Positions 1-64,000 of a stretch of 64,000 nucleotides of DNA are shown here, in pieces. The notes beneath the pieces were generated by a model. That model was not told the DNA's origin. It was given only the letters and a program-made list of their open reading frames with translations, and ran no database searches. Where the stretch lies: NCBI GenBank assembly GCA_949282555.1, contig CASDPK010000003.1, positions 6,865 through 70,864 of the forward strand, in the 5' to 3' direction. The position numbers and the translations under genes were made by a program. The stretch comes from an uncultured Lentisphaeraceae bacterium. GTDB lineage: Bacteria; Verrucomicrobiota; Kiritimatiellia; RFP12; DVOR01. How positions within the stretch are numbered: the first letter of the stretch is position 1; each line of letters opens with the position of its first letter.

Positions 1-2049
1 ATTCGGAATATCGGCATCGTCGCCCACATCGACGCGGGCAAGACGACGACAACCGAACGCATCCTCTTTTACGCCGGCATGACCCACCGCCTCGGCAATG
101 TGGACGAGGGGAACACGGTCACGGACTGGATGATTCAGGAACGCGAGCGCGGCATCACCATCACGTCGGCCGCGATCACCTGCGCGTGGCGCGGCACCCA
201 AATCAATCTCATCGACACTCCCGGACACGTCGACTTCACCATTGAGGTCGAGCGTGCGCTTCGTGTTTTGGACGGGGCGGTGGGGGTGTTTTGCGCGGTG
301 GGCGGGGTGCAGCCGCAGTCGGAGACGGTGTGGCGGCAGGCCAACCGTCATCACGTGGCGCGCATCGCCTTTGTGAACAAGATGGACCGCATGGGGGCGG
401 ATTTCGCCCGCGCGGTGGCCGAGATGCGCGAGAAGCTGGGCGCGAACGCGGTGGCGGCGATGTTGCCGGTGGGCGCGGCGGAGACGTATGCCGGGGAGAT
501 CGATTTGATTTCGATGCGCCAACGGCGCTATCTGGACGCGGAAGGCAAGACCTTTGAGGATGTGCCGGTGCCCGCGGAGATGGCGGCGGAGGCCCAGGCG
601 GCGCATGAGGCGCTGTTGGAGGCGTTGGCGGAGGTGGATGAGCCCTTCATGGAGGCTTATCTGGAGAATCCCGAGCAGGATGCGGCGACGGTGCGGGCGG
701 CTTTGCGGCGCGCGGTGATCGCGCAGACGTTGGTGCCGGTGCTGTGCGGTTCGTCGCTCAAGAATCGGGGTACGCAGGCGCTGCTGGATGCGGTGGTCGA
801 TTATCTCCCCTCCCCGGATGAGCGGCAGGCGCCGGTGGGCATCCATGTGCGGACCGAGGCGCCGACCGAGGTGGAGATGGCGGTGACGGCGCCGCTCTCC
901 GCGCTGGTCTTCAAAATCGCGACCGATCCTTATGTGGGGCGGCTCTTCTTCGTGCGCGTGTATGGCGGCACGTTGAAGAAGGGGCAGAACGTCTACAACC
1001 CGCGCACCCGCAAGCGTGAGCGCGTGATGAAGCTGCTGCGCGTGAAGTCCGACGAGGAAGAGGAGCTGGAGACGCTCGGCGCCGGGGACATCGGCGCGGT
1101 GGTGGGCCTGAAGGAGGCCACGACGGGCGACACGCTCTGCGCGGAGAATCAGCCGGTGGCCCTGATGGGCATCACGGCGCCTGAGCCGGTGATGTTCATG
1201 GCCATTGAGCCGAAGAGCACGGCGGAGAAGGACAAGCTGGCCGCGGCATTGGGTCAGCTGGCCGCCGAGGACCCGACGTGTCAGGTGAGAACCGACGCGG
1301 AGACGGGACAGATGATTTTGTGCGGGATGGGAGAGCTCCATTTGGAGATTCTCGTGGACCGCCTGAAACGCGAATTCAATGTGACGGCGAATACGGGCAA
1401 GCCGATGGTCTCTTATTATGAGACCGTGTCGGCGGTTGCCCGCCGGACGTATACGTTCGATCGGGAGATCGCGGGGCGGCGCCATTGCGCGACGCTCACG
1501 CTGGAGGTCTCCCCGCTCGAACGCGGCAAGGGAAGGCAGGCCGCGGTTGCCAAGTCGGTGACGAAGCGCTTGCCAAAACCTGAGTATTCTGCTATCATCA
1601 CTGACGCTTTATTGGACGCAATAGCGACCGGCGTGCTGGCACGCTTCCCGATGACCGACGTGCGAGCGGAAGTCGTCGATTGCGCCCTATTGGACGAAGA
1701 GACGGCTTCGGACGTGGCTTTCAGAAGCGCGGCCGTAATGGGATTCCGGGAGGCGGCCATGGCCGCGCAGCCCGAATTGCTGGAGCCGATCATGTCCCTC
1801 GACATCGTGACGCCGCCTGAGTACGTGGGCGACATCATGGGGGACATCAACGGCCGCCGCGGCCAGGTGCGTGACATGGAGATGAAGGGTGACCTTCAGG
1901 AAGTCCACGCGCTGGTGCCTCTGGCGGAACTGTTTGGGTATGCCACGGCGATCCGTTCGCTCTCGCGCGGACGAGCCAGCCACACGATGGAGGCCGGCGC
2001 GTTCGCGGTGGTGCCCAAAACGGTCAAGGAAGAACTACTCAACAGGTAA
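1..2049 (+). CDS. fusA: Elongation factor G, 5'-truncated at window edge
   Basis: Frame is open from nt 1. N-terminal GTPase motifs ([17 protein letters not shown]) and the rest of the translation match EF-G. Stop TAA at 2047-2049. Confidence 0.93.
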
Positions 2050-2056
2050 TGTGAGA

Positions 2057-2365
2057 ATGCAAAGTCAGCGCATACGCATTCGCTTGCAGGCGTACGACCA
2101 CAAGGTGCTGGATCAGGCCGTGGGTGCCATCCTCGACACGGCCCGCAGCACCGGCGCCCAGATCGTGGGCCCGATCCCGCTCCCGACCCGGGTTGAGCGT
2201 TTCACGGTGAACCGCTCCCCGCACGTGGACAAGAAGTCCATGGACCAGTTCGAGATGCGCACGCACAAGCGTCTGCTGGACATCGTGGGCCCGACGGCGA
2301 AGACCGTCGATGAGCTCAAGAAGTTGAACCTGCCTGCCGGCGTGGACATCACGATTCGCATCTAA
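2057..2365 (+). CDS. rpsJ: 30S ribosomal protein S10
   Basis: ATG at 2057. Translation [19 protein letters not shown]... matches S10. First gene of the S10 operon. Confidence 0.95.
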
Positions 2366-2370
2366 GGAGG

Positions 2371-3012
2371 ATGACCATGCAAGGCTTGATTGGCAAGAAA
2401 ATCGGCATGACCCAGATTTGGGACGACAACGGCGTCGCGGTTCCCGTGACGGTCGTTGAGGTCGGTCCCTGCCCTGTCGTCCAGGTCAAGACCCTCGAGA
2501 AGGATGGCTACGCGGCCGCTCAGCTCGGCTTCGAGCCCCAGAAGGCGCAGCGCCTCTCCAAGGCCGAGCGCGTCCGTTTCGAGAAGGCGGGCGTCGAGAC
2601 CCAGAAGGTCCTTTCCGAGTTCGCCCCGGACGCCGCCGATGAGGTGAAGGCCGGTGACGTTCTCACCGCTTCCGTTTTCGAAGGCGTCGCGTACGTGGAC
2701 GTGCAGGCGACCACCAAGGGCCGCGGCTTCGCGGGCGTGGTGCGCCGCTTCCGTTTCGCCGGCGGCCCCCACGGGCACGGCGGTCACTCCAAGCGCCGCC
2801 CCGGCGGCATCGCGGCCCGTGACCTCCCCGGCTGGGTGGAGAAGGGCAAGAAGATGCCTGGGCACATGGGTTGCGTTGTGCGCACCACCCAGAACATCCG
2901 CGTGGCCAAGCTCGTTGCCGAGGAGAATCTCATCCTCCTGCACGGCGCGGTTCCCGGCCCCAACGGCGGCATCGTCCGTGTGACGAAGGCTCTCAAGAAG
3001 GCTTCCAAATAA
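2371..3012 (+). CDS. rplC: 50S ribosomal protein L3
   Basis: RBS aaggagg lies upstream. Translation MTMQGLIGKKIGMTQIWDD... matches L3. Confidence 0.95.
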   Translation: MTMQGLIGKKIGMTQIWDDNGVAVPVTVVEVGPCPVVQVKTLEKDGYAAAQLGFEPQKAQRLSKAERVRFEKAGVETQKVLSEFAPDAADEVKAGDVLTASVFEGVAYVDVQATTKGRGFAGVVRRFRFAGGPHGHGGHSKRRPGGIAARDLPGWVEKGKKMPGHMGCVVRTTQNIRVAKLVAEENLILLHGAVPGPNGGIVRVTKALKKASK

Positions 3013-3677
3013 TGAGCACGATCAAAGTTTACGACAAGACCGGCGCCGCGACGGGCGAGAAGACCGTCGATGGGGCGCAGCTCGTCCTCGACCGCGGCGA
3101 ACAGGCCGTGAAGGACACCGTCGTGGCCATCCTGAACGGCTACCGTGCGGGCACGGCCAAGACCAAGAACAAGTCCGAGGTCTCGGGCACCGGCAAGAAG
3201 CCGTGGAAGCAGAAGGGCACCGGCCGCGCCTCCTTCGGCAGCAGCCGCAACCCCGTGTGGCGTGGCGGCGGCGTGGCCTTCGGCCCCGTGCCCCGCGACT
3301 ACTCCCAGAAGGTGAACAAGAAGGTTTCCGCCCTCGCGTTCGCCCGCGCGCTGAGCGACAAGATTGCCTCCGGCGAACTCTGCGTCATCGACTCCCTGAA
3401 CTACGAGGAGCCGAAGACCAAGGTGGCCGCGGCCATGTTCAAGGCCATGGGCATCGAGCGTTCCTGCCTGGTGATCGTCGATGACGACGCGCTGGCCGGC
3501 GACGCGAACGACAACTTCTTCTTGGCGGTGGGCAACCTCCCCAACGTGGGTGTGGCCGCCGCCGGTGAGACCGACGTCTACATGCTCTGCCGCTTCAAGA
3601 ACATTGTGGTCACCGCCAAGGCGTTCGAGGCCCTTGAGGCCCGTTTGGCGCGCGTGACCGGAAAGGCGGACAAGTAA
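3012..3677 (+). CDS. rplD: 50S ribosomal protein L4
   Basis: ATG at 3012 overlaps the rplC stop. Translation MSTIKVYDKTGAATGEK... matches L4. Confidence 0.93.
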   Translation: MSTIKVYDKTGAATGEKTVDGAQLVLDRGEQAVKDTVVAILNGYRAGTAKTKNKSEVSGTGKKPWKQKGTGRASFGSSRNPVWRGGGVAFGPVPRDYSQKVNKKVSALAFARALSDKIASGELCVIDSLNYEEPKTKVAAAMFKAMGIERSCLVIVDDDALAGDANDNFFLAVGNLPNVGVAAAGETDVYMLCRFKNIVVTAKAFEALEARLARVTGKADK

Positions 3678-3678
3678 C

Positions 3679-3951
3679 ATGAAGACCATTATCCGCAAGG
3701 TTTCCGTGACCGAGAAGGGCACCCTGATCGGCGCGAAGAACCAGTACATGCTTGAAGTCGCGCCCTCCGCGACCAAGCCCGAGATCCGCACGGCGGTGGA
3801 ATCCCAGTTCGGCGTGCACGTGTTGAGCGTGAACACCGCGAACTACCGCAGCCGCACCGTCCCCACCCGCACGCGCCGCACCACCCAGACCCAGGCCTGG
3901 AAGCGTGCGATCGTGACGCTGCGTGACGGTGAGCGTATCGAAATCGTCTAA
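3679..3951 (+). CDS. rplW: 50S ribosomal protein L23
   Basis: Translation [15 protein letters not shown]... matches L23. Confidence 0.93.
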
Positions 3952-3974
3952 CACTGCCAAAGGACACCCTATCT

Positions 3975-4799
3975 ATGGCACTGAAAAGCTATAAGCCCCG
4001 CAGCTGCGGCATGCGCTTTCGCGTCACCCAGGTGCGCACCCACCTCTCCAAGGAGAAGCCGGTTGCCCACCTGACGCTCGCGAAGAACGGCTGCGCCGGG
4101 CGCAACAACCAGGGCCGCATCACCGTCCGCCATCGCGGAGGTGGTGTGCGCCGTCGTTTCCGCATCGTGGATTTCCTCCGCGACAAGCATGGCATCCCCG
4201 CGAAGGTGGCCGCCCTCTGCTATGATCCCAACCGCACCGCGAACCTGGCGCTCCTGAACTACGCCGACGGCGAGAAGCGCTACATCCTGGCCCCCGAGGG
4301 CTTGAAGGTGGGTGCGACGGTCGTCTCCGGCCCCGAGGCCGAGCCGACGGTGGGCAATGCCCTTCCGCTCGGGAAGATCCCGCTGGGCATGGCGCTGCAC
4401 AACATCGAACTCGTGCCCGGCCGCGGCGCGCAGATGGCCCGCTCCGCCGGTTGCAGCTGCACGCTCATGGCCCGCGCCAACGGCATGGCCACCCTGCGCT
4501 TGCCTTCCGGCGAAATCCGCTTGGTGCCCTGCGCCTGCATGGCGACCATCGGCGTGGTGGGTGAGGGCGATTGGTCGGGCGTCAAGCTCGGCAAGGCCGG
4601 CCGTAAGCGCCACTTGGGCATCCGCCCGACCGTGCGCGGTGTGGCGATGAACCCGGTGGATCACCCGATGGGTGGTGGTGAAGGCCGCACCTCCGGTGGC
4701 AGCCACCCCCGTAGCCCTTGGGGCAAGCTCGCCAAGGGCGGCAAGACCCGCAACCGCCGCAAGAACAGCAATCGCTTCATCGTCAAGCGGAGAAAGTAA
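3975..4799 (+). CDS. rplB: 50S ribosomal protein L2
   Basis: Translation [17 protein letters not shown]... matches L2. Confidence 0.95.
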
Positions 4800-4805
4800 T
4801 CCACT

Positions 4806-5084
4806 ATGGCACGTTCGATCAAGAAAGGCCCCTACGTCGAGTCTTCCCTTCTTCGGAAGGTCGAGAAGATGAACGCTTCGGGCAAGAAGTTGCCGATCAA
4901 GACCTGGTCGCGCCGCTCGATGGTGCTTCCCGAGTTCGTCGGGCACACCTTTGCCATCCACAACGGCAAGCAGCACATGCCGGTGTTCATCACCGAGAAC
5001 ATGGTTGGGCACCGTTTGGGCGAGTTCTCCAACACCCGCACCTTCAAGGCCCACGGCGGCCTCACCGAGAAGGCTGGCCGCTAA
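4806..5084 (+). CDS. rpsS: 30S ribosomal protein S19
   Basis: Translation [19 protein letters not shown]... matches S19. Confidence 0.95.
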
Positions 5085-5090
5085 GGAGGT

Positions 5091-5429
5091 ATGACCATGG
5101 AAGTGAAAGCCATCGCCCGCAACCTCCGCATCTCTGTGCGTAAGGCCCGCCCCATCGCCCGCCGCGTGCAGGGCCTGAAGCTCGCCGACGCGCTCGCCGT
5201 GGCGGACTTCAGCCCGCTCAAGGCCGCAGGGTTCCTCGCCTCCGCGTTGCGCTCCGCCGCCGCGAACGCCCGGAACAACAACAATCTCGACCCCGAGACG
5301 CTGACGGTCAAGAAGGCCGTCTTCGACGAGGGCGCCCGCATGAAACGCTATTGGTGCGGAGCCCGCGGCAGCGCCAAGCCGATTCAGAAGAAGCTCAGCC
5401 ACCTCACCGTGGTGCTGACGAACGAGTAA
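5091..5429 (+). CDS. rplV: 50S ribosomal protein L22
   Basis: RBS ggagg lies upstream. Translation matches L22. Confidence 0.93.
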
Positions 5430-5443
5430 ACCAGGAGTCTACC

Positions 5444-6133
5444 TTGGGACAGAAAGTCAACCCTATCGGCTTCCGCATTGCCCTGAACAAGCAGTGGCAG
5501 TCGCGTTGGTTCGCCAAGAAGCAGGACTTCGGCCTGAACCTGGCCGAGGACACCAAGATCCGCGAGACCGTGCGCAAGGCGATTGAAGGCGCCGCCATCA
5601 CCAAGATCGGCATTGAGCGCTTCGCCAACCGCGTCCGCGTGGTCATCTTCTCCGCCCGCCCCGGCGTGATCGTCGGGCGCAAGGGCCAGGACGTCGAGAA
5701 GCTCAAGGCCACCTTGGCCAAGAGCACCGGCAAGGAAATCTACCTGGACATCCAGGAGGTCCGCACCCCCGACGCCGACGCCCAGCTGGTGGCCGAGAGC
5801 ATCGCCCAGCAGATTGAGCACCGCATCGCCGTGAAGCGCGCGATCAAGCGCGCCGAGAAGACGGCGATGGAGCTCGGCGTGGACGGCATCAAGATCCGTT
5901 GCTCGGGCCGTATCAACGGCGCTGAGATCTCCCGCGTGGAGTGGAGCAAGAAGGGCAAGGTGCCCTTGCATACGCTGCGCGCCAACATTGACTATGGCTT
6001 TGTGGAAGCCAACACCACCGCCGGCAAGATCGGCGTGAAGGTGTGGATCTGCAAGCGCGACGATTTCCAGCCTGCCCGCCAGACGCGCGGCGGCGACCGT
6101 GGAAGGAGGAATTCTTATGCCTCTCATGCCTAA
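5444..6133 (+). CDS. rpsC: 30S ribosomal protein S3 (TTG start inferred)
   Basis: Conserved S3 N-terminus [10 protein letters not shown] begins at TTG 5444, 6 nt after RBS caggag. The longer upstream ORF extension overlaps rplV. Confidence 0.85.
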
Positions 6134-6524
6134 ACGCGTGAAGCACCGCAAAGTCTCGAAGGGTTCCCGCAAGGGCTTCGCGACCAGCGGCGAGAAGCTC
6201 GCTTACGGCGAGTTCGGCATCAAGGCGCTCGGCCGCGGCTGGGTGACCAACACCCAGATCGAGGCCTGCCGCGTGGCGATCAACCGCCACATGAAGCGCA
6301 AAGGCAAACTTTGGGTGCGCATCTTCCCGGACAAGCCGGTGACAAAGAAACCCATCGAAGTGCGTATGGGATCGGGTAAGGGCAACCCTGAGTTTTGGGT
6401 GGCCGTTGTCCTCCCCGGCAAGGTCCTCTTTGAGGTGGGCGGCATTCCCGAGTCCTTGGCCCGTGCGTGCCTGCGCTTGGCCGACACGAAGCTCGGCATC
6501 CGCACGCAGCTCGTCAGCCGCTAA
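6117..6524 (+). CDS. rplP: 50S ribosomal protein L16
   Basis: RBS aaggagga lies upstream. Translation [12 protein letters not shown]... matches L16. Confidence 0.93.
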
Positions 6525-6538
6525 TCCGGAGAACGCCC

Positions 6539-6736
6539 ATGAAGACCGCTGAAATCAAAGAACTCGGCGCCGAGGCGCTGGCGGCCCTGATCCAGGACAA
6601 GGAATCCGAGCTGCGCACCCTCCGCCTGAAGCACAACTCCACCCAGGGCATCGAGGCCCCCGGCCGTCTCGCCAAGTTGCGCAAGGACATTGCGCAACTC
6701 AAGACCGTGGCCAACCAGAAGAAGGTGAACAAATGA
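6539..6736 (+). CDS. rpmC: 50S ribosomal protein L29
   Basis: Translation [14 protein letters not shown]...LRLKHN matches L29. Confidence 0.9.
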
Positions 6737-6996
6737 GCGAAACTACTGTCGAGCGCGGATCGCGCAAGGTGCGTAAGGGCACCGTCGTCAGCAAGTCCGG
6801 AGACAAGTCGATCATCGTGCGCGTTGAGCGCCGCATGCTCCATCCCGTCTACGGCAAGGTCGTGAGGGCTTTCAACAAGTTCCACGCCCATGACGAGGGG
6901 AACACCGCCAAGGTCGGCGACACCGTCGTCATCATGGAAACCCGCCCGCTAAGCAAGACCAAGCGCTGGCGCCTGGTCTCCGTCGAGGAGAAGTAA
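6733..6996 (+). CDS. rpsQ: 30S ribosomal protein S17
   Basis: ATGA overlap with the rpmC stop. Translation matches S17. Confidence 0.93.
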
Positions 6997-6999
6997 GCC

Positions 7000-7365
7000 A
7001 TGATCATGGAAGAAAGCAAGCTGGTGGTTGCGGACAACACCGGCGCAAAGATTGCCAAGTGCTTCCGCGTCCTCGGCCAGCGCAAGCGCACCGCCGGGGT
7101 GGGGGACATCATCCGCGTCTCCATCCAGGATGCCTCTCCCACGGGCGCCGTGAAGAAGGGCCAGGTCTGCTTCGCGCTTATCGTGCGCACCGCGCACCCG
7201 ATCGCGCGCCCGGATGGTTCTTATGTGCGGTTCGACCAGAACGCGTGCGTCATCGTCGACGCCAAGCACAACCCGATGGGTACCCGCATTTTTGGACCTG
7301 TGGCGCGTGAACTGCGCGACAAGGGCCAGATGAAGGTTGTCTCCCTCGCGCCCGAAGTGGTGTGA
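7000..7365 (+). CDS. rplN: 50S ribosomal protein L14
   Basis: Translation [17 protein letters not shown]... matches L14. Confidence 0.95.
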
Positions 7366-7483
7366 GGCGAGGTTGCCGCTTCGTGACCGCAGGTAATACG
7401 TAAGCGTAAGCCGGGAGCCCCATAAGGAAGAACGGGACGTTTGCGAACTGCGTTTGTTACAACAGCGAGTTACGGAAAAGAAC

Positions 7484-7801
7484 ATGAGTATCGCAAGGAT
7501 CAAAAAGAACGACACGGTCATCGTGATTGCCGGAGCCGACAAGGGCAAGACCGGCAAGGTCACGGCCGTGAACCCGAAGAAGGGCACCGCCCTTGTTGAG
7601 GGTCTGCGCCTGGTCAAGAAGACCATCCGCCGCACCGAGCAGACCCCCCAGGGGGGAATCGTGGACCGTGAGGCCCCCATTCAGCTCTCCAACCTGATGC
7701 CCTACGACGCCGACAAGAAGGCCGGCAGCCGCATCAGCCGCACCAAGAACGGTGAGAAGACCGTCCGCACCCTCAAGACCTCCGGCAAGGCGCTGGACTA
7801 A
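7484..7801 (+). CDS. rplX: 50S ribosomal protein L24
   Basis: ATG at 7484. Translation MSIARIKKNDTVIVIAG... (KOW domain) matches L24. Confidence 0.9.
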   Translation: MSIARIKKNDTVIVIAGADKGKTGKVTAVNPKKGTALVEGLRLVKKTIRRTEQTPQGGIVDREAPIQLSNLMPYDADKKAGSRISRTKNGEKTVRTLKTSGKALD

Positions 7802-7812
7802 GGAGCTGAGAT

Positions 7813-8343
7813 ATGGCTAACCTGAAAGAGACCTACGCCAAGGACATCGTCCCCGCGCTCAAGCAGAAGTTGGGCGTGACGAACCCGATGCTGGTGCCCC
7901 GCCTCGTCAAGATCGTGGTGAACATGGGCTTCGGCATTGTGGAAAAGGACACTCAGAAGCAGATCGTCCAGGATCTTGAGGCGATCACCGGCCAGAAGGC
8001 CGTGCTCTGCAAGGCCCACAAGAGCATCTCCAACTTCAAGCTCCGCGAGGGCATGGTGATCGGCGCCAAGGTGACGCTGCGCGGCAACCGCATGTACGAG
8101 TTCGCCGAGCGTTTCTTCAACGCCACGCTTCCCCGCATCCGCGACTTCCGCGGCGTGCCGAATCGCGGCTTTGACAAGGCGGGCAACTACACGATGGGTC
8201 TGAAGGAATACGTGACCTTCCCCGAAATCACCGCCGTGAGCTCCGCTTCGGGCCTCGACATCACGTTCGTCACCACCGCCAAGGACAAGGACAGCTCGAA
8301 GGCGCTCCTTGAGGCGCTGGGCATGCCCTTCATGGGCCGCTAA
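7813..8343 (+). CDS. rplE: 50S ribosomal protein L5
   Basis: Translation [16 protein letters not shown]... matches L5. Confidence 0.95.
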
Positions 8344-8354
8344 GGAGTAAAGAC

Positions 8355-8540
8355 ATGGCTAAGACCTCTTTGATCGTCAAGGCGGCGCGCAAGCCGAAGT
8401 TCGGCGTCCGTGCGTACACCCGTTGCTCCCGTTGCGGTCGCCCTCACAGCGTCATCCGCAAGTTCCGCCTCTGCCGTCTCTGCTTCCGTGAGATGGCGCT
8501 CAATGGCGAGATCCCCGGCATCACCAAGGCCAGCTGGTAA
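8355..8540 (+). CDS. rpsN: 30S ribosomal protein S14, Zn-ribbon type Z
   Basis: 61 aa with the CxxC...CxxC zinc ribbon ([20 protein letters not shown]). Confidence 0.92.
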
Positions 8541-8558
8541 GAGAGAGGACACACGAAA

Positions 8559-8951
8559 ATGATGACCGATCCCATTTCCGACATGCTGGTGCGCATCCGC
8601 AACGCGCAGAAGGCCCGTCACCCCGAGGTGGCGATGCCCGGTTCGCGGATCAAGGGCGAGATCGCCCGCGTGCTGAAGGAAGAAGGCTACATCGCCGATT
8701 ATTCCATGGTGGGCGACACGAAGCGTACGCTGACCATTGAGCTGAAGTACAGCGACCGCGCTGAGCCGGCCATCCGTGGCCTTGAGCGCGTCTCCCGCCC
8801 CGGTCTGCGCCGTTTCTGCGGCTACACCGACATCCCGAAGGTCCTCGGCGGCCTGGGCATCGCGGTGCTCAGCACGTCCGGCGGCATCATGAGCGGCAAG
8901 ACCGCCCGCGAGCGCAAGCTCGGCGGCGAGCTGCTCTGCACCATCTGGTAA
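8559..8951 (+). CDS. rpsH: 30S ribosomal protein S8
   Basis: Translation MMTDPISDMLVRIRNA... matches S8. Confidence 0.95.
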   Translation: MMTDPISDMLVRIRNAQKARHPEVAMPGSRIKGEIARVLKEEGYIADYSMVGDTKRTLTIELKYSDRAEPAIRGLERVSRPGLRRFCGYTDIPKVLGGLGIAVLSTSGGIMSGKTARERKLGGELLCTIW

Positions 8952-8963
8952 AGGAGCATTCAC

Positions 8964-9503
8964 ATGTCTCGTATCGGCAAGCAGCCCATCACCATCCCTG
9001 CCGGGGTGACCGTTTCGGTCGCCAACGGCAATGAGGTGACCGTCAAGGGCCCCAAGGGCGAGCTTTCGCGCGCCTTCCAGAAGGGCATCACCGTGAAGGT
9101 CGAAGGTTCCGAGGTTCTCGTGACCCGTGCCGACGACTCCCGGGCCCAGAAGAGCTTCCATGGTTTGACCCGCACGCTCGTGAAGAACATGATCGAGGGC
9201 GTCACCAAGGGCTACACCCGTGAACTCGTCATCGAGGGCACCGGCTTCAAGGCCGCCGTTCAGGGCGGCAAGGCCATCCTGACCCTCGGTTTCGCCTCTC
9301 CCAAGGAGTATCTCATTCCCGAGGGCGTCACCGTCACCGTCACGGCTGACGTGAACGTGAAGGTCGAGGGGAACGACAAGCAGCAGGTCGGTGAGGCCGC
9401 TGCCCGCATCCGCTCGTACTATCCCGCCGAGCCTTACAAGGGCAAGGGTATCCGCTACAAGGACGAGAAGATCCGCCGCAAGGAAGGCAAGACCGTGGCG
9501 TAA
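8964..9503 (+). CDS. rplF: 50S ribosomal protein L6
   Basis: RBS aaggag lies upstream. Translation MSRIGKQPITIPAGV... matches L6. Confidence 0.95.
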   Translation: MSRIGKQPITIPAGVTVSVANGNEVTVKGPKGELSRAFQKGITVKVEGSEVLVTRADDSRAQKSFHGLTRTLVKNMIEGVTKGYTRELVIEGTGFKAAVQGGKAILTLGFASPKEYLIPEGVTVTVTADVNVKVEGNDKQQVGEAAARIRSYYPAEPYKGKGIRYKDEKIRRKEGKTVA

Positions 9504-9523
9504 GCCCGGCCAGGAGAATCGTA

Positions 9524-9895
9524 ATGAGTTTGAAGAATCGCAAGGAACAGCGCGCGGCGCGCCATCTCCGGATCCGCCGCCGCATCAGCGCCGGCACCGC
9601 CGAGCGTCCGCGCATGGCCATCTTCGTCTCGAACCGCTATATGTACGTGCAGTTCATCGACGACGTGGCGATGACCACCTTGGCTTCCGCCTCCACCCTC
9701 AAGGGTGGGGTGAAGTGCAACCTCGAGGGGGCCAAGGCCCTCGGCGAGGCCGCCGCCAAGGCCGCCCAGGACAAGGGCATCAAGACCGTCGTGGTCGACC
9801 GCGCCGGCTACAAGTACCACGGCCGTGTGAAGACCATCGTGGAGTCCGCCGTTGCCGCGGGTCTCTCGATCAGCGCCAAGACGGAGGAAGCCTAA
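9524..9895 (+). CDS. rplR: 50S ribosomal protein L18
   Basis: Translation matches L18. Confidence 0.9.
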   Translation: MSLKNRKEQRAARHLRIRRRISAGTAERPRMAIFVSNRYMYVQFIDDVAMTTLASASTLKGGVKCNLEGAKALGEAAAKAAQDKGIKTVVVDRAGYKYHGRVKTIVESAVAAGLSISAKTEEA

Positions 9896-10384
9896 ATGTT
9901 GGACCGTAACAACCGTGACCGCGACGAGGCCAACGAACTCGACGAGAAGACCGTGTTCGTGAACCGTTGCGCCAAGACCGTGAAGGGCGGCCGCCGTTTC
10001 AGCTTCTCCGCCATCATCGTGGTGGGCGACAACAACGGCAAGGTGGGCCTGGGCATCGGCAAGGCCAACGAAGTGGGCGACGCCATCCGCAAGGGCGGCG
10101 ACGCGGCCCGCAAGGCCATGCGCCCGGTCTGCATGAAGGGTTCCACCATCCCGCACGAAGTGTATGGCGTGTGCGACGGCGGCAAGGTGCTTCTCAAGCC
10201 CGCGCCTGACGGCACCGGCATCATCTGCGGCGGTGCCATGCGCCCCGTGCTCGAGGCCGCCGGCATCAAGGATGTCGTCGGGAAGTCCCTCGGCTCCAAG
10301 AACCGCCTGAACGTGGTCAAGGCCACCATCGACGCGCTTCACCAGCTGCGTTCGGCCGAGACCATCGCGGCCCTCCGTGCCTAA
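9896..10384 (+). CDS. rpsE: 30S ribosomal protein S5
   Basis: S5 dsRBD-like motif ([16 protein letters not shown]) present. No rpmD (L30) follows. Confidence 0.93.
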
Positions 10385-10482
10385 TTTAGGGTAGGGGGCG
10401 GGCTCCGCGCGGTTCTGCCGTGTGGAGCCTCCAAGGGAAACTCCCCGCGGAACGCCCCCGATACCGGAAAGGATTTCGAGAA

Positions 10483-10929
10483 ATGGATCTCTCCACCCTC
10501 ACTAACACCCCTGGCGCCCGCAAGAGCCGCAAGCGCGTTGGCCGCGGCATGGGCTCGGGCATGGGCAAGACCTCGACCCGTGGCCACAAGGGCCAGGGCT
10601 CCCGCAAGGGCCACAAGCAGAAACTCGGCTTTGAAGGCGGCCAGATGCCCCTCATGCGCCGTCTGCCGAAGCGTGGCTTCAAGAACCCCAACCGCGTGCC
10701 CTTCTACGGCGTCAACGTCGGCGAGCTTGAGCGCTTTGACGACGGAACCGTTGTGGATATCGAGGTGCTCCTCGCCGCCGGGTTCGGCTATCGTGCCGCC
10801 AAGACCGCCGGGATCAAGATCCTCGGCGACGGCGAGCTCACCAAGAAGCTCACCGTGAAGGCTTCCGCCTTCTCCGCCACCGCCAAGGCCAAGATTGAGG
10901 CCAAGGGCGGCACCTGCGAGCAGATCTGA
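10483..10929 (+). CDS. rplO: 50S ribosomal protein L15
   Basis: ATG at 10483. Translation MDLSTLTNTPGARKSRKRVGRG... matches L15. Confidence 0.9.
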   Translation: MDLSTLTNTPGARKSRKRVGRGMGSGMGKTSTRGHKGQGSRKGHKQKLGFEGGQMPLMRRLPKRGFKNPNRVPFYGVNVGELERFDDGTVVDIEVLLAAGFGYRAAKTAGIKILGDGELTKKLTVKASAFSATAKAKIEAKGGTCEQI

Positions 10930-11041
10930 TGCCGCACATTCCCGGCCTCCCGGCGGTCTGCGCCGGGTGGCCGGCCCCTTTTTCTCCCGCGGGGGTGCCC
11001 CCGCACCATTATGGCTGAGCGCCCTGCCCCTGAGGATTTCC

Positions 11042-12409
11042 ATGCTCAAGACCTTCGCCAACCTTTTCAAAGTCCCGGAGCTCCGTTTCCGCATCCTCTT
11101 CACAATCGGCCTTGTGGCCATCGCCCGTTTGTTGGCGATGATCCCGACGCCCGGCGTGGACTGGGCGGCGATCATGTCGCTTCAGGAGAGTCTCGCCAAG
11201 AATGCCGCTTCCGGTGGCCTGATCGCATGGTTTGACACGTTCACCGGCGGCGCGTTGACGCAGTGCTCGGTGGGAACGCTCTCCATCTGGCCTTACATTT
11301 CCGCACAGATCATCATCCAGCTGATGGCGGCGGTGATTCCGTCGTTGGGCCGCCTTCAGCGTGAAGGGGATGCGGGCCGCAAGACGTTGAATCTTTACAT
11401 CCGCTGGCTGACGATCGGCATTTGCGTCTTCCAGGCCGCGATGCTGGCCAACACGATGCTCAACCCTGAGCGTTTGGGCGCGGGGCAGATTGAGCTCGTG
11501 GTGATGAATCCGCTCGCGTTCTACCTGATGACCGTCATTTCCATGACCGGCGCTTCGATGTTTGTGATGTGGCTTGGCGATCAGATCACCGAGCGTGGCA
11601 TTGGCAATGGCGTCTCTTTGCTCATCATGATCAACATCACCTCCCGTTTGCCCGTGGCGGTCTCGGATGCCGTTCGCCGTTATTTCGGCGTGGGCGGTGC
11701 CCAGGCGCAGGGTTCGCCTTGGGAGTTGATTCTGCTCTTGGTGTTCGGTTTCGCTGTGTTGTTGGGCACCGTGGCGCTGACGCAGGCGCTCCGCAAGATT
11801 CCGATCCATTCCACCCGTGCCATTTCCCGTGGTTCCGCTTACGGTGGGGGGACGACGTATCTCCCGCTCCGTGTGAACTACGCCGGTGTGATGCCCATCA
11901 TCTTTGCTGGCCCGATTCTCCAGTTGGTTGGTCTCTTGGGCCGTTTGGAAGGAACGAATGCCTTCACCGCCACCTTGCGCCGCGTGGGTGAGCAGATCGC
12001 TCTCCCCACCGCGGGCACGCATATCCTGCTCTACGGGGCCCTTATCCTCTTCTTCACCTTCTTCTGGGTGGCCACGCAGTTCAATGCGATGAACATCTCC
12101 GACGGCCTGAAGCGTGATGGCTCTTACATCCCCGGCATTCGCCCTGGCATGGCCACCGCGGAGTATCTTGACGGCGTGATGACGCGCGTGACCCTCATCG
12201 GCGCGGTTTCGTTGCTCGCCATTGCCATCATTCCGCTCCTCCTGACGGCGCGTCAGGTGCCCTATGAAATCGCGGGCTTCTTCGGTGGCACCAGCTTGCT
12301 CATCATCGTGGGTGTCGCGCTGGACACGCTCCGTCAGCTGGAATCGCAGCTCGTGATGCGCAACTACGACGGTTTCCTCAAGCACGGCCGTATCGCCGGC
12401 CGCCATTGA
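11042..12409 (+). CDS. secY: Preprotein translocase subunit SecY
   Basis: ATG at 11042. The product is a multi-TM protein with SecY signature sequence (MLKTFANLFKVPELRFRILFT...). Confidence 0.93.
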   Translation: MLKTFANLFKVPELRFRILFTIGLVAIARLLAMIPTPGVDWAAIMSLQESLAKNAASGGLIAWFDTFTGGALTQCSVGTLSIWPYISAQIIIQLMAAVIPSLGRLQREGDAGRKTLNLYIRWLTIGICVFQAAMLANTMLNPERLGAGQIELVVMNPLAFYLMTVISMTGASMFVMWLGDQITERGIGNGVSLLIMINITSRLPVAVSDAVRRYFGVGGAQAQGSPWELILLLVFGFAVLLGTVALTQALRKIPIHSTRAISRGSAYGGGTTYLPLRVNYAGVMPIIFAGPILQLVGLLGRLEGTNAFTATLRRVGEQIALPTAGTHILLYGALILFFTFFWVATQFNAMNISDGLKRDGSYIPGIRPGMATAEYLDGVMTRVTLIGAVSLLAIAIIPLLLTARQVPYEIAGFFGGTSLLIIVGVALDTLRQLESQLVMRNYDGFLKHGRIAGRH

Positions 12410-12428
12410 GAGCGAAAGGGGGCATTCC

Positions 12429-13079
12429 GTGAACATTGTCATCCTGTTGGGCGCGCCTGGCTCAGGCAAGGGAACGTTGGCCGCTGAGCTGGCGAAGGTG
12501 CCGGGCATCGCCCATCTTTCCACCGGAGATCTGCTCCGTGGCGCCGTGAAGGCCGGGACACCCGCCGGTGTTGAGGCCAAGGGATACATGGAGTCCGGAA
12601 ATCTTGTGCCCGATGCGCTCATCGCCCGCATGGTGGGGGATTATCTCGAGCAGAACGCCAAGCTTTCCACCGTTTTGTTGGATGGTTTCCCGCGCAATGT
12701 GCCACAGGCCGAGATTTTGGCGGAGCTCCTCCAGAAGACGGGGGTGACCCTGCGTTGTGCCCTCTTGTTGGATGTCCCCGACGATGTGGTGGTTCGCCGC
12801 ATTTCCGGCCGCCGTGTTTGCCCCAAGTGCGGGGCGGGATTCAACGTGGACACGCTCCCGCCCAAGCAGGACGGCATTTGCGATGTCTGCGGCGCGGAGT
12901 TGGTCGTTCGGAAGGACGACACCCCCGAAACCGTCCGTCACCGTTTGGAGGTTTATGCGGGGCAGACCTTCCCGCTGATCGCCTATTACAAGGAGCGCGG
13001 GATGTTGCGCGTCGTGGATGGTTCCGGCGATGCCCTCGCGCCCAAGGTTGAGGCGGCTCTCAAGGAGCTCCATGATTAA
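12429..13079 (+). CDS. adk: Adenylate kinase (GTG start)
   Basis: P-loop GAPGSGKGT present. LID domain carries Cys4 (CPKCG...CDVCG). Confidence 0.92.
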   Translation: MNIVILLGAPGSGKGTLAAELAKVPGIAHLSTGDLLRGAVKAGTPAGVEAKGYMESGNLVPDALIARMVGDYLEQNAKLSTVLLDGFPRNVPQAEILAELLQKTGVTLRCALLLDVPDDVVVRRISGRRVCPKCGAGFNVDTLPPKQDGICDVCGAELVVRKDDTPETVRHRLEVYAGQTFPLIAYYKERGMLRVVDGSGDALAPKVEAALKELHD

Positions 13080-13875
13080 CGTTCTCACAGCGGAAGAGTT
13101 GGATCGGATGCGCGAGGTCGGCCGAATGATGGCGGACCTCTTGAATGCGTGTTGCGATTACGTCCGCCCCGGCGTCACCACGGGTGAGATCGATACCTTT
13201 TTCAACAGTTACATTCGGACCCTTGGGGATGGCACGGCCAAGTCCGGCACCTTGGGTTATTGCGGTTATCCCGCATCACTTTGCATTTCCGTAAACGAAG
13301 AGGTCATCCACGGAATCCCCGGCGCGCGCGTCCTCCAGCGCGGGGACATTGTCAGCCTCGATGTTTGCGGCTCGTATCATGGTTTCTTCGGCGACAACAC
13401 CAGAACGGTTGTCGTCGGGGGGCCTGAGACACTCACCGCCGACGTCCGTCGGTTATTGCGCGTCACCCGGCAGTCGCTAGAAGCGGCCGTACTGGCTATA
13501 CGGCCCGGAGTCCACCTGTCGGATATTTCACATCTTGTGGAGAAGACGGTCGCAGAGGGCGGATGTTCGGTGGTCAGGGAGTTCACCGGTCACGGCGTGG
13601 GGCGTCACCTCCACGAAGACCCTCCGGTCCCCAATTATGGGAAGCCGGGACGGGGTCCCATTTTGCACGAGGGCATGACCTTGGCCATTGAGCCGATGGT
13701 CAACCTCGGCAAGGCGGCCGTGCGGACGCTTCCTGATGGTTGGACGGTTGTTTCGCGGGACGGACTTCCGACCGCACACTTTGAGTACACCGTGGCGGTG
13801 CTCAGGGACGGAGCGGAGATTCTGACGCCCTGGTTCGAGAAGGACCCTTGGTCCGATTCTTGGATGAGCGAATGA
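13072..13875 (+). CDS. map: Type I methionine aminopeptidase
   Basis: MINVLTAEELDRMREVGR... with metal-binding residues typical of MetAP. Start overlaps the adk stop. Confidence 0.9.
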   Translation: MINVLTAEELDRMREVGRMMADLLNACCDYVRPGVTTGEIDTFFNSYIRTLGDGTAKSGTLGYCGYPASLCISVNEEVIHGIPGARVLQRGDIVSLDVCGSYHGFFGDNTRTVVVGGPETLTADVRRLLRVTRQSLEAAVLAIRPGVHLSDISHLVEKTVAEGGCSVVREFTGHGVGRHLHEDPPVPNYGKPGRGPILHEGMTLAIEPMVNLGKAAVRTLPDGWTVVSRDGLPTAHFEYTVAVLRDGAEILTPWFEKDPWSDSWMSE

Positions 13876-13893
13876 GATTTCTGCTTTTTGTTG

Positions 13894-13923
13894 TGGACAG
13901 TGAGGTGTGAAATGCGCTATACT
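13894..13923 (+). promoter_or_regulatory. Candidate sigma70-type promoter for rpmJ-rpsM-rpsK-rpsD-rpoA-rplQ
   Basis: TGGACA at 13894-13899, an 18-nt spacer, then TATACT at 13918-13923. This lies about 30 nt upstream of the rpmJ ATG. Confidence 0.45.
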
Positions 13924-13952
13924 GAACCACTCATTCTTAGAAGGAACAGGCC

Positions 13953-14066
13953 ATGAAAGTTCGTAGTTCTGTCAAACGCATCTGTGAGCAGTGCCGCATC
14001 ATCCGGCGCAAGGGTGTCGTGCGCGTCATCTGCACGAATCCCCGCCACAAGCAGCGCCAAGGTTAA
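13953..14066 (+). CDS. rpmJ: 50S ribosomal protein L36
   Basis: 37 aa ([37 protein letters not shown]). Shorter than the 60-aa cutoff, so it is not in the ORF track. RBS aggaa lies upstream. Confidence 0.9.
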
Positions 14067-14081
14067 TCGGAGAACAAAGAC

Positions 14082-14453
14082 ATGCCGAGATTGATGGGTG
14101 TGGATGTCCCGGGTTCCAAGCGCGTCGAATACGCGCTCCGTTACATTCACGGTATCGGCCCCAAGCGGGCCATGGACATTGTGGAAGCCTGCAAGATCGA
14201 GGTCGGCAAGAAGGCTGAGGCCCTCACCCCCGACGAGATCCGCCAGATCGTCACTTACATTCAGGAGAATTACCGTGTGGAGGGTGACCTCCGCCGTGAG
14301 GTCTCCGGCAACATCCGCCGCCTGATGAGCATCGGCACCTACCGCGGATATCGCCACAAACGCGGTTTGCCCTGCCGCGGCCAGCGCACCAAGACCAACG
14401 CCCGCACCCGCAAGGGCGCCAAGAAGACGGTTTCCACCGTCCGCGAGAAGTAA
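14082..14453 (+). CDS. rpsM: 30S ribosomal protein S13
   Basis: Translation MPRLMGVDVPGSKRVEYALRYIHGIG... matches S13. Confidence 0.95.
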   Translation: MPRLMGVDVPGSKRVEYALRYIHGIGPKRAMDIVEACKIEVGKKAEALTPDEIRQIVTYIQENYRVEGDLRREVSGNIRRLMSIGTYRGYRHKRGLPCRGQRTKTNARTRKGAKKTVSTVREK

Positions 14454-14471
14454 CCCCTTCAGAGAGCGCAC

Positions 14472-14963
14472 ATGAGCGAAGAAATCAAAGATCAGGCCCC
14501 TGCCGAGGAGCAGAAGCCCGCGATGAGCGAGGCTCAGGCCATCCTCGCCGCCGACACGGCCACGGCCAACGCCGCCGCCGATGCCGAGGCCGCCAAGAAG
14601 AAATCCAAAGCCAAGGTCATGCCCGCCGGCATCGCCTTCATCCGTGCCACCTACAACAACACCTTGGTGTCCATCGCCGATGCCCGTGGCGGTGTGATCT
14701 CTTGGAGCTCTGCCGGTAAGGCTGGCTTCAAGGGTTCCCGCAAGTCCACCGCGTTTGCCGCCACGATGGTTGCCCAAGATGCCGCCCGCACCGCTTTCGC
14801 CCGTGGAATGCACGAGGTCGAAGTCCGTATGCAGGGGGCCGGGGCCGGCCGCGAGTCTGCGGTTCGTGCCATCCAGTCCGTCGGCATCCACGTCACCTGC
14901 ATCAAGGACTGCACTCCCGTTGCTCACAACGGTTGCCGTCCCCGCAAGCGTAGGAGGGTTTAA
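14472..14963 (+). CDS. rpsK: 30S ribosomal protein S11 with Ala/Glu/Lys-rich N-terminal extension
   Basis: The S11 core (GIAFIRATYNNTLVSIAD...) is preceded by a ~35-aa low-complexity extension. Confidence 0.9.
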   Translation: MSEEIKDQAPAEEQKPAMSEAQAILAADTATANAAADAEAAKKKSKAKVMPAGIAFIRATYNNTLVSIADARGGVISWSSAGKAGFKGSRKSTAFAATMVAQDAARTAFARGMHEVEVRMQGAGAGRESAVRAIQSVGIHVTCIKDCTPVAHNGCRPRKRRRV

Positions 14964-14966
14964 TCC

Positions 14967-15572
14967 ATGGCACGTTACACTGGTCCTCGTTCCAAGATCT
15001 CCCGCCGTTTCGGGGAGCCCATCTACGGGCCCGACAAGGTGCTTGATCGCCGCAATTTCGCTCCCGGTCAGCATGGGCAGAACCGTCGCCGCAAACTCTC
15101 CGAGTACGGCGTCCAGCTCCGTGAGAAGCAGAAGGCGAAGTACATCTACGGGATGCTTGAGAAGCAGTTCCGCATTTTCTTCGAGCGCGCCAAGGCCAAG
15201 CAGGGCAAGACGGGTGATATCCTTCTCCAGCTCTGCGAGACCCGCTTGGACAACATTGTCTTCCGTCTGGGCCTTGCTCCCACGCGCGCCGCTGCGCGTC
15301 AGCTGGTCTCCCACCGTCACATCACGGTCGACGGCAAGGTCTGCAACATCGCTTCCTACATTGTGAAGCCCGGGCAGACCGTTGGGGTCCGCGAGAAAGA
15401 CAAGACCATGGGCGTCATCGTCGATTCCCTCAAGAACCCCCGCACGGCTGCCGCTTCTTGGCTCCAGTGGGATGAGGGGAACATGACCGGCTCCCTCTTG
15501 AGCGTTCCTGAGCGCTCGGAGATCCCGGAGAACATCGACGTGCAGCTCATCGTCGAACTTTACTCTCGCTGA
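14967..15572 (+). CDS. rpsD: 30S ribosomal protein S4
   Basis: Translation [21 protein letters not shown]... matches S4. Confidence 0.95.
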
Positions 15573-15642
15573 TCTCACCCCGTAGCCCACCGGGCCGTGC
15601 GGGTGGTTCCCGCGCGGCCCTCGTCAGAAAGGACGGAACATC

Positions 15643-16632
15643 ATGCCGATTCGTCTGAGTCGCTTTGAAATGCCCACCCGTATCGTCCGTGACGACGCCA
15701 CGGCCACCGAGACTTACGCCCGGTACACCGCCGATCCCTTTGAGATTGGGTACGGTCGCACCATCGGCAATTCCCTCCGCCGCGTGCTGCTTTCCTCCAT
15801 CGAGGGCTTCGCCATCAAGGCCATCAAGCTCGAAGGTGCCGCGCACGAGTTTTGCTCCCTGCCCGGCGTCTCCGAGGATGTCACCGACATCGTCCTCAAT
15901 CTCAAGAAGGTTCTCCTGAAGAGTTTCACCCGCGACACTCGCTGGATTCGCCTTTCCAAGAAGGGCCCCTGCGTCGTCACCGCCGCCGATTTCGCTTTGG
16001 ACAACTCCATCGAGGTGCTCAACCCTGACCAGGTCATCGCGACGCTCGACGTCGACGGTGTCCTCAACCTTGAGGCCCAGGTTGGCGTTGGCCGCGGATT
16101 CTGCTTGGCCGAGGGGAACAAGGATCCTTCCTTCGATATCGGCGTCATCCCGATCGACTCTGCCTTCTCTCCCGTCACGCGTGTGAACTACGACGTGGTC
16201 AACACCCGCGTGGGTCAGCGTACGGACTATGAGAGGCTCGTGCTCGACATCTGGACCGATGGCCGCGTTTCCCCCGATGAGGCGCTCAAGACCAGTGCCG
16301 CGCTCCTGCGCCACCACCTTGATGCCTTCGTCGAGACCGCCGAAGACATTTTGGAGTTTGAGACGCCTTCGCAGAAGGATACCACCGAGATCGAGGATCT
16401 CCGCCGTAAGCTCAACATGGGCGTCAACGAGATCGAACTCTCCGTCCGCTCGGCCAACTGCCTCAACAGCGCCGACATCAAGACGGTGGGTGAGCTCGTG
16501 ATGAAGACCGAAGCCGATATGCTCAAGTACCGCAACTTTGGCAAGAAGTCCCTCACAGAGATCAAGGACAAGTTGCAGGAAATGGGCCTCTGCCTCGGCT
16601 ACAAGTTCGACCCCAATCTGCTTGATAAGTAA
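15643..16632 (+). CDS. rpoA: DNA-directed RNA polymerase subunit alpha
   Basis: The N-terminal domain, and the C-terminal domain with NCLNSADIKTVGELV, match the RNA polymerase alpha subunit. Confidence 0.95.
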   Translation: MPIRLSRFEMPTRIVRDDATATETYARYTADPFEIGYGRTIGNSLRRVLLSSIEGFAIKAIKLEGAAHEFCSLPGVSEDVTDIVLNLKKVLLKSFTRDTRWIRLSKKGPCVVTAADFALDNSIEVLNPDQVIATLDVDGVLNLEAQVGVGRGFCLAEGNKDPSFDIGVIPIDSAFSPVTRVNYDVVNTRVGQRTDYERLVLDIWTDGRVSPDEALKTSAALLRHHLDAFVETAEDILEFETPSQKDTTEIEDLRRKLNMGVNEIELSVRSANCLNSADIKTVGELVMKTEADMLKYRNFGKKSLTEIKDKLQEMGLCLGYKFDPNLLDK

Positions 16633-16676
16633 TCTTCGGCGCTTTGCGCCAAACAACCCTTCAAGGAACCTTTGTC

Positions 16677-17084
16677 ATGCGTCACAAACGCCTCGCCAAA
16701 AAGTTCGGCCGCAGCCCTGAGCACCGCGAACAGCTCATGCGGATGCTCTGCGCCGCGCTCATCATCAACGATCGCATCGTCACCACCCTCAAGAAGGCCA
16801 AGCAGGCCCGCAAGGATGCCGAGAAGCTCGTCACCCTCGCCCGCAAGGGCACGCTTGCGGCCCGCCGTCTCGCCGCTGCCCGTCTGCGCAGCCCCGAGGC
16901 CGTGAAGAAGCTCTTCGACACGGTGGTGAAGCAGCAGGAAGGCCGCAATGGCGGCTACACCCGCATCACCAAGACCGGCGCCCGCCGTGGCGACGCCACC
17001 GAGATGTGCGTCCTCGAGTGGGTGGTCGCTGAGACCGCTCCTGCCGCTGAGCAGCCCGCCGCTCCCGCCGAAGCCGCCAACTAA
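16677..17084 (+). CDS. rplQ: 50S ribosomal protein L17
   Basis: ATG at 16677. Translation MRHKRLAKKFGRSPEHREQLMR... matches L17, with a short Ala/Pro-rich C-terminal tail. Confidence 0.92.
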   Translation: MRHKRLAKKFGRSPEHREQLMRMLCAALIINDRIVTTLKKAKQARKDAEKLVTLARKGTLAARRLAAARLRSPEAVKKLFDTVVKQQEGRNGGYTRITKTGARRGDATEMCVLEWVVAETAPAAEQPAAPAEAAN

Positions 17085-17106
17085 GATCGGTTTCCGGAAT
17101 GTAAAA

Positions 17107-17137
17107 GCCCCGCAGGGATTCCTGCGGGGCTTTTTTT
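17107..17137 (+). terminator. Intrinsic terminator ending the alpha operon (possibly bidirectional)
   Basis: GCCCCGCAGG-gatt-CCTGCGGGGC hairpin followed by TTTTTTT. Confidence 0.85.
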
Positions 17138-17284
17138 GTCGTTGTTCCACACCCTTTCATCAATGCCGCATACGGCTTGCTTTGCCGACATTCTCTCCCA
17201 ATGTGGGGCGTATGAAGGGGGAAAAAGAGCCCCATGGCGCGCATGGGACTGAGGGGAATCCGATGGATGCCGCGCGTGGGCCGT

Positions 17285-18763
17285 TCAGCGCAGGCGCAGA
17301 CGGTAGCTGGAGACTTCGGGCGGGATATACCACAAGCCGTCAGAGCGGCGTTCCAAGGCGCCGCCATCTTCGGCTGACAGGGCGAAGGTAACGCCTTCGC
17401 CACAGGTCGTCCACGTCAAGAGGTAACCCGCCTGTTTACGATTGGCGCACACGATAACGGTCGCGCGACTCTCCAAAGGATCGGTGCCGGAGGGGAGGGC
17501 AATGTCCTCAAAATCGAGGGATTGGGCGGCGAGCGTTCCAATGTTCAACGTTCCTTGGGTGGCGTCGATGCAACTCTTCGGCGCGACGGTGAGTGTTCCT
17601 GTGATTTGACCATCACCGGCAAGTGTACAGCCTTCGGCAAGGGTCACATCGGTGGCGGTGCCATTCAGCGTCAGAGAGCCGAAGCGTGGCGAATCCTCCT
17701 CGTCATCGTCTCGGCTGACGTTGACGGTCCCAGCGAGTATCCCTGTGCAGATGACGCTCTCTCCGCCGATGGAGATTGTCCCAGAGGTGACCGTGTGTCC
17801 GTAGTGCCCTTCCGCGTCGGCGAGAATCAGCCGGCCAGAGGACCCAACCGCAATCGCATCGGGCAAGTCGTTCAACGTGTAGACCGTTTCTGTCGAGGTG
17901 CAAAAGATCTCCTTCACGGCGGCCTCCTGGGCGTCCACGGAGACGGTCGCGACATTGACATCGGGGAGCAGGGCGCGACTTTCCGCGTCATTGGTGTATC
18001 CGCTCCAATTGTCAGGATCTGTCCAAGACCCATTCCCAGCCGTTTGCCAAATCATGGTGCCAGCTGGGGCCCCAAGGCCCTCCAACACAATCGCTTGAAG
18101 GTTTCCATTGCCCTCGGAGGCGGAAAGCGTCAGGGTGGGGGCGGTCGCCTGCGTTTCAAAGACCATCAGCACCCAGGCGCCATCGTCGGCCTTTGCGGTC
18201 ACCGTTTCTCCCTCGGCTTTGGCCTGTGCGTTGAACTGCGCCAGCACTTGGGCCGACAATGTCAGCCCTTCGACGGCATAGGTCGTCGTTCCACCGCTCC
18301 AGGTGTTTCCACGGCCAGCGAGAACCGTCACACGGTAGATTTCGCCGGGATGGAGACCGTCAAACGTGATGGAGGCGTTTTCCGCTCCTTGCAGCGGAAC
18401 ACCATTCGGATTGCCGGAAATCGTGCCAATCGGAAAGCGGTCCGTCACCTCGGCAGTATAGGTTGAAGCCGTCATCGCCGCACCGGAGGCGCCGATTTCT
18501 TCGGAAAGCGCCGAGATCCCCCACGGGGAGGCTCCCCCTCCCGGCTGCTTTAGCGACGTGGCCGGGATGCTTTTGGGGACGTCGTTCTCCGTTTTCTGAT
18601 TGTAGCCTGGAATCAGATTGACCCCATCGGTGAAGACAATCTTCCCGGAACCGCCATCGTCGTTGTAGTAAAAGCCTACTTTCAACGCTTCTCCCTTTTG
18701 GGCGAAGAGGCTGTTCGCCGTCGCCCAAACCAACAGTGTTGCGATTGCGGTGAACGTCCTCAT
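17285..18763 (-). CDS. Secreted hypothetical protein (signal peptide, Gly/Thr-rich repetitive beta-type sequence)
   Basis: N-terminal signal peptide MRTFTAIATLLVWATANSLFA. Start ATG overlaps the sulfatase stop (ATGA). No recognisable catalytic motif. Confidence 0.6.
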   Translation of the reverse strand: MRTFTAIATLLVWATANSLFAQKGEALKVGFYYNDDGGSGKIVFTDGVNLIPGYNQKTENDVPKSIPATSLKQPGGGASPWGISALSEEIGASGAAMTASTYTAEVTDRFPIGTISGNPNGVPLQGAENASITFDGLHPGEIYRVTVLAGRGNTWSGGTTTYAVEGLTLSAQVLAQFNAQAKAEGETVTAKADDGAWVLMVFETQATAPTLTLSASEGNGNLQAIVLEGLGAPAGTMIWQTAGNGSWTDPDNWSGYTNDAESRALLPDVNVATVSVDAQEAAVKEIFCTSTETVYTLNDLPDAIAVGSSGRLILADAEGHYGHTVTSGTISIGGESVICTGILAGTVNVSRDDDEEDSPRFGSLTLNGTATDVTLAEGCTLAGDGQITGTLTVAPKSCIDATQGTLNIGTLAAQSLDFEDIALPSGTDPLESRATVIVCANRKQAGYLLTWTTCGEGVTFALSAEDGGALERRSDGLWYIPPEVSSYRLRLR

Positions 18764-20628
18764 TTCGTCTGCTCCGTCGCGCCTTTCAAGGTGATTCCCA
18801 CCGGAGGTCGAGAGGTTGCGTCAAAGGCGACGTCATCAGGGTAGGGAAGGATTGAGCCGTCCGAAGTGCGTATGGGCATTTGCGCCCCGCATTCGCGCAA
18901 AAGCTTCCCCATGGTCTTGCGAAGGCGATCGGTCACCTTTGGATAGACGGTGGCCAAATTGGTTTTTTCGGAGATGTCGTTGGTGAGATTGTAGAGCTCA
19001 AAGGTTTCGGCATCACCCTCGGTGTTGTGGTTGTAAATGAGCTTCCAAGGGCCTTGGCGGACAACGGTGTAGAAATTGTAATAGCGCGGCGTACGGCTTC
19101 CCTCGCCCCACTGATTGGGGTAGTGCCACAGAAGCGCCCGTTCTGCCCCCGTGGCATCCACTGTCGCCCGCTCGCCGGTCAAGACCGGCACAATGCTTTG
19201 CCCATCCAGCACCTGGCGGCGCTCTGTGTCGCCATTGCCGACAGAGGGCGTCACAGCCAACGTTGAGGCACTTGGCAAGGCAACCCCAGCCATCTCCAAG
19301 ATGGTTGGATAAAAATCGTCGATATGCACTGGCTCGTGCGACACACTGCCTGGTTTCACCCGCCCCGGCCAAACCACCATCATCGGCTCACGGATGCCCC
19401 CCTCATAGCAAGAGCCCTTCCCGGCACGCAAAGGCGCGTTGGACCACTGCATTCGAGAATTCGCCGAACCATCGTTGCCGCCGTTGTCAGCCATGAAAAT
19501 GACGATGGTGTTTTCCGCGATTCCCTGCTTCTCCAAGAAATCCCGAATCTTTCCGAGGGAATCATCCATGCCCTGAATGAGCGCGGCATAATTTCGCTCA
19601 GTGTCATTCCATGCCAAGCCATCCCCGGGATCGCTCCACTGCGGCCCACGTGTCGCATCCCATGCTTGGTCATAATTCCAAGGAGCATGGATGGCGTAGT
19701 GGGACATGTAGAGATAAAAGGGTTGTTCCGGATGGTCTGTGCGGTGCCGGGAAAGTTCCGCCAGCACTTCATCCGTCAGCGCATCCGTCAAAAAGACGTT
19801 CCGGTCATAATAGCCGTTCTCATCCAGCCCTGGCACCCCAAACTGCACCCAGCTGGTGTCACTGTTCCCGTATTTGCGGTCACCGCGGTAATTGGCCGGC
19901 CCTCCGATCTCACACCCGGCGATGTTCACGTCAAACCCGAAGTTTTTTGGATTGGCCCCTGGAGTCGTCGCGCCGGTTCCCTTGTAAGTGTTGAAGCTTC
20001 CGCTCCCCCAATGGGCCTTGCCGCAATGGATGGTGTGATAGCCCGCTTCCTGCAGGAGTTTCGGGAAGGCCAACGCATTGGTGTAAGGCACTGTCATGTT
20101 GTAGCTGACCTTTTCGCCATCGCCTGTGGGCTGATAATAGCGTCCTTCCGCATCCCGCTTCCACGGCGGCAAACACGTTCCCGTTGGTTGCGTTCCCTCC
20201 GGTTGCAATCCGTTGGCCGCCCAATAAGGGGCCTTGCATCCACCTCCCTGCGTGTTTAGACGGCTGCTGTCATTGACCCCCAGCGTCCAGTCGGTGACGC
20301 GGTGGCGGGCCATGTTCATGCCACTCATCAGTGAGCACCGCGTTGGGGAACAAATCGGGCAGGCATAAGCATCGGTGAAGAGCATCCCCTCCTTCGCCAT
20401 GGCCTCCATGTTGGGGGTCTTATAACGTGCGTTCAACCGCGTCTTCACCGGCTTGCCATCGACATACCAAAAGGGCAGCGACGTATCCTGCCATCCCATA
20501 TCATCCACTAGGAAAAGAACGATGTTCGGACGTTTTCCCGCCCCTTCATCGCCTCCCCGCATTATCCCGGGCACCGCCGTCGCCGCCAATCCGCATCCAA
20601 AGAGTTTTAGAAATTCCCGCCGCTTCAT
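18760..20628 (-). CDS. Tat-exported sulfatase (formylglycine-dependent arylsulfatase family)
   Basis: Twin-arginine signal MKRREFLKL. CxPxR maturation motif (CSPTRCSLMSG). VLFLVDDMGW N-terminal sulfatase motif. Strong RBS ggaggaagga lies upstream. Confidence 0.88.
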   Translation of the reverse strand: MKRREFLKLFGCGLAATAVPGIMRGGDEGAGKRPNIVLFLVDDMGWQDTSLPFWYVDGKPVKTRLNARYKTPNMEAMAKEGMLFTDAYACPICSPTRCSLMSGMNMARHRVTDWTLGVNDSSRLNTQGGGCKAPYWAANGLQPEGTQPTGTCLPPWKRDAEGRYYQPTGDGEKVSYNMTVPYTNALAFPKLLQEAGYHTIHCGKAHWGSGSFNTYKGTGATTPGANPKNFGFDVNIAGCEIGGPANYRGDRKYGNSDTSWVQFGVPGLDENGYYDRNVFLTDALTDEVLAELSRHRTDHPEQPFYLYMSHYAIHAPWNYDQAWDATRGPQWSDPGDGLAWNDTERNYAALIQGMDDSLGKIRDFLEKQGIAENTIVIFMADNGGNDGSANSRMQWSNAPLRAGKGSCYEGGIREPMMVVWPGRVKPGSVSHEPVHIDDFYPTILEMAGVALPSASTLAVTPSVGNGDTERRQVLDGQSIVPVLTGERATVDATGAERALLWHYPNQWGEGSRTPRYYNFYTVVRQGPWKLIYNHNTEGDAETFELYNLTNDISEKTNLATVYPKVTDRLRKTMGKLLRECGAQMPIRTSDGSILPYPDDVAFDATSRPPVGITLKGATEQTK

Positions 20629-20705
20629 TCCTTCCTCCAATCCGTTCCTGCCGTTCCTTCTTCGGAACGGAGCGTCATCCATCGTTTCACTTGCCCCATG
20701 ATAAC

Positions 20706-20738
20706 AAACAAGGGGCCCCACGGTGTGGAACCCCTTGT
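20706..20738. terminator. Hairpin between the PEP-CTERM gene and the sulfatase gene
   Basis: 9-bp stem aacaagggg/ccccttgtt with T-rich flanks on both strands. Confidence 0.5.
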
Positions 20739-20761
20739 TTTCATGGACAAATCCAGCCTCC

Positions 20762-21385
20762 TCACGCCACCTTGCGGCGAAGCGCCAGCCCAGCCACTCC
20801 CAGCGCCAGCAACGCCAACGCCGTCGGCTCGGGAACAGTAACTACGCTTCCCTTATAGGCACCCGCAGCGATGATCATATCTTCGGCAGTAATGTCTGTT
20901 TCACTGGTAATAAAATTGAGGCCATTGACTGTTGAGTCCCCTGTTTTGATTACGTTGAACCACTCTTTTCCATCGATGTAAACCGTTACGGTTACATTTT
21001 GCGAACCCTCCGTTAACTTCTCGTATGTTATTGCTACTGTATGCTTCGCTCCTGAGATTGTCGTCTCATTGGCGATGTTATCCGTGTACTGACCTTTTGT
21101 TCCTAGCGCGTAAGTACCATCTTCTGCCCCAGCCTTGACATAAAGAATGGTATTTCCGCCGGACCACTGGGCTGCCTTAAAGATTGCCGCATAGGACTCT
21201 CCCGCAGTCGAGAAGTCCAAGTTGACAATCAACGAAGTTGTTCCAATACCCGTTCCTTGCCCCTGATTTGCCCAAATCGTTTTACTTTCATCGGGGGTTT
21301 CAGGATTATACGTCCAATCATAAGTAATCGCGCTGGCCACGCCGGCCACGCAAAGGGCCGCAAGGGCCATCATCAGTTTCTTCAT
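20762..21385 (-). CDS. PEP-CTERM sorting-domain protein (secreted, unknown function)
   Basis: Signal peptide MKKLMMALAALCVAGVASA. C-terminal VPEPTALALLALGVAGLALRRKVA has the PEP motif, a TM helix and a basic tail. RBS aggag with 9-nt spacer. Confidence 0.8.
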   Translation of the reverse strand: MKKLMMALAALCVAGVASAITYDWTYNPETPDESKTIWANQGQGTGIGTTSLIVNLDFSTAGESYAAIFKAAQWSGGNTILYVKAGAEDGTYALGTKGQYTDNIANETTISGAKHTVAITYEKLTEGSQNVTVTVYIDGKEWFNVIKTGDSTVNGLNFITSETDITAEDMIIAAGAYKGSVVTVPEPTALALLALGVAGLALRRKVA

Positions 21386-21488
21386 CTCCATCATCTCCTG
21401 TTCAAGCACGTTCCGTGCGGTTGAAACTTTCAAGGCGAGGGAACGGCCCTCAAAAGAACCCAAAAGCAACGTCACAATATCATACCTG

Positions 21489-21496
21489 CCCCCCCC
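21489..21496. repeat. C8 homopolymer in the AT-rich upstream region of the PEP-CTERM gene
   Basis: The cccccccc run is adjacent to TTGAC on the gene strand. Confidence 0.9.
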
Positions 21497-21740
21497 GTCA
21501 AGTTTAATTATATCTTATTGATGTATATGTTGATATTTTAACCAAAAGATCTGCCATTGGGCTCAAGAAAAGAAAGGGGCGAGCCGAGGGACTTTGGTCA
21601 CATGTGTTGCAAAGAGCCTTCGAGCTTTGTGTGTTCGTGCACGGAGTCTCTCGGCGTGGGATACAGGGCCCTTTATGATTGGATACGGAGCCTTTCGTTT
21701 CCTTGTATGGGCTGGCTCTTTCGGAATACAGTTTTCAACA

Positions 21741-21751
21741 GGGGGGGGGGG
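21741..21751. repeat. G11 homopolymer tract
   Basis: ggggggggggg lies immediately beyond the terminator of the giant gene. Confidence 0.9.
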
Positions 21752-21756
21752 CTCCA

Positions 21757-21786
21757 TGAAAACAAAGGCGGCCCGGGGGGGCCGCC
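21757..21786 (-). terminator. Intrinsic terminator of the giant secreted-protein gene
   Basis: GGCGGCCC-gggg-GGGCCGCC hairpin followed on the minus strand by TTTGTTTT. Confidence 0.75.
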
Positions 21787-21809
21787 TTTGCGGGAATGAT
21801 GGACACCCT

Positions 21810-24800
21810 CTATTTCTTCACGCGCACCTTGAGCGGGCGGGGCGCTTCCAGAAGTGTTGCCGTAGCCTCTTTCGAAACGGGGAGCTGGATTTCCGATGTC
21901 TCGGTTTCACCAATGGCAACTGTGGCCACGACCTCATCCTCGGCAAGCAATTCCACCGTTGAGCCGGCAACGAAGGTCGCCGTTTGGGCCCCTTCCGCAC
22001 CTTGCACCTTCGCCGTGACCGTGAGGACGCCCGCCTCACGATCATAGGCCATGTCGGCAATGCCGAAGTCGTAGGTCACGGTCAGGGTTGCCGCGCTCTC
22101 CGAGACGGTTGTCGTGAGGACGCCTCCAAAGCAGAGGAGTGCCGCGTCGATTTCTGCGGTCGTCAACGGACGCTTTGCCGTGGTGCCCGAGATCTCGGCC
22201 ACGGAGGCGGCACCTGCGGTGAAGGCTGCCGCAGCGAGTTGCCGTTGGGCGGTTTCCGAAAGTCCCTCGAAGGTTGCTTGGGCTCCCTCAGCAAGGGTCA
22301 GGAATTCATAGTAGAGGCCATCGGCCTTTGCCACGAGTCGCGCCGTGGGGGCTGTGGGCGTTGCCTCGGCGGCCTCGAACGTGACCCCTTCGGGGGCAGA
22401 TGCCCAAGCCAGCAGACGCCGCGTGGAGGTGACATCTTGTGGGAGGGTCACGGCGATGGCTCCGGCTGCCGTCAATGTGCCATTGAGCGTGAGGCAGGCT
22501 TCTGCCGTGGCTTCGGAGGCGTCCAGCGAGGCCCCTTCCGCCAAGTGCAGGGCACACGCCGTTGCGGCTTCTTCCACGATGGGGCCGGTGATGGTGCCCA
22601 ATCCGGAGAGCGCGCCGTACACATTCAACGTTGTATTCGCCGCGATTGTCAGCGTCGCATCGGCGGCAATGGACACGGGGCCGCGACCAAGTGCATTGGC
22701 CGAAGCGATTGCGAGGTTGGCACGGATATCTGTGCCTCCGGTGTAATCGTTGTTCCCGGAGATCGTTAGGTTTTTGGTGGTATCCACAAGCACATGGATA
22801 TCGCCTGTGATCGTTCCTGGAATCGTCCATGGGTTATCGTTTGACCGTGTAAGGCGGAGATAAGCCTTGGAATTTCCCTCCGAAGGGGAGATGGTGCCAT
22901 TGATTCTCAGGTAAGAGCCTCCATAGGAACCTGCCAAAATCGCGGGTTTCTCGGGCGAGGTACTACGCAGACGGATAGCCGGAGCAAAGTTCCCATAATC
23001 CGGCCCTGCATAGGCTCCGTTGGTGAACCTCAACGTGGCGCCACCTTCCAAAACGAAAACGCTGTTCGGATTGGAGAGCTTCACTTGGTGGGAAGAGGCT
23101 CCGTTACCGATGTCCACAATCGCCCCATCGGCCACTTCCATGAAATAGGCCTTGTCATAGGCGATTGTGTCGCTTCCTGATTTCCAGAAGCTGACGGTGC
23201 CTTCTTCGATTCGGAAGGAGACGCCGTCAGGTTCGGCATCGGGAACGATCGACAGTGTCCCCGTCCCGGTCTTCACATAGGTTCCTGCCCCGGAAATCGT
23301 TGGAAGGGTTCCGTTCTGCGTTTGCTCCAGCGTCAATATGGCTTGCGGTTCAAGGGTGGCCGAGGTGAACGAAAGGGTGGATGTCGAAGCCACGAGTCGC
23401 CCGGCAAGCGAAAATTCGTTGACGGAGAGCTGCCCTCCGGAGAGCGTCAGTGTATGTTCTGATTCCATGACCGCAAAGCGATCGCTGTTGTACCCTTCCG
23501 ATGGGATATTGACCGTGATATCCTTTTGTGCGGTCGCGGTGAAATCCGTTGTCCCCGTAAAGCTCTGCCACTCCTCTGACATCGGCGTGACATTGTTCAT
23601 ATCCTTCCACCCGGCGGCGAACCAGTCCGTTGTCGCGTCTTGCGAAAGTTCCGTTGAAAACCGACGGCGAAGCCGATAACAACCGTCTCTCCAAACAAGT
23701 TCGTATCCGGTCTCGGTCCTTGTCCACTGAAGCGTCAAGGCATCCGTTTCGGGCGTCCACAATACAGGGAAGTCCAATGCATTCTGCCACTGTTCTGCAT
23801 CTTCGGGGAGTACGACCTTGACTGTTCCGGAGACGGGGCCAGAGAGTGTAAGTGCGCCATTCGGAGAGGCCAACAACGTACTGCCTTCCTCAAAGGTGAC
23901 ACTTCCTTCCAAGCGACCGATGCCTCCAATCGCGCCGGCCACGGAAATGGGATCGAGGGAGGAGATGGTGGCTTGAGCCGCGACTCCAAATGAAGTCTCA
24001 ACCCAAGCGTTTGGCGTCCATGCGTTGACTTCACTTGTGGCATAAGAACGCTTATCCACGGTTTTCCAGTTTACGCCATCGTCACTTACGGCCAATTCCC
24101 AAGAGGTGGGGTTACGCCCATTCTGGTCGGCCATGGCGAGGCGGTAGGCATCGAAGGTAAATGTGTTGCCTTCGCCGGCATCGAGCGTCAACGAGCAATT
24201 GTCAAAGGCCGTACGGCCTGTTACCCAATACCATTTGGTGCCCAAATCGCCGTCGATGAGATGGTCATCCTTATGGCTGCCGTTTTCTGCGGCCTGGGTT
24301 GCCGTGACGGTGGCGCCATTCCAATCCACTTCTTGCTCGGCCAACATTAGCTTCATTTCAGCCAAAGCGATGCCGTCACAATAATTTCCCGATGTCGCAC
24401 GTGTTAGCAACTGAAGACGGATGTATCGGCCTTTCGCAGTCCCCGCAGACAACATCAAGGTCGCATCCTTATTGATCGTCAGTTGGTCCGCAGAGAGCGT
24501 ACAATCCCCTGCAAGCGTGTAGTTGCCCGAAACGGTCATTGTTCCGACGCGGATATCGTTTGTGAAGGTAACCTTTTCTTGTGCAGGGTTGGCCCCGAAG
24601 GCCACGTCGTCTCCGGCTTGGAATCCTGGGAATCCATCTTCCCATGCGGTGCCGCTTCCGGGAGTTGCCCATGTGAGCGTTTGCTTTTCCGGTGCATAAC
24701 ACAAGAGGCCTGACACAACGGAGAGTGACCATGTTTCGCCTTCAGAAAGCCCCGAGGCGGCAATTGTCAGCCCCTCTGGGACGGATTCCACTCGCCCGAG

Positions 24801-26765
24801 AACCACACGACGGGTGTCAATTTCCTCTTCCGTCACGGCGATTGTCAGCGTCCGTTCGCCTTCCATTGTGAAGGTCGCGTTCGGGAGGCGGTTGGCGCCA
24901 AGGTTCAGGTTGCTTTTCAACGTCAACGCCCCGAAGTCTCTCGAAACGGTCGCTCGGGAGAGGTCAATCCCGGTTTCTCCGCCATCGATGATCAGCTCGG
25001 ATGAGCCGACGGGTGCATTTTCCGCCGAGACTTCCAAGCTCCCCTCGAAAACACCACCCTTTAACGTCAACGACGCTTTGCCCAGAACACCGCCATTAGC
25101 ACCGTAACCACCCGCGCACACACGGTTAGCATAGGTTCCGCCATTCAGCGTCACGGACGTGTCGCCGGAAACGGTGGCCGTGGAGGTGTTGGAAACGTTG
25201 CCGCCATAAATGGGCTGGGAGAAAGTTACGGTGTCGGGCGCCGAAATCGAAACGGATGTATTTCCTGTGATGGCATAAGAAGCGGTCGAGGCGTACGAAC
25301 CTCCGGCGATTTCTTTGACGAACGTTCCCTTCGCTTCGCTTGGAAGGATGACCTCCACCGCAGTGTTTCCGGTTTGCTTTGCCCCAGAGCCTGTATTGCC
25401 CATGTACGCAGACCCACCGAGAATCCGATTACCGACGCCGGCGGCAGCATTCTTGTTTGTTGACTGCAATGCTAGCACGCGCACGTGTGTGTTTCCCGTG
25501 ATGACAGGGGTCAGGTTGTGAGTGGAGAGGGTCCCGCCCACTAAACCTCCGTTAACCGTTCCCTTGACCGTCAACAAGATGTTTCCATTCACGGCACCTT
25601 CGTTGATGAGCCCACCTTTGTAGACGCCTCCAATGAGATTGTTGGCGGTTGCATTTGCGCCAAGCTCAACGGCGATATCCCCTCGCAGAGGCGTGGCATG
25701 ATTGCTGCTTGTCCAGTTGTTCTCTGAGCCTCCGACGATGACATCATGATTTCCGCCGGAGACCATCAGCCATACATCGCGTTCAAGTGGGGTGTCTTTG
25801 TTCCCGTGATTGGCATCATTGACACCGAAAATCTGATGTGCCGTGCCGTCATCGCCTGTGATTTCGGCGACATTCGTTGCTCTGCCACCAAGCGTCTGAC
25901 GGAATACGGCATCCTACTCCAAAGCCAAGTTTTCGGTGAGGGAGCGTTGCACAGCTTGCGTGGGCACCGGTTTCGTTGTCCATCCTTCGGGGACCTCGAA
26001 AGAAACGGGGACGGGCGTAAAACGGGGCGGAGCCATTTCCTCCGCGACCTCTTTGATCTCGTCCGGCGTCAATGCACGCTTCCATACGCCGAGCGCATCG
26101 ATAGCACCACTTCCATGATTTTCTCCGGCGCAATTGTTACCATAACGCGAGCGCCATTGAAATTTGGAGGCAATGACTGCACCAGAGGGCTTTACGGGGT
26201 CTCCAATGGCCTCGCCATCCACGTAAAGCGTCAAGCCGTCATTATTTTGTACCAGCGCGTAGTGGTGATAGGCGACATCGGAACCATCCTTTGACACAGA
26301 GAGGAGGCACTCATTGTTCTGCCCCGTGCAGACGGCCAGCGAACCAGGAGTCTCATCTCGACGGAAAGAAAGGCCCCCGCCTTTGGTCGGGCCAAAAGCA
26401 AAGAGGAGCCCGTTCGCGGAAGTGCCAGTCTGTGCGGTAAAGGCAATCGTGAATGCCTCGTCCTCCACGGAAAGTACGGTTTGTTGATCCCCAGTCCACG
26501 CGTTGTAGGAGGCAAGATTTAATGCCCGATGAGCACCTGAGACGGTAATAAACGAAGGATCGCCCCCGGTGTTCGTGTTCCAAGCGCCAGGATTTTCCTC
26601 TGGAAGCTCGGCGGCGATTCCCTTTTCTGGATCTTCAAAGGTGCTGTAGTAAGACAGATCTGTGAGGAGGTCTCCCGTCAACTCCGCGGAGGTGATGCCG
26701 GGAATGCCCATGGCAATCAGTATGGCCACCCACAGGTGGGGGCGAGGTAGGCTACATTTTCTCAT
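21810..26765 (-). pseudogene. ~1650-aa secreted LamG / beta-helix / F5-8 type C (discoidin) protein interrupted by a single in-frame TAG at 25914-25916
   Basis: ORF 25914..26837 has a signal peptide (MRKCSLPRPHLWVAILIAMGIPGITSA) and a ConA/LamG-like domain. ORF 21810..25766 has Gly/Asn-rich beta-helix repeats, a discoidin signature and Ig-like repeats. The two ORFs are in the same frame. They are separated only by the TAG and 49 stop-free codons whose translation continues the repeat pattern. Confidence 0.6.
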
Positions 26766-26989
26766 CAGACGATTCCTTTCCGTTGAGATGAACGTGTGGT
26801 GGAAACCCACAAACAAACGTTTCTTGGATGATATCACATTGTTTTATGTCTGTCTCGCATTCGGTGAGAAGAGAACAAAAATCCCACATGAGCCCATGCG
26901 GGGAAGGAGACATGAGGGATCGCTTAGGAGAAAAGGTTTTGGAGGATTATTGGCGCATGCTCAATGGGGTTCAAAAGGAAAGACACCTC

Positions 26990-27208
26990 TTAGTTGCGTG
27001 TGGGCGCAAGGAGGTCGTCCACCGTTCGGAAATCCGAGCAGGAGGCCCCGGGGAGGATTTTGTTGAAACGGAAACGCAAGAGCGCCAGATAGGCGAGCAG
27101 GGCCATGGAGTCCCACGTGAGCGTGTCGAGCGGCGTTTCGGGGGTGAGGGTTCCGGGCGCGGCGTTGAGAATGTCGGCCAGTTCGTCGAGAAGATCCTGT
27201 TCGTTCAT
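26990..27208 (-). CDS. Acyl carrier protein
   Basis: 72 aa with a phosphopantetheine-attachment-like DSMAL motif. RBS ggag lies upstream. Confidence 0.7.
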   Translation of the reverse strand: MNEQDLLDELADILNAAPGTLTPETPLDTLTWDSMALLAYLALLRFRFNKILPGASCSDFRTVDDLLAPTRN

Positions 27209-27211
27209 GGG

Positions 27212-28177
27212 TCACTCCGGGAGGATAAGGGGAGGGAGACAGACGTCGAAATCCAACACCGTCCGGGCGGTCAACCACGTGAGCCCCACACCGAAGGCCG
27301 AGAGAAGGGCATCTTGGCGGCCATGGACGCCTTCGGCCACGAGGTCGCACAGAAGCAATGGCAGGCTGGCGCAAGAGGTATTCCCCCTTCGGGCAATACG
27401 GCAGGGCGTCCGCTCAGACGGGAAGCGGCACATCCGGGCGATTTGGCGCACAATGAAGGCGTTGGCCTGATGCAACAACAGCAGATCGGGTGCGCCTGAA
27501 GTCGCCTCCAGTACGCGGAGTATCTGCTCGGGGACGCGCGTGACCGTGAAGTTGAAGACATCGGTCCCCGCCATGTGGAAATGGCCGCCGTGCGGGAGGG
27601 TGATGGCCTCGGAGGCCTCGCAAGCCGAGGCAATGGCCCACGATGCCTCGCCCTTCCCAAGCACCGCCGCAAAACCCGCATCGCCAAACAGCATCGCGGA
27701 AGTATGATCGTTCGGATCCACCAGCCGTGAAAGCGTGTCGCCGCCAAGGAGCAGGACATTGCGGACCTCGGGGGATTGCAGAAAGTGCGCAGCCGTCAGA
27801 ATGCCGGCAAGGAACCCCGCGCATCCTTGATTGAGGTCCAACGCAAACACGTGGCTCCCGAGTCCAAGGCGTCCTTGCAAGAGGGAGGCGGTGGCAGGGG
27901 CGACGGCATCGGGCGTTTGCGTGACGAAGAGCAGAACGTCGATGGCGTCCGCTTCCAGACGGCCTGTGTCAAGGAGCTGGCGGGCCGCCGCTTCGGCGAG
28001 GTCGGAAGCGCGTTGGCTTGGGTTCGCCGCGTGGAAACACTCCACGCCAACGACCTGCCGGAACCGGGCCACCGTTTCGGCTCCAAAACGGTCTGCGAAG
28101 GCTTCCACCTTCACCACGCGCCCCGGCAACGCACAGGCAAGCGCCTTCAAGCGAACGTTTCCGAAGGTTTCAAGCAC
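27212..28177 (-). CDS. 3-oxoacyl-ACP synthase III (FabH-like KAS III), GTG start
   Basis: Active-site Cys (NQGCAGF), HQAN His and a GFGVGLTW Asn region. RBS GGAGG lies 6 nt before GTG 28177. Confidence 0.75.
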   Translation of the reverse strand: MLETFGNVRLKALACALPGRVVKVEAFADRFGAETVARFRQVVGVECFHAANPSQRASDLAEAAARQLLDTGRLEADAIDVLLFVTQTPDAVAPATASLLQGRLGLGSHVFALDLNQGCAGFLAGILTAAHFLQSPEVRNVLLLGGDTLSRLVDPNDHTSAMLFGDAGFAAVLGKGEASWAIASACEASEAITLPHGGHFHMAGTDVFNFTVTRVPEQILRVLEATSGAPDLLLLHQANAFIVRQIARMCRFPSERTPCRIARRGNTSCASLPLLLCDLVAEGVHGRQDALLSAFGVGLTWLTARTVLDFDVCLPPLILPE

Positions 28178-28397
28178 GGTGAGCCTCCACGGCGGACAAC
28201 ATATCCCCCACGGTACGCATGGAGACCATTTCGGCAGAGGTGAACGCCACTCCGAGTCGCCGCTCCACCGCCAGCAACAAGGCCAAATGCGCCACGGAGT
28301 CCCACCCCGGCAGTGCGGCAAAGGCCGTGTCGGCATGGAAGGGCGGCATGGGCTGCCCGAGCGTTTCGGAAAAGAGATCCCGCAAGGTTTCCAACAT
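28170..28397 (-). CDS. Acyl carrier protein (second copy)
   Basis: 75 aa with GWDSVAHL phosphopantetheine site. RBS aggag lies upstream of ATG 28397. Confidence 0.7.
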   Translation of the reverse strand: MLETLRDLFSETLGQPMPPFHADTAFAALPGWDSVAHLALLLAVERRLGVAFTSAEMVSMRTVGDMLSAVEAHRA

Positions 28398-28405
28398 GGC
28401 GACTC

Positions 28406-29893
28406 CTAGGGCTTCGACGGTTCGCGCAACGGCACACCGTGGGTGGCGTAGACGTCCCGGCAACGCGCGTTGCGGTCGGTGGGGAGATACGCCCCGCAAA
28501 GGTTGGGCTCTTGCGCCTTGAGATGGTTGAGGATAAGCGCTTCCACGCCGCGATTCAAGGCCCGGCAACTGATGACCCACGTTTCGATGAAGGCGCCGTC
28601 GAGCACCACCGCACTCACGATCCCGAGGTCCCCGAAGCGATCCCTCAGACGGTACACCCAGCCTCGCTTCCCGGCCAATTCGGCCTCCGTGTGCCGTGTG
28701 CCGCGCATGTTGAACTGGTTGCACCGTTGCGTGAGTTGGGCGGCGCGGGCCGCATTGGCAGGGCCGAGCGGCTCCGGAAGCAACTCCTGATCCAATGAGG
28801 CCAAATAATCCTCACGGGAGGGGGCGGATTGCTCGGCACGCTCGCGGGCATGATCCGCACGCAAAGAGTGGGCGCGTAAGGCGTCGTCCGCCGTGATCTG
28901 TGCGGTCTCAAAGAGATTGAGCCGAGCCAGAAACTCGGGCCACAAGGCCGGATCGGCGGGGAGCTCGGGCACGGCGACCTCGGGAAGGGCGGCACGCACT
29001 TCGGCCCGTTGCTCGGGGCGGTCGTCCACGAAGACAAGGGCGTCCGTCCCCACGTGCAGGTGCGCGGCGATGCGGCGGAGCATGGCGGATTTCGGCCCCC
29101 AATCGGCCTCGAACGCAAGAAAATCCTCGGGAACCATCTCCATCGCCGGATGGCGGAAGGCGGCGTGTGCCGGCTCCCAGTCGTTGCGTGAGGCCACGGC
29201 CAAGAGGATGCCTCTGGCGGCCAAGGCGCGGAGCCACGCGCGATAGGCTTGGCGGCCGGGGGCTTCGGGGGCGATGCCGTCGGGGCCGACCTCGCTGACG
29301 ATGCCATCCCACAGGGTGCCATCCAAATCGGTGACGAGGACTTTGCGCAGACGCCCGAAGGCCGCGCAAAGCGTATCGGCTGTGCGGCGGGCGACTTCCG
29401 GAAGCGCGGCGGGGGCCAATGCGCAGGCGGCGACTTCCCACAAGCGCGGATCGAAGGTTGCCCCACGGCCAAGAAGGCTCTGCACGAGGTCGAGATCCAC
29501 GAGCGAGAGGTTCGCGTGCGTTCGCGCCAACGACTGGAGACGTGTGTTCCAATCGAGAATCCGTGCCCGGAGGGAGGGCGTATAGGTGAGCGCGAGACTG
29601 CCGCAGGTGCCGTCGTCGCGCGTGACCATGTCATAGACGAGAAAGCGGTAAGGCAAGGCCAAGATGGGCTCAAGCTCCGGGAACCGTTCAGCCTCGGCAC
29701 AACACCACACCACCACGGCGTCGGGACGGAACGTTTCCAGTTCGTCTTGCACGGCCAGCGGCGACGTGAAGGCCCAGCACCGGATGTCGGGGCGATACCC
29801 ACGGGTTTGGAGCTCGCCCTCAAGCGCCCGTGCGAGCGGTTGCGGCGCACTGTCGGCAAAGAACGCCACGCGCAGTGTGGGCGATTCCGTCAT
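28406..29893 (-). CDS. FkbH-like HAD-superfamily IIIC phosphatase-domain protein with C-terminal GNAT-like acyltransferase region
   Basis: HAD motif I VLVTDLDGTLWDG. Architecture matches the FkbH-like family (N-terminal SGNH-like part, HAD core, C-terminal acyltransferase-like part). Confidence 0.7.
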   Translation of the reverse strand: MTESPTLRVAFFADSAPQPLARALEGELQTRGYRPDIRCWAFTSPLAVQDELETFRPDAVVVWCCAEAERFPELEPILALPYRFLVYDMVTRDDGTCGSLALTYTPSLRARILDWNTRLQSLARTHANLSLVDLDLVQSLLGRGATFDPRLWEVAACALAPAALPEVARRTADTLCAAFGRLRKVLVTDLDGTLWDGIVSEVGPDGIAPEAPGRQAYRAWLRALAARGILLAVASRNDWEPAHAAFRHPAMEMVPEDFLAFEADWGPKSAMLRRIAAHLHVGTDALVFVDDRPEQRAEVRAALPEVAVPELPADPALWPEFLARLNLFETAQITADDALRAHSLRADHARERAEQSAPSREDYLASLDQELLPEPLGPANAARAAQLTQRCNQFNMRGTRHTEAELAGKRGWVYRLRDRFGDLGIVSAVVLDGAFIETWVISCRALNRGVEALILNHLKAQEPNLCGAYLPTDRNARCRDVYATHGVPLREPSKP

Positions 29894-31035
29894 GGGCGCG
29901 ACTCCGAGAGGGCAAAGGTGTAGCAGGCCCGGAACTCGGCGGCGACCGCCGAGAAGGTGCGGTCGCGCTCCAGCGCCTCAAGGGCGGCAAGCGCATGGTC
30001 GGCGCAGAGCAAGGGGGTCAAAAGGTGACGGCGAACCGCGGCGGTGATCGCCTGCGCATTGGGAGGCACAAGGCAGGCGTTCGCGTCGTTCAGCAACGTT
30101 TCGTAGGCCGGGCAACGGATCACCAAAAGGGGGCGGCAGGCGGCGATGACGTCGAGCAGTCGCGCGGGCGGCAGGATGCCGTGCGCGAGGGGGAGAAAGA
30201 CGAGGTCGGCATCGGCCACGCAGGCGCCAAGCTCTTCCGCATCGCACGGTTCGGGCCGAATCTCCACCGCCGAAGCGTCGGGGAGGTGGCGGGCCAGCGC
30301 CGCACGGATGCGCTCCCCGGCGGCGGGCGCCCCACACGCGATGCGGACACGGAAGTTGGCGTGGGTGAGGAGATCGGGGAGCGCGTCGCACAACGCGGCG
30401 AGCCCCTCCACCCCGGTCTCCGACATGAACGCCGTAAGCCGGAAGGGCTGGGCGGCGCCGTGCAAACGGGGCGGCGGTGGCGGCCGGCGGACAATGGCCG
30501 GATCGGGCAGGGCCGGCACGGTGGCGATGCGCCCATAGAGGCCCGTCTCGCGGAGGCGGGCGAAGGGGTAGGGCACATCGGAGAGCACAAGGCTCACCGC
30601 GCGCAGAAAACGTTTGGGGCGGCGGCGGAGCCACCGCACAAGGTCGTGCCCGGAGGCGGTGTGCCATTCAAAGATGAAGCGCGCACCGAACACCCACGCC
30701 ACCAATCCTCCGACCCGGACGGAACGGTCGGCGCAGTGCACGGCGTCATATCGGCGGTGGATGAAGAGCCGCAATGCCGCCAACGTCAGCGCCAGCGTGG
30801 CCCACCGGCGGCGAAGGCCGGAGCCGTAAGGCGGAAGCGTTCGCGCGAAGGGAACGCGGGCCGTGTGGTAAAGGTGGCGCACTAGGCCCTGAGGCCACGG
30901 ATCGCCCCCCGGGAAGGTGAGCAGGTCGGCCTCAAGGCCCGCGGCCCGGATCAAGGAGAGCATTTGGACGGCCGCCCGTCCGTGCGGGGAACCCGCACGG
31001 TAGACCTGGGCGTAAAGATAGAGCACTCTCCCCAT
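29890..31035 (-). CDS. GT4-family (GT-B fold) glycosyltransferase
   Basis: C-terminal EX7E-like region, otherwise an Ala/Arg-rich GT-B protein. Stop overlaps the FkbH-like start. Confidence 0.6.
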   Translation of the reverse strand: MGRVLYLYAQVYRAGSPHGRAAVQMLSLIRAAGLEADLLTFPGGDPWPQGLVRHLYHTARVPFARTLPPYGSGLRRRWATLALTLAALRLFIHRRYDAVHCADRSVRVGGLVAWVFGARFIFEWHTASGHDLVRWLRRRPKRFLRAVSLVLSDVPYPFARLRETGLYGRIATVPALPDPAIVRRPPPPPRLHGAAQPFRLTAFMSETGVEGLAALCDALPDLLTHANFRVRIACGAPAAGERIRAALARHLPDASAVEIRPEPCDAEELGACVADADLVFLPLAHGILPPARLLDVIAACRPLLVIRCPAYETLLNDANACLVPPNAQAITAAVRRHLLTPLLCADHALAALEALERDRTFSAVAAEFRACYTFALSESRP

Positions 31036-31047
31036 CGCGTGGGCCCC

Positions 31048-31947
31048 TTATTGGAGGCGCAGTTGGGCGCCTTGGCGTTGCACGTGCATTTTGCGCACCA
31101 CCCAGGAGAGGTCGAGGCCGGAGACGAAGGCATTGGCCTGCTTCCCAAAGGCGTCGTCGTCATCGATCACCACCGCCACAATCGTGGGGCCCGCGCCGGA
31201 GATGTAAACGGACACGGCGTCGGTCTGCTCCACCGCGAACCGCATCACATCGGCACCCTGCGGAATGAGCTGGAGACGGTATTCCTGGTGGATACGATCC
31301 TTGCAACCGGCGCGGATGAGGCGAGGGTCGGCGCGCTCCAACCCTTCCAGCAGGATGGGGACGCGCGACAGATTGTAAATGCAGTCGGTCAGCGAATAGG
31401 TCTTCGGGAGCGCGGCGCGCGCGGCCTCGGTGGGCACGCGCACCTCGGGCATGAGCGCATAGAAGCTGATGCGGTCGCTGATCGGGTAGCGGTGCCAGTA
31501 GACCAAGCCGTCTTCCACGATGGCGGCCACGAATCCGCCGAGAATGGCCGGAGCGACGTTGTCGGGGTGCCCTTCGATGAGGGTGGCGGTGCGGAGGATT
31601 TGCTCGGTGTCCATCGAGAGATTGCCCAACGCATTGGCCGCCATCACCCCTGCCACAATGCAAGTGGAGCTGGATCCCAGGCCGGAGCAGACGGGCAGAT
31701 CGGTGTCGAAACCGATGCACAGGTTCGGGGCCAAGCGCCCGTGTTGGGCGAGCACCTGGGTGAGCGTGGTGTACAACAGGTTGTTTTCCGGGGCGGAGAA
31801 CTCCGGAAGGCAACCCTCAATCCGCAGACGCTCGGGGCAATCCGTGTCGAACGTGAAACGGTTGTACATATCGAACGCCAACCCCATGACGTCAAAGCCC
31901 GGGCCGACATTGGCGCTCGTCGCGGGCACCGAAATCTTGAACCTCAT
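31048..31947 (-). CDS. thrB: Homoserine kinase
   Basis: GHMP kinase motifs (PATSANVGPGFD, PxGSGLGSSS). RBS gagagga lies upstream. Confidence 0.88.
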   Translation of the reverse strand: MRFKISVPATSANVGPGFDVMGLAFDMYNRFTFDTDCPERLRIEGCLPEFSAPENNLLYTTLTQVLAQHGRLAPNLCIGFDTDLPVCSGLGSSSTCIVAGVMAANALGNLSMDTEQILRTATLIEGHPDNVAPAILGGFVAAIVEDGLVYWHRYPISDRISFYALMPEVRVPTEAARAALPKTYSLTDCIYNLSRVPILLEGLERADPRLIRAGCKDRIHQEYRLQLIPQGADVMRFAVEQTDAVSVYISGAGPTIVAVVIDDDDAFGKQANAFVSGLDLSWVVRKMHVQRQGAQLRLQ

Positions 31948-32075
31948 AACAATCCTCTCTTCGGCGATTATAGCACAAGCCAATGGCGCGCTTGTGCGGC
32001 TATTCCAGAATGGCCGACCAAATGACAAGGGGCGGCGCGGAGGTCGCGTCGCCCCTCTTTGATTCTGTTCAGACC

Positions 32076-32651
32076 TCAGCCGTTTTGGTGACGCTTGGCG
32101 GCGGCGAGGTTCTTCTCGTATTCGGACTTACAGCTGACGCAACGGATGGCGAAGGGCGCCGCCCGCAGACGATCGCGCGGGATGAGGCATCCGCACACCT
32201 GGCAGATGCCGTAAGTCTTGTTGTCGATGGCACGCAGGGCATCATCGATGGCGTGGAGGCGGGTGTGCTGTTCATCGGCACGGCTGAGATCCGCCGAGCG
32301 CGCGAAGGCGTTGGAACCATCCTCTTCCACGTTCTCCTCGTCCGCGCGGCGGAGCGCATCGGCGCGCGTGGCGCGGAGCTGGCGCAGGATGGCTTCCCGG
32401 TCGGCGAGGAGGCGTTTGCGGAAGTCCGCGAGGTCGGCGTCGCTGAAATGTTGCTCGCCATTTTTGGCGAAGCGGGGGCGCGGGCCGGAACTCTTTTTCC
32501 CAGAGGGACGCACCAAGTCGTACTTGGGGCGGATTGGCAAGGCAGATTCACCGGAAGCGGGAGTGCCTTTTTGCGGGGCAATTTCTTTGACCACCGGCGT
32601 TTGGGTGGCTTCTTGGGGGGCAACTTTCCCCAAGGGAGTTTTTTCAGTTAT
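32076..32651 (-). CDS. DksA/TraR-family C4 zinc-finger segment, in the -1 frame relative to the upstream KA-rich ORF
   Basis: C-terminal CQVCGCLIPRDRLRAAPFAIRCVSC, preceded by a coiled-coil (FRKRLLADREAILRQLR). No ATG or Shine-Dalgarno-supported start lies downstream of the A10 run. Confidence 0.55.
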   Translation of the reverse strand: MTEKTPLGKVAPQEATQTPVVKEIAPQKGTPASGESALPIRPKYDLVRPSGKKSSGPRPRFAKNGEQHFSDADLADFRKRLLADREAILRQLRATRADALRRADEENVEEDGSNAFARSADLSRADEQHTRLHAIDDALRAIDNKTYGICQVCGCLIPRDRLRAAPFAIRCVSCKSEYEKNLAAAKRHQNG

Positions 32652-33175
32652 TTTTTTTTTGAGGGCGTCTTTGCCTTGGGGGCCGCAGGCTTCTTTGCGG
32701 GGGCCTTTTTGGCGACGGCGGCTTTGACGGCCTTGGCAGGGGCCTTCTTCACAGGCGTGACCTTGGCCACGGCCTTTGCGGGCGCCTTCTTCGCTGCGGG
32801 GGCTTTGGCGACGGCGGCTTTGACGGCCTTGGCAGGGGCCTTCTTCACAGGCGTGGCCTTGGCCACGACCTTTGCGGGCGCCTTCTTCGCTGCGGGGGCT
32901 TTGGCGACCTTTGCAGGCGTCGTCTTCGCGGGCGTCTTCTTGGCGACGGCGGCCTTGACGGCCTTGACCGGAGTCTTCTTCGCAGGCGTGGCCTTGGCGG
33001 TAGCCTTGGTCGGAGCCTTCTTGGCGACAGCGGCCTTGACGGCCTTGGTGGGCGTCTTCTTCGCGGGGGTGACCTTGGTTACGGTCTTTGCGGGGGCCTT
33101 TTTGGCAGGCGTAGCCTTGGCCTTTTTCTTTGGGGCCGGTTGCTTTGCGGCCGGGGATTTTTTGGGAGTTGCCAT
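32648..33175 (-). CDS. Histone H1-like Lys/Ala-rich repeat protein (AlgP/Hc1-like), ending in an A10 tract plus TAA
   Basis: MATPKKSPAAKQPAPKKKAKATPAKKAPAK... with tandem AKKAPAK / KAVKAAVAKK repeats. The 3' end is TCA AAA AAA AAA TAA. Confidence 0.65.
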   Translation of the reverse strand: MATPKKSPAAKQPAPKKKAKATPAKKAPAKTVTKVTPAKKTPTKAVKAAVAKKAPTKATAKATPAKKTPVKAVKAAVAKKTPAKTTPAKVAKAPAAKKAPAKVVAKATPVKKAPAKAVKAAVAKAPAAKKAPAKAVAKVTPVKKAPAKAVKAAVAKKAPAKKPAAPKAKTPSKKK

Positions 33176-33562
33176 AACTGATTCCATCTCCTTGAAACTG
33201 CCAGAATACAGGGACGGAAGTGCCATCACGGCACGTATCCAAACCCTTGAGATGTCGGGTAATCTACCAAAAAGGCGCCTCAGAGGCAAGCACGCAAGTG
33301 CTCGGCCGTGATATGTCATAGTCCTGTGCACCGAAGCAAAAGAGGATGTGCATCCTATGCGTCAAATGAACGTGCGCCAAAGGATGACACATCACCCCTC
33401 CACTTCTTCCCCTTTCGGTGCACTTTCTATTTGACACATTACGATTGTAAGGGGGTGCGGACAAGAGAATGCAGGGAAAGAAGGAAGGGGGAAAGGATGA
33501 TGGCGACGTGCGGTTTTGGGCTATCATACAGGCATGGTAAGAGTGGCACGAGGGAGGACACG

Positions 33563-34819
33563 ATGAACAGACGTTCGTTTTTCAAGTTGGGCATGGCCTT
33601 CGCGGCAACGGCGGGTGTAGCGCGAGGCATTGATTTGCCGGGAGCGGGGCCGAAGGCGCCAAAACCGATGAATAACCCCATTTGGCTGATGACATCGGCC
33701 TTCGCGGGGGACAGGACGTTGGACGCGGTGTTGGCGCGGGCGAAGAGCGTGGGGGCGCAGGGGCTGGAGTTGTGCGTCTTCCGGCGCGACACGGATCGTG
33801 CGGACCACATCGCAACGCACTTGGATTATGAGACCTTCGATTTGGAGGCGGCCAAGCGGGTGGTTGCGAAGTGCAACGCCGCAGGGCTACGCATTTCCGT
33901 TGGGGCCTATGACAATCTCATTGGGGCCAAGACACCGGCGCTTCAGACCGTCAACCAGAACCATTTGCTGAAGTTGATCCGCATCGCGGCGTTGCTGGGA
34001 GGCGATGCGAACGATGTGGTATGCGGCACGTTCGTGGGTTACGACCGCACACTGGGGCTGCAGGATCGGGGCTTCGAGAAGAATCTGCGGAAGTTCAAGC
34101 GCGTCTTCCAACCCATCCTGAATTATGCCAAGAGCGTGGGGGTGACGGTGTGCGTGGAGAACTGCCCGATGGAGGGGTGGCAACCGGCAACGGCGCCGGA
34201 CGCTTACAATAATCTGCCGGGTTGCTTGGCGGCGCGCAAACTGATGTACGCGATTTTGGATGATGCCTCGGCCTTGCAGGAAACGTATGACCCATCGCAC
34301 GACATTTGGCAACACATCGACCCGTGCGACGTGCTTGAGGCGATGGACTTCAAGCGCCTGCGTCGCGTCCATATCAAGGGCACGCGCAACTTCCCGAAGA
34401 GCGCGGACGCCATCCACTGGGGGCGCCTCTATCCGGAGCAGGTGGTCGACCCCGCGCTCGCCGCGAAGGCTGGGGTGCCGATTGCCGAGAACGAGTGGGC
34501 GCGCATGAACTACGAACCACGCTTGCCGGGTTTCGGCGGCAGTGATTCCTGCGATTGGACAAGGTTCCTGCAAACGCTGATGGTCAAGGGCTTCAAGTAT
34601 CCCTTCGTCATCGAGAACGAGGCGTGCAACTCGTCCCACACAGGCAACTTGGGCGCAACGCTGCAGGGCTTCCGCGCGACGATTCTCAACACGGCGCCGG
34701 TGGTGTGGCCGTTGGGTGCGAATGGCTACGCTTTTGACGCATCGGCGCTCAAGCCAATGGTCGCGGCGGACAGGGAGCTACCCGTGGTCACGATGAAGAT
34801 GCTCGGCGTAGAGGCGTAA
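33563..34819 (+). CDS. Tat-exported sugar phosphate isomerase/epimerase (xylose-isomerase-like TIM barrel)
   Basis: Twin-arginine signal MNRRSFFKLGMAFAATAGVA. TIM-barrel metal-binding pattern. RBS agggagga lies upstream. Confidence 0.7.
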   Translation: MNRRSFFKLGMAFAATAGVARGIDLPGAGPKAPKPMNNPIWLMTSAFAGDRTLDAVLARAKSVGAQGLELCVFRRDTDRADHIATHLDYETFDLEAAKRVVAKCNAAGLRISVGAYDNLIGAKTPALQTVNQNHLLKLIRIAALLGGDANDVVCGTFVGYDRTLGLQDRGFEKNLRKFKRVFQPILNYAKSVGVTVCVENCPMEGWQPATAPDAYNNLPGCLAARKLMYAILDDASALQETYDPSHDIWQHIDPCDVLEAMDFKRLRRVHIKGTRNFPKSADAIHWGRLYPEQVVDPALAAKAGVPIAENEWARMNYEPRLPGFGGSDSCDWTRFLQTLMVKGFKYPFVIENEACNSSHTGNLGATLQGFRATILNTAPVVWPLGANGYAFDASALKPMVAADRELPVVTMKMLGVEA

Positions 34820-35005
34820 AGAGAGGCGTGGAGGCGTGGTTTCCTCACGGGGACTTTGTGGTCTGCGGCCGGCGGGGGGGGCTTTCGGGCACCCGCCTCA
34901 CACGCCGGCGAACCCACCCTTCCAACGCCCAGACCTCCACACTCCCAAACCTTCACGCTTCCAAATTTCCTTTTCACATCACACGAAAGGTAAGGTGCAG
35001 AACCC

Positions 35006-35980
35006 ATGAAGATGTCCAGACGAGAGTTCCTCGGCGCGTTGGCGCTGACGGCAGTGGCGGGCTGTTGCCCTGGTTGCGACAAAGGCAAAGAGGTGGGGCA
35101 ACTGGGTCTCCAGCTCTATTCGCTGAGAACCTATATTGGCGGCGACGCAGGGCGTGGCCTCAAGGGCGTTGGCCTCGCGCAGTGCCTCAAAGACGTCGCG
35201 GCGCTCGGCTTCAAAGGCGTGGAGTTCGCCGGCTACTATGGCAACAACCCGCAAACGCTCAAGGCGATGCTCGCCGACGCGGGGCTGCAGGTCTGCGGCA
35301 CGCACGTCTCGAACAACCAATACGGCTTCAACACCAAAGACTTCTCCTACAACCCGGAGGTGCTGAAGCGAACGGCCGACTTTGAGCTGGCCTACGGCAA
35401 CACGCTCCTGATTTGCCCCGGCGGCGGCAACATCCCGCCCGGTTGCAGCTGGTCCACCGGCCAAGGCGGCGTGCCCTGCAAGCCCTCGCAGGCCATCGAC
35501 GACTTCACGAAGCGGCTGGTCGAGCTCTACAACAAGGCCGCCGCCGACGCCACGAAACTCGGCGTCAAGATTGGCCTGCACAACCACACGTGGGAGCACG
35601 GCATCCTCATGCAGAGCGGTTGCTCCTTCTGGGATTACTTCTTCTCGAATACCGACCCCGCCGTCTGCATGGAGCAGGATGTCGGCTGGACGACCTGCGC
35701 GGGCGTGGACCCGAAGGTTCAGTATAAGAAGTATCCGCATCGCTCCCCGACCCTCCACGCCAAGGAAAACGGCATGGGCAAGGGCGTGAAGACCTTCGAC
35801 GCCATTCTCGGGCAACCGGGGCAACCAGGCGCCACACCGGTGGATTGGGATGGCCTCTTCGCCGTGACGGATGCCGATGGCGTGGCGTGGTATGTGGTTG
35901 AGTGCGAGCGCCACTTCGACGACATCAACGGTGCCGTGAAGCCCTCCATTGAGTTCCTGAAGTCCAAGGGGCGCGTCTGA
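35006..35980 (+). CDS. Tat-exported sugar phosphate isomerase/epimerase (xylose-isomerase-like TIM barrel), paralog
   Basis: Signal MKMSRREFLGALALTAVAGCC, followed by a TIM-barrel region (...GLHNHTWEHG...). Confidence 0.7.
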   Translation: MKMSRREFLGALALTAVAGCCPGCDKGKEVGQLGLQLYSLRTYIGGDAGRGLKGVGLAQCLKDVAALGFKGVEFAGYYGNNPQTLKAMLADAGLQVCGTHVSNNQYGFNTKDFSYNPEVLKRTADFELAYGNTLLICPGGGNIPPGCSWSTGQGGVPCKPSQAIDDFTKRLVELYNKAAADATKLGVKIGLHNHTWEHGILMQSGCSFWDYFFSNTDPAVCMEQDVGWTTCAGVDPKVQYKKYPHRSPTLHAKENGMGKGVKTFDAILGQPGQPGATPVDWDGLFAVTDADGVAWYVVECERHFDDINGAVKPSIEFLKSKGRV

Positions 35981-36027
35981 GCCGCGCGCCCTCTCTTGTG
36001 TGGTGAATGGCGAAGAAAGGAAATGGT

Positions 36028-37587
36028 ATGAAACTGAATCGCAGAGGATTTCTGATTGGCAGTGCCGGCGTGGCCGCCGTGACGTCGCTCGCGGGGTGTG
36101 TCACGCGCAAGGTGTGTGGGCCGCGCGCGCTGGCCCCCGGCGAAAAGGCCAACGTGGCCATCATTGGCATGGGCATTCAAGGGCGCACGGCACTCCTGCC
36201 GCAATTCTTGGCGCAGTATGACCGCGGCGCCAAAGTGGTCGCGTGCTGCGATTGCGACAAGACCCGCCGCGAGGATGGCGCCAAGCGGGTGGATGCCTTC
36301 TACGCCAAGAAAGGCATCGCGAGCGCTTGCAAGGCCGTGGCCGACTTCCGCGACATTCTCAAGGATCCAATGATCGACATGGTTTGCATCGCCACGCCGG
36401 ACCACTGGCACGCCTACATGTCCGTGGAGGCCATGAAGGCCGGCAAGGACGTCTATTGCGAGAAGCCGCTGACCTTCACGATTGACGAGGCACGCAAGGT
36501 CATCGCCGCACAAGAGAAGTATGGCCGCATCTTCCAAACCGGCTCGATGCAGCGCTCGTGGCCCGTCTTCCGCACGGCGGTCATGCTCGTGCGCAACGGC
36601 ATCATCGGTGACCTCCGCTACGTGGACGCCAACTATGGCAACAACGGCCAGAAGTTGGGCGGTCCCTCGCACCCCATGCGCTTTTTCGACGACCCGGCCA
36701 ACGCCGCCAAGGAAAGCGAAGGCTACGCGCAGCTCGGCCAGGCCGGCTGGGACATGTGGCTTGGCCCCGCCAAGTGGCGGCCCTATTCCAACCAGCTTGC
36801 ACCCGTGGGCGTGAACACCTTCTACCCGATGTTTTGGCGCTTCGACGATGACCTCGCCCTCGGCTACAACGGCGACTGGGGCGCCCACCACCTCGATATC
36901 GCCCAGTGGGGCATGGACATGGACAAGAGTGGCCCCTACAAAATCATCCGCTCCAACGAGCCCCACTCCACCAACCTCTACCACGGCGGCCGCCGACAGT
37001 TCGGCATGAAGATGCTCTTCAAGAAGCCCGACGGCTCCGACATTGAGCTCTACCACGGCCCCTTTGGCACCTGGGGCACCGTCTTCTATGGCACCAAGGG
37101 CATCGTGGCCGTCAATCGCGGCAAAATTGCCGTCTGGGAAGGCTCAACCACCACCCCCACCGCCGAGCTCCGCGCCGCGCTCTCCGACATGCGCCCCATC
37201 GACGGCCTTGCCGTCGTTGCCGCCTTCGTCGGCAAAGACTACGGCACCGACTCCACCGACAAGAAGGACGCCAACCTAGACGCCACCCTAAACACGCTCA
37301 TCGCGAAGTACGACCTCGACCATGCCAAGGTGCAACTCTACAAGAGTCCCAACCAAGTGCAAAACTTCGTTGAGTGCTACTTCACCCGCCGTCCCACCAT
37401 CTCCCCCGCCGAAGTCGGCGGCCGGGGCGCCATCCTCTGCGGCCTCTGCAACATAAGCTATGTCTACGACACCGGCTTTGCCTGGGATCCGGTCAAGATG
37501 GACTTCCCCGAAGGTTGCGCCTGCCGCAAGATGGGCCTCTCCCTCAAGCGCGAAACCTACCGCAACGGCTGGGACATCATCGTCTAA
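36028..37587 (+). CDS. Tat-exported Gfo/Idh/MocA-family oxidoreductase
   Basis: MKLNRRGFLIGSAGVAAV Tat signal. Rossmann GxGxxG (IIGMGIQG). EKP motif. An alternative ATG lies at 36007. Confidence 0.8.
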   Translation: MKLNRRGFLIGSAGVAAVTSLAGCVTRKVCGPRALAPGEKANVAIIGMGIQGRTALLPQFLAQYDRGAKVVACCDCDKTRREDGAKRVDAFYAKKGIASACKAVADFRDILKDPMIDMVCIATPDHWHAYMSVEAMKAGKDVYCEKPLTFTIDEARKVIAAQEKYGRIFQTGSMQRSWPVFRTAVMLVRNGIIGDLRYVDANYGNNGQKLGGPSHPMRFFDDPANAAKESEGYAQLGQAGWDMWLGPAKWRPYSNQLAPVGVNTFYPMFWRFDDDLALGYNGDWGAHHLDIAQWGMDMDKSGPYKIIRSNEPHSTNLYHGGRRQFGMKMLFKKPDGSDIELYHGPFGTWGTVFYGTKGIVAVNRGKIAVWEGSTTTPTAELRAALSDMRPIDGLAVVAAFVGKDYGTDSTDKKDANLDATLNTLIAKYDLDHAKVQLYKSPNQVQNFVECYFTRRPTISPAEVGGRGAILCGLCNISYVYDTGFAWDPVKMDFPEGCACRKMGLSLKRETYRNGWDIIV

Positions 37588-37604
37588 GCGTGAGTGACAC
37601 AGGA

Positions 37605-37645
37605 ACACCGCGAAGCCTCGCCCCAGAGGCTTCGCGGTGTTTTTA
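37605..37645 (+). terminator. Intrinsic terminator after the oxidoreductase gene
   Basis: Perfect 14-bp stem acaccgcgaagcct/aggcttcgcggtgt followed by TTTT. Confidence 0.85.
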
Positions 37646-37957
37646 TGTCATCCGCCCTCCGAGCCTACGTGCCGCCGAAGACACCCCTCCCGCACAGCGC
37701 CAAACATAACAGAAAAGGTTCCCCGCGAGGCGTACCCGGAAGAGGATGCCTTTTGCATAATATGACGCAACAGGCCGTCAGAGGGGGAGAAGGCCGAAGT
37801 AACGGGAGGGGCTTCCCTTCCGCCGATACGGAGCCTTTCGAGGCGACGTACGGGCGAGGGTGCCTTTTGGGGTACGTCTCCCTTTGGGACGCGCACTCGC
37901 TTATCGCGTATGTTCGCAATTTACGCTTGCCGTCCCAGTGGGGCGTTTCTTTCGGCT

Positions 37958-39844
37958 TTAGGGGTTCGGCTCCGCGGTCACGGAAATGAAACCTTCCTTC
38001 GCGGGTGCGTTGAGGCGCAGAGCCATGCGGCGGGGCGTTTTGGCCTGCCACTTGGCCCCCATGGGTGAACCCTTGACCACGGTCTCAACAAGGCTCCAAG
38101 GCGCGGAGGCTCGGACGCGGAACGTGATGCTTTTCCCCTCAAAGGCAAAGCGCAGATGGTCGGCGTCGATGCGTTCACAGGTGCCCCAAGTGGTGAGGGC
38201 CGTCTCAAAGGGTTTGGGTTCGGCGAAGGCGAAGGTGTCGGTGAGGGTGAGGCGGGCGGAGTCCTTCACAGGCTCCCAGAGAAACTCGCGTGTGAGGCGC
38301 GTGAGACCGGCGGAAGGGTAGGCGGGGGCAAGATCGAGGGTGAGGCGGTCCCGAGCGGGGGAGAAGTCGGCCGTCAGAACCTTGGCGGCGGCTTTGCGGC
38401 CGGCGGCTTGCAGTGTGTCGGCGGGGCGGGGGACGGGATGGCCGTAGGAATTCAGGAGCTCCCCTTCGTAACGGCGGGCCGAGAAGGTTCTGGAGGTGTA
38501 TTCTTCGCCGCCGAGATCGGTGACAACGGGGATGCCGTCTTGGGTCAGCATGAGGGTGCCGCAGTCATTGTGGTTGTGGGGGACGCCATTGTCGCCGCCC
38601 ATGGCCATGAGGCAACGGCGAGGCGTGCGGGCGATGAGAATCTGCGCATCGGGGAACCACGTTCTGGGAGGAAGCGCCATGGGGGGCGTTTGGGTGGCGG
38701 AAGCCGGCAGGGTGGCGGGGTCGAAAACGAAGGATTCCGGGAAATCCAGCCTGCCGGAGATCTCCGGGTGTTTACGTGCGGGCAGACCGAGGCGGGCGCC
38801 AAGCCAACTCTCCAAAAAGATGCTTGCGGAAGCATCCATATTCGCATCCGCCACGACGGGGAAAAGGTTTCCGCACAGACGGGAGGAGGGGGTGGCTTGG
38901 GCAGGTCGGCGGACTTCGGGCCAAAGGAGCCAATCCTCCCGCCCATGGGTGGCCCGGCGGACGGTTTCGCAGAGAAGGGCAAAGTGCCCAAAGCCGTAAG
39001 ACCAATAGCCCACGCCTTCCCCCGTCCATCCATCGGCAAAAAAGCCTTGGAGGAATCGGCGCACGAGAACGCTGGCCGAGCCGACGACGAGCGCGCGCTC
39101 ATCGGAGGTCAGACCGGGCAAGGCGAGCGCGGCGCCAACGACACCGGCGTGACAGACGGGATTCCAGTTCGCGTCCGAGAGCGCCCACCAATTGTTGTAA
39201 TCGCCGGTGCGCGCCATCGTCAGGTAAGGATCGATGACGCGGGCACGGACGGTGGCAATGCCCTTTTCGCGTGTTTCGGGGGGGAGCGCATCGCCGAAGC
39301 TGGCCAGCAATTCGGCCACGCGCCACCCGTAGACGGATGAGGCAAGGTCAATCGTGATTCGGCGCCCCTCAACGTTGTGAAGCCCAATGTCATGCGCGGA
39401 GAGCACCCAGGTGGGATCGGCACAAAGGGCCTGGAGCGTTTCTGAAATCGCGGACAGGAAGCGTCCCTTTCCCTCAAGCAGTTCGGCCTGCGCCAAGGTG
39501 TCGAGACGGCGCCAACGGGCATTGTTCGCATTTTGGAAGCGGGAGCGATCGCCGTTGCGCGTGAAATCATAAAAACGTTCAAGCGGAAAGGGGGCCATGG
39601 GCTCGCGGAGGAGACGTTCGGCTCGGCGGGTGATTTTCCCAATGTCAATTTCCCGCGCCTTCGCCAATTTGGCCCAGGCCGCACGATCGGCATAGGGCGG
39701 AAGCAGACGTGCGCCGTCCTTGGGAAGTCGCGAGGCCATCGCGGCCGCGGCCGGGGCGACCTTGGGGAATTCGCCTGGGGTTCGGGCGGGCAGGGATGAG
39801 AATGCAAGTGTCGCGAGCAACACGGGAAGAAGCAAGGGACGCAT
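37958..39844 (-). CDS. Secreted heparinase II/III-like polysaccharide lyase
   Basis: Signal peptide MRPLLLPVLLATLAFSSLPA. Heparinase II/III signature (HNHNDCG). Alpha/alpha-toroid N-terminal part. RBS aaagga lies upstream. Confidence 0.75.
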   Translation of the reverse strand: MRPLLLPVLLATLAFSSLPARTPGEFPKVAPAAAAMASRLPKDGARLLPPYADRAAWAKLAKAREIDIGKITRRAERLLREPMAPFPLERFYDFTRNGDRSRFQNANNARWRRLDTLAQAELLEGKGRFLSAISETLQALCADPTWVLSAHDIGLHNVEGRRITIDLASSVYGWRVAELLASFGDALPPETREKGIATVRARVIDPYLTMARTGDYNNWWALSDANWNPVCHAGVVGAALALPGLTSDERALVVGSASVLVRRFLQGFFADGWTGEGVGYWSYGFGHFALLCETVRRATHGREDWLLWPEVRRPAQATPSSRLCGNLFPVVADANMDASASIFLESWLGARLGLPARKHPEISGRLDFPESFVFDPATLPASATQTPPMALPPRTWFPDAQILIARTPRRCLMAMGGDNGVPHNHNDCGTLMLTQDGIPVVTDLGGEEYTSRTFSARRYEGELLNSYGHPVPRPADTLQAAGRKAAAKVLTADFSPARDRLTLDLAPAYPSAGLTRLTREFLWEPVKDSARLTLTDTFAFAEPKPFETALTTWGTCERIDADHLRFAFEGKSITFRVRASAPWSLVETVVKGSPMGAKWQAKTPRRMALRLNAPAKEGFISVTAEPNP

Positions 39845-39909
39845 GACCAAATTCCTTTCTTCTTTCAGTAAAACACGCTGAAAGAGAATGCACAAGGCGA
39901 AAGTCGACT

Positions 39910-39948
39910 TTGCGTTTGGGTGCGACTTTCAGGCGCACCCAAACGCAA
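39910..39948. promoter_or_regulatory. Perfect 15-bp inverted repeat upstream of the heparinase-like gene
   Basis: TTGCGTTTGGGTGCG-actttcagg-CGCACCCAAACGCAA, about 65 nt upstream of ATG 39844. Confidence 0.5.
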
Positions 39949-39952
39949 CAAC

Positions 39953-39982
39953 AAAAAAGGCCCCGCCACAATGGGCGGGGCC
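39953..39982 (-). terminator. Intrinsic terminator of glgP
   Basis: GGCCCCGCC-acaatg-GGCGGGGCC with a T-run on the minus strand. Confidence 0.8.
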
Positions 39983-40009
39983 TGAAACATTCGCATGCAC
40001 CGATGCGCG

Positions 40010-42502
40010 TTATTTGACGTGGAAGGGCTCCAAGTGCCAAATGTCGCGGGCGTATTCGGTGATGGTGCGGTCGCTGGAGAACTTGCCGGCGGAGGCAACG
40101 TTCATGAGCGAGGCCTTGTTCCATGCGGCCGTGTTCCGATAGAGGGCCTCGGCGCGGTCCTGGGCGCGGATGTAGTCGGGCAGGTCCTTGAGGAGCATGT
40201 AGTAATCGTTGTAGTCGAGGAGGTTCTTGAGCAAGGGCTCGAAGACGCCGGGAGCCATCAGGGAGAAGACATTGCGGCGGATCATGTCGAGCGCACGCTT
40301 GATCTCGGGGTCCTTTTCGTAGATGGCCTTGGAGTTGTAGGTCGGGCGGAGCTTCTCCACTTCCTCGGTCCGCAGGCCGAAGATGAAGATGTTGTCTTCG
40401 CCCACTTCCTCGGCGATCTCAACGTTGGCGCCATCGAGCGTGCCCAAGGTGAGGGCGCCATTGAGCATGAGCTTCATGTTACCGGTGCCGGAGGCCTCGG
40501 TGCCGGCGAGCGAGATCTGCTCGGAGACGTTGGCGGCCGGGATGATCTTCTCGGCGAGGGAGACGCGGTAATCGGGCAGGAATGCCACGGCGATGCGGCC
40601 CTTGACGAGGGGATGATTGTTGACCACGGAGGCGACGCCATGGATGAGGCGGATGATCAGCTTCGCGATCCAGTAACCGGGCGCGGCCTTGGCGCCGAAG
40701 ACGAAGACGCGAGGATACGTCTCCATGTCGGGCTTTTCGATGAGGCGGTTGAAGAGCACGATGATGTAGAGCACGAGCAGGAGCTGGCGCTTATATTCGT
40801 GCAGACGCTTCACCTGAACGTCGAAGATGGCGTCAGGGCTCACCTGGAAACCGAGCGTGTTGAAGATTGTGTTGGCAAGGATTTGCTTGTTGGCGCGCTT
40901 GATCTCGGCGAAGCGCTCAAGGAAGGCCGCATCGTTCGCGAACTTCTTGAGGCCGGAAAGCTGCGAAAGATCGGTGATCCAGCCGTCGCCGATGGATTCG
41001 GTGATCAGCCCGGCGAGGCGGGGGTTGGCCTTGAGCAACCAACGCCGCTGGGTGATACCGTTGGTCTTGTTGGAGAAGTGGGTGGGCATCACGTCGTAGA
41101 AATCCTTGAAGATGGTCTTCTTGAGGATTTCCGTGTGAAGCGCCGCCACGCCATTCACCGCACTGGAACCCACGAGGCAGAGGTTGGCCATGCGCACGAA
41201 CTTGTCGCCGCTTTCGTCGATGAGGCTCATGCGGCTGAGGCGCGCGAGGTCGCCGGGATAGAGGTTGGCAATCTCCTGGAGGAAACGCGCGTTGATCTCG
41301 TAGATGATTTGGAGATGGCGGGGGAGGACACGCCCCATCAAGGGAACGGCCCAACGCTCGAGGGCTTCGGGCAGGACGGTGTGGTTGGTGTAGCCCACGC
41401 AAGCGCGGACATACGTCCACGCCTCATCCCATGCGATGCCTTCCACGTCCACGAGAATGCGCATCAATTCGGGGATGACGAGGGTGGGGTGGGTGTCGTT
41501 CAACTGGATGAAGACATACTTCGGCAGATGGCGCCACTCGTGCCCTTCTTCCTTGAACCGGCGGAGAATGTCATGGACGCTTGCCGCCACGAAGAGGTAC
41601 TGCTGGCGGAGGCGGAGCTCCTTGCCCTGCGTGGTGGAATCGTTGGGGTAGAGCACCTTGGTGAGGTTCTCGGCAAGCACCTTGCTCTCGACGGCTTCCA
41701 CGTAGTCGCCACGGTTGAACTCATCGAGCGAGAACTCGTTGGTGGCTTTGGCGCTCCACAGGCGAAGCGTCCCAACGGTGGAACCCTTGTACCCGACGAT
41801 GGGAAGATCGTACGGCACGGCCTGCACCTGCTGGGCAGGAACCCAGACCCACTCATCGCGCCCGGTGCGCCCGGTGTAGTGCTCGACATGACCGCCAAAG
41901 CCAACGAGGCAGGAATATTCGGGGCGCTGGATTTCCCAAGGATAACCGTATTTGAGCCAGTTGTCGGGCTCCTCGCGCTGTTCGCCCTGCTGGATGCGCT
42001 GGCGGAAGATGCCGTAATCGTAGCGCAGGCCATAACCGGTGGCGGGGAGGTTCAGCGTGGCCAACGAGTCGAGGAAACACGCCGCCAAACGGCCGAGGCC
42101 GCCATTGCCGAGACCGGCATCCATCTCGTAGTCGCGCAGACGGTTCCAATCGAGGCCGAGCGAGTCCATCGCCTCGCGGCATTGCTGCTCCAAGCCCAAG
42201 TTGATGACGTTGTTGCCAAGCAGACGCCCGATGAGGAACTCGAGCGAAAGATAATAGACGCGGCGCACCTTCGCGGCACGGTAGGCATCTTGCGTGGCCA
42301 TCCAGCGGTCCACGATGCGGTCACGCACGGCATAGGCCAACGCCTTGTAGCAGTCGCGCTCCGTGGCGCGGTCGCCGCTTTTGGCCAAGGAAAAGCGCAT
42401 GTTCCAGAGAAAATCCTGCGCCAATCCTTCGGAGGTCAGCTCCGCAGAGGGGTGATTGCCGGGCAACACAACGGTGCCGTTTTTCTTCTTGGGGGTACTC
42501 AT
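40010..42502 (-). CDS. glgP: Glycogen/alpha-glucan phosphorylase
   Basis: 830 aa, GT35 family. PLP-lysine region EASGTGNMKLMLNGALTLGTLDGANVEI. Confidence 0.93.
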   Translation of the reverse strand: MSTPKKKNGTVVLPGNHPSAELTSEGLAQDFLWNMRFSLAKSGDRATERDCYKALAYAVRDRIVDRWMATQDAYRAAKVRRVYYLSLEFLIGRLLGNNVINLGLEQQCREAMDSLGLDWNRLRDYEMDAGLGNGGLGRLAACFLDSLATLNLPATGYGLRYDYGIFRQRIQQGEQREEPDNWLKYGYPWEIQRPEYSCLVGFGGHVEHYTGRTGRDEWVWVPAQQVQAVPYDLPIVGYKGSTVGTLRLWSAKATNEFSLDEFNRGDYVEAVESKVLAENLTKVLYPNDSTTQGKELRLRQQYLFVAASVHDILRRFKEEGHEWRHLPKYVFIQLNDTHPTLVIPELMRILVDVEGIAWDEAWTYVRACVGYTNHTVLPEALERWAVPLMGRVLPRHLQIIYEINARFLQEIANLYPGDLARLSRMSLIDESGDKFVRMANLCLVGSSAVNGVAALHTEILKKTIFKDFYDVMPTHFSNKTNGITQRRWLLKANPRLAGLITESIGDGWITDLSQLSGLKKFANDAAFLERFAEIKRANKQILANTIFNTLGFQVSPDAIFDVQVKRLHEYKRQLLLVLYIIVLFNRLIEKPDMETYPRVFVFGAKAAPGYWIAKLIIRLIHGVASVVNNHPLVKGRIAVAFLPDYRVSLAEKIIPAANVSEQISLAGTEASGTGNMKLMLNGALTLGTLDGANVEIAEEVGEDNIFIFGLRTEEVEKLRPTYNSKAIYEKDPEIKRALDMIRRNVFSLMAPGVFEPLLKNLLDYNDYYMLLKDLPDYIRAQDRAEALYRNTAAWNKASLMNVASAGKFSSDRTITEYARDIWHLEPFHVK

Positions 42503-42521
42503 CTCTCTCTCCTGGTGTCAC

Positions 42522-42842
42522 TCAGTCCTTAAGTTTGTTCCGGGCTTCGTTCACGCGAAGCTCACGGCCCATGACCTTTTTCCCGTGCAACGCACGGATG
42601 GCGGCCTCGGCCTCCGGGCGGCGGATCATCGTCACGAACCCGAACCCTTTGCTCCGGTGGCTGTGACGATTTTCGACGACGCGGGCACTCCGAACGGTGC
42701 CGTATTTGGCGAAAGCCTTGCGGAGTTGGTCGTCTGTCATGTCGTAACTCAGGTTCCCGACATAGATTTCAATGAGCTCCTGCGGTCCTTTCGGGGCACC
42801 GCCGCGGCCGAACAACCGGCCGATGAACGAAAACAGGCTCAT
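42522..42842 (-). CDS. RRM-type RNA-binding protein
   Basis: RNP2 (IYVGNL) and RNP1 (KGFGFVTM) motifs. Confidence 0.8.
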   Translation of the reverse strand: MSLFSFIGRLFGRGGAPKGPQELIEIYVGNLSYDMTDDQLRKAFAKYGTVRSARVVENRHSHRSKGFGFVTMIRRPEAEAAIRALHGKKVMGRELRVNEARNKLKD

Positions 42843-42953
42843 GTTCTTTGGTCTCTTTTCTCTTTGGTTCCATTCCGGGGCACCTCAAAAGGGAGCAGGT
42901 CCCCCGCGTGACGTTCGGGCCGCGTTATTGGAGGTCCACGCGGCCCAGGGCCC

Positions 42954-45098
<2,145 letters not shown>

Positions 45099-45242
45099 GC
45101 CTCAGAAACTCCTGATTGCGCCAACATACACCAGCAATGCTCGGCAATGCTTACGGTATATAATTCTACCAAAAACACATCCGCCGGTCTCACAAAAAAT
45201 TGGATATCCGAATTTCTGAATTGCGAGGGCGATAAAAAAGGC

Positions 45243-45271
45243 TTGCATGGCGTCTTTGGGTTTGGCATAAT
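45243..45271 (+). promoter_or_regulatory. Candidate promoter for tRNA-Gln
   Basis: TTGCAT, a 17-nt spacer, then CATAAT. The predicted start is about 13 nt before the tRNA 5' end. Confidence 0.5.
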
Positions 45272-45291
45272 ATGCCGCGTTTTACATCCGT

Positions 45292-45365
45292 TGCCTCGTG
45301 GTGTAATGGTAGCACAACTGACTCTGGATCAGTTTGTCAAGGTTCGAATCCTTGCGAGGCAACCA
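45292..45365 (+). tRNA. tRNA-Gln (anticodon CTG)
   Basis: Manual fold. Acceptor TGCCTCG/CGAGGCA. D-arm GTGT-AATGGTA-GCAC. Anticodon stem ACTGA/TCAGT with loop CTCTGGA. T-arm CAAGG-TTCGAAT-CCTTG. 3' ACCA. Confidence 0.8.
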
Positions 45366-45371
45366 ATTTTG

Positions 45372-45401
45372 AGACTGTAGGGCGTGCTCTACAGTCTTTT
45401 T
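45372..45401 (+). terminator. Intrinsic terminator after the tRNA
   Basis: AGACTGTAG-ggcgtgct-CTACAGTCT followed by TTTT. Confidence 0.75.
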
Positions 45402-45424
45402 AGTTTGTCAGCAAGGAGATTGCC

Positions 45425-45907
45425 ATGGTCGAGAGCCTTTTGGAAATCCTTCGGAGCAATGCCAAGGAGTCGCCGGAAAACATGGCCCGGATGCTTGGTG
45501 TGCAGCCCGGGGAAGTGGAGGAAGCCATTGCGCGGTTGGAACGCGAGGGCGTGATCCGTGGTTGGCAGGCGATCATCAACGACGATTTGGTGCCCAAAGA
45601 ACACGTGACCGCCGTGATCGAGGTGCGCGTGACCCCGGAGCGGGAGGGCGGATTCAACCGGGTGGCCGAGCGTGTGAGCCGGTTCGACGAGGTGGAGGCC
45701 GCCTATCTCATGAGCGGGGCCTACGATCTCTTGCTTTTCGTGAGCGGGGAGAATCTGCTGTCGGTGGCCCGGTTCGTGAGCGAGAAATTGTCCACCATCC
45801 ATGGCGTTCTTTCCACGGCCACGCACTTCAAGCTGAAGACTTACAAGCAGAGCGGGGTGTTGATGGCCAAGCCCGGCGAGGATGGGCGTCTGGTGGTGAG
45901 CCCATGA
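45425..45907 (+). CDS. lrp: Lrp/AsnC-family transcriptional regulator
   Basis: N-terminal HTH and C-terminal RAM domain. RBS aaggag lies upstream. Confidence 0.85.
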   Translation: MVESLLEILRSNAKESPENMARMLGVQPGEVEEAIARLEREGVIRGWQAIINDDLVPKEHVTAVIEVRVTPEREGGFNRVAERVSRFDEVEAAYLMSGAYDLLLFVSGENLLSVARFVSEKLSTIHGVLSTATHFKLKTYKQSGVLMAKPGEDGRLVVSP

Positions 45908-47076
45908 ACACCGATCCGAAGAAACGGTTGGCCCGGCATATCGTAGGATTGCCGAAAAGTGGCATTCGTGAGTTTTTTGACATCGTGAGCACGCGCCAAG
46001 GCGTGATTTCGCTTGCCATCGGCGAGCCGGATTTTGACACGCCGTGGCATATTCGCGAGGCTGCGATGTTCTCCCTGGAGCAAGGGGCCACGCACTACAC
46101 GGGCAATGCCGGATTGATGGCGTTGCGTCGGGCCATTGCCGATTATGTGCAAGCGAACTTCGGCGGAACGTATGATCCGGCGCACGAAGTCCTTGTCACG
46201 GTCGGGGCATCCGAGGGGCTTGATGTCGCTTTGCGCGCGATCCTCAATCCCGGGGACGAGGTGCTTTATCATGAGCCGTGCTTCGTGAGCTACGGGCCGG
46301 AAATCGCCATGGCGCACGGCGTCCCGGTTCCTGTGGAGACGCGGGCGGAGGACAATTTCCGCCTTTCGGTGGAGGCGCTGGAGGCGAAGGTGACCCCGCG
46401 CACCAAGGCGCTCGTCGTCAACTTCCCCAACAATCCGACGGGTGCCGTGTTGGAACGCGAGGATGTGGAGGCCATCGCCGAATTCGCGTTGCGTCACGAT
46501 TTGTTGGTGATTGCCGATGAGATTTACGCGGAGCTTACCTGGGGCGGACGGCGGCATGTGTCGTTTGCCTCGATTCCCGCGTTGCACGATCGGTTGATCC
46601 TTCACCACGGCTACTCCAAGGCTTGGGCAATGACCGGATTCCGCATGGGCTACGTTTGTGCCCCGGCGTGGATGATGGACACCATTCTCAAGATTCACCA
46701 GTATGCCATCATGTGCGCGAGCACGGCTTCGCAGTATGCGGCGCTTGAGGCGATGCGTCAGCCGGCCGAAGACATGGCCCCGATGCTTCGGGCCTACGAG
46801 CAACGCCGCAATTTCTTGCGCGCGGCTTTCGCCGAAGCAGGCATCCCGATGCACAATCCCGCGGGAGCCTTCTATGCCTTCCCGAACATTTCCCGGTTCG
46901 GCCTCTCTTCCCGGGAGTTCGCCGTGCGGTTGCTGGACGCGGAAAACGTTGCCGTCGTTCCGGGGACGGCGTTCGGCGCCTGCGGAGAGGGATTTGTGCG
47001 CTGTTCCTATGCCACAGGGATGGAGCAGCTCAAGGAAGCCGCCAAGCGTATCGCCCGCTTCGTCGGGACCCTGTGA
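45904..47076 (+). CDS. PLP-dependent class I aminotransferase
   Basis: PLP-lysine region (HGYSKAWAMTGFRMGY) and NPTG motif. ATG overlaps the lrp stop. Confidence 0.88.
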   Translation: MNTDPKKRLARHIVGLPKSGIREFFDIVSTRQGVISLAIGEPDFDTPWHIREAAMFSLEQGATHYTGNAGLMALRRAIADYVQANFGGTYDPAHEVLVTVGASEGLDVALRAILNPGDEVLYHEPCFVSYGPEIAMAHGVPVPVETRAEDNFRLSVEALEAKVTPRTKALVVNFPNNPTGAVLEREDVEAIAEFALRHDLLVIADEIYAELTWGGRRHVSFASIPALHDRLILHHGYSKAWAMTGFRMGYVCAPAWMMDTILKIHQYAIMCASTASQYAALEAMRQPAEDMAPMLRAYEQRRNFLRAAFAEAGIPMHNPAGAFYAFPNISRFGLSSREFAVRLLDAENVAVVPGTAFGACGEGFVRCSYATGMEQLKEAAKRIARFVGTL

Positions 47077-47108
47077 ACGTTGCCATAGCGCCAAGGAGTT
47101 TCGCCATC

Positions 47109-47999
47109 ATGCAGCAGAACGCCACCGCCAGACCCAAGATCGCCGTCGTCACCCGCGATGAGGAGGGGCTCTCGCTTCAGGATTTCCTCGCCGGCCGTCT
47201 TGGGGTCACCAAGCGTGCCGCCAAAGCGATGATCGATGCCCGCGTGGTGTGGGTGAACCGAAAGCTTGTGTGGATGGCGCGTCATCCTGTGAACCCCGGC
47301 GACAAGGTCGCCTTTGTCGTGACGCGCAACACGGGGGCGAAGCAGGATAAGTCCACCGAGGCAAGGCCGCACATCCGCGTGCTGTGGCAGGATGACGACT
47401 ATCTTGCGGCGGACAAGCCCGCGGGCATCCTCACGCAGGGGCGTGATTCCGCCGAGGAGCTTTTGCGCACGCAGGAGGGAATCCCCGCCCTTCAAGCGGT
47501 TCACCGACTTGACCGGGAAACGTCTGGGGTGCTTTTCTTTGCGAAACACGCCGAGGCGCTTGAAGCCGCGATTGCGATGTTTAAGACGCATCGTGTGACG
47601 AAGATCTACGCCGCGATTGCCGCCGGCGGTGTGGAGCGGCAGGCTTCCACGCTCAGCGAAGCCCTCGATGGGGAGCGTGCCGTCACGCACCTTAAACGGC
47701 TCCAATCCAATGCGGACGCGTCGTTCCTTTCCCTGCGCATTGAAACCGGGCGAACGCATCAGATCCGCCGTCACCTTGCGGGCATTCGGCATCCGATCGT
47801 GGGCGACCGACAGTATGGCGTCAAGCACTCGGACGACCCGCGCGTGCTTTCCGTGACCCGGCAGATGCTGCACGCTTCGGAACTTGAGCTCCCACATCCC
47901 ATGCTGTTGGGGCAGCACATCAAGGCTCATGCCCCGTTGCCTGCCGATTTCCGTGCGGCGCTCAAGTTGTTTGGCCTTGGGAAAAAGGGCGGCCGCTAA
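47109..47999 (+). CDS. RluA-family pseudouridine synthase with N-terminal S4 domain
   Basis: Catalytic HRLDRETSGVL motif. RBS aaggag lies upstream. An alternative GTG start lies at 47073. Confidence 0.85.
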   Translation: MQQNATARPKIAVVTRDEEGLSLQDFLAGRLGVTKRAAKAMIDARVVWVNRKLVWMARHPVNPGDKVAFVVTRNTGAKQDKSTEARPHIRVLWQDDDYLAADKPAGILTQGRDSAEELLRTQEGIPALQAVHRLDRETSGVLFFAKHAEALEAAIAMFKTHRVTKIYAAIAAGGVERQASTLSEALDGERAVTHLKRLQSNADASFLSLRIETGRTHQIRRHLAGIRHPIVGDRQYGVKHSDDPRVLSVTRQMLHASELELPHPMLLGQHIKAHAPLPADFRAALKLFGLGKKGGR

Positions 48000-48022
48000 G
48001 GGCCTCCACGGAGCTCCGGGCG

Positions 48023-48769
48023 TCACCGCATCGGCCGGGCCAAAGCGAGCACGTAGACCTTCGCGGCGCCGGCCTGTCGGAGCAGCCGCGCGCAAGCCTC
48101 GCAGGTGGCCCCGGTCGTCATCACGTCATCCACCAACAGAATCGTCTTTCCCTGGAGATGTCGGGGATGGGCGGTGCGATATGCGGCGGCGGCGTTGCGA
48201 AGGCGCCCTTCCCGCCGGAGCCGCGTTTGGGAAAGAACGTCTGTCCTGACGCGGCGCAACAGATGGGTTTTCAGCGGGATTCCTAATTGTCGGGCCACGC
48301 CCCGCGCCAAGAGTTCTGCCTGATTGTATCCCCTCGTCCGGAGTTTGGCCGCCTGCATGGGCACGGGGACAACGGCATCAAAGCGAAGCCCCAGCGGGGA
48401 AAGCCGGGCAAGATAGGTCGCGACAAGAAACCGCGTCAGATCATCCAAAAGCCAGAGGCCGTGGCGATATTTGAATGTTTGGATAAGATCCCGGATGGCG
48501 CCATCATAACGCGCGGCGATGAATGCCCGCTCGAAGGCCGGCCGGTGGCGCAGGCAGTCAGAACAGATGAAGTCGGGGCCCTCCGGCAACGCAGACTCGG
48601 CCCCGCAGAGCGTACACGACGGATTGCGGTGGAAGGAGATGCGCTCCAAGCACTCCGCACAGATATGCCCCTCCTCTCCCGCGGGGCGCCCGCAGAAGAA
48701 GCAATCCCGGGGGTACAGCAGATCCAACAGCCAACCAAACAGCCGCCTCACAGCGCAATTCCGAAGCAC
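48023..48769 (-). CDS. comF: ComF-family phosphoribosyltransferase-domain protein (GTG start)
   Basis: N-terminal double CxxC zinc-finger region. C-terminal PRTase motif (LLVDDVMTTGAT). Confidence 0.75.
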   Translation of the reverse strand: MLRNCAVRRLFGWLLDLLYPRDCFFCGRPAGEEGHICAECLERISFHRNPSCTLCGAESALPEGPDFICSDCLRHRPAFERAFIAARYDGAIRDLIQTFKYRHGLWLLDDLTRFLVATYLARLSPLGLRFDAVVPVPMQAAKLRTRGYNQAELLARGVARQLGIPLKTHLLRRVRTDVLSQTRLRREGRLRNAAAAYRTAHPRHLQGKTILLVDDVMTTGATCEACARLLRQAGAAKVYVLALARPMR

Positions 48770-49320
48770 CGCAGGCCAACCCCCAGCACCCCGCCCAGCA
48801 GAATCAACGAGATGGCGCCGAGGCGGATGAATTGCGTCAGGAGGAGGAGCGCCGCCGCCAATCCAGCGGAATACCAGCGGAATCCGCTCCCTTCAGGGCA
48901 AAGGGTGTGAAGCAGGAGCGTGAACGCCGCCGCGCCGATCAATCCAACGACCACAGGCTTTGCGCCTTCCAAGGCCGCACGAACCGACCAGTGCCGCATG
49001 GCGTAATGAAACACCCCCGCTATCAACAAGATAATCACAAGGGAGGGGACGATGACCCCGCCCGTGGAGCATAAACTCCCCAAAAGGCCGCTCCCTCCGG
49101 CTTCCTGCGCGGCATGGACGCCCGCGAACGTTGAAATGTTGATGGCAAACGGCCCCGGGGTGCTTTCGGCGATGCCCACGAATTCGGTGAACTGCTCCGC
49201 CGTCATCCACCCGTGCCGCTCAATGACCTCGTGCTGGATGAGCGGAATCATGGCGTATCCGCCACCAATGGTGAAAAGCCCAACCTTGAAAAACGTCCAA
49301 AAGAGCGTGAGATAAATCAT
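48748..49320 (-). CDS. Chromate transporter family protein (second half-size ChrA)
   Basis: MIYLTLFWTFFKVGLFTIGGGYAMIPL... matches the ChrA signature. Overlaps the upstream half-gene by ATGA. Confidence 0.8.
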   Translation of the reverse strand: MIYLTLFWTFFKVGLFTIGGGYAMIPLIQHEVIERHGWMTAEQFTEFVGIAESTPGPFAINISTFAGVHAAQEAGGSGLLGSLCSTGGVIVPSLVIILLIAGVFHYAMRHWSVRAALEGAKPVVVGLIGAAAFTLLLHTLCPEGSGFRWYSAGLAAALLLLTQFIRLGAISLILLGGVLGVGLRCFGIAL

Positions 49321-49940
49321 GACTGGGCCTTGTCCCGGAGTCGTGGAAGCACGCCGTGCCACAACACGCCGAACAACAATCCACCCAAAACGATCCAAAT
49401 GGCGCTGACGGGCGTGAAGGCCACCAATCCGAAGGCCAACGCCCCGGTGAGGAGATTGACGGCGGTTCGCCGCACGCCATGCCCCATCCGCACGAACGCC
49501 CGGGCGATGAGCACAACGGCCGCCACGCGGATGCCCGCGAGGGCGGAGGCCACCCACACGTTCTCACGGAGGGCCAGATAACAGGAACTGATGAGCACAA
49601 TCACCAGCCACGCGGGAAAAACCAGCGCCACCGTCGCCACAAGTCCGCCAAGGACGCCCGCGATGCGGTATCCCACGAATGTGGCCGTATTCACCGCAAT
49701 CGGGCCGGGCGTGCTTTCCCCCACGGTAATGATGTGCAGCAGTTCCTCCGAAGTCAGCCAATGCCGACGCTGAACCAGCTCTTCCTCTAGGAGCGCCACG
49801 ATGGCGTAGCCTCCGCCGAACGTGATCCCGCCAAACTTCCCGAACGTCAGCGTCAGGGCCAACAATCGCTCACCCAAAGAGGTCACCGGCTCAGAGGGCG
49901 TCCCGCCCTCCGCCGGTGATGCTTCCTTTTGCGGGTCCAT
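49317..49940 (-). CDS. Chromate transporter family protein (first half-size ChrA)
   Basis: FGKFGGITFGGGYAIVALLEEE... matches the ChrA signature. An alternative ATG lies at 49961. Confidence 0.78.
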   Translation of the reverse strand: MDPQKEASPAEGGTPSEPVTSLGERLLALTLTFGKFGGITFGGGYAIVALLEEELVQRRHWLTSEELLHIITVGESTPGPIAVNTATFVGYRIAGVLGGLVATVALVFPAWLVIVLISSCYLALRENVWVASALAGIRVAAVVLIARAFVRMGHGVRRTAVNLLTGALAFGLVAFTPVSAIWIVLGGLLFGVLWHGVLPRLRDKAQS

Positions 49941-49957
49941 CTGCATCCGCAAGCGAC

Positions 49958-51247
49958 TCAAAGCCCAGCTTCAAGCCGTTGCTTCACGGTGGCAAGATCG
50001 GTTTCGGCCGGCGCGGCCCCCGAGCGCACGGCGGCCTCGGCCACCGCGTAGGAGACGACGGCGTACAGACGGCGGTCAAACGCCTTGGGAATGATGTACT
50101 GCGGGCCAAACGTCAGGTTCTCTTCGGGATACAACGCCTGCACATCGGCGGGGACGGGCTCACGCGCCAGCAAGGCCAACGCATTGGAAGCCGCCACCTT
50201 CATCTCGGTGTTGATCGTGCGGGCGCGCACATCCAACGCCCCGCGGAAGAGGAAGGGGAAGCCGAGCACATTGTTGATTTGGTTCGGATGATCCGAACGC
50301 CCCGTGGCCATGACGTAGGGCCGCCCGGCCAACGCCTCCGCGACGACGGCGGGCTCAATCTCCGGGTCGGGGTTGGCCATCGCGAAGATGGCGGGGAAAT
50401 CGGCCATCGCCTTGACGTCTTCGCCGGTGAGCACGCCTGCGGCCGAAACGCCAATGAACACGTGCGCCCCCACAAGGGCCTCCTTCAACGTGCGGCACTC
50501 CGTCGCGACGGCATGGCGGCGCTTGTGCTCCGTGAGATCGGTGCGGTCGGCATGGATCACACCCTTGGAGTCGCACATCATGAGGTCACGCACGCCGGCC
50601 GCCTTGCACATGTCGGCAATGCGGATTCCGGCCGCGCCTGCGCCGTTGATCACCACACGCACGTCGGCCAACGCACGGCCGGTGAGGTGGGCGTAGTTGA
50701 TCAGCCCCGCCACGGTGATGACGGCGGTTCCCCACTGGTCATCGTGGAAAACCGGAATGTCCAACTCCTCGTCCAGCACGCGCTCAATCTCAAAGCACGC
50801 CGGGGCGGCGATATCTTCGAGGTTGATGCCGCCATACATCGGCGCGATGGCGCGCACGGCCTCAATCACACGCTGCGGATCGGTTTTGCCCGTATCCTTG
50901 CCGTCCTTCCGGCAGTGCGCCAACGGCACCGGCCAAGCATCCACCCCGGCAAAGCTCTTGAAGAGCGCCGCTTTCCCTTCCATCACGGGGATGGAAGCCG
51001 CGGCCCCCAAATCCCCCAAACCCAAAATCGCCGTGCCATCGGAGACAACGGCCACCAGATTGCGCTTGCTGGTCAGGTCAAAGACGGTTTCAGGCTTCGT
51101 GGCAATTTCCTTTACGGCCTGCGCCACGCCCGGCGTATAGGCCAAGCAAAGATCCTTCTGCGTCGCAAGCGGCTTGGACAATGCCACACGCACCTTGCCC
51201 CCGTCATGAAACGCAAACACCTCTTCCTTCGTGATCTGAACGGCCAT
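49958..51247 (-). CDS. NAD(P)-dependent malic enzyme
   Basis: MAVQITKEEVFAFHDGGK... with malic-enzyme NAD-binding motifs. RBS gaggaaagga lies upstream of ATG 51247. Confidence 0.9.
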   Translation of the reverse strand: MAVQITKEEVFAFHDGGKVRVALSKPLATQKDLCLAYTPGVAQAVKEIATKPETVFDLTSKRNLVAVVSDGTAILGLGDLGAAASIPVMEGKAALFKSFAGVDAWPVPLAHCRKDGKDTGKTDPQRVIEAVRAIAPMYGGINLEDIAAPACFEIERVLDEELDIPVFHDDQWGTAVITVAGLINYAHLTGRALADVRVVINGAGAAGIRIADMCKAAGVRDLMMCDSKGVIHADRTDLTEHKRRHAVATECRTLKEALVGAHVFIGVSAAGVLTGEDVKAMADFPAIFAMANPDPEIEPAVVAEALAGRPYVMATGRSDHPNQINNVLGFPFLFRGALDVRARTINTEMKVAASNALALLAREPVPADVQALYPEENLTFGPQYIIPKAFDRRLYAVVSYAVAEAAVRSGAAPAETDLATVKQRLEAGL

Positions 51248-51304
51248 GGCCAAAATCCTTTCCTCTAGGCGGAACTTGAAGCAAAACAAGTCCGCACAGT
51301 ATAG

Positions 51305-51437
51305 CATATTGAGGGGATGGTAACCTTGGTCGTTTTGGGGCGAAAGGTTGGGTGAATCGTTCACAACGGTGTTGCGCACTTCTAGAGCCGAAGCGAAGGA
51401 AGAGAAAAGATGGACGGGCTTTGGGCAAAGCAACGCG
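51305..51437. repeat. Direct repeat copy 1 (~133 bp), 5' of the malic enzyme gene
   Basis: Near-identical (2 substitutions, 1 indel) to 52163..52296. Contains the palindrome GTGAATCGTTCAC. Confidence 0.9.
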
Positions 51438-51441
51438 TTGT

Positions 51442-52095
51442 TCACTTAAACCATCGACAAAGGGTGTGACACGTGCGATAACGGGGATCAACCGCGGGGG
51501 CATTGTGTTTGACACGTATCTCAAATTCCGCTCGCTTGATGATTGCCACATCTTCCTTCGTTATGGAGTGAAAGAAAACAAACATCACATTTGCATGCCC
51601 ATCATAGAGCGCGGAGCGTATCAGGCAGAGATCCCATCGATTGCTAGGTTGCCATGTGCAATAGGAGGCAAACTCACCTTTGTAATTCTTCAAGTATGAG
51701 AGCAAATCGTATTCGCGTCGGATATGAAATAACTTATTGTCTACACAAACTCTGCGATCCGTGAGAAGATAGGTCGTGTTCCTCAGGTTGAGAAAGTTGA
51801 AAAAGGAACATATAAGGCAAAAGCCTCCCAATCCTGTCACAAGGATTGCCATAGAGCGAATTTGGATGGCGAACGTCAATTCAAAACAGGCGACCCAAAT
51901 CAGCGCGAGGCCAATGGTCGGGAAAAGCAACATACTCCATCGCAGATACACCTTATGGGGGCGCCCCTGCCAATACACGACCTCGTCCGAGGCGATTGCG
52001 ACCTCCTTCCAAGGCTCTCCGCGAGATGTCCGTATGAAATGCTTAAATAGCTTTAACCGGGGAGACCAAGACCATTCGCATCGATGCAGCGTCAT
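51442..52095 (-). CDS. Bacterial PH-domain (bPH_2/YdbS-like) membrane protein
   Basis: Two TM helices followed by a PH-like domain with YLLTDRRV. The gene is low-GC. Confidence 0.6.
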   Translation of the reverse strand: MTLHRCEWSWSPRLKLFKHFIRTSRGEPWKEVAIASDEVVYWQGRPHKVYLRWSMLLFPTIGLALIWVACFELTFAIQIRSMAILVTGLGGFCLICSFFNFLNLRNTTYLLTDRRVCVDNKLFHIRREYDLLSYLKNYKGEFASYCTWQPSNRWDLCLIRSALYDGHANVMFVFFHSITKEDVAIIKRAEFEIRVKHNAPAVDPRYRTCHTLCRWFK

Positions 52096-52162
52096 AACAC
52101 CTCCTATCTAGTACAACCTCTTTCCATCGTGATACGAAGCAAAACAATTTCATACGATATCA

Positions 52163-52296
52163 CATATTGAGGGGATGGTAACTTTGGTCGTTTTTGGGGC
52201 GAAAGGTTGGGTGAATCGTTCACAACGGTGTTGCGCACTTCTAGAGCCGAAGCGAAGGAAGAGAAAAGATGGACGGGCTTTGGGCAAAGTAACGCG
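52163..52296. repeat. Direct repeat copy 2 (~134 bp), 5' of the bPH_2 gene
   Basis: See copy 1. Confidence 0.9.
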
Positions 52297-52306
52297 GGAC
52301 GGCTCT

Positions 52307-53482
52307 CTACAACTTTGGCCTTGTCGCGAAATCGCTGTAGGGTTCATAGTCGTTAACCGTAAAAGCGATGCTATAGCATTTGCGCCCTAGGTCATCTATT
52401 GTGTGTTCATTGGTGATTTTGACGGAGTCAATGCCGTAAATGTTAAGGTCCTCCATCGTAACGAGGGTGCCTTCGGCTTTACGAAGTACTTGACGCAAAA
52501 GCCATTTCCCAAGTGCGGCATTGGGGGCGCTCATTAGTGCCTTGGAGCCCTCTTGGCAAACTTTTGCTGTAAGGACTTCGCCGTGAGGAAGGCGAAGAGC
52601 GAAGTGTTCATCGCGTGGCGGAAAGAAGCCTGGGTGGAGTGTATGGATTCGTTTGGGAATGGGAATATAAACCTCGTTAAAGTCACGCGGGCGTCCCTCT
52701 GCGTTCCATTGGTTAAGCCCACTTCGTTCCGGAACACTAGGTAACTTTCCGCGTGTGCTATAAAGTGGGAGAATGACATAGTCTTTGGGAAGAGTTTTTA
52801 TAGGGAGATAAGGCGATGATTTTTCCCCTCTGAGAACAGCAAGCAACAGTCGTAACGGGTCTTCAAGGATGTTTACCGGAATTGGGACTGTTCCAACTGT
52901 TGGGACGTGGAACCGTTTTAAGAGAACGCTCTTACTTCGATTGAAGTTGTACTCATTTTTACCGTCATCAAAAGTAATCCCCGCAGTATTCGTCTTTGTG
53001 ATACAAAGTGCGTTGAGGTCTATTGGTTCATAAGGAACATTAAAAAGAAGTAAACCTCCTTCGGTGCGCCCAACGATATGATAAATACTTTGAGTGGTTT
53101 TATAAATGTTGTCTGCGGCTTGAATGCGCGTATTGCGAAAGGAACCAAGTTTTCGGGCGAGATCAAGACCGTCGAGTGGGTCAAGTTCAGCCTTGAGCTT
53201 ATTGAATTCTGCCACCTTTTCAAAAGAGGGGGCCGCCTTGAGAAGAAAGGTTTTGATGCCAACGCCTAGTGAGCCGATCCTTGCGTCATAGGCTGTACAT
53301 GATCGGGCATCGTTGATGGCTTGGAAGAATGTACAGAAGAGATTTTCCGTGAGGCGATAGTCAAGGAAGGGCTGTGAACTTTCCGAAAAGAGTTTAGAAA
53401 GGCTGGCCAGTGCACGAAGTGCATCGAAATAGGGTGCATTCGTTTGCCAAGTGGAAAGAAACTCCTGTGCGGATGGTTTCAC
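52307..53482 (-). CDS. Putative type II restriction endonuclease (cognate of the adjacent m5C MTase)
   Basis: 391-aa low-GC ORF. GTG start overlaps the MTase stop (GTGA). No recognisable family motif. The call rests on position only. Confidence 0.4.
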   Translation of the reverse strand: MKPSAQEFLSTWQTNAPYFDALRALASLSKLFSESSQPFLDYRLTENLFCTFFQAINDARSCTAYDARIGSLGVGIKTFLLKAAPSFEKVAEFNKLKAELDPLDGLDLARKLGSFRNTRIQAADNIYKTTQSIYHIVGRTEGGLLLFNVPYEPIDLNALCITKTNTAGITFDDGKNEYNFNRSKSVLLKRFHVPTVGTVPIPVNILEDPLRLLLAVLRGEKSSPYLPIKTLPKDYVILPLYSTRGKLPSVPERSGLNQWNAEGRPRDFNEVYIPIPKRIHTLHPGFFPPRDEHFALRLPHGEVLTAKVCQEGSKALMSAPNAALGKWLLRQVLRKAEGTLVTMEDLNIYGIDSVKITNEHTIDDLGRKCYSIAFTVNDYEPYSDFATRPKL

Positions 53483-54702
53483 GATAGCTCCATCACTTTA
53501 AGCATTTCGGCACAGACTGCCTGAACGAGAGGAACAACCACGGAGTTCCCTGCTTGTTTGTATTTGGCGGATAGGGGAATAGTTTCTGGGAAGTCATAGT
53601 TCTTGGGAAAGCCTTGGAAGTTAAGGCATTCTTTAGGGGAAAGCTTGCGGATAAGGTTGTTCCGAATAATCAGCGGGACATTGTGCCCCCCGGTTCCCAT
53701 ATTTGCCGTAAGCGTTGGACAAACGTGGCTTTGATTTTTACGAACATACTGTCGTCGCCACTGATAAATGCTATTAGGATCGATTATCTCTTTCCGAAGT
53801 TCCTCGAAGTGTGACATCGCTTCCGTGTAAACAAGCCGCGGATCTTTAAGTTGGGCATCGATACAGTCATGAATGGTTCGTGTAAGTAGTTGTTTTTTAG
53901 GGAATTGAAACGTATTACAACGTGGAACTCGCATTGGATCAAAGCAGATGATAAAGAGCCGTTCACGGTTCTGGGGAACGTTCGCATACACCATTGCATT
54001 CATCACCTTGTGAAAGACGCAATAGCCCAGTTGGCGGAGTGTTCGGTGAATAACTTCGAACGTTTTACCTCTATTGTGGGAGGTAAGGTTCTTCACATTC
54101 TCCAAGAAGACAGCCTTTGGATGTTTGGTCTTGAGAATCTCAGCGATGTCATAAAACAGTGTCCCTCGCGTGTCATCAAACCCTTTTTGATAACCGGCAA
54201 TAGAAAAGGGTTGGCATGGAAATCCCCCGAAAAGGCAATCGAATCCTTCGGGGATTGCCGCCTTGGTCTCCGCGTGGGTAATATCACCATATGGTACCTC
54301 ACCGAAGTTATGGCAATAGGTCTTTTGTGCATTGATGTCAAACTCGGAGGAAAAAACACACCGCCCACCGAGTGCTTGTGCCGCCAAGCGAAAACCTCCG
54401 ATTCCCGCGAAAAGATCAACGAACATGAATCGATTTTCCGTCGGACGAAATGGCGCATCCTGCCGTTCAAAGAGACCTTCTTGGACGTTTATCTGATGTA
54501 ACGACTGAAAGTGTTTTTGGGGCAACTTTTCAATAGGTATATTTGAGGCTGTCGCTTTCTTTTCCAATGTGTTGGATTTTGAATCGGAAATCAAACAGCT
54601 ACGCAGTAATTTCAAGTCCCCATGCTCATTCTGTTGGGTAGAAACCGAATGCGTGTTTTTTTTGCCTTTTACGTGTGGCCTTTGACCTCCCGAAGAAGAC
54701 AT
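53479..54702 (-). CDS. DNA (cytosine-5)-methyltransferase
   Basis: Motif I FAGIGGF, motif IV GFPCQPFS, motif VI ENV and motif VIII QNRERLF. 92-aa N-terminal extension containing an A8 run. Confidence 0.88.
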   Translation of the reverse strand: MSSSGGQRPHVKGKKNTHSVSTQQNEHGDLKLLRSCLISDSKSNTLEKKATASNIPIEKLPQKHFQSLHQINVQEGLFERQDAPFRPTENRFMFVDLFAGIGGFRLAAQALGGRCVFSSEFDINAQKTYCHNFGEVPYGDITHAETKAAIPEGFDCLFGGFPCQPFSIAGYQKGFDDTRGTLFYDIAEILKTKHPKAVFLENVKNLTSHNRGKTFEVIHRTLRQLGYCVFHKVMNAMVYANVPQNRERLFIICFDPMRVPRCNTFQFPKKQLLTRTIHDCIDAQLKDPRLVYTEAMSHFEELRKEIIDPNSIYQWRRQYVRKNQSHVCPTLTANMGTGGHNVPLIIRNNLIRKLSPKECLNFQGFPKNYDFPETIPLSAKYKQAGNSVVVPLVQAVCAEMLKVMELS

Positions 54703-54734
54703 AAAGGAGCCCTCCTAAGTCATACCAGACGAGG

Positions 54735-54826
54735 CCTTAGGACGAGCCCATGACGATATAACAAAGGAGGGCATAGGCGCACCTATGCCACACCAATGCT
54801 TGCCCGTCATACAGAGTGTCCTAAGT
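54735..54826. repeat. Nested imperfect palindrome at the high-GC boundary of the R-M island
   Basis: ccttaggac...atgacg...GGCATAGG-cgca-CCTATGCC...cgtcat...gtcctaag. Confidence 0.6.
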
Positions 54827-55030
54827 TCCGTCTGAGCAAAACATTCGTGCGTTAGCACAAAACAATCTTGTGGTTTTCTCTCCACAAGTGAGGCAAAGCA
54901 TATCATAGTGATGACTCCGAAGGCAAAAGGCTTATTTGACGACTTGGGAGCCCCTTTTGTACAATAAGCGCGGAAGGGCGACGAGTAAGGTGCTTTGTCG
55001 TTCCTTGCGCCAGTGCCGTTTTGGAGTGTT

Positions 55031-55864
55031 ATGAAAAGCGTCGTCAATCAATTGTGCCAGCTTCAGGATCTCATCCTTGTGCGGGATGAGCATCGTGCCA
55101 CGGGCGATGGGGCCCATTTGGCCCGCCTGAACGAAGCCATCGAAACGATGGTCCAAGCCCTTCCGCAGGATGTCGGCAGTTTCTTCCATCGGCTCGCCAA
55201 CCGCGACCATGTGATCACCTCGCCGGTGCACAATGGGTGCTGTGCCGTGTGCGGGATGCGCCTGCCCGTGAGCCAGATTCAGGCCGTGCGCCAGTGCAAG
55301 ACCATTCAGTATTGCCCCGGGTGTTCGCGGATCCTTTTCGAGGATTTGGACGCGCCGCAATGGGTGGGGGCCGCGCCGAATCGCACCGAACCGCGAAAGA
55401 ACGGGATTTCCCGTTTCTCGGCGGAGGCGCTGATGGTGCCCGACCTCGTTGCGGGGTCGGCCTCCGACGCAATCGAAATCTTGGCGGGGAAGATGGAGGC
55501 GGAGGGCTTCGTCTCCCATGCCGACAAGCTCATCACTTCGGCGATGGAGCGGGAGTCGATGCTCAGCACGGCGATGGAAAATGGGTTGGCGTTCCCGCAC
55601 GTGCGCGGCGTGGAGGGCGGTTCGCTGACGCTGGCTTGCGGCGTGAGCAAGGAGCCGTTCGCGTGGGATTCTGCGGGCACGCAGACCAACATCGTCTTTT
55701 TGATCACCATTCCCTCGGCGGTGAGTGCCTTCTATATGCGCCTGATCGCGGGATTGACGGAAGCGTTCCTCAAAGAGCCCAATCGGCGTGCGCTGTTGGA
55801 GGCGGAGACGCCTTCGGCGCTGTGGAAGGCGCTTACGCGCGCGACGCGCTACACCGTGAAGTAA
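55031..55864 (+). CDS. Fusion protein: coiled-coil/C4 zinc-ribbon N-terminal domain plus PTS EIIA(Ntr)/PtsN-like C-terminal domain
   Basis: CAVCGMRLP...CPGCSRILF zinc ribbon. The C-terminal region has an EIIA-2 fold with GLAFPHVRG (phospho-His site). Confidence 0.65.
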   Translation: MKSVVNQLCQLQDLILVRDEHRATGDGAHLARLNEAIETMVQALPQDVGSFFHRLANRDHVITSPVHNGCCAVCGMRLPVSQIQAVRQCKTIQYCPGCSRILFEDLDAPQWVGAAPNRTEPRKNGISRFSAEALMVPDLVAGSASDAIEILAGKMEAEGFVSHADKLITSAMERESMLSTAMENGLAFPHVRGVEGGSLTLACGVSKEPFAWDSAGTQTNIVFLITIPSAVSAFYMRLIAGLTEAFLKEPNRRALLEAETPSALWKALTRATRYTVK

Positions 55865-55919
55865 GCTTTATCCGCTGAGGGCGCGTCCACGCTTGCAGAG
55901 GGGCGCGGATGCGGAATCT

Positions 55920-57164
55920 TCAGCAATCAAACTCCGGAGGACAAGGGATGTCTTCCGGGGTTTCTGTTTTCTGGGAGGGAGTGGCAGACGCTTCGGTTGG
56001 CGTGGTGGGCGTCATTCGTTGCCGCAGTTTGTCGAGGGTGTGACAGAGGCGCTCCAGCCGTTCGCGGGGATGGGCATTGCCTTCGGCGTGGGCAAAGAGA
56101 TCGTCGGGATCGAGCGGGGAAGGCGTGTCGGTGAGGTTTTCCGCGCCGAATCCGATGAGGCGGACCGGCGTCTCCGTTTCCAAATGCCGCTCCAGCAGGG
56201 CCCACGCGAGATCGCGCAAGGCAAAGTCGTCACAGACCGGCACGGGGAAGGGGGCCTGACGGGTGACCGTGCGGAAGCCGGCGTAACGGATCTTGATCCG
56301 CCCGGTTTTGGCCCAAAGCCCATGCCGGCGAAGACGGCGGCCGACATCTTCCGCCAAGGCGCGCAGGTCGCGGCGGAGCGCCTCACGATCGAGCGTGTCT
56401 TCGGGGTAGGTGTGTTCCCGGGAAAAACTTTTGTCTTCGTGTTCGGGTTCGACCGGGCGGGTGTCGCGTCCGAAGGCGATTGCCATCAGATGTTCGCTTT
56501 GGGCGGGCGTGACCAGGGCCCGGAGGCGTGTGGGGTCTGCGCATTGGAGGTCGCGCACCGTTTGGAATCCTGCGCGGCCGAGGGTTTCGGCCAGCCGGGG
56601 CCCCACGCCCCAAAGGGCACGGACGCTCTTCCCCCCGAGCCAGGCAAGGAGGGCTTGCGGGGCCTTGGGCACCACAAACAGACCGTTGGGCTTCCGCTCC
56701 TCGCTGGCGAGTTTGGCCAAAAACTTGTTGGGGGCCACGCCAACGCTGCACGTGAGGCCCAGGGTGTCAAGAATCCGCTGCTTGAGGTGCTGGGCGATCG
56801 TTTCCGGAGGGCCGAAGAGACGTTGCGCGCCCGAGACGTCGAGGAAGGCTTCATCCACGCTCAGCCCCTCGACCCATGGGGTCACGTCTCCGAAGATGCG
56901 AAAGATGGCGGCGCTCGCCTCTTGATAGCGCTTCATCCGCGGGCGCACGAAAATCCCTTGGGGGCAGAGTTCGTAGGCCTGACGCGAGGGCATGGCCGAG
57001 CGCACGCCGAAGCGTCGGGCCTCGTAGGAACAGGTGGAAACGACGCCCCGGGCATCCGGCGGCGCCCCGACAATGACGGGCTTCCCGCGCCATTCCGGGT
57101 GGTCGTGCTGCTCCACCGAGGCGTAGAAGGCGTCCATGTCCACATGCAGAATGGCCCGTTCCAT
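55920..57164 (-). CDS. dinB: DNA polymerase IV (Y-family)
   Basis: MERAILHVDMDAFYASVE...SYEARRFGV. The little-finger domain is present. Pro/Thr-rich C-terminal tail. Confidence 0.9.
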   Translation of the reverse strand: MERAILHVDMDAFYASVEQHDHPEWRGKPVIVGAPPDARGVVSTCSYEARRFGVRSAMPSRQAYELCPQGIFVRPRMKRYQEASAAIFRIFGDVTPWVEGLSVDEAFLDVSGAQRLFGPPETIAQHLKQRILDTLGLTCSVGVAPNKFLAKLASEERKPNGLFVVPKAPQALLAWLGGKSVRALWGVGPRLAETLGRAGFQTVRDLQCADPTRLRALVTPAQSEHLMAIAFGRDTRPVEPEHEDKSFSREHTYPEDTLDREALRRDLRALAEDVGRRLRRHGLWAKTGRIKIRYAGFRTVTRQAPFPVPVCDDFALRDLAWALLERHLETETPVRLIGFGAENLTDTPSPLDPDDLFAHAEGNAHPRERLERLCHTLDKLRQRMTPTTPTEASATPSQKTETPEDIPCPPEFDC

Positions 57165-57205
57165 GGGGCCATTATAGCACGCGGCGGGCGCCGCGCCGCG
57201 TGTGT

Positions 57206-57769
57206 TTAGGGGAGATGGCGAAGGATGCGGGCCGGATTGCCCGCGGCGACGACGTTGGGCGGGAGGTCGCGCGTCACCACGCTGCCGGCCCCAACGACGG
57301 TGTTGGCGCCGATGGTGACGCCGGGGAGCACGGTGACGTTGCCCCCGAGCCAGACGTTGTCTTCCAGCACGATGGGGGCCGCACGTTCGCGATCCGTCAG
57401 CCGTTCGGCAGGGTCGATGGGGTGGATGGCCGTGTAAAACGAACAATTGGGGCCACAGAGGACGTGTTCGCCCAAGGTGATGGGCGCGCAGTCCAGGAAG
57501 GTGCAGCCGTAGTTGAGAAAGGTGCGTGCGCCAAGGCTGATGTTCCGCCCGTAATCGCATCGGAAGGGCTGTTCAACGCAAACGTTTTCGCCCATGGCCC
57601 CCAAGAGGGTGCGCAACAAAGCCCTACGGCCGGCGGTGTCGTCCGGTGGGAGGGCGTTGTATTGGGCACAGAGGCATTGGGCCTTGAGACGCTCGGGGGC
57701 AAGGCGTTCGGGGGCGTACCACGCGCCTGTGATCATCTTTTGGTATTCCACTTCGTCCATGGGGGCCAT
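57206..57769 (-). CDS. Hexapeptide-repeat O-acetyltransferase (maltose/galactoside acetyltransferase-like)
   Basis: The N-terminal Mac motif and left-handed beta-helix hexapeptide repeats match the family. Start is uncertain (57769, 57760 or TTG 57805). Confidence 0.75.
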   Translation of the reverse strand: MAPMDEVEYQKMITGAWYAPERLAPERLKAQCLCAQYNALPPDDTAGRRALLRTLLGAMGENVCVEQPFRCDYGRNISLGARTFLNYGCTFLDCAPITLGEHVLCGPNCSFYTAIHPIDPAERLTDRERAAPIVLEDNVWLGGNVTVLPGVTIGANTVVGAGSVVTRDLPPNVVAAGNPARILRHLP

Positions 57770-58069
57770 TATAGGTGGATTCTCGTGGGGCGGCAAGTTG
57801 GCCAAAGGGCGCCGTGGCGATTGGGAAGGCGCACGAGGGCCGTTGAGGAGATACGGAGCCTTTCAAGGGAAGACATAGTGCATCTCCACCAAAGATACGG
57901 AGCCTTCCGCATGGAGGCGCAGGGAAGGCTACGCCCACGGAGGCAAGGAAAACACACAATCCATTCCCTCTTTGCCGTATTGAACGGTATACACTCTGTT
58001 GTGCGGATGGGGATAGGTGTGTGGTACACTTGAATCGTCGTTCGTTCGGTGAAATGGAAGGAGTGCCAA

Positions 58070-58342
58070 ATGTTTCCAAAATTGTTGTTTTTCGTTTGGC
58101 GAATGGTGATGGACTTCTTTTTTGGGGTAGGCCTTTTTGTCTTTCTCTCGCTCTTGGGGGTTCCGCTGTTCTCGCAGGAGACGATTCTTGTCAATGACTC
58201 ATTCCTGTATGTCCTATTCGAGGCAGGGGGATACGCGGCCTTCTATCTGCTATTTGGGACATGTTGCGGTATTTTCGTTTGTTGCTTGGACTGTTATATC
58301 CTAATTTCCAAGAAAGTCATCGAAGGGGAGTGCGGAAAATGA
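58070..58342 (+). CDS. Small hypothetical membrane protein (2 TM, Cys-rich tail)
   Basis: RBS ggaaggag lies 6 nt upstream. The gene is low-GC. Confidence 0.5.
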   Translation: MFPKLLFFVWRMVMDFFFGVGLFVFLSLLGVPLFSQETILVNDSFLYVLFEAGGYAAFYLLFGTCCGIFVCCLDCYILISKKVIEGECGK

Positions 58343-58692
58343 AGGCATGTTTCTTTCTTCTCGGTGTATTCTTTGGTTTTGGCGTGTCGATGTTGTTTTT
58401 GTCATATCAGTCTTCCCGTTTGCCAACCGATCGTGAGAACCTTGCCACAGCCATTCTTTTGAGAAAAGACATTGCCCATATCGAGGCAGCGCATTCCCAA
58501 AAGAATGCACGCGACTATGCCCAGTGGACGTCCGTTTATTTTTCCGGTCGGACGGCATGGGGAGAGGTTTTGCCGCCGGTCATTCAAGACGCTACCTTTA
58601 CCTTACGTGTTCGGAAGCAATTGTATGAAAACGTTTCGCTTATTCTTGAAGGGACTGGCAAACTTCCTCCGAAGGATAAAGTAAGCCCGTAA
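58339..58692 (+). CDS. Small hypothetical N-terminally anchored membrane protein
   Basis: ATGA overlap with the previous ORF. RBS gaaggggag lies upstream. The gene is low-GC. Confidence 0.5.
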   Translation: MKACFFLLGVFFGFGVSMLFLSYQSSRLPTDRENLATAILLRKDIAHIEAAHSQKNARDYAQWTSVYFSGRTAWGEVLPPVIQDATFTLRVRKQLYENVSLILEGTGKLPPKDKVSP

Positions 58693-58870
58693 GGTGTGAA
58701 CGATTCTCCTCACGGTTGATTCGCCTCGGGGGCTCCATGGGGGCACGAGGGACTTGAGGTTTCTTTTGAGATGCCGACCTCGAACCGTGGAACGGTGAAC
58801 CACTGTTTTGATGCGTTTGCCACGGAAGCCTTCGGTTGCTTCGTTGGTCGGGAGGGAGGGGTGTGCTATA

Positions 58871-60172
58871 ATGGCGCCCATGCAATCCATTCATTTGATC
58901 GGCATTGGCGGGGTAGGGATGAGTGCCCTGGCGCAGGCGTTTTTGGACAGAGGCTGGCGTGTGAGCGGCTCGGATCGTCTGCTGGGGATGGGACAATCCA
59001 CCCCTGTCTTGGACGTGTTGCGCCGCGAGGGTGTGCGCCTGTTCCCGCAGGATGGGTCGGGCGTGGCGGAAACCTTGGATGGCGTGGTCTATTCCACGGC
59101 CATTGAGGCGGACAATCCGGACTTGCTGGCGGCGCAGGCGCGTGGTCTGCGGACGCTTCATCGCAGTGCCGCGCTTGCGTCGTTGGCGGAAGGGCATGAG
59201 CTGATTGCCGTGACGGGGACGTGCGGGAAATCGTCCGTGACGGCGCTTTTGGGGCACCTTTTGGCGGCGTGCGGACGCGATCCCTTCGTCGTGAACGGTG
59301 CGGAGGTCGTGGGGTGGGACGTCGGCGGCACGCGCGTGGGGTCTGTCCGCGCCTCCGCGCACGCACGGGGGCTCATGGTGGCGGAGGCCGATGAGTCGGA
59401 CAAATCGTTGATGGCCCTTTCGCCCACGCATGTGATTGTGACCAACGCTTCCAGTGACCACTTCCCGAAAGAGGAGGCGGAGCGGTTGTTTGGCGCGTTC
59501 AAGGCCAAGGCGCGCGGCATTGTGATTGACACTTCGGGGATGCCGCCCGAACCTTCGCCCGCCGGGGAGGGTTGGGAGGCGCGCTTCCGCTGGGAGGGGC
59601 GCGATTGGCGGTTGCCGATGCCGGGCGCGCACAATGTGGCGAATGCCAAGGCCGCGCTGGCCATGGCGTTGCGTTTGGGGTGCGACCCCGAGGCGTTGGC
59701 CGAGGCGTTGGAATCTTTCGGCGGGGTTCGCCGCCGCTTGGAGCGCACGGGGTGTTGCCGGGGGGCGACGGTGGTGGATGACTACGCGCACAATGTGGAG
59801 AAGCTCGCGGCGGCATGGACGACGCTCTCAAAGGCTTTCCCGCAGGGGGTCTTTGGCGTTTGGCGGCCCCATGGGTTTGCGCCTTTGCGCAAGATGATGG
59901 AGGGGCTCGCGGCCATGTTCAATGCCACCGTCCGCCCCTGCGATCGCCTGTTGCTCCTTCCGGTCTATGATGCCGGAGGCACGGCGGATCGTTCCGTGAA
60001 TTCGGGGGATCTGCTGGCGCGTCTCGTTTGCCCGGCGGAGGCTGTGGCTTCCTGGGCGGAGGCGGAGGATCGGTTGCGGTCGTTGGCTCGCCCCGGCTCT
60101 GCCGTGGTGCTTTTTGGCGCACGCGACCCGGAGCTCAGCGTGGTGGCCCATCGGCTTGGGCAGGAGGGTTGA
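58871..60172 (+). CDS. Mur ligase family protein (MurC/Mpl-like)
   Basis: N-terminal IHLIGIGGVGMS Rossmann domain. Central P-loop reads GTCGKSS. EADESD is present. Confidence 0.65.
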   Translation: MAPMQSIHLIGIGGVGMSALAQAFLDRGWRVSGSDRLLGMGQSTPVLDVLRREGVRLFPQDGSGVAETLDGVVYSTAIEADNPDLLAAQARGLRTLHRSAALASLAEGHELIAVTGTCGKSSVTALLGHLLAACGRDPFVVNGAEVVGWDVGGTRVGSVRASAHARGLMVAEADESDKSLMALSPTHVIVTNASSDHFPKEEAERLFGAFKAKARGIVIDTSGMPPEPSPAGEGWEARFRWEGRDWRLPMPGAHNVANAKAALAMALRLGCDPEALAEALESFGGVRRRLERTGCCRGATVVDDYAHNVEKLAAAWTTLSKAFPQGVFGVWRPHGFAPLRKMMEGLAAMFNATVRPCDRLLLLPVYDAGGTADRSVNSGDLLARLVCPAEAVASWAEAEDRLRSLARPGSAVVLFGARDPELSVVAHRLGQEG

Positions 60173-60176
60173 GGCC

Positions 60177-61265
60177 ATGCACGGGGATTCCTTTTTTCAC
60201 GCTTGGCTGCATATGGCGCTTGATATCGCGCTGGATATGGCGCCGTGGTTGCTTTTGGGGTTTGTCCTTGCCTTTTTCTGCTCCTACTTCCTCTCCGAAC
60301 GCTGGATGCGCCGCCATCTTGGCGGGCCGGGGTGGTTGCCCATCGCCAAGGCGTCCCTCTTCGGCTTGCCGCTGCCCATCTGCTCGTGCGGCGTGCTGTT
60401 GGTGGCGTTGGCGTTGCGCCGGAGCGGCGCCCGCAAGGCTCCGGTTTGCGCTTTCTTGGCCTCCACGCCGCAATCCGGGACGGATGCGTTGCTGGTGAGT
60501 TTCCCGTTGCTTGGGCCGGTGCTGACGTTGTTGCGCTTTTTGGGTGCCGTTTTGTCGGGATTCGTTGCGGGGGCTTTGGTGCGCCGTTTCGGCGTGGCGC
60601 AACCGCCGCCGCATGAGACGGAGGATCTTGCCCCCGATTGCGCGGCGCTTTGCGCCTGCCATCACCATGACCATGCGCACCCGCACCACCATGGGGAAGC
60701 GCATCACCATGAGTTCTCGGATCGGCGCGGCCGTCTGCGGGATGCGGCGACGTATGCCTTCGTGCATCTTCCCGGCGAGCTTGCCCCATTGCTGGCGCTG
60801 GGGGTGCTGATCGCCGCAGCCCTTGCCGCGGGGCTTCCGGAGGGCTTGTTGCGGGGGCTTCCGTTGGCGGCGGCTTATGTGTTGGCCGTGCTCGTGGGGA
60901 TTCCCACGTACGCTTGCTCTTTGGCCATTGTGCCTGTGGCGGCCGGATTGATGGCCCAGGGCCTCACGCCCGGCACGGCCTTCGTTTTCATGGCGTGCGC
61001 CCCGACAACGCATGTCGCCGCCTTGTTGGTGCTCGGCCGTGAACTGGGATGGCGGACGGTGCTTTGGTTTGTCGTCGGCGTTGTCGCGGTGGCGGTTGGG
61101 ATGGGGCTGCTCATTGACTTTCCGCTTGCGCGCTGGGTCGTTGTGCCGCCGTTCACCCACGGCGATGCCGCCCACGAACATTTGGCCGGAGCGTTCTTCT
61201 TGTTGCCGTTGCTGATCTTGTTTGCCAACGGCCTCCGTGTGCGGTTTGCCCGTCGCCCCGCATAA
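60177..61265 (+). CDS. DUF318/COG0701 permease with CSC motif and His-rich loop (ArsP-like)
   Basis: LPICSCGVL in TM region. Cytoplasmic loop CACHHHDHAHPHHHGEAHHH. RBS aggaggg lies upstream. Confidence 0.65.
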   Translation: MHGDSFFHAWLHMALDIALDMAPWLLLGFVLAFFCSYFLSERWMRRHLGGPGWLPIAKASLFGLPLPICSCGVLLVALALRRSGARKAPVCAFLASTPQSGTDALLVSFPLLGPVLTLLRFLGAVLSGFVAGALVRRFGVAQPPPHETEDLAPDCAALCACHHHDHAHPHHHGEAHHHEFSDRRGRLRDAATYAFVHLPGELAPLLALGVLIAAALAAGLPEGLLRGLPLAAAYVLAVLVGIPTYACSLAIVPVAAGLMAQGLTPGTAFVFMACAPTTHVAALLVLGRELGWRTVLWFVVGVVAVAVGMGLLIDFPLARWVVVPPFTHGDAAHEHLAGAFFLLPLLILFANGLRVRFARRPA

Positions 61266-61387
61266 CGGCGGGCGTGGGGCGGTGATTCGGCTTTGCGCTT
61301 GGGGAGATGCCCACGCGCGGGGCGTTGTCTGTGCCGACGGCGTGGGGCTTCGGTGCCGAGAACGCCTGTTTTTGGTATCCTTGCGCC

Positions 61388-64000
61388 ATGCGACAGTGGC
61401 GAAATGCGTTTTTTGACCGGACCGATTGGCTGGCCTTTTGGGGCAGTGCGGGGGTGGCATTTGCGGTTTACGTGTTGTCGCTGGGGCCTTCGGTGGGGCT
61501 GGAGGATGCCGGGGAATTGGCGACGGCGGCCGATGCGCTGGGCGTTCCCCATCCGCCGGGCTACCCGCTGTGGACGATGCTTTCGTGGGTTTTTTGCCGG
61601 CTGTTCGGGTGGGTGACATGGCAGGGCTTTGCGAATCCGGCTTGGGCGGTGGCGCTCTGTTCCGCGGTCACGGGGGCTTTGGCCGCGGGGGTGACGGCAA
61701 TGCTCATTGCGCGCTCGGGCCGGGATTTGTTGCGTGAGGCGACGGGCGTTTCCGAGGCGCGGGCGCGGCAGATGGGTTGGTTGAGCGGGGTGGCCGGGAG
61801 CTTGGCGTTTGCCTTCTCGCCGGTGATGTGGTCGCAGGCGGTGATCGTGGAGGTGTATGCGCTGGGCGCACTCTTCTTGGCGCTGACGATGCTGTTGATT
61901 TATCGTTGGTTGCGCCGTCCGCAAGGGAAGATTTTGGTGTGGTTGGGATTGGTGTTCGGTCTGGGGCTCACGAACTACCAGGTGCTGTTGTTGGCCGCCG
62001 TGCCGATGGCGTTGTTGGTTTTTTGGCGGCGGCGCAGGTTGGCGCTGTCGTTTCTTGCTTTGGCGGTGCCGTTGGGATTGACGGCGTATGCGCTGATGTT
62101 GGGGGCGTTGCCTTCGGCGGATGCGTTTTCGACGCCCGGGGCCCCCGTGATTTTGCGTCCGGCGCGCGCCGTGGTTGAGCTTACGCCTTTGGCGATTGCT
62201 CCGTGGTGGGTGTATGTCGCCGTGGGGGGCGAGTTGGCGTTGTTGGCGGGGTTGGCCTTGTTCCGACGGAGTGCGCGGTTCGTTTGGCCTGTGGTGGGGG
62301 TGTTGGCCGTGACGGTTTTGCTGTCGGGCGCGTGGTTCGCGCCGGATGCGCCGCCATCGGGTTTCCCCGGCACGCTTTACGATTTCCGCGCCGCATGGCT
62401 GGTTCATTTGGTCGCGCTGGGGGGGCTCTGGGCGATCTGTTGGCGGTTTCGGCGGTCGCGGCGATTTGCGCTGGTTGTCACGGCGGGGCAGTTGGCGGTG
62501 CTGTGTTTGCTCCGGCAGGGGTTGATGTTGGGGCTTACGGACCCTAATCTGTGGTGGTTTTGGTGGCCGATCGTTTGGAATTTGGTGGTGTTGGCGCTGG
62601 CGTGGAGGCTTTTGCCGCGAGGGCGGCAGGTGGCGTTGACGGCGCTGGCCGCGGAGTTGGGGGTGTCCGTCTATGCGTATATGCCGGTGGCCTCCGAGGG
62701 CAATCCGCCGATGAACTGGGGATATGCGCGGACGTGGGAAGGCTTCAAGAACGCAATCTCGCGCGGGCAATATGAGGCCATCGCCCCTTCTTCTTTCTTT
62801 TCGGGACGCTACCTTTCGCAGATCATGGATTATTTGGCGGATCTGCGGATGCAATTCTCGTTGCCCGTGGTGTTGTTGGCCGTGGCGGGAACGGGGGCGC
62901 TTGTTTGGCGTGCGGTGCGTCGGCGGCTGTGGCAGGGGCTGATGTGGCTGGGGTGCACGCTTCTTTTCTTCGGGGTGATGTCGGCGTTGTTGGTGGCGTT
63001 GGCGAATCCCACGGGGGATCTTCAGGACGGGTTCATCCAAAAGGTCAAGTTCATTTCCTCGCACGGTGTGTTCGCCTTGTGGATCGGCTATGGGCTTGCG
63101 GTGTTGCTGACGCTTTGCCGCCGCGTGCCGTGGCCGCGTGCGGGCTGGGCCTTGGGGCTCGCGGCAATGGTCGTGGTCTCTCTTGCGCCGGTGGCGCAGA
63201 ATTTCCTCGATCGTGAGCTTGTTCGGGCCATGGGGGCGGCTGAGCAGACGGGGCACGACTTTGGTTGGCAATTCGGTGCTTACATGCTTGGCGGGGCGCC
63301 GACGCTTCGGGCAGAGCTGTCGCCGAAGGAAGAGCCGTTGCCGGATCCGTTTTGGCCGCCACCGATGGAGCGGGATGCGGTGTTCTTTGGCGGAACGGAC
63401 CCCGGGCGCTTTGTGCCGACGTATATGGTCTTTGCCGCGGGGTTCCGCCCGGATGTTTTGGTTTTCACGCAGAACGCGCTCGCCGACCCCACCTACACGA
63501 ATGTGCAGCGTGACCTTTATGGCGACCGCCTATGGGTGCCTTCCGCGGACAATGTCCACGATGCCTTCACGGACTATGTGGATGCGGTGCAGGCCGGGCG
63601 GCGAAAGACGAAGGGAACGATTGTGGAGGTGAACGGCCGGATGCAGATCACCGGCGCCGCCGCCGTCATGGATATCAATGCGGACCTTTCGCGTTTGCTG
63701 TTTGAGCGCAATCCGGACCGTGCGTTTTACTTGGAGGAGAGCTATCCCGTGCCGTGGATGGATGGCGTGCTGGAGCCTGCGGGATTGGCCATGCGGCTTT
63801 CGCGCGGCGGGCGTGACCTTGAGGAGCTGGCCCCGCGTGACGATGATTTTTGGGATTGGATGACGCGCCGTCTCGCCATGCGGTGGGCGTATCGTCGTGA
63901 TTTTGCCGCCCAGAAGAGCTTTTCCAAACTGCGTTCCGCGATGGCGGGTGTGTATGCTCGGAACAATCTCCGGGAAGCCGCGGAGACGGCCTATCTGGAG
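61388..64000 (+). CDS. DUF2723-like large polytopic membrane protein (TMEM260/O-mannosyltransferase-like), 3'-truncated at window end
   Basis: Manual translation gives a stop-free frame from ATG 61388 to the window end (>870 codons). The N-terminal signature DAGELATAADALGVPHPPGYPLWTMLSW is followed by many TM helices. Confidence 0.7.
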   Translation, partial: MRQWRNAFFDRTDWLAFWGSAGVAFAVYVLSLGPSVGLEDAGELATAADALGVPHPPGYPLWTMLSWVFCRLFGWVTWQGFANPAWAVALCSAVTGALAAGVTAMLIARSGRDLLREATGVSEARARQMGWLSGVAGSLAFAFSPVMWSQAVIVEVYALGALFLALTMLLIYRWLRRPQGKILVWLGLVFGLGLTNYQVLLLAAVPMALLVFWRRRRLALSFLALAVPLGLTAYALMLGALPSADAFSTPGAPVILRPARAVVELTPLAIAPWWVYVAVGGELALLAGLALFRRSARFVWPVVGVLAVTVLLSGAWFAPDAPPSGFPGTLYDFRAAWLVHLVALGGLWAICWRFRRSRRFALVVTAGQLAVLCLLRQGLMLGLTDPNLWWFWWPIVWNLVVLALAWRLLPRGRQVALTALAAELGVSVYAYMPVASEGNPPMNWGYARTWEGFKNAISRGQYEAIAPSSFFSGRYLSQIMDYLADLRMQFSLPVVLLAVAGTGALVWRAVRRRLWQGLMWLGCTLLFFGVMSALLVALANPTGDLQDGFIQKVKFISSHGVFALWIGYGLAVLLTLCRRVPWPRAGWALGLAAMVVVSLAPVAQNFLDRELVRAMGAAEQTGHDFGWQFGAYMLGGAPTLRAELSPKEEPLPDPFWPPPMERDAVFFGGTDPGRFVPTYMVFAAGFRPDVLVFTQNALADPTYTNVQRDLYGDRLWVPSADNVHDAFTDYVDAVQAGRRKTKGTIVEVNGRMQITGAAAVMDINADLSRLLFERNPDRAFYLEESYPVPWMDGVLEPAGLAMRLSRGGRDLEELAPRDDDFWDWMTRRLAMRWAYRRDFAAQKSFSKLRSAMAGVYARNNLREAAETAYLE

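Follow-up and report, generated by a model that had tools for sequence, protein, structure and literature searches.

The window analysed here, a stretch of 64,000 nucleotides, carries on its minus strand a long reading frame from 26837 to 21810, which on translation contains only one internal stop, the TAG at 25916..25914. The sequence-only reading had described two ORFs in the same frame parted by this single TAG, with 49 stop-less codons between the TAG and the first ATG of the lower ORF, and both the arrangement and the translation given for those codons hold; the 49 codons (25913..25767) also contain no ATG, GTG or TTG, and the first in-frame start downstream of the TAG is the ATG at 25766. 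The same reading placed the beginning of the upper ORF at 26837, and although the frame is right, the GTG at this position is probably unused, as the gene calls in related contigs all begin at the ATG giving a product of 283 aa. This ATG, at 26765 (MRKCSLPRPHLWVAILIAMGIPGITSAE...), is the likeliest true start of the giant gene, whose final stop lies at 21810, and the fused gene amounts to 283 + 1 + 1367 = 1651 codons followed by a final TAG. A 1367-codon open frame extending a 283-codon one is a gene, so that chance is not an issue. In a six-frame scan of the window no other TAG-interrupted gene was found, and this is the sole case there of a single TAG breaking what homologues show as one gene.

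The lower ORF was also said to lack a signal peptide and RBS of its own, and on reading the sequence we find neither a hydrophobic N-terminus nor a purine-rich SD-like motif ahead of the ATG at 25766. These observations, together with the absence of start codons from the 49 preceding codons and the unsplit state of the orthologues, led us to reject an arrangement of two adjacent genes. An out-of-frame ATG that overlaps the stop (TAGGATG) was considered as a re-initiation site and rejected, since it lies in another frame. A promoter-like site and a purine-rich stretch precede the giant gene, and the terminator-like hairpin located 24 nt past its stop suggests that it is monocistronic (Table 1). 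Just past this hairpin is a poly-C run (window 21741..21751) with 11 C in the window, 12 in contigs L084 and L085, and 13 in L082, and this variation reflects either real length polymorphism or homopolymer assembly error.

Table 1. Features of the interrupted gene in the window, and lesions of the same gene in related contigs.
Feature	Position	Strand	Basis or contigs
Promoter-like site GAGACA-17-TATCAT with TG, 5' of the giant gene	26828..26856	-	Consensus scan; pattern match only
Purine-rich GGAAAGGAA ahead of ATG 26765	26781..26773	-	Sequence reading; pattern match only
Ancestral single gene, interrupted at codon 284, encoding a secreted surface protein (LamG / beta-helix-like / discoidin)	21810..26765	-	Translation, intact alleles, distant single-chain homologues
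Upper ORF as now translated, 283 aa: signal peptide, complete LamG/ConA-like domain and ~45 residues	25917..26765	-	Product P0007 recorded in NCBI, Logan and ENA
Predicted N-terminal signal peptide (MRKCSLPRPHLWVAILIAMGIPGITSA, with E first after the cleavage site)	26685..26765	-	Sequence read directly; cleavage site by eye
Laminin_G_3 (ConA-like lectin), PF13385, residues 101-238	26052..26465	-	Pfam, E 9e-13
Premature TAG at codon 284, from CAG (Gln) by one C-to-T transition (plus strand G to A at 25916)	25914..25916	-	Allele comparison
49 sense codons after the TAG, start-less and now untranslated; opening of the conserved second module in the intact protein	25767..25913	-	Translation, homologues, AF2
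Lower ORF, 1318 codons from its first ATG; P0014 of gene callers	21810..25766	-	Translation
F5/8 type C (discoidin), PF00754, residues ~821-932 of the full protein	23970..24305	-	Pfam, E 3.5e-9
Intrinsic-terminator-like hairpin GGCGGCCC-CCCC-GGGCCGCC, then TTTGTTTT, 24 nt past the stop of the gene	21759..21786	-	Read from sequence, GC-rich stem; absent from the list of the automatic scan
G5 to G6 slip, frameshift, on a different haplotype	gene nt ~390		L087, L092
Deletion of C (GGCCG to GGCG)	gene nt 431		L090, L091, L095
IS-like insertion	gene nt ~682, equivalent to window ~26084		L093 6686..6782, L088 1..97, L089
Ambiguous junction	gene nt ~740		L094
Inovirus-like integrated element, ~6.8 kb	gene nt ~3285, equivalent to window ~23480		L001 9246..~16030

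The upper ORF had been read as a signal peptide followed by a LamG-like domain and the lower ORF as beta-helix repeats with an F5/8 type C domain. The N-terminus does read as a signal peptide, and both Laminin_G_3 (49.1 bits, with a gathering threshold of 27.6) and F5_F8_type_C (37.3 bits, with a threshold of 28.2) score above threshold in Pfam. The repeats do not reach the Pfam cut-off as PATR repeats (18 bits against 27), yet an AF2 model with a mean pLDDT of 73 gives a confident beta-strand repeat region from about residue 250 to 780, within which residues 251-300 have pLDDT values of 77-85; ahead of this the model has a beta-sandwich spanning about residues 100-230, then a helix at 234-244. 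By way of the LamG part, a Foldseek search with the AF2 model found lectin-like jelly-roll domains and nothing else (botulinum HCN, lectin domains of trans-sialidases, and a GH43 accessory domain), and it gave no informative match to the beta-helix region. An NCBIfam search of the giant protein returned nothing useful, and a sequence search of the PDB found no solved structure matching it. Pfam detected no autotransporter domain or barrel, no PEP-CTERM signal, and no other anchor in the giant protein, which does not have the features of a type V autotransporter adhesin with PATR repeats. Its function, localisation and anchoring can be suggested from the domains only.

Relatives of the giant protein are numerous, and a scan of 1.84 billion representative proteins identified 289 at E<=1e-3 and 62 at E<=1e-30, many of them 1300-2300 aa long. 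In about 12 representatives with 35-45% identity, residue 284 falls inside one continuous match; P0036, for example, matches query residues 10-1083 and P0035 residues 22-985, and both alignments are continuous across residue 284. Many other relatives share only a common module that begins at about residue 250-265, and the TAG is thus just inside the second module and not in a linker. A genome scan with the C-terminal part confirmed no relative, and the species is thus not among the GTDB representatives that could be reached by the patterns used.

Three explanations had been offered for the interruption (a recent nonsense mutation, a sequencing error, or programmed amber readthrough), and the alleles found in other samples bear most directly on the first of these. 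With the first 776 residues of the fused protein as query, a homology search identified P0001 (92% identity), which reads ...LALEQDAVFRQ... through the TAG site, and P0002 (39% identity), which is also continuous over it. By exact look-up the products of both of the ORFs in the window have database records (P0007 of 283 aa and P0014 of 1318 aa), and the clusters at 90% identity to which they belong contain 12 distinct full-length alleles of 1648-1652 aa (P0006, P0013, P0015-P0021 and P0025-P0027) as well as one with an in-frame deletion. At the TAG position, each of the 17 protein alleles spanning the site has Gln. One of these, P0017 (1651 aa, present in three contigs), is the same as the fused window protein at 1650/1650 comparable residues, with Gln where the window has TAG.

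At the nucleotide level the TAG is present in the window and in L084, L085 and L086, and all ten other loci that cover the site (L001, L082, L083, L087-L092 and L095) have CAG. L083, an 8465 bp contig from another sample, differs from the window at a single base, position 25916, and the ~25 kb contig L082 differs by the same SNP, a synonymous SNP at 24492 in the giant gene, the length of the poly-C run, and a 156-bp indel. A lone C-to-T change in 8465 bp of an otherwise unchanged clonal background implies that the TAG is derived and extremely recent. The comparison of orthologues that had been proposed thus returns uninterrupted genes throughout, the other alleles all having CAG and the relatives at 35-45% identity being continuous, and the opposite outcome, in which orthologues are organised as two separate genes, was not found; the orthologues are single 1651-aa genes. 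Comparison with three other alleles by the Nei-Gojobori method puts dN/dS upstream of the TAG at 0.04-0.46 and downstream of it at about 0.21, and these values, about 0.2 on either side, show that purifying selection acted on the gene as a single unit before the lesion arose. With a near-identical intact orthologue in hand and a lesion that is derived, the recent nonsense mutation is strongly supported. A C-5 cytosine DNA methylase gene is located elsewhere in the window (53479..54702), and deamination of 5-methylcytosine could be one candidate route to the C-to-T change at 25916.

A single-base difference in a background that is otherwise identical is also what would be expected if CAG were the true codon in the organism and the TAG a sequencing, consensus or assembly error in the deposited assembly. 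A metagenome consensus in mixed populations can take a minority base, the poly-C run close to the gene varies between assemblies of the same allele, and the three TAG assemblies may share the same or closely related samples. However, the TAG recurs in a 121 kb ENA scaffold (L084; ERZ16268229 scaffold_68), in an independent Logan contig (L085; run ERR10610616), and in a 2.7 kb MEGAHIT k87 contig of another series (L086; ERZ17292904), and its presence in three assemblies made by different pipelines makes an assembler artefact unlikely. The TAG site lies outside any homopolymer or repeat. Substitution errors are rare in high-coverage short-read consensus sequences. We therefore regard an error in the deposited sequence as very unlikely. 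In the L086 contig the TAG goes with a 5' haplotype that is partly different: 31 SNPs lie upstream of gene nt 240, and the sequence downstream is identical. This mosaic reflects either recombination between alleles or a chimeric contig.

The third explanation, programmed amber readthrough or recoding, supposes that a regulated full-length product is made by decoding of the TAG, as Gln or pyrrolysine for example. It gains something from the ancestral residue being Gln, the amino acid that the near-cognate tRNA-Gln(CUG) inserts at UAG, from the location of a tRNA-Gln(CUG) gene within the window, and from a downstream frame that is wholly intact; insertion of Gln at UAG by near-cognate tRNA-Gln has been described in E. 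coli (PMC4333366). The stop is nonetheless missing from every other allele and from all distant homologues, such that conservation in orthologues, where the codon is CAG in 10/10 loci and the residue Gln in 17/17 alleles, is not what is seen. TAG is moreover a working stop in this genome: the FkbH-like gene, whose product is 495 aa in all related loci, ends in TAG, as does the giant gene, and for this reason we reject reassignment of the code. ARAGORN found no suppressor or Pyl tRNA in the 64-kb window, the sole tRNA there being tRNA-Gln(CUG). The extremely recent origin of the mutation, with one nucleotide of divergence, fully accounts for the intact downstream frame, as an allele that is one mutation old needs no special explanation for it. 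Programmed readthrough finds no support in these data and we consider it extremely unlikely.

We conclude that the TAG is very probably a real and very recent nonsense mutation, Q284* (CAG to TAG), in a single clonal lineage of a Lentisphaerota bacterium resembling Candidatus Spyradenecus, and that it creates a loss-of-function allele of a 1651-residue secreted protein. The normal product would have a signal peptide, a LamG lectin-like domain, long beta-helix-like repeats, a discoidin domain, and a variable C-terminal region. In the TAG allele RF1 would presumably terminate translation at the UAG, so as to export only a 283-aa precursor consisting of the LamG domain and a short tail, and the beta-helix, discoidin and C-terminal regions would be lost from the product. 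The remaining 1367 codons would go untranslated, save for rare near-cognate decoding of the UAG by tRNA-Gln(CUG). Because such misreading would regenerate the wild-type residue, a trace of full-length protein is plausible, although this would be leakiness and not a programmed event. Internal initiation at the ATG at 25766 is unlikely, and would give a signal-less, mislocalised cytoplasmic fragment; the lower ORF (21810..25766) is most likely not expressed as a functional protein. Only small polar effects on the neighbour genes would be expected, as the giant gene has its own apparent promoter and terminator, and a promoter-like site of its own precedes the downstream PEP-CTERM gene. We infer that the TAG allele is either a loss-of-function or a strong knock-down variant of a surface protein.

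The downstream PEP-CTERM gene (21385..20762) is preceded by the promoter-like sequence TTGACG-16-TATTGT (window 21474..21501), with a G8 run in the spacer. This layout is typical of phase-variable promoters, but the length of the run is identical in all of the loci compared. Upstream of the giant gene is a small conserved cluster (window 26990..31947), intact in all related contigs, that encodes a GHMP/homoserine-kinase-like protein, a 381-aa unknown protein, the FkbH-like protein, an acyl carrier protein, a KAS III-like protein, and a second carrier-like protein of 72 aa, and which may correspond to a small lipid or polyketide-type pathway. The 156-bp segment that is missing from the near-identical L082 lies at window 31968..32123; without it L082 lacks the final codons of a DksA/TraR-type zinc-finger gene, a hairpin, and the promoter-like sequence (TTGTGC-TATAAT) of the homoserine-kinase-like gene. 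Tandem repeats with units of 96, 54 and 42 nt at window 32708..33106 encode on the minus strand a lysine/alanine-rich low-complexity protein, which appears as a 175-aa gene call in related contigs.

The window is chromosomal, with genes for EF-G, RpoD, a sulfatase and a PEP-CTERM protein, and ribosomal genes are located nearby in L082. The closest match to RpoD, at 69%, is from a Lentisphaeraceae MAG and places the organism broadly in the PVC group, and the 90% cluster of the homoserine-kinase-like protein has members named either Candidatus Spyradenecus sp. (a Lentisphaerota genus) or Kiritimatiellae bacterium. Searching the literature by run accession gave no information on the habitat sampled.

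The giant gene is damaged in other samples too, by different, independent lesions (Table 1). The IS-like insertion is bounded by 15-bp terminal inverted repeats without mismatch (ACAGGCTTATCCCGG), has duplicated 4-5 bp of its target (ATGG), and divides the gene between two scaffolds of ERZ16268080; it is also present in a Logan contig of ERR10610470, and the inverted repeat ACAGGCTTATCCCGG has no copies in the window. The inovirus-like element in L001, a contig of a related strain, carries genes for a pI/Zot-like morphogenesis protein, a serine recombinase/DNA invertase, and a Gp49-like protein, and is flanked by an imperfect direct repeat (TGAAGGGTACC / TGAAGGTACC). The junction in L094 is ambiguous and represents either a rearrangement or a chimeric scaffold, with a truncated neighbour gene on the same contig. 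The flanking genes (381, 495, 622 and 492 aa) are nearly all full length among the cluster members listed. As regards phase variation through simple-sequence repeats, the TAG is a substitution and not a change in a repeat; one other lesion, the G5 to G6 slip, does alter the length of a run, but five G is short for a contingency tract, and the remaining lesions are a CC to C deletion, an IS, and a prophage.

Intact alleles of the giant gene are themselves mosaic. A block at gene nt 1200-1500 (window ~25270..25570) is hypervariable, differing at about 30% of nucleotides among alleles whose identity elsewhere is 97-99%, and a cassette in the C-terminal third (window ~22670..23480) occurs in two very different versions (SGGQLSVNEFSLAGRL... 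and SGGKLAPNALTVEGNL...). The known pattern of an exposed surface protein that is under diversifying selection and repeatedly lost fits these observations. They suggest either relaxed selection or, more likely, positive selection for loss of an exposed protein, such as escape from phage or host recognition, although positive selection is plausible only, because the sample of alleles is small and was collected through fragments of the giant gene itself.

Two further proposals follow this line. The first is that the truncation is adaptive, in which case the benefit would come either from the LamG fragment of 283 aa that is secreted or from losing the large passenger, and the TAG would be a segregating polymorphism spread by recombination. 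Neither the signal peptide nor any of the LamG domain is lost to the TAG, L086 has it on another 5' haplotype (the 31 SNPs upstream of nt 240), and there are five further independent lesions in other samples, four of them within the first 850 nt. But L086 is a 2.7-kb contig, probably from a mixed-strain sample, that may be chimeric, and the clustering of early lesions may reflect the way in which the alleles were collected, and we therefore hold adaptive truncation to be possible but doubtful. The second and broader proposal takes the giant gene as a hotspot of parallel, positively selected inactivation (by Q284*, the deletion of C431, the G5 to G6 slip, the IS, and an inovirus-like prophage with its attB in the gene), with the protein being a receptor or target for a phage or for host immunity, and the amber allele being leaky and spreading by recombination, as L086 would indicate. 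We offer this only tentatively and think it rather unlikely in its entirety.

Loss of large surface proteins has precedents. In Yersinia pestis inv is disrupted by an IS and yadA by a frameshift, and in Salmonella Typhi shdA, ratB and sivH are pseudogenes. As in those losses of adhesins, a large surface-protein gene is hit by nonsense mutations, frameshifts or mobile elements, relatives are intact, and the downstream frame has not decayed; here, however, the lesions are polymorphisms among metagenome samples of one uncultured Lentisphaerota species and not fixed differences between pathogens, and the function is deduced from domains. Gut commensals undergo parallel loss of envelope or receptor genes within populations under phage or immune pressure. 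The giant gene resembles these in having several types of lesion in one surface gene, intact flanks, and intact alleles that are mosaic or hypervariable, but differs in that the statistical support is weak and the selective agent is only hypothesised.

Recoding of TAG to Gln exists in some phages. The present case is similar to phage amber recoding or near-cognate suppression in that the TAG occupies a position where homologues have Gln and near-cognate decoding would insert Gln (PMC4333366), and is dissimilar in that the gene is chromosomal, TAG is used as a stop, the TAG is unique to one clonal allele, and no suppressor tRNA is present in the window. With the giant secreted beta-helix proteins of the PVC group the intact protein shares the signal peptide, Laminin_G_3, the long and confident beta-strand repeats, and F5/8 type C, but it has no detected barrel, PEP-CTERM signal or other anchor, and its PATR score is below the Pfam cut-off.

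The kind of event described here is well known, although this instance is new. In annotation, the pair of ORFs should be recorded as a single disrupted gene, either a pseudogene or a nonsense allele, and neither as two genes nor as a case of recoding. The single TAG is biologically ordinary, and the wider pattern of lesions is the more useful result: with five clear and mechanistically different lesions and one ambiguous junction, mosaic alleles, and conserved neighbours, the protein is a likely target of strong fluctuating selection. The giant protein is thus a concrete candidate for studies of phage receptors or host interaction in an uncultured gut-type PVC bacterium.

Follow-up and report, generated by a model that had tools for sequence, protein, structure and literature searches.

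A conserved thrB-anchored operon with FkbH-ACP and KAS III-ACP modules and a putative glycosyltransferase in a lineage of gut PVC bacteria

We analysed a stretch of 64,000 nucleotides (hereafter, the window) and identified in it six adjacent genes on the minus strand, followed by a spacer with terminator-like and promoter-like sites:

31048-31947, minus strand: thrB (homoserine kinase), first gene of the conserved six-gene block
29890-31035, minus strand: glycosyltransferase (GT), divergent, GT4-like, with a GT-B fold; 381 aa
28406-29893, minus strand: FkbH-type HAD-IIIC enzyme, predicted glyceryl-ACP loader, with an SGNH-like N-terminal domain, a HAD phosphatase domain and a C-terminal Cys domain; 495 aa
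28170-28397, minus strand: ACP1, carrier partner of the FkbH-like enzyme; 75 aa
27212-28177, minus strand: KAS III, FabH-type; 321 aa, GTG start
26990-27208, minus strand: ACP2, carrier partner of the KAS III; 72 aa
26883-26902, minus strand: terminator-like hairpin, then ATTTTTGTT; probable 3' end of the operon
26974-26946 and 26856-26828: promoter-like sites in the same spacer as the hairpin; consensus matches only

The initial annotation described the five genes from the GT to ACP2 (26990-31035) as co-directional and tightly spaced, and all five are indeed on the minus strand with junctions of -8 to +8 nt: the GT and FkbH-like genes overlap by 4 nt, ACP1 starts 8 nt after the FkbH-like gene and overlaps the KAS III gene by 8 nt, and 3 nt separate the KAS III gene from ACP2. 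However, thrB, which lies 12 nt upstream of the GT gene and is part of the conserved block, had been overlooked. The junctions of the six genes thus range from -8 to +12 nt, and their GC3 is uniform (0.74-0.83). The same order, thrB-GT-FkbH-ACP-KAS-ACP, recurs in our comparison set of 11 other diverged genomes or metagenome contigs (L007, L009, L092-L095, L101, L102, L104, L105, and in part L100), where the FkbH-like proteins are 52-68% identical to that of the window; therefore, these genes are real rather than chance open reading frames. The homoserine kinase scores 228 bits against TIGR00191 (cut-off 168), its gene precedes that of the GT in every orthologous locus, and it is 80-92% identical between genomes, compared with 36-75% for the other five proteins there. 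Most simply, thrB is a co-transcribed housekeeping gene, and the five remaining genes constitute two carrier-protein modules (FkbH-ACP1 and KAS III-ACP2) and a private glycosyltransferase.

The flanks of the operon are unrelated in all 11 other loci. Its neighbors are housekeeping genes that differ from genome to genome (rpsO, hemB, prfA/B-like, psd/pssA-like and ftsW); those found 3' of it elsewhere include genes for a pseudopilin, hemB, comEC, a PpiD-like rotamase, a UDP-sugar pyrophosphorylase and an M20 peptidase, among others, and in several of these loci the downstream neighbors are on the opposite strand. The operon stands alone among housekeeping genes, anchored to thrB; it is vertically inherited and confined to a single lineage of gut PVC bacteria, labelled Ca. 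Spyradenecus or Kiritimatiellia in the sources. These surroundings bear on the possibility that the block is a fragment of an ordinary O-antigen or capsule locus, providing an unusual acyl substituent for a repeat-unit sugar. Although the closest relatives of both modules outside the orthologues do lie in loci of that type, no Wzx/Wzy, Wza/Wzc, initiating transferase, NDP-sugar enzyme or N-acyltransferase was found in or beside the block in seven loci with flanks of 7-10 kb, and the operon was not seen conserved within a standard polysaccharide locus. We therefore consider such an origin very unlikely.

The cluster had also been proposed to be coupled to a gene for a giant secreted LamG/beta-helix/discoidin protein 150 bp downstream. 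The spacing is 152 nt to the start of the longest LamG ORF and 224 nt to the called ATG, and the operon and the giant gene lie on the same strand at this distance both here and in the conspecific contigs L001-L006; in L007, a different LamG_3 protein is encoded about 2 kb downstream. However, BLASTP found no homologue of the LamG or giant protein in any of the 11 other operon-bearing loci. Furthermore, GC3 breaks at the boundary, from the values of the operon to 0.60-0.64 in the LamG/discoidin gene, the spacer holds the terminator-like hairpin and promoter-like sites, and an in-frame TAG (amber) codon at 25916-25914 splits the giant gene of this strain, whose operon is intact; the codon reads CAG in a 98%-identical strain, where the ORF is single and 1651 aa long. 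A Pfam scan found no secretion-related domains in the five operon proteins. The lack of homologues, the lower GC3, the preceding hairpin and the amber codon refute the coupling, and the operon works independently of the adjacent gene. It is thus extremely improbable that the cluster is a dedicated glycan/acyl modification system co-expressed with this protein.

The assignment of the FkbH-like protein was confirmed by two models, TIGR01686 (231 bits, cut-off 146.65) and TIGR01681 (58 bits, cut-off 35.75). HAD motifs I-IV are intact rather than degenerate, and they are conserved, together with a single invariant Cys443, in 42 sequences. They are also kept in the FkbH homologue of locus L098, an acyl-tetronate-type cassette on a Streptomyces plasmid, which is 37% identical to the window protein, S-C-R motif included. 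The suggested GNAT-like C-terminus fits the predicted secondary-structure order, but its only supporting sequence match, to the GNAT YsnE, is sub-threshold (E = 0.42). The nearest solved relative of the orthogroup, BF1531 (3SLR), is titled 'uncharacterized'. With the FkbH/OzmB-type glyceryl-ACP loaders (TIGR01686), the protein shares the DxDxT, S, K and DD motifs, the C-terminal invariant Cys and an ACP immediately downstream, and it is 35-40% identical to the homologues associated with Streptomyces polyketide synthases (PKS). On the other hand, it is a long form whose SGNH-like N-terminal domain lacks a conserved nucleophile, and its gene belongs to an operon in the core genome of an anaerobic lineage of gut PVC bacteria, without PKS, NRPS, FkbG/I/K-type dehydrogenases or O-methyltransferase. 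In the published mechanism of OzmB, a (phospho)glyceryl-S-enzyme forms first and the group is then passed to an ACP (PMC9057759), and FkbH-containing loading modules provide a precedent for glycerate as a starter unit (PMC13122637). Both predicted ACPs exceed the gathering threshold of PF00550 (20.8 bits) and have a W-D-S site. ACP1 (33.3 bits), with the phosphopantetheine site G-W-D-S, shares 30% identity across 44 aa with the ACP that follows the L098 homologue, and its relatives occur in 68 of the 78 non-orthologous FkbH-like loci, mostly directly downstream of the FkbH-like gene. A small ACP after an FkbH-like gene is likewise found in the 'Dlt-like' FkbH-like-ACP-MBOAT(-SGNH) modules widespread in polysaccharide loci, whose FkbH-like proteins are 30-40% identical to that of the window. 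However, an MBOAT gene adjoins in 52 of the 76 loci clustered and never in the PVC operon, which instead has a cytoplasmic KAS III and a GT.

The KAS III matches PF08545 and PF08541 strongly, and an alignment with E. coli FabH indicates that its catalytic triad, Cys119-His236-Asn266, is intact. The protein falls below the cut-offs of both FabH equivalog models (199 < 249 and 156 < 292). Its top PDB match is 4EFI (173 bits), ahead of crystallised FabHs (about 105-136 bits). The closest non-orthologues, P0182 (44% identity, 254 bits) and P0213 (36%), both lie in KAS III-ACP-KAS III-SDR cassettes of polysaccharide loci, themselves uncharacterised and found in capsule-type loci of Bacteroidota and PVC bacteria (for example, L096 and L097). 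Over its full length, ACP2 (23.8 bits against PF00550) shares 42% identity with the ACP of the L096 cassette. Identities of 44% for the KAS III and 42% for ACP2 to the KAS and ACP of one cassette indicate that the two were inherited as a pair; the window, however, lacks the second KAS III, the reductase and the polysaccharide machinery, and has an FkbH-ACP pair added.

These results allow two alternative roles of the KAS III to be weighed. In the first, the block would be a minimal acyl-tetronate or butenolide pathway of the RK-682/agglomerin type, in which the FabH-like enzyme joins glyceryl-ACP1 and a beta-ketoacyl-ACP2 by C-C and C-O bonds into a 3-acyl-5-hydroxymethyl-tetronate, and glycosylation by the GT replaces the usual acetylation and elimination. 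The FkbH-like, ACP and FabH-like trio, for which no thioesterase is needed, is indeed the core of the tetronate 'glycerate-utilisation operon' (RkE/RkF/RkD, Agg1-5, Mad7/8/16-18) (PMC7489565). In addition, two ACP-bound substrates would account for the two ACPs, and ring formation for the absent thioesterase. FabH-like-FkbH-ACP cassettes, which we read as tetronate cassettes from their annotated gene content, occur on Streptomyces plasmids (L098 and L099), and the similarity of their FkbH homologue to the window protein fits this role. However, the KAS III belongs to the canonical FabH type with a His and shares only 30% identity with the L098 enzyme; this match scores 63.5 bits, fewer than those to true FabHs or to P0182, and both the L098 and L099 enzymes have Pro at the position of the catalytic His. 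Furthermore, the block has no Agg4/Agg5-type acyltransferase or dehydratase and no PKS, ketosynthase or acyl-AMP ligase that could provide the beta-ketoacyl chain, and it has an ACP and a GT in excess of the tetronate operon. A tetronate pathway of this kind is thus rather improbable.

In the second alternative, which we regard as unlikely though less so, the KAS III would not condense but would transfer an ACP-bound acyl group via its Cys to a hydroxyl of a GT-installed sugar, as OzmC, DpsC, CerJ and ChlB6 do. The cargo would be the glyceryl group from ACP1 or a short acyl group from ACP2, and the result a glyceroylated glycoconjugate. Characterised KAS III-like acyltransferases usually swap Asn for Asp or otherwise alter the triad, but the KAS III of the window retains Cys, His and Asn in full. 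Moreover, acyl transfer gives no reason for two ACPs, and no acceptor-building genes (NDP-sugar enzymes, flippase or polymerase) are conserved near the operon. In its favor, the ozm operon for methoxymalonate encodes the DpsC-like acyltransferase OzmC right next to the FkbH enzyme OzmB (PMC9057759), and distant FkbH-ACP pairs are mostly found in acyl-transfer systems, with the MBOAT neighbors noted above and with SGNH/DltD-like genes common. The nearest relatives of the KAS III are in polysaccharide loci, and in L032 and L078 the FkbH, ACP and KAS III genes co-occur with PglD-like/hexapeptide acyltransferases and sugar-modifying genes.

The family call is weakest for the GT. The proposed GT4 assignment is supported by the AlphaFold (AF2) model (pLDDT 91.1), a GT-B fold best matched by GT4 enzymes, and by matches of the orthologues to Glyco_trans_1_4 and Glyco_transf_4, but the window protein itself scores below the Pfam gathering threshold (19.7 < 28.5). 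Its profile yielded only weak matches in the PDB, to PimA, WaaG and 5I45. By Foldseek, the model resembles GlgM, MshA, BshA and PimA (E 3e-15 to 1e-12, TM 0.64-0.70), retaining GT4 enzymes with small or lipid acceptors; they share the GT-B fold with the window protein, but at 13-19% identity membership is marginal at the sequence level. Residue D295 is invariant and was placed by eye at the second Glu of the EX7E motif; no conserved acidic residue was seen at the first Glu position, likewise placed by eye. Since the first EX7E acid is not conserved and the Pfam score is sub-gathering, the donor, the acceptor and even the activity of this GT are uncertain. On sequence searches, the family is confined to this operon and lineage: a set of 5.8 billion proteins contained only 42 clusters of relatives, of which 40 match over the full length (44-97% identity) and two in part.

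The TIGR01686 score, the HAD motifs, Cys443 and the 37% identity to the L098 homologue support the earlier suggestion of a small pathway for an ACP-tethered, glycerate-derived acyl group destined for a glycoside or glycolipid. We infer its substrates, order of steps and product as follows. As judged from family membership, the FkbH-type enzyme would react with 1,3-bisphosphoglycerate to form phosphoglyceryl-S-Cys443, from which the HAD domain would strip the phosphate, and the D-glyceryl group would be handed to holo-ACP1. The housekeeping FabD would load malonyl onto ACP2, and the KAS III would condense the glyceryl primer with malonyl-ACP2 decarboxylatively into 4,5-dihydroxy-3-oxopentanoyl-ACP2. 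The C5 chain may grow no further and release itself by lactonisation as 5-hydroxymethyl-tetronate, or it may be extended by the housekeeping FAS II; both fates, self-release and feeding into FAS, agree with the finding of no thioesterase or acyltransferase in the block. Finally, the GT4-like enzyme would add a sugar to a free hydroxyl, its nearest folds being the small-acceptor enzymes MshA, BshA, GlgM and PimA. Taken as a whole, this glycerate-primed, decarboxylative and glycosylated route is the likeliest of the readings weighed here, plausible but tentative. The KAS III could equally use acetyl-CoA or another acyl-CoA as primer, and each module may process a substrate of its own, the two coming together only on the final acceptor. 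The gene content of the operon includes nothing accounting for export or the final cellular destination, and the glycerate pathway leaves the conserved linkage to thrB without explanation. We conclude that the probable product of this operon of gut PVC bacteria is a small compound that carries a sugar and is made from a glycerate unit derived from glycolysis.

The five genes reported in the initial annotation at 26990-31035 are present on the minus strand exactly as described, as judged from their coordinates, junctions and HMM searches, and they are preceded by a thrB gene overlooked there, which ends 12 nt upstream of the glycosyltransferase (GT) gene. From upstream to downstream, the block and its neighbour read as follows.

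32076-32633, minus strand, dksA-like gene, upstream neighbour of thrB
31048-31947, minus strand, thrB (TIGR00191, 228 bits against a cut-off of 168)
29890-31035, minus strand, GT4-like glycosyltransferase, 381 aa
28406-29893, minus strand, FkbH-like HAD-IIIC protein, 495 aa
28170-28397, minus strand, ACP1, 75 aa (PF00550 above gathering)
27212-28177, minus strand, KAS III with a GTG start, 321 aa (PF08545 and PF08541 match)
26990-27208, minus strand, ACP2, 72 aa (PF00550 above gathering)

The GT and FkbH-like genes overlap by 4 nt, ACP1 starts 8 nt after the FkbH-like stop codon and overlaps the KAS III gene by 8 nt, and 3 nt separate the KAS III gene from ACP2. Since GC3 is 0.83 in thrB and 0.74-0.83 in the other five genes, thrB has the codon composition of the cluster. 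The family assignments held above cut-off for the FkbH-like protein (TIGR01686 and TIGR01681) and for both ACPs (PF00550), whereas the GT4 call fell below gathering in the window protein. The dksA-like gene and thrB are separated by a 128-nt spacer with a strong GC-rich 13-bp hairpin (32028-32056). The T-run of this hairpin belongs to the plus strand, on which no gene end is convincing there; a terminator-like or regulatory element ahead of the operon is one possibility. In an Rfam scan of the window, neither a riboswitch nor a leader turned up close to the operon, the sole match in the 64 kb being a tRNA gene (45292-45362, plus strand). Elsewhere in the window, a low-GC island (52307-54702, minus strand; GC about 0.47 versus about 0.62 in the window) carries the genes of an NgoFVII-like restriction endonuclease (PF20731) and a C-5 cytosine DNA methyltransferase (PF00145), flanked by ORFs of 217 and 110 aa without a Pfam match, and is probably a horizontally acquired type II restriction-modification system.

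Proteins identical to those of the window are encoded on 21 metagenome contigs. Relatives are labelled Kiritimatiellia or Candidatus Spyradenecus by their sources, NCBI placing that genus under Lentisphaerota; under either label, the operon belongs to a PVC lineage of the gut. Orthologues of the FkbH-like protein form a sharply bounded group of 68 clusters at 51-97% identity, beyond which identity falls to 44% or less; at least two loci of this group are among the matches listed in a scan of genome contigs, which under-samples its taxonomic breadth. We compared gene order in loci L007, L009 and L092-L095, whose FkbH-like proteins are 52-68% identical to that of the window, and in metagenome loci L100-L105, anchored independently on thrB. 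The order and orientation thrB-GT-FkbH-ACP-KAS-ACP is common to every locus with enough sequence. The flanks differ from locus to locus and are mostly housekeeping, with dksA-like, rpsO, crcB, Na+/H+ exchanger, ftsW or S1 protein genes upstream, and pseudopilin genes, hemB, comEC, or genes for a PpiD-like rotamase, a UDP-sugar pyrophosphorylase or an M20 peptidase downstream. Between the window and the other genomes, identity is 80-92% for ThrB, 43-66% for GT, 52-68% for the FkbH-like protein, 57-68% for KAS III and 36-75% for ACP1 and ACP2. Thus the five other genes evolve much faster than thrB, GT being the most divergent of the three enzymes, and the sequence conservation of thrB is that of a housekeeping gene under strong constraint. 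It is nevertheless always the first gene of the block, despite the contrast of 80-92% with the 43-68% of the adjacent GT, FkbH and KAS III. No other threonine-pathway gene was seen beside thrB in the loci examined. The simplest reading of the linkage is co-transcription without a shared pathway, although a functional link between thrB and the other five genes is conceivable.

The initial annotation had coupled the cluster to the giant secreted LamG/beta-helix/discoidin protein encoded downstream of ACP2. Gene neighbourhoods in 11 orthologous loci do not bear this out, and BLASTP searches with both LamG/discoidin fragments against all ORFs of 12 orthologous loci gave no match. GC3 falls from 0.74-0.83 in the operon to 0.60-0.64 in the giant gene, and in the 152-224-nt spacer between them lie two promoter-like sites and, at 26902-26883, a hairpin with a T-run that resembles a terminator, all of them weak, consensus-only matches. 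Furthermore, the giant gene is broken by an in-frame TAG (25916-25914, minus strand), while the operon is intact in the same strain. The contig L002 of a 98%-identical strain has CAG there (near its position 13981) and a single ORF of 1651 aa, and the same TAG recurs in two other samples (L001 and L006); it represents either a segregating nonsense allele or pseudogenisation. Synteny, BLASTP, the break in GC3, the spacer sites and the TAG together leave the coupling unsupported. Based on the gene content of the 11 loci and the BLASTP result for both fragments, we rejected an adhesin-modification system, and modification of the giant protein is an extremely improbable role for the operon. Just downstream of the giant gene lies a PEP-CTERM protein gene (20762-21385, minus strand), followed by sulfatase genes. 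Another PEP-CTERM gene (L107, 2034-2708) follows that of P0070, a distant FkbH-like protein on a contig from the same study, whose context is known up to the contig end; the presence of PEP-CTERM genes at both places is probably a coincidence in PEP-CTERM-rich PVC genomes.

The alternative raised alongside that proposal, conservation of the operon within a standard O-antigen or capsule locus, was not seen either. Near the operon, the orthologous loci share no conserved gene for a flippase, polymerase, exporter, initiating transferase or NDP-sugar enzyme. We rejected such a locus because these hallmark genes occur in no flank and the flanks are housekeeping and different in each genome. It is likewise very unlikely that the operon is a satellite of a distant polysaccharide locus.

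The FkbH-like protein scored 231 bits against TIGR01686 (FkbH domain; cut-off 146.65) and 58.1 bits against TIGR01681 (cut-off 35.75). Degenerate HAD motifs would have spoken against the initial assignment; in alignments of 15 and 42 sequences, all motifs are conserved, D189-L-D191-x-T193, K268, D290 and S442-C443-R444 being invariant, and S235 and D291 nearly invariant across the 42. Among the Cys residues, C443 alone is invariant, and the homologue from L098, a Streptomyces plasmid cassette, has it as well. As OzmB has been described to proceed from a phosphoglyceryl-S-enzyme through a glyceryl-S-enzyme to glyceryl-ACP (PMC9057759), and C443 is the sole invariant Cys, this residue is the obvious candidate for the catalytic Cys that would bear the (phospho)glyceryl-S-enzyme intermediate. 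In its family score, HAD motifs, invariant Cys and adjacent ACP gene, the protein resembles the FkbH/HAD-IIIC loaders (TIGR01686). A tblastn search against plasmids returned Streptomyces FkbH homologues at 35-40% identity, the one in L098 being 37% identical over residues 114-486, including the S-C-R motif; S. meliloti pSymB also matched, in a region without annotation. The structure model (pLDDT 94.7) has three domains, and the predicted strand/helix order of the C-terminal one fits a GNAT fold. Pfam gave no match in residues 335-495, and the best PDB match of a profile of this domain was the GNAT YsnE, at a sub-threshold E-value of 0.42 and in the stretch that directly follows C443; in full-length fold searches, the matches came chiefly from the other two domains. 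The earlier label 'GNAT-like' is plausible but tentative.

Tetronate and methoxymalonate pathways are known to feature FkbH-ACP pairing and the association of FkbH with FabH-like enzymes (PMC7489565). Among the matches listed in the scan of genome contigs, we surveyed 78 non-orthologous FkbH-like loci (30-40% identity) from Bacteroidota, Clostridia, Myxococcota and others, and found a relative of ACP1 in 68 of them, most often directly downstream. In this survey, a small ACP thus accompanies most FkbH-like genes that lie outside PKS clusters. Gene clustering of the 76 loci with a usable FkbH call placed an MBOAT gene beside the FkbH-like gene in 52, and SGNH/DltD-like genes in many. The MBOAT is AlgI/DltB-like and often accompanied by SGNH/DltD-like, MaoC-like, SDR or VOC genes, and the modules sit in polysaccharide loci of Bacteroidota, Clostridia and others; examples are found in L010 (8621-13167), L037 and L074 (7938-11711). 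From their gene content, these FkbH-ACP-MBOAT modules look like a widespread 'Dlt-like' system with FkbH in place of the adenylating enzyme, and are a probable acylation system; a literature search on FkbH together with polysaccharide, MBOAT or O-antigen acyl cassettes brought up neither a characterised counterpart nor a description. FkbH, ACP and KAS III also occur together in polysaccharide loci L032, L078, L066, L074 and L087, and we read this combination as independent, since the proteins are only 28-33% identical to those of the window. By this survey, ACP1 belongs with the FkbH partners and not with the KAS III cassettes.

The KAS III matched crystallised FabHs at 105-136 bits, with 4EFI as the best match (173 bits). 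In a ten-sequence alignment, its triad Cys119-His236-Asn266 is intact as in E. coli FabH, where the counterparts are C112, H244 and N274; the triad also lines up in the 4EFI and 4DFE alignments. The enzyme shares this triad with housekeeping FabH but does not reach the equivalog cut-offs (NF006829, 199 versus 249; TIGR00747, 156 versus 292), and is thus FabH-like rather than a housekeeping FAS II orthologue. Its nearest non-orthologous relatives, P0182 (44%) and P0213 (36%), are both encoded in KAS III-ACP-KAS III-SDR cassettes within capsule-type loci, and ACP2 has 42% identity, along its whole length, with the ACP from one of these cassettes. As both proteins are related to the KAS III and ACP of such a cassette, they were inherited as a pair. 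It is somewhat unlikely that this KAS III acts as an ACP-dependent acyltransferase decorating a GT-made glycoside, for which OzmC beside OzmB offers a precedent (PMC9057759); its His and Asn decarboxylation dyad is intact, which argues for condensation over simple transfer.

A comparison with tetronate-type systems was made possible by two acyl-tetronate-like cassettes on Streptomyces linear plasmids.

5304-9418 of L098, on plasmid NZ_CP108444.1
5259-9313 of L099, on plasmid NZ_CP107837.1

They are annotated with a fatty acyl-AMP ligase, an acyl-CoA dehydrogenase, an ACP, a KS protein, a KAS III family protein, a HAD-IIIC phosphatase, a second ACP and a PPTase, and on this content may be read as RK-682-type acyl-tetronate clusters. 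Both adjoin a gene of AfsA-like type and a LuxR or HTH regulator. With the FabH-like enzyme of L098, the window KAS III shares only 30% identity (63.5 bits), and the FabH-like enzymes of both cassettes have Pro at the position of the catalytic His while keeping Cys and Asn, so that the window KAS III is unlike the RkD/Agg1/Tmn15-type enzyme of the tetronate glycerate-utilisation operon. Because of the low similarity and the differing His, we downgraded the KAS III as a tetronate synthase, and a true RK-682-type tetronate pathway, weakened by this comparison, is quite unlikely. In seven loci, neither the block nor its flanks contained an Agg4-like acyltransferase, an Agg5-like dehydratase or a PKS or FAS module that would supply a beta-ketoacyl chain. 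The methoxymalonyl-ACP pathway (FkbG-K or OzmB,D-G) has dehydrogenases and an O-methyltransferase beside FkbH and ACP, whereas 3-hydroxyacyl-CoA dehydrogenase, acyl-CoA dehydrogenase and O-methyltransferase genes are absent from all orthologous loci.

GT is the weakest family call, the GT4 Pfam match of the window protein scoring 19.7 against a gathering threshold of 28.5, although its orthologues carry precomputed PF13692, PF13439 and PF13579 matches. A seven-sequence profile gave only weak PDB matches (PimA, WaaG and 5I45), whereas the AlphaFold model (pLDDT 91.1) has a clear GT-B fold, with GlgM, MshA, BshA, PimA and sucrose-phosphate synthase as the best Foldseek matches (E-values 3e-15 to 1e-12, TM 0.64-0.70). 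Mapped by eye, without structural superposition, D295 is invariant where the second Glu of the EX7E motif would fall, and no conserved acidic residue was seen at the first position. Among 5.8 billion proteins, relatives form 42 clusters, 40 of them full-length at 44-97% identity and two partial; as all are orthologues, their gene context gives no functional lead.

Taken together, we tentatively favour a glycerate-primed condensation scheme, in which the operon would combine a loader (FkbH-ACP1), a condensing module (KAS III-ACP2) and a private GT. The FkbH-like enzyme would convert 1,3-BPG to glyceryl-S-ACP1; KAS III would condense this primer with a malonyl-ACP2 extender to 4,5-dihydroxy-3-oxopentanoyl-ACP2; and the GT4-like enzyme would glycosylate a hydroxyl. 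FkbH-containing loading modules offer a precedent for a glycerate starter bound to a carrier (PMC13122637). As the operon has no thioesterase, the chain may either release itself, which is conceivable because 4-hydroxy-3-oxo thioesters can close to tetronates by lactonisation, or pass to the housekeeping FAS II. A more far-reaching proposal, which we consider rather unlikely, is that the operon leads, without a PKS, from glycolysis to a new class of core metabolite of this lineage, with a FabH-type enzyme primed by glyceryl-ACP instead of acyl-CoA. One possible outcome is a self-released C5 product, a glycosylated 5-hydroxymethyl-tetronate or 4,5-dihydroxy-3-oxopentanoate, possibly a small reductone-like or signal-like molecule; another is extension by FAS II to fatty acids with a vicinal diol at their end, whose glycosylation by the private GT might give bolaform envelope glycolipids. 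On this proposal, the fixed place behind thrB would reflect constitutive expression as a housekeeping trait.

To our knowledge, work on FkbH enzymes has dealt almost exclusively with their supply of glycerate units to polyketide and non-ribosomal assembly lines. Every part of the present operon belongs to a known family; what is new is the joining of FkbH-ACP to a canonical FabH-type enzyme, to a second ACP and to a GT restricted to the lineage, without any PKS, at a fixed place behind thrB in the core genome of uncultured gut PVC bacteria. The synteny analysis removes the attractive idea of adhesin modification, a negative outcome that itself matters. If the favoured glycerate-primed chemistry is true, the operon would provide a minimal and easily reconstituted case of glycerate-primed chain initiation, and would point to a glycoside or glycolipid not yet known that is made by every member of the lineage.

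Follow-up and report, generated by a model that had tools for sequence, protein, structure and literature searches.

Probable expression of a Lys/Ala-rich and DksA-like two-domain protein by programmed slippage at a conserved A10 run in uncultured gut Kiritimatiellia

Analysis of the window (the whole stretch of 64,000 nucleotides studied here) revealed a locus that is best explained as one gene, the Kiritimatiellia form of a bifunctional protein that is H1-like at the N-terminus and DksA-like at the C-terminus; in this clade the gene is probably expressed via a programmed recoding cassette. Programmed slippage was considered the most likely reading because the A10 run at the junction of the two domains was kept in at least 11 related gut bacterial lineages. 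RNA polymerase slippage was slightly favoured as the route, and -1 ribosomal frameshifting is possible. The recoding site appears to be under selection across this uncultured gut Kiritimatiellia clade, as judged from the sequence comparisons. The features of the locus were as follows, KA denoting the Lys/Ala-rich part.

32076..33175, minus strand: whole gene, putatively recoded; predicted products are a 175-aa KA protein and a 366-aa KA-DksA fusion
33187..33193, minus strand: Shine-Dalgarno (SD) sequence AAGGAGA of the KA ORF; anti-SD duplex dG -8.5 kcal/mol
32648..33175, minus strand: zero-frame KA ORF including TAA; 175 aa, Lys/Ala/Pro-rich, basic and putatively H1-like (MATPKK...TPSKKK*)
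32708..32908, unstranded: tandem repeat within the KA domain; 96-bp (32-aa) unit, 2.1 copies, 98% identity
32651..32660, minus strand: A10 slippery run (T10 on the plus strand), the predicted recoding site
32644..32650, minus strand: TAA CTG A; TAA closes the 0 frame and TGA closes the +1 frame
32590..32634, minus strand: pair of predicted RNA hairpins shortly downstream of the run, at offsets +16..+38 and +41..+60
32076..32651, minus strand: -1-frame continuation; 191 codons (ITEKTPLGK...KRHQNG) and TGA at 32078-32076
32130..32204, minus strand: C4 zinc finger CQVC-x17-CVSC; PF01258 match spanning residues 146-180 (numbering of the 191-aa segment)

The KA ORF started with the ATG at 33175-33173 of the minus strand and ended as ...CCC TCA AAA AAA AAA TAA, which confirmed the preliminary description of a Lys/Ala-rich ORF closed by an A10 run (32660-32651) and a TAA (32650-32648). 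The protein consisted of 31% K, 33% A, and 14% P with a pI of 11.7, and this composition, together with the analogy to Streptomyces DdbA, suggests the label H1-like. The profile searches matched no Pfam or NCBIfam family to the KA ORF, which was homologous to the N-terminal domain of fused orthologs, and its length in the other assemblies of the window species ranged from 121 to 175 aa, in frame every time. The frame one nucleotide back from the run (AAA AAA AAA ATA ACT GAA...) was open for 191 codons, close to the roughly 190 codons described earlier as leading to a DksA/TraR C4 zinc finger. It encoded a ~70-aa disordered linker with a PKYDLVRPSGKK motif, followed by the DksA-fold domain. The absence of any ATG and of any SD-supported GTG or TTG downstream of the run, also noted earlier, was borne out, as the 191-codon segment contained no Met codon and its candidate TTG/GTG starts in the window lacked SD pairing (dG +0.4, -0.8, -3.0). 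The peptides ITEKTPLGK and TPLGKVAPQEATQTPVVK of the -1 frame were located 5' of any start codon. The calculated masses were 17 kDa for the short KA protein and 38.4 kDa for the 366-aa fusion, so that the earlier estimate of ~45 kDa for the fusion was too high. The A10 run was the sole A/T run of at least 9 nucleotides in the 64-kb window, the chance expectation being ~0.01 at 61% GC.

The -1-frame segment matched PF01258 (zf-dskA_traR) above the gathering score with an E value of 1.8e-11, and the zinc-finger cysteines were invariant or nearly so. In the structural model, helices 71-106 and 113-143 (pLDDT > 90) formed a long antiparallel coiled coil that precedes the zinc finger, and the top Foldseek matches were 5vsw_M, 7khi_M, 1tjl_A, 4ijj_A, and 6ptg_B (probability 1.00), led by E. 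coli DksA in complex with RNA polymerase. The best sequence match was 6ptg_A (7e-12), followed by E. coli DksA (1e-9). By sequence and structural comparison, the C-terminal part has the DksA fold. The DxxDxA motif was absent from the tip of the coiled coil, where N and E stood in the places of D71 and D74 of E. coli DksA; the modelled tip loop, N107-V-E-E-D-G112, was acidic and invariant (EEDG.N). The scores of the segment fell below the equivalog cut-offs of the NCBIfam models NF033459 (63.7 vs 105), TIGR02420 (49.7 vs 115.5), and the yteA subfamily (66.6 vs 134.4). The DksA domain would bind RNA polymerase (RNAP), and the KA domain presumably binds DNA.

The run and its flanks formed a cassette, NCA-A9-TAR-YTR-A, that was common to 11/11 lineages. 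In each of them the 0-frame stop TAR followed the run immediately and a +1-frame stop (TGA/TAA) lay two codons on, and therefore the -1 frame alone stays open. The sequence TAR-YTR-A was kept in 11/11 lineages although the -1-frame codons that it spans varied (ACT/ATT/GTT/GCT, then GAA/AAA/GAT/AAG/GAC). The three Lys codons of the run were AAA in all nine lineages counted, vs an AAA share of 9.9% among the remaining Lys codons of these ORFs (~90% AAG), and the tenth A was supplied by TCA (Ser) in 4 lineages and by GCA (Ala) in 7, vs 15% A-ending codons for Ser and Ala elsewhere. Because the tenth A came from codons for different amino acids, and because such A-ending codons and AAA were rare elsewhere, the comparison indicates that selection at the run targets nucleotides rather than amino acids. 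When ~205 kb of DNA from relatives was examined, A/T runs of at least 9 were confined to the junction apart from two cases, an in-frame A9 in the L016 copy of the gene and a T9 after a stop. Between the run and the DksA domain the -1 frame was uninterrupted in every lineage, over 38-115 codons where measured, and this stretch was K/A/P-rich, with a conserved peptide beginning at the run (KKKI[TV][EDK]..K.KT.TVA.KAK.AVSS). A run of at least 9 at the junction, its retention against codon usage, and the nearby stops in the non-productive frames agree with the pattern of programmed transcriptional realignment at poly-A/T. A zero-frame heptamer of the X_XXY_YYZ type, A_AAA_AAA, was also present and ended at the stop codon.

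In standard decoding, translation from the SD-supported ATG would proceed through the Lys/Ala-rich domain and end at the TAA after the A10 run, giving the 17-kDa basic protein. In recoded decoding, a fraction of the messages would enter the -1 frame at the run and be read for 191 more codons, giving the 38-kDa fusion. The likelier route would be slippage of RNA polymerase on the T10 template with the addition of one A, yielding an A11 mRNA. As an alternative or additional route, tRNA-Lys could slip backwards by a single base on A_AAA_AAA while the stop codon occupies the A site; in E. coli, A_AAA_AAA shifts less readily than A_AAA_AAG (PMC5009743). Messages with A9, A12, or A13 would terminate within two codons, and therefore the products would be limited to the fusion and a set of short proteins that are nearly identical; the short form from an A9 message would end in ...KKNN. 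Both the production of the fusion and the ratio of the two products are inferences.

Stable RNA structure was predicted downstream of the run. The 70-nt segment just after it had the lowest folding z-score (-3.1) in a +/-420-nt scan of the window sequence, and the equivalent segment was the local minimum in 9/11 lineages and strongly negative in a tenth. In six other lineages an equivalent hairpin carried compensatory changes in 10/16 pairs, a score matched by 0/500 shuffles; its position differed from that of the hairpins in the window species. A MAFFT/RNAalifold alignment of nine lineages retained a 5-bp consensus stem only, and the hairpin was clear in the near-gapless six-lineage subset. 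The covarying hairpin began not at 5-9 nt but ~27 nt after the run (+27 to +30), which is too distant for a classical stimulator of -1 programmed ribosomal frameshifting (PRF) and has no bearing on slippage of the polymerase on the A10 tract. Short hairpins (3-7 bp) between +3 and +16 were not significant individually. In most lineages the covarying hairpin was followed by a U-rich tail, such as GGUUUCUUCUUUU in L081 and GGUGGUUUCUUUUC in L008. An Rfam search returned no known RNA family at the site and only a sub-threshold DicF match elsewhere. An upstream hairpin stimulating polymerase slippage was rejected, as the 45 nt 5' of the run contained no consistent structure (z -3.8 to +0.8, mostly near 0).

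It is doubtful, though conceivable, that the two elements form a composite device, in which slippage on the A10 run would set the frame and the hairpin would serve as an attenuator or pause that responds to translation, so that the product ratio would follow the behaviour of the polymerase. A ribosome halted at the TAA would allow the hairpin to form, and the DksA part would not be productively transcribed, while a ribosome in the -1 frame would melt the hairpin and transcription would go on. How much nucleoid protein is made relative to nucleoid-tethered DksA would then depend on NTP pools and pausing, and, if this were true, the level of a stringent-response factor would be coupled to how transcription itself is running. 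The attenuator idea stays a speculation because a consensus scan of the junction in the window, L081, L008, and L010 detected no intrinsic terminator on the gene strand.

Apart from programmed slippage, the locus could be read as two separate genes, a KA protein and a stand-alone DksA whose translation begins at an internal non-ATG codon or through termination-reinitiation past the TAA, the A10 run being maintained for something else, for example a poly-Lys C-terminus. This is how gene callers annotate it: public annotations divide the gene in two and shorten its DksA part, with called products of 134-234 aa and arbitrary TTG, GTG, or ATG starts. An SD sequence (AAGGAGA, or GGAGA in L074) preceded the KA ATG in 9/9 split lineages tested. 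For the DksA part, no start was conserved in position or type across the split lineages, and an SD was mostly absent. In both the window and L003 a TTG followed the stop at a distance of 14 nt, and SD-like sequence preceded an internal GTG or ATG in a few lineages (L003 at codon 18, L075 at codon 42, and L008 at codon 86), because of which some free DksA may be made through internal initiation. In L076, L074, and L077, however, the single candidate start of each was located 19-76 codons past the run without an SD, and initiation there would leave the K/A/P-rich stretch before it untranslated, yet the peptide that begins at the run was conserved. Furthermore, a poly-Lys C-terminus needs no AAA codons, no tenth A, and no +1-frame stop. 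The more distant orthologs also argue against two genes, as they were contiguous KA-rich and DksA fusions of 270-400 aa, with the N-terminus MAT(T)KK matching that of the window KA ORF and a total length similar to that of the predicted recoded fusion. The orthologs included no clear case of a separate DksA gene with its own conserved RBS and ATG. Two separate genes are therefore an unlikely reading, and the recoding interpretation of the preliminary description is supported by the contiguous fusions together with the conservation of the run.

The length of the run was compared in 37 independent sequences, which represented 11 diverged Kiritimatiellia lineages with differing genomic contexts. 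Exactly A10 was found in 36/37 of them, A11 in 1/37, and A9 in none. In the window species, whose relatives were found via exact-protein look-ups, the species representative being absent from the scan of genome contigs, A10 was present in 20/21 independent assemblies. The ten further diverged lineages showed exactly A10 and the stop at the same junction. The remaining assembly of the window species (P0093/L002) carried A11 and a contiguous fused ORF of 334 aa, because of which it is accepted that the length of the run does change at the DNA level. A10 tracts are mutable, and the locus could be phase-variable, with slippage of DNA polymerase changing the genomic run, within populations, from A10 (split, fusion off) to A11 (fused, fusion on) and back, for which the single A11 assembly among 21 would be an instance. 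A switching locus would be expected to show mixed lengths among strains and species, whereas A10 was found in 11/11 lineages, and switching at the DNA level leaves the +1-frame stop and the downstream RNA hairpin unaccounted for; such phase variation has little probability. Least probable by far, and effectively refuted, is an artefact of homopolymer sequencing or assembly, which the preliminary description had put forward as the main alternative, or a decaying gene with a recent inactivating frameshift (a pseudogene): homopolymers are error-prone and the lone A11 assembly shows that length calls can differ, but the same length was obtained in 36 independent assemblies that originated in different projects, were built by different assemblers, and came from ENA, NCBI, and Logan, and the site was kept, with both halves intact, open, and conserved, while the DksA domains differ by up to ~45%.

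The split form of the gene was retained through considerable divergence. The DksA domains of the 11 split lineages had diverged to ~55-60% identity, the KA domains varied in sequence and in length (116-206 aa in the nine lineages measured), and the genomic neighbours of the gene differed among the lineages. In the tree, the split forms made up one clade and one outlier: L026 was fused although it lay within the split clade, and L010 was split although it lay outside. Because the lineages are related, counts of the 11/11 type do not represent independent events, and the tree suggests 1 or 2 origins.

Programmed slippage in a bacterial cellular gene other than those of mobile elements, dnaX, and prfB is rare, and here it would affect a global transcription factor. 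In the literature searched for slippage or frameshifting linked to DksA, or for a frameshift in Kiritimatiellae, no earlier report of the site was found; the site would add a further case to a mechanism already known. If confirmed, it would provide a fixed-ratio output of a nucleoid-coating protein and a version of it bearing an RNAP-binding DksA module.

Among known systems, the A9 run of dnaX in Thermus thermophilus and the two-ORF A10 dnaX of Chlorobi have been attributed to transcriptional realignment (PMC3711429, PMC5009743), and slippage at the Thermus dnaX A9 affects about half of the product (PMC5009743). Like these genes, the Kiritimatiellia gene has a run of 9-10 A in the coding region, a short and a long predicted product with a shared N-terminus, and stops near in the non-productive frames; as in Chlorobi dnaX, zero-frame translation ends directly after the run, and a shift is required for the long product. 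Unlike them, it encodes a transcription factor rather than a clamp-loader subunit, occurs in the phylum Kiritimatiellia, and carries a covarying hairpin ~27 nt downstream. Slippage at lacI-A9 in E. coli is unaffected by DksA, unlike GreA and GreB (PMC4666387), which leaves unsupported an autoregulation in which DksA would suppress the slippage that makes DksA.

The gene also resembles the OrfA/OrfAB arrangement of IS3/IS1, where the short product is a DNA-binding domain and the shifted product its effector fusion (PMC5009743, PMC4066793). In common with IS3/IS1-type transposase genes and E. coli dnaX, which both use -1 PRF on A_AAA_AAG or A_AAA_AAA, an A-rich heptamer is followed by RNA structure downstream. 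The Kiritimatiellia site differs from them by its ten A's vs seven, the extra length being conserved, and by its strongest conserved hairpin at ~27 nt vs 5-9 nt. The DksA-like part shares the coiled-coil hairpin and C4 zinc finger of DksA and of Chlamydia trachomatis Dks (1tjl, 5vsw, 6ptg), from which it differs by the ~70-aa disordered linker, the KA-rich N-terminal extension, and a tip that is not DxxDxA.

Streptomyces DdbA (SCO2075), orthologs of which were reported in streptomycetes only, has an N-terminal domain that binds and condenses DNA, and the protein as a whole is genetically DksA-like (PMC3643593). As in DdbA, a Lys/Ala-rich repeat domain of variable length precedes a C4-zinc-finger DksA-like domain in the predicted fusion and the contiguous orthologs. 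Such a two-domain polypeptide was seen in the contiguous orthologs and in the A11 assembly, and in the window it would exist only if recoding occurs. DdbA, unlike the window gene, is one uninterrupted ORF, and it keeps both tip aspartates, whereas the Kiritimatiellia tip is N-V-E-E-D-G. The likeness may reflect convergence; if the recoding is confirmed, the idea raised by DdbA, that chromatin is coupled to transcription, would extend to the PVC group.

Two ORFs lay in different reading frames of the minus strand. The Lys/Ala-rich zero-frame ORF (KA ORF) ended at a run of ten A residues (A10) and a TAA codon, and the -1 frame continued from the run to a DksA domain.

33193-33187, minus strand: Shine-Dalgarno (SD) sequence AAGGAGA, upstream of the ATG
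33175 (ATG) to 32650-32648 (TAA), minus strand: KA ORF, 175 aa
32708-32908: 96-bp (32-aa) tandem repeat in the KA domain, 98% identity
32660-32651, minus strand: A10 run in the context CCC TCA AAA AAA AAA TAA
From the run to TGA at 32078-32076, minus strand: -1-frame segment, 191 open codons, reading AAA AAA AAA ATA ACT GAA...

The KA product (MATPKK...TPSKKK) contained 31% Lys, 33% Ala and 14% Pro, with a pI of 11.7, and the -1-frame segment contained no Met codon. The last ~120 residues of the segment matched PF01258 and also, at scores under the equivalog cut-offs, the DksA and YteA models. The preliminary description gave this anatomy accurately, except that its ~45 kDa for the fusion (KA ORF plus segment) was too high, the computed mass being 38.4 kDa. 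In the AlphaFold model of the segment (22 sequences; mean pLDDT 80.6, above 90 in the folded part), residues 1-70 were predicted to be disordered and helices 71-106 and 113-143 to form a coiled-coil hairpin, followed by the zinc-finger region. The top structural matches were E. coli DksA bound to RNAP, P. aeruginosa DksA2 and Chlamydia trachomatis Dks, and the closest PDB protein by sequence was Chlamydia Dks. Since the coiled-coil tip was an invariant N-V-E-E-D-G, not DxxDxA, canonical ppGpp-dependent DksA activity should not be assumed. The otherwise disordered linker carried the motif P-K-Y-x-L-V-R-P-S-G-K-K (window 32493-32528), ~25 residues ahead of the coiled coil, which was present in all orthologs, split and fused alike, and for which no counterpart is known in E. 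coli DksA.

The "stand-alone" DksA homologs of 134-234 aa all lay directly 3' of a KA-rich ORF ending in A10 and a stop codon, and their reading frame was -1 relative to it. These split loci (L003-L006, L007, L008, L010, L035/L076, L074, L075, L077-L079, L080, L081) and the window made up 11 lineages with different flanking genes. They comprised 37 sequences, of which 36 had A10 and a single one A11. The KA domains (116-206 aa in the nine lineages measured) had little alignable sequence, and identity among the DksA domains fell to ~55-60%; NCA-AAA-AAA-AAA-TAR-YTR-A was kept in all 11 lineages. The final three Lys codons were AAA in every lineage, compared with 44 of 444 Lys codons (9.9%) elsewhere in these ORFs. 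The tenth A was the last base of a TCA codon (Ser) in four lineages and of a GCA codon (Ala) in seven, A-ending Ser/Ala codons accounting for 15% elsewhere, and YTR-A placed a +1-frame stop (TGA or TAA) two codons past the run in 11/11 lineages, although the overlapping -1 codons varied. By virtue of these three features, the comparison points to selection on nucleotides, not amino acids, at the cassette.

In ~205 kb of Kiritimatiellia DNA, comprising the window and one locus from each lineage, the only A/T runs of at least nine were the eleven junctions, an in-frame A9 in the L016 gene and a T9 past the L026 stop. The A9 (L016:2368-2376, CALXMW010000008.1) was located in a fused ortholog, reading GCA AAA AAA AAC GCC GCT AAT, where one more A gives AKKKRR* and one less AKKTPLIKR*. 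It resembles the Thermus dnaX site and is the reverse of the window, as slippage would yield a short KA-only protein; L013, the sister lineage, had no such run. The T9 (L026:3246-3254), ~120 nt beyond the stop of a fused gene, is probably part of that gene's terminator. The C8 and G11 homopolymers of the window (21489-21496 and 21741-21751; region 20762-21475 listed with them) were intergenic, outside coding sequence, and flanked by a PEP-CTERM-type protein (C-terminus VPEPTALALLALGVAGLALRRKVA) and a 1318-aa repeat protein.

Contiguous KA-rich DksA orthologs, which the preliminary description had proposed to look for, were found. Among 83 homologs, most Kiritimatiellia proteins were 270-330 aa long, with a K/A/P/T-rich N-terminal domain and the DksA domain in one ORF, and the contiguous fusions started with MAT(T)KK, as did the window KA ORF. 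Genome and metagenome surveys gave 20 contiguous fusions (two running off the contig) and six split forms among 26 Kiritimatiellia-type loci. Fusions reconstructed for the split lineages (366-397 aa) aligned end to end with the contiguous ones. A neighbour-joining tree built on the DksA domain included nine split lineages, eight of which formed one clade with the fused L026 nested inside; L010 was split, yet placed among fused relatives. This distribution indicates that the cassette is old relative to these species, with either two gains or several losses. The L010 contig (CAVDHG010000076.1) was labelled Agathobacter rectalis, yet carried a Kiritimatiellia-type KA-DksA gene of 61% GC, and is probably a binning contaminant.

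Separate initiation of the DksA protein downstream of the run was considered improbable, since no start codon was conserved and the coding sequence was conserved 5' of the possible starts. No lineage had a stop codon in the -1 frame between the run and the DksA domain (38-115 codons where measured), and the frame was K/A/P/T-rich for tens of codons in L008, L010, L074, L075, L077, L080 and L081. The peptide from the run onward was alike even in distant lineages (KKKI[TV][EDK]..K.KT.TVA.KAK.AVSS..KAK). Internal GTG/TTG/ATG candidates varied in position by lineage and mostly lacked an SD; those with one were at codon 18 in L003, codon 42 in L075 and codon 86 in L008, and L074, L076 and L077 had a single candidate without SD, 19-76 codons into the frame. 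The KA ORF start had a strong conserved SD (dG -8.5 in 8/9 lineages tested). Gene callers gave DksA products of 134-234 aa or skipped the KA ORF, and public protein clusters (P0001-P0003, P0013-P0015, P0021, P0063, P0084-P0097) had the DksA part called from arbitrary TTG/GTG/ATG codons; public MAG records mis-annotate this family systematically.

RNA folding was scanned in sliding 70-nt windows against dinucleotide shuffles over +/-420 nt in the 11 lineages, and the 70 nt directly after the run had the most negative z-score in nine of them. The values there were -3.1 in the window, -2.4 in L003 and L007, -5.1 in L008, -6.4 in L010, -4.5 in L074, -3.7 in L075, -3.8 in L077, -4.3 in L080, -2.1 in L081 (lower values further downstream) and -0.8 in L076. 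The common element was a bulged hairpin of ~33-39 nt, beginning 27-30 nt past the run.

L080:1489-1527, covarying hairpin, within coding sequence
L081:1186-1224, the same
L077:1321-1359, the same
L010:909-947, the same
L074:1378-1410, the same
L075:1481-1513, the same

In the near gap-free alignment of these six lineages, 93.8% of cells paired, with compensatory double changes in 10/16 pairs; 0/500 shuffles reached the observed score, the structure being derived from the same sequences used to score covariation, and slid controls paired at 34-49%. The arms were Thr/Val codons changing together, followed by U-rich Ser/Val codons (e.g. GTT TCT TCT TTT). The window species had predicted hairpins at +16..+38 and +41..+60, a poorer fit to the consensus, and many lineages had 3-7-bp hairpins at +3 to +16, singly not significant. 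Owing to the U-rich tails in most lineages, one possibility is that the hairpin acts as a translation-sensitive pause or attenuator; a simple terminator scan did not call it as a terminator.

The identical DksA-frame protein was recorded in many assemblies. In the window and 20 further same-species contigs (ENA, NCBI, Logan), A10 was present in 20/21; with 36/37 overall, the homopolymer sequencing error named as main alternative in the preliminary description was ruled out, and error or a pseudogene is effectively excluded. The only A11 (L002:2920-2930, Logan SRR31240083) gave a contiguous 334-aa ORF reading ...TPSKKKITEKTPLGK..., exactly the predicted fusion, and may reflect a strain that is truly fused, heterogeneity within the population or a miscall in assembly. 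This assembly would fit phase variation of run length, which we rate slightly below separate initiation, as it is opposed by the almost uniform A10 count, by the stop in the +1 frame and by the hairpin. The KA ORF measured 121, 132, 143, 164, 170 or 175 aa across same-species assemblies (L056-L073 and the window), always in frame and ending TCA AAA AAA AAA TAA, and the two apparent exceptions were scaffolds with N gaps in the KA repeat region. These length differences reflect either true repeat copy-number variation or assembly collapse.

Within programmed recoding, the explanation that we favour, polymerase slippage and ribosomal frameshifting, the two routes named in the preliminary description, would yield the same protein, and transcription appears a slightly better candidate than translation, with both possibly contributing. 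RNA polymerase slippage is favoured because the run is ten rather than seven, its extra length being kept by synonymous or non-homologous codon choices, because stops close the two non-productive frames immediately, a feature of consequence only when mRNAs of several run lengths are made, and because the layout matches that of the Chlorobi two-ORF A10 dnaX, attributed to transcriptional realignment, and the Thermus dnaX A9 site (PMC3711429, PMC5009743). Bacterial RNAP slips efficiently on 9 A/T, approximately the RNA-DNA hybrid length (PMC5009743). A ribosomal contribution is favoured by the A_AAA_AAA heptamer followed by a stop codon in the A site and by the selected downstream RNA structure, but the covarying hairpin, 27 nt off, is too far for a classical stimulator. 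The idea of feedback, with DksA suppressing its own slippage, had no support in E. coli data (PMC4666387).

Interest in the site comes from its position in a global transcription regulator, from its conservation across many uncultured gut lineages and from the covarying hairpin that accompanies it. No report of it was found in the published literature searched; programmed slippage as a class is well known, and the fused KA/H1-like-DksA architecture is known from one genus of another phylum. Streptomyces DdbA has the architecture of the predicted fusion, its H1-like N-terminal domain binding and condensing DNA and its C-terminal domain being DksA-like in behaviour (PMC3643593). By analogy with DdbA, standard decoding would give an abundant basic nucleoid protein, and recoding would supply a smaller share of the same KA protein with an RNAP-binding module.

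Follow-up and report, generated by a model that had tools for sequence, protein, structure and literature searches.

Gene organization of the locus

The locus studied here lies on the minus strand of the window, i.e. the whole 64-kb stretch of DNA that was analysed and whose numbering is used throughout; its source is an uncultured gut bacterium of the Kiritimatiellia close to 'Candidatus Spyradenecus'. In minus-strand order, the locus consists of a C5 methyltransferase gene (54702-53479), the gene of an NgoFVII-like REase (53482-52307), one copy of a direct repeat (copy 2), an ORF of 217 aa, the other copy of the repeat (copy 1) and the malic-enzyme gene. The last of these (49958-51247, minus strand) is a core gene encoding 429 aa with the Pfam domains PF00390 and PF03949. 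The C5 cytosine methyltransferase (53479-54702) and the NgoFVII-like REase (52307-53482) constitute a Type II R-M unit assigned to positions 52328-54927 of the minus strand. From approximately 51270 to 55000, the GC content drops to 46-53%, compared with 63-66% in the surroundings. According to the Pfam domains of the DNA enclosed by the repeats and of its neighbours up to ~10 kb away, neither an integrase nor a transposase is present.

The boundaries of the R-M unit were drawn from homology: a sequence from another organism (L131) exhibits 80.7% identity over 52328-54927 only, and the right boundary is identical with the boundary of strain variation at 54924-54927. The last seven codons of the REase (..ATRPKL and the stop; window 52307-52327) fall outside the homology to L131, so that the tail of this ORF would have been supplied by the flanking DNA at the insertion junction. 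The methyltransferase gene contains a run of eight adenines (window 54659-54666, codons ~13-15), which is a run of nine in L013 and L018; the gene is frameshifted there, with the REase ORF remaining open, and the difference could be due to phase variation, to an inactive REase or to a sequencing error. The R-M DNA of L010 is identical to that of the window, the deposited gene calls alone being different. On its right side, the variable interval (boundary at 54924-54927) abuts the predicted promoter of the PTS_EIIA gene, TTGACG-18-TACAAT (54936-54965).

Further along the window, there is a second low-GC islet of 926 bp (57928-58853), which harbours, according to the deposited calls, two small ORFs of 90 and 117 aa and is absent from L126 and L128; in L129, a 690-aa ORF is found instead of this islet downstream of the acetyltransferase gene. 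The sole RNA gene detected in the window is that of tRNA-Gln (CTG) at 45292-45365.

Anatomy of the direct repeats

The preliminary description of this DNA, made from the sequence alone, reported two near-identical direct repeats of ~133 bp, at 51305-51437 and 52163-52296, differing by two substitutions and one indel. The alignment bears this out: the two cores (133 and 134 nt) show ~98% identity, with two substitutions and one single-base A/T indel. The length given there holds for the core, but the homology continues towards the genes through a divergent patch of 15 nt and a further 12 identical nucleotides, resulting in a unit of ~160 bp. The full units on the plus strand are thus 51278-51437 (copy 1, U1) and 52136-52296 (copy 2, U2), each consisting, in minus-strand order, of a core of ~133-135 nt—reading CGCGTT...CTCAATATG—followed by the 15-nt patch and by the 12-mer TTGTTTTGCTTC. 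In gene orientation (minus strand), U1 starts with CGCGTTGC, ends with TTGTTTTGCTTC and is located directly upstream of the malic-enzyme gene; U2, of the same orientation, begins 10 nt past the stop codon of the REase and is located upstream of the 217-aa ORF. Outside both ~160-bp units, the flanking sequences are unrelated to each other. The patch reads CTATACTGTGCGGAC in copy 1 and TGATATCGTATGAAA in copy 2, the two differing at 8 positions.

As had also been described, each repeat stands 5' of a gene of the minus strand, the core ending 58 nt from the ATG of the malic enzyme (51247) and 68 nt from that of the 217-aa ORF (52095), and the pair brackets a low-GC ORF (47.9% GC against ~64% for the malic-enzyme gene). 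More than 20 metagenomic contigs show the arrangement repeat-module-repeat; as they stem from different samples and were produced by several assembly pipelines, it is not an assembly artefact.

The 64-kb window contains no third copy of the unit. Exact searches gave no match for a 21-mer in the GTDB species representatives or for a 20-mer in the JGI metagenomes, both being poor probes that spanned the haplotype junction and lineage-specific SNPs, and none for an internal 22-mer from the distal part of the unit in the JGI metagenomes; an 18-mer yielded one match in IMG/VR, without flanking similarity and attributable to chance. Among the GTDB representatives, which do not include the source species, the malic-enzyme gene has a best match of 88%. 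A blastn comparison of the whole repeat-module-repeat segment with plasmids and phages returned nothing. In the malic-enzyme loci of 80 related species, neither the unit upstream of the gene nor a conserved synteny with the PTS_EIIA gene was found. Six-frame translations of the unit gave nothing convincing as a coding remnant.

In one sample (ERZ16268183), copy 1 is interrupted at window position ~51336-51344 by an insertion-sequence-like element (L015, 10761-10859; L005, 1-99) with the terminal inverted repeats ACAGGGCAAACGCATCTAA.../...TTAGATGCGTTTGCCCTGT and a target duplication of 7-9 bp, TTCGCCCC(A); both contigs, L015 and L005, terminate within the element.

The inserted module and its 217-aa gene

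The DNA between the repeats corresponds to a module of 709 bp (51435-52143, minus strand), which is composed of TTTGCTTC, a 40-nt leader with an AGGAGG ribosome-binding site, the 217-aa ORF (51442-52095, minus strand) and TAAGTGAACAACGC. Its first element, TTTGCTTC, precedes the ATG by 47 nt, and it closes with GTGAACAACGC immediately behind the stop codon. These ends are defined by the homology with copies in other organisms: the DNA identity reaches 93.7% in L130, over exactly 51435-52143, 84% in L024-L027, 78% in L022 and L023 and 73% in L028, and with L130, L024 and L028 no homology is left beyond 52143 and 51435. These ends agree with the inner limits of the two repeats (51437 and 52136-52147). 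The copies in the other organisms occupy unrelated contexts, and none of them (L022-L028, L130) is accompanied by the repeat unit. Since the contexts are unrelated, the ends match the inner ends of the repeats and the unit is missing from these loci, the segment between the repeats is, as judged from these homologies, a discrete, foreign and horizontally moving module. It forms a low-GC islet in another host, too (L022, 51% versus 65-70%). No flanking direct repeats were found around the module in the other organisms; a match of 43-60 nt in L028, considered as such a repeat, turned out to represent two paralogous lipoprotein signal peptides.

The 217-aa protein possesses two predicted transmembrane helices and belongs to a small uncharacterised family with a handful of relatives. 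The label 'bPH_2' assigned to it previously is unsupported: Pfam gives no match for the protein even at E<=10, and its remote relatives, which a profile search over 1.8 billion proteins brought up, are also without a bPH_2 match. Pfam, PADLOC, the profile search and AlphaFold2 were all uninformative with regard to a bPH_2 (PF03703) identity of the cargo, the AlphaFold2 model, with a pLDDT of 54, being too poor to use. The gene neighbourhood offers a lead: in L024, the homologue (919-1572) is positioned 12 nt downstream of a larger ORF (2-907) and near a 1296-aa RHS-repeat protein (1917-5804), and in L130 (283-732) the ORF upstream of the homologue contains a weak RHS repeat. Such an arrangement is characteristic of toxin-immunity pairs, so that the 217-aa gene may be an orphan immunity gene. 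The likeness to the orphan immunity genes of RHS and polymorphic toxins is that the homologues elsewhere stand beside or just after RHS-repeat ORFs; the difference is that the locus in the window has no toxin gene.

In the sample ERZ16268270 (L016, L111, L125), a 1-nt deletion at window position 51822 frameshifts the 217-aa ORF, so that at least one population can dispense with the gene.

Predicted promoter of the malic-enzyme gene and the altered patch

The unit carries the predicted promoter of the malic-enzyme gene, of the extended -10 type, which was recognized by phylogenetic footprint. The putative element, TGCTATACT (51298-51306, minus strand), is located inside the patch of copy 1 (51290-51304). 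The motif TGNTATACT matches once in the 64-kb window, against 0.09 matches expected. In all 10 closest related species, TGnTATACT is present 38-50 nt upstream of the ATG of the malic-enzyme gene, once as TGATACACT and once as TGGTATAAT, the upstream sequences of these relatives being otherwise unalignable around it. The element thus resembles TGnTATAAT, is suitably spaced from the start codon and is conserved in the orthologous upstream regions, as expected for a sigma-70 extended -10 promoter. TGnTATAAT itself occurs in the window as three exact TGCTATAAT motifs (31967-31975, 57171-57179 and 58864-58872; 0.12 expected), suggesting that extended -10 promoters are common in the source organism; the one at 58864 directly borders the second islet and falls on the called start of the Mur-ligase gene.

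Since the -10 element of the malic-enzyme gene lies inside the 15-nt patch, the block in which the two copies differ corresponds to the -10 box and the region of the start site. Transcription is predicted to start near 51291 for the malic-enzyme gene and near 52147 for the 217-aa gene. The divergent patch of copy 2, TGATATCGTATGAAA (52148-52162, minus strand), has GATATC as the hexamer aligned with the -10 box, and a shifted TGaTATCGT is possible there. In comparison with the native sequence, it has 7 identities, 6 transitions and 2 transversions; the probability of not more than two transversions in 15 random positions is ~0.004 (own binomial estimate). The same region matches the native sequence at 11 of 19 positions, versus 5 of 19 for the donor-type upstream sequence in L130. 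With so few transversions and the closer resemblance to the native sequence, the copy-2 patch looks like a heavily mutated native promoter rather than foreign DNA. It should be pointed out here that a simple duplication does not explain 8 differences within 15 nt beside 135 nt of 98% identity; selection on the expression of the inserted gene and error-prone synthesis at the junction are candidate causes of the cluster.

Strain haplotypes

Strain variants were represented by contigs that were found via the PTS_EIIA gene and extend across the low-GC region; they belong to the same species, their flanks being 97-100% identical. In the interval between the divergent core genes of the malic enzyme and PTS_EIIA_2 (window 51270-55030; L120-L129), this one species exhibits five haplotypes. 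Haplotype A contains a GDSL lipase gene together with a 382-aa gene (L120, L127, L129) and has a variant with the lipase only (L123); haplotype B combines the lipase with the 217-aa gene (L124, L128); haplotype C carries the R-M unit only, with a single repeat unit (L126); and haplotype D, represented by the window and more than 20 contigs, carries the R-M unit and the 217-aa gene with two repeat units. A comparison with genomes lacking the gene between the repeats, as proposed in the preliminary description, does reveal the empty site with a single copy: in L126, which is one contig from one sample and has no 217-aa gene, one unit joins the stop codon of the REase to the malic-enzyme gene.

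The unit itself is composite. In haplotype A, only its promoter-proximal ~75 nt (51278-~51353) are present upstream of the malic-enzyme gene; as they occur even there, these ~75 nt are shared by every strain, in contrast to the distal 84 nt (51353-51437), which are specific to some haplotypes. In haplotype B (L124, L128), the malic-side unit is complete, and the other copy ends at the strain-shared ~75 nt, where sequence of the lipase type follows. An assignment of the distal 84 nt to the 3' end of the R-M unit or to the 217-aa module was rejected: they lie outside the homology to L131 as well as outside the module shared with L130, L024 and L028 and are consequently neither R-M-unit nor module DNA. 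Probably, they represent older native intergenic DNA of the R-M haplotype. A strain with neither R-M nor lipase is predicted to have an empty interval of ~230 bp, reading ...AAGCCTTTT|GCGACAAGGCC...T84...malic.

The variants that distinguish the copies—an extra A at 51336 and G/A at 51325—also segregate among the single-copy strains. In L017, copy 1 carries the variants of copy 2, a pattern in which gene conversion or allele mixing between the copies is apparently seen.

Probable insertion with long target duplication

Taken together, the repeats are best read as two copies of the promoter-bearing segment upstream of the malic-enzyme gene flanking a foreign module of 709 bp, the product of an insertion with long target duplication; the probability of this reading is estimated at roughly 0.78. 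Such insertions were reportedly already a subject of Nobusato et al. in 2000. The present case is well explained as a real, non-random example of a kind of rearrangement that is already known, with a plausible provision of a promoter for an acquired gene.

Insertion with long target duplication, together with the criteria for recognizing it, has been described for R-M systems (Furuta, Abe & Kobayashi 2010, PMC2853133), the published cases covering Helicobacter, Haemophilus, Neisseria and other genera, with repeats from 46 to ~420 bp (PMC2853133). Four features from that work are found here. The direct repeats immediately flank the insert; the repeat aligns once in the same-species insert-free sequence (L126, one contig, for which an origin by deletion is possible); the duplication exceeds 30 bp, its core measuring 135 nt and the whole, with patch and 12-mer, 160 nt; and no integrase, transposase or prophage is involved, according to the Pfam domains of the insert and its neighbours. 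The presence of R and M genes within the insert, a criterion of the Furuta survey only, is not seen here, the R-M unit (52328-54927) lying outside the repeat pair. The resemblance to the published cases is thus in a foreign low-GC insert without a mobility gene, in repeats (here 135-160 bp) that far exceed the target duplications of transposons and in their single occurrence in a strain of the same species without the insert. The locus differs from them in that the insert is a single small non-R-M gene, with the R-M unit immediately outside the duplication, that the duplicated target is a promoter region, that substitutions are densely clustered on the -10 box of one copy, and that the host is an uncultured member of Kiritimatiellia, from a phylum not among the published cases.

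The way the repeats are built, the presence/absence polymorphism, the module's foreign origin with its discrete ends and the conserved promoter motif are observations; the sequence of steps, the way in which the duplication was generated at the molecular level and the activity of the promoter are inferred. The starting point would have been an R-M haplotype with one unit between the REase stop codon and the malic-enzyme gene, i.e. the state of L126. Insertion of the module, by which the unit ended up on either side of it, would then have created haplotype D. The inserted gene would thereby have come to stand behind a copy of the malic promoter region, with the malic-enzyme gene keeping the intact copy; the module itself would be without a detectable promoter of its own, considering that its homologues in other organisms directly follow a larger ORF. 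Subsequently, the -10 box TGCTATACT ahead of the inserted gene would have been changed, mostly by transitions, to TGTGATATCGT, which presumably alters its expression. A transfer of the module into the lipase haplotypes via recombination in the shared ~75 nt would have given rise to haplotype B, and the repeats, serving as homology, would enable the copies to recombine, with the module being lost, and also to undergo gene conversion as in L017. As for the polarity between haplotypes C and D, L126 could also have reached its single-copy state through a repeat-to-repeat deletion in an ancestor with two copies.

With regard to the way in which the duplication itself arose, a more specific version may be put forward, although rather doubtfully: a replicative template-switch insertion (break-induced, microhomology-mediated), in which the host promoter would have been copied in front of a promoterless immunity-like gene, the transitions in the -10 box would have been left behind and the repeats would act as portable homology arms by which the module could move among strains differing in their neighbouring cargo. 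Both the donor module and the native region upstream of the malic-enzyme gene contain TTTGCTTC, which may have been one point of template switch. If this were true, the set of haplotypes would help to explain mechanistically how long target duplications come about.

Alternative explanations

Among the alternatives, the one that survives best, although still unlikely, is that the two-copy haplotype was built by homologous recombination between pre-existing haplotypes and not by one insertion at the site. Two routes can be envisaged: a crossover in the shared ~75 nt between a haplotype with the lipase and the 217-aa gene and an R-M-only haplotype, or a Campbell-type integration of a popped-out circle consisting of the module and one unit. 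That recombination takes place in the population at this locus is clear; the existence of all four combinations of cargo would agree with this route, as would the segregation of the copy-specific variants (51336 and 51325) in single-copy strains and the exchange between the copies in L017. It only moves the problem, however, as an initial event that brought the module between duplicated sequences is needed all the same. The distal 84 nt, being part of neither the module nor the R-M unit, also speak against it; their presence beside the 217-aa gene in the lipase strains is most simply secondary. As to integration and pop-out of the Campbell type in particular, the locus is similar in its insert lying between direct repeats, in the existence of a single-copy state and in the exchange between the copies, but the process needs a circular donor that already carries the unit; none was found, and the module elsewhere is without the unit.

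The preliminary description had offered a duplicated promoter-operator module as one of its readings, in which a regulator recognizing GTGAA-N3-TTCAC would co-regulate the malic-enzyme and 217-aa genes. The promoter part of it stands, in so far as the unit does hold a predicted promoter whose motif recurs in 10 related species. Also the statement that each repeat contains the palindrome is correct: the perfect 13-bp GTGAATCGTTCAC is found at 51352-51364 and, in its second copy, at 52211-52223, each time upstream of a gene. The co-regulation, however, is unsupported and quite improbable. The palindrome is located ~50 nt upstream of the -10 box, where it straddles the end of homology between the lipase-type and R-M-type haplotypes, i.e. 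the junction of the strain-shared and haplotype-specific parts; at its position, L126 reads GCGAATCGTCCAC and the lipase-type strains an unrelated GGGCGTTCGCCCA, and it occurs upstream of the malic-enzyme gene in none of the 10 related species. By this comparison, the palindrome appears lineage-specific and is not conserved even among strains of its own species. The -10 cores of the two copies are different, so that the two genes do not stand under one identical promoter. The third site, an 11-mer at 58696 previously considered very unlikely to recur by chance, is at chance level: the unit has 12 different 11-mers that are also present in other parts of the window, and the palindrome with up to two mismatches has 3 matches there versus 1.4 expected. 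Nor is this site at the edge of an AT-rich islet as had been stated; it lies inside the islet 57928-58853, ~150 nt from the edge. The idea of the palindrome as a recombination site at islet edges was likewise discarded.

The reading of the repeats as scars of an inserted cassette was right with respect to the foreign module that they flank and to the single copy in L126, but not with respect to their nature as attL/attR. That they are the attachment sites of a site-specific integrative cassette (an integron-like attC or the target of another recombinase) is very improbable. Indeed, the repeats begin a few nucleotides after the stop codon of the preceding gene in a cassette-like layout of ORF plus repeat, and the module is found in several genomic contexts. 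Against this, the neighbourhood contains no tyrosine or serine recombinase and no transposase; the unit is absent from all the other contexts of the module, i.e. the repeat does not travel with it; no terminal inverted repeats are apparent on reading the aligned copies; the single-strand folding is not significant; and the repeat is local intergenic DNA, half of the unit being the native region upstream of the malic-enzyme gene that is present in all strains. The comparison with integron cassettes bearing attC leads to the same picture: an ORF followed by a repeat of ~130-160 bp and tandem co-oriented genes are features in common, whereas the locus has no integrase and no apparent attC-like architecture of inverted repeats, and its repeat is local promoter DNA shared with cassette-free strains.

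The two remaining readings are scarcely credible. A small structured RNA or cis-regulatory leader in two copies, the third reading of the preliminary description, would fit the location in 5'-regions and the few short hairpins predicted, but it finds no Rfam match at the gathering score or at E<=1, its folding z-scores of -0.94, -0.03 and -0.76 do not stand out from the shuffled controls, no homologue was found in related species, and most of the unit is upstream of the predicted -10 element and hence would lie outside the transcripts of the malic-enzyme or 217-aa genes. A dispersed REP- or MITE-like element that landed twice has nothing in its favour beyond the existence of two copies, against which stand the mere two copies in 64 kb, the lack of terminal inverted repeats or short target duplications apparent on reading the aligned copies, the lack of a homologous copy in the collections scanned (GTDB species representatives, JGI metagenomes, IMG/VR, plasmids and phages) and the many short-read assemblies that read through both copies.

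Significance

The intergenic region between the malic-enzyme and PTS_EIIA genes represents a hot spot for strain-specific cargo, which comprises the R-M system, the lipase, the orphan membrane protein and the IS element. The practical consequences are modest. Read as an insertion with long target duplication, the locus would be a natural example of this rearrangement outside the cultured Proteobacteria, in which the phenomenon was defined, with all the intermediate haplotypes present in one population. With the promoter region on both sides of the insert, a promoterless acquired gene could become expressible without the downstream core gene being silenced.
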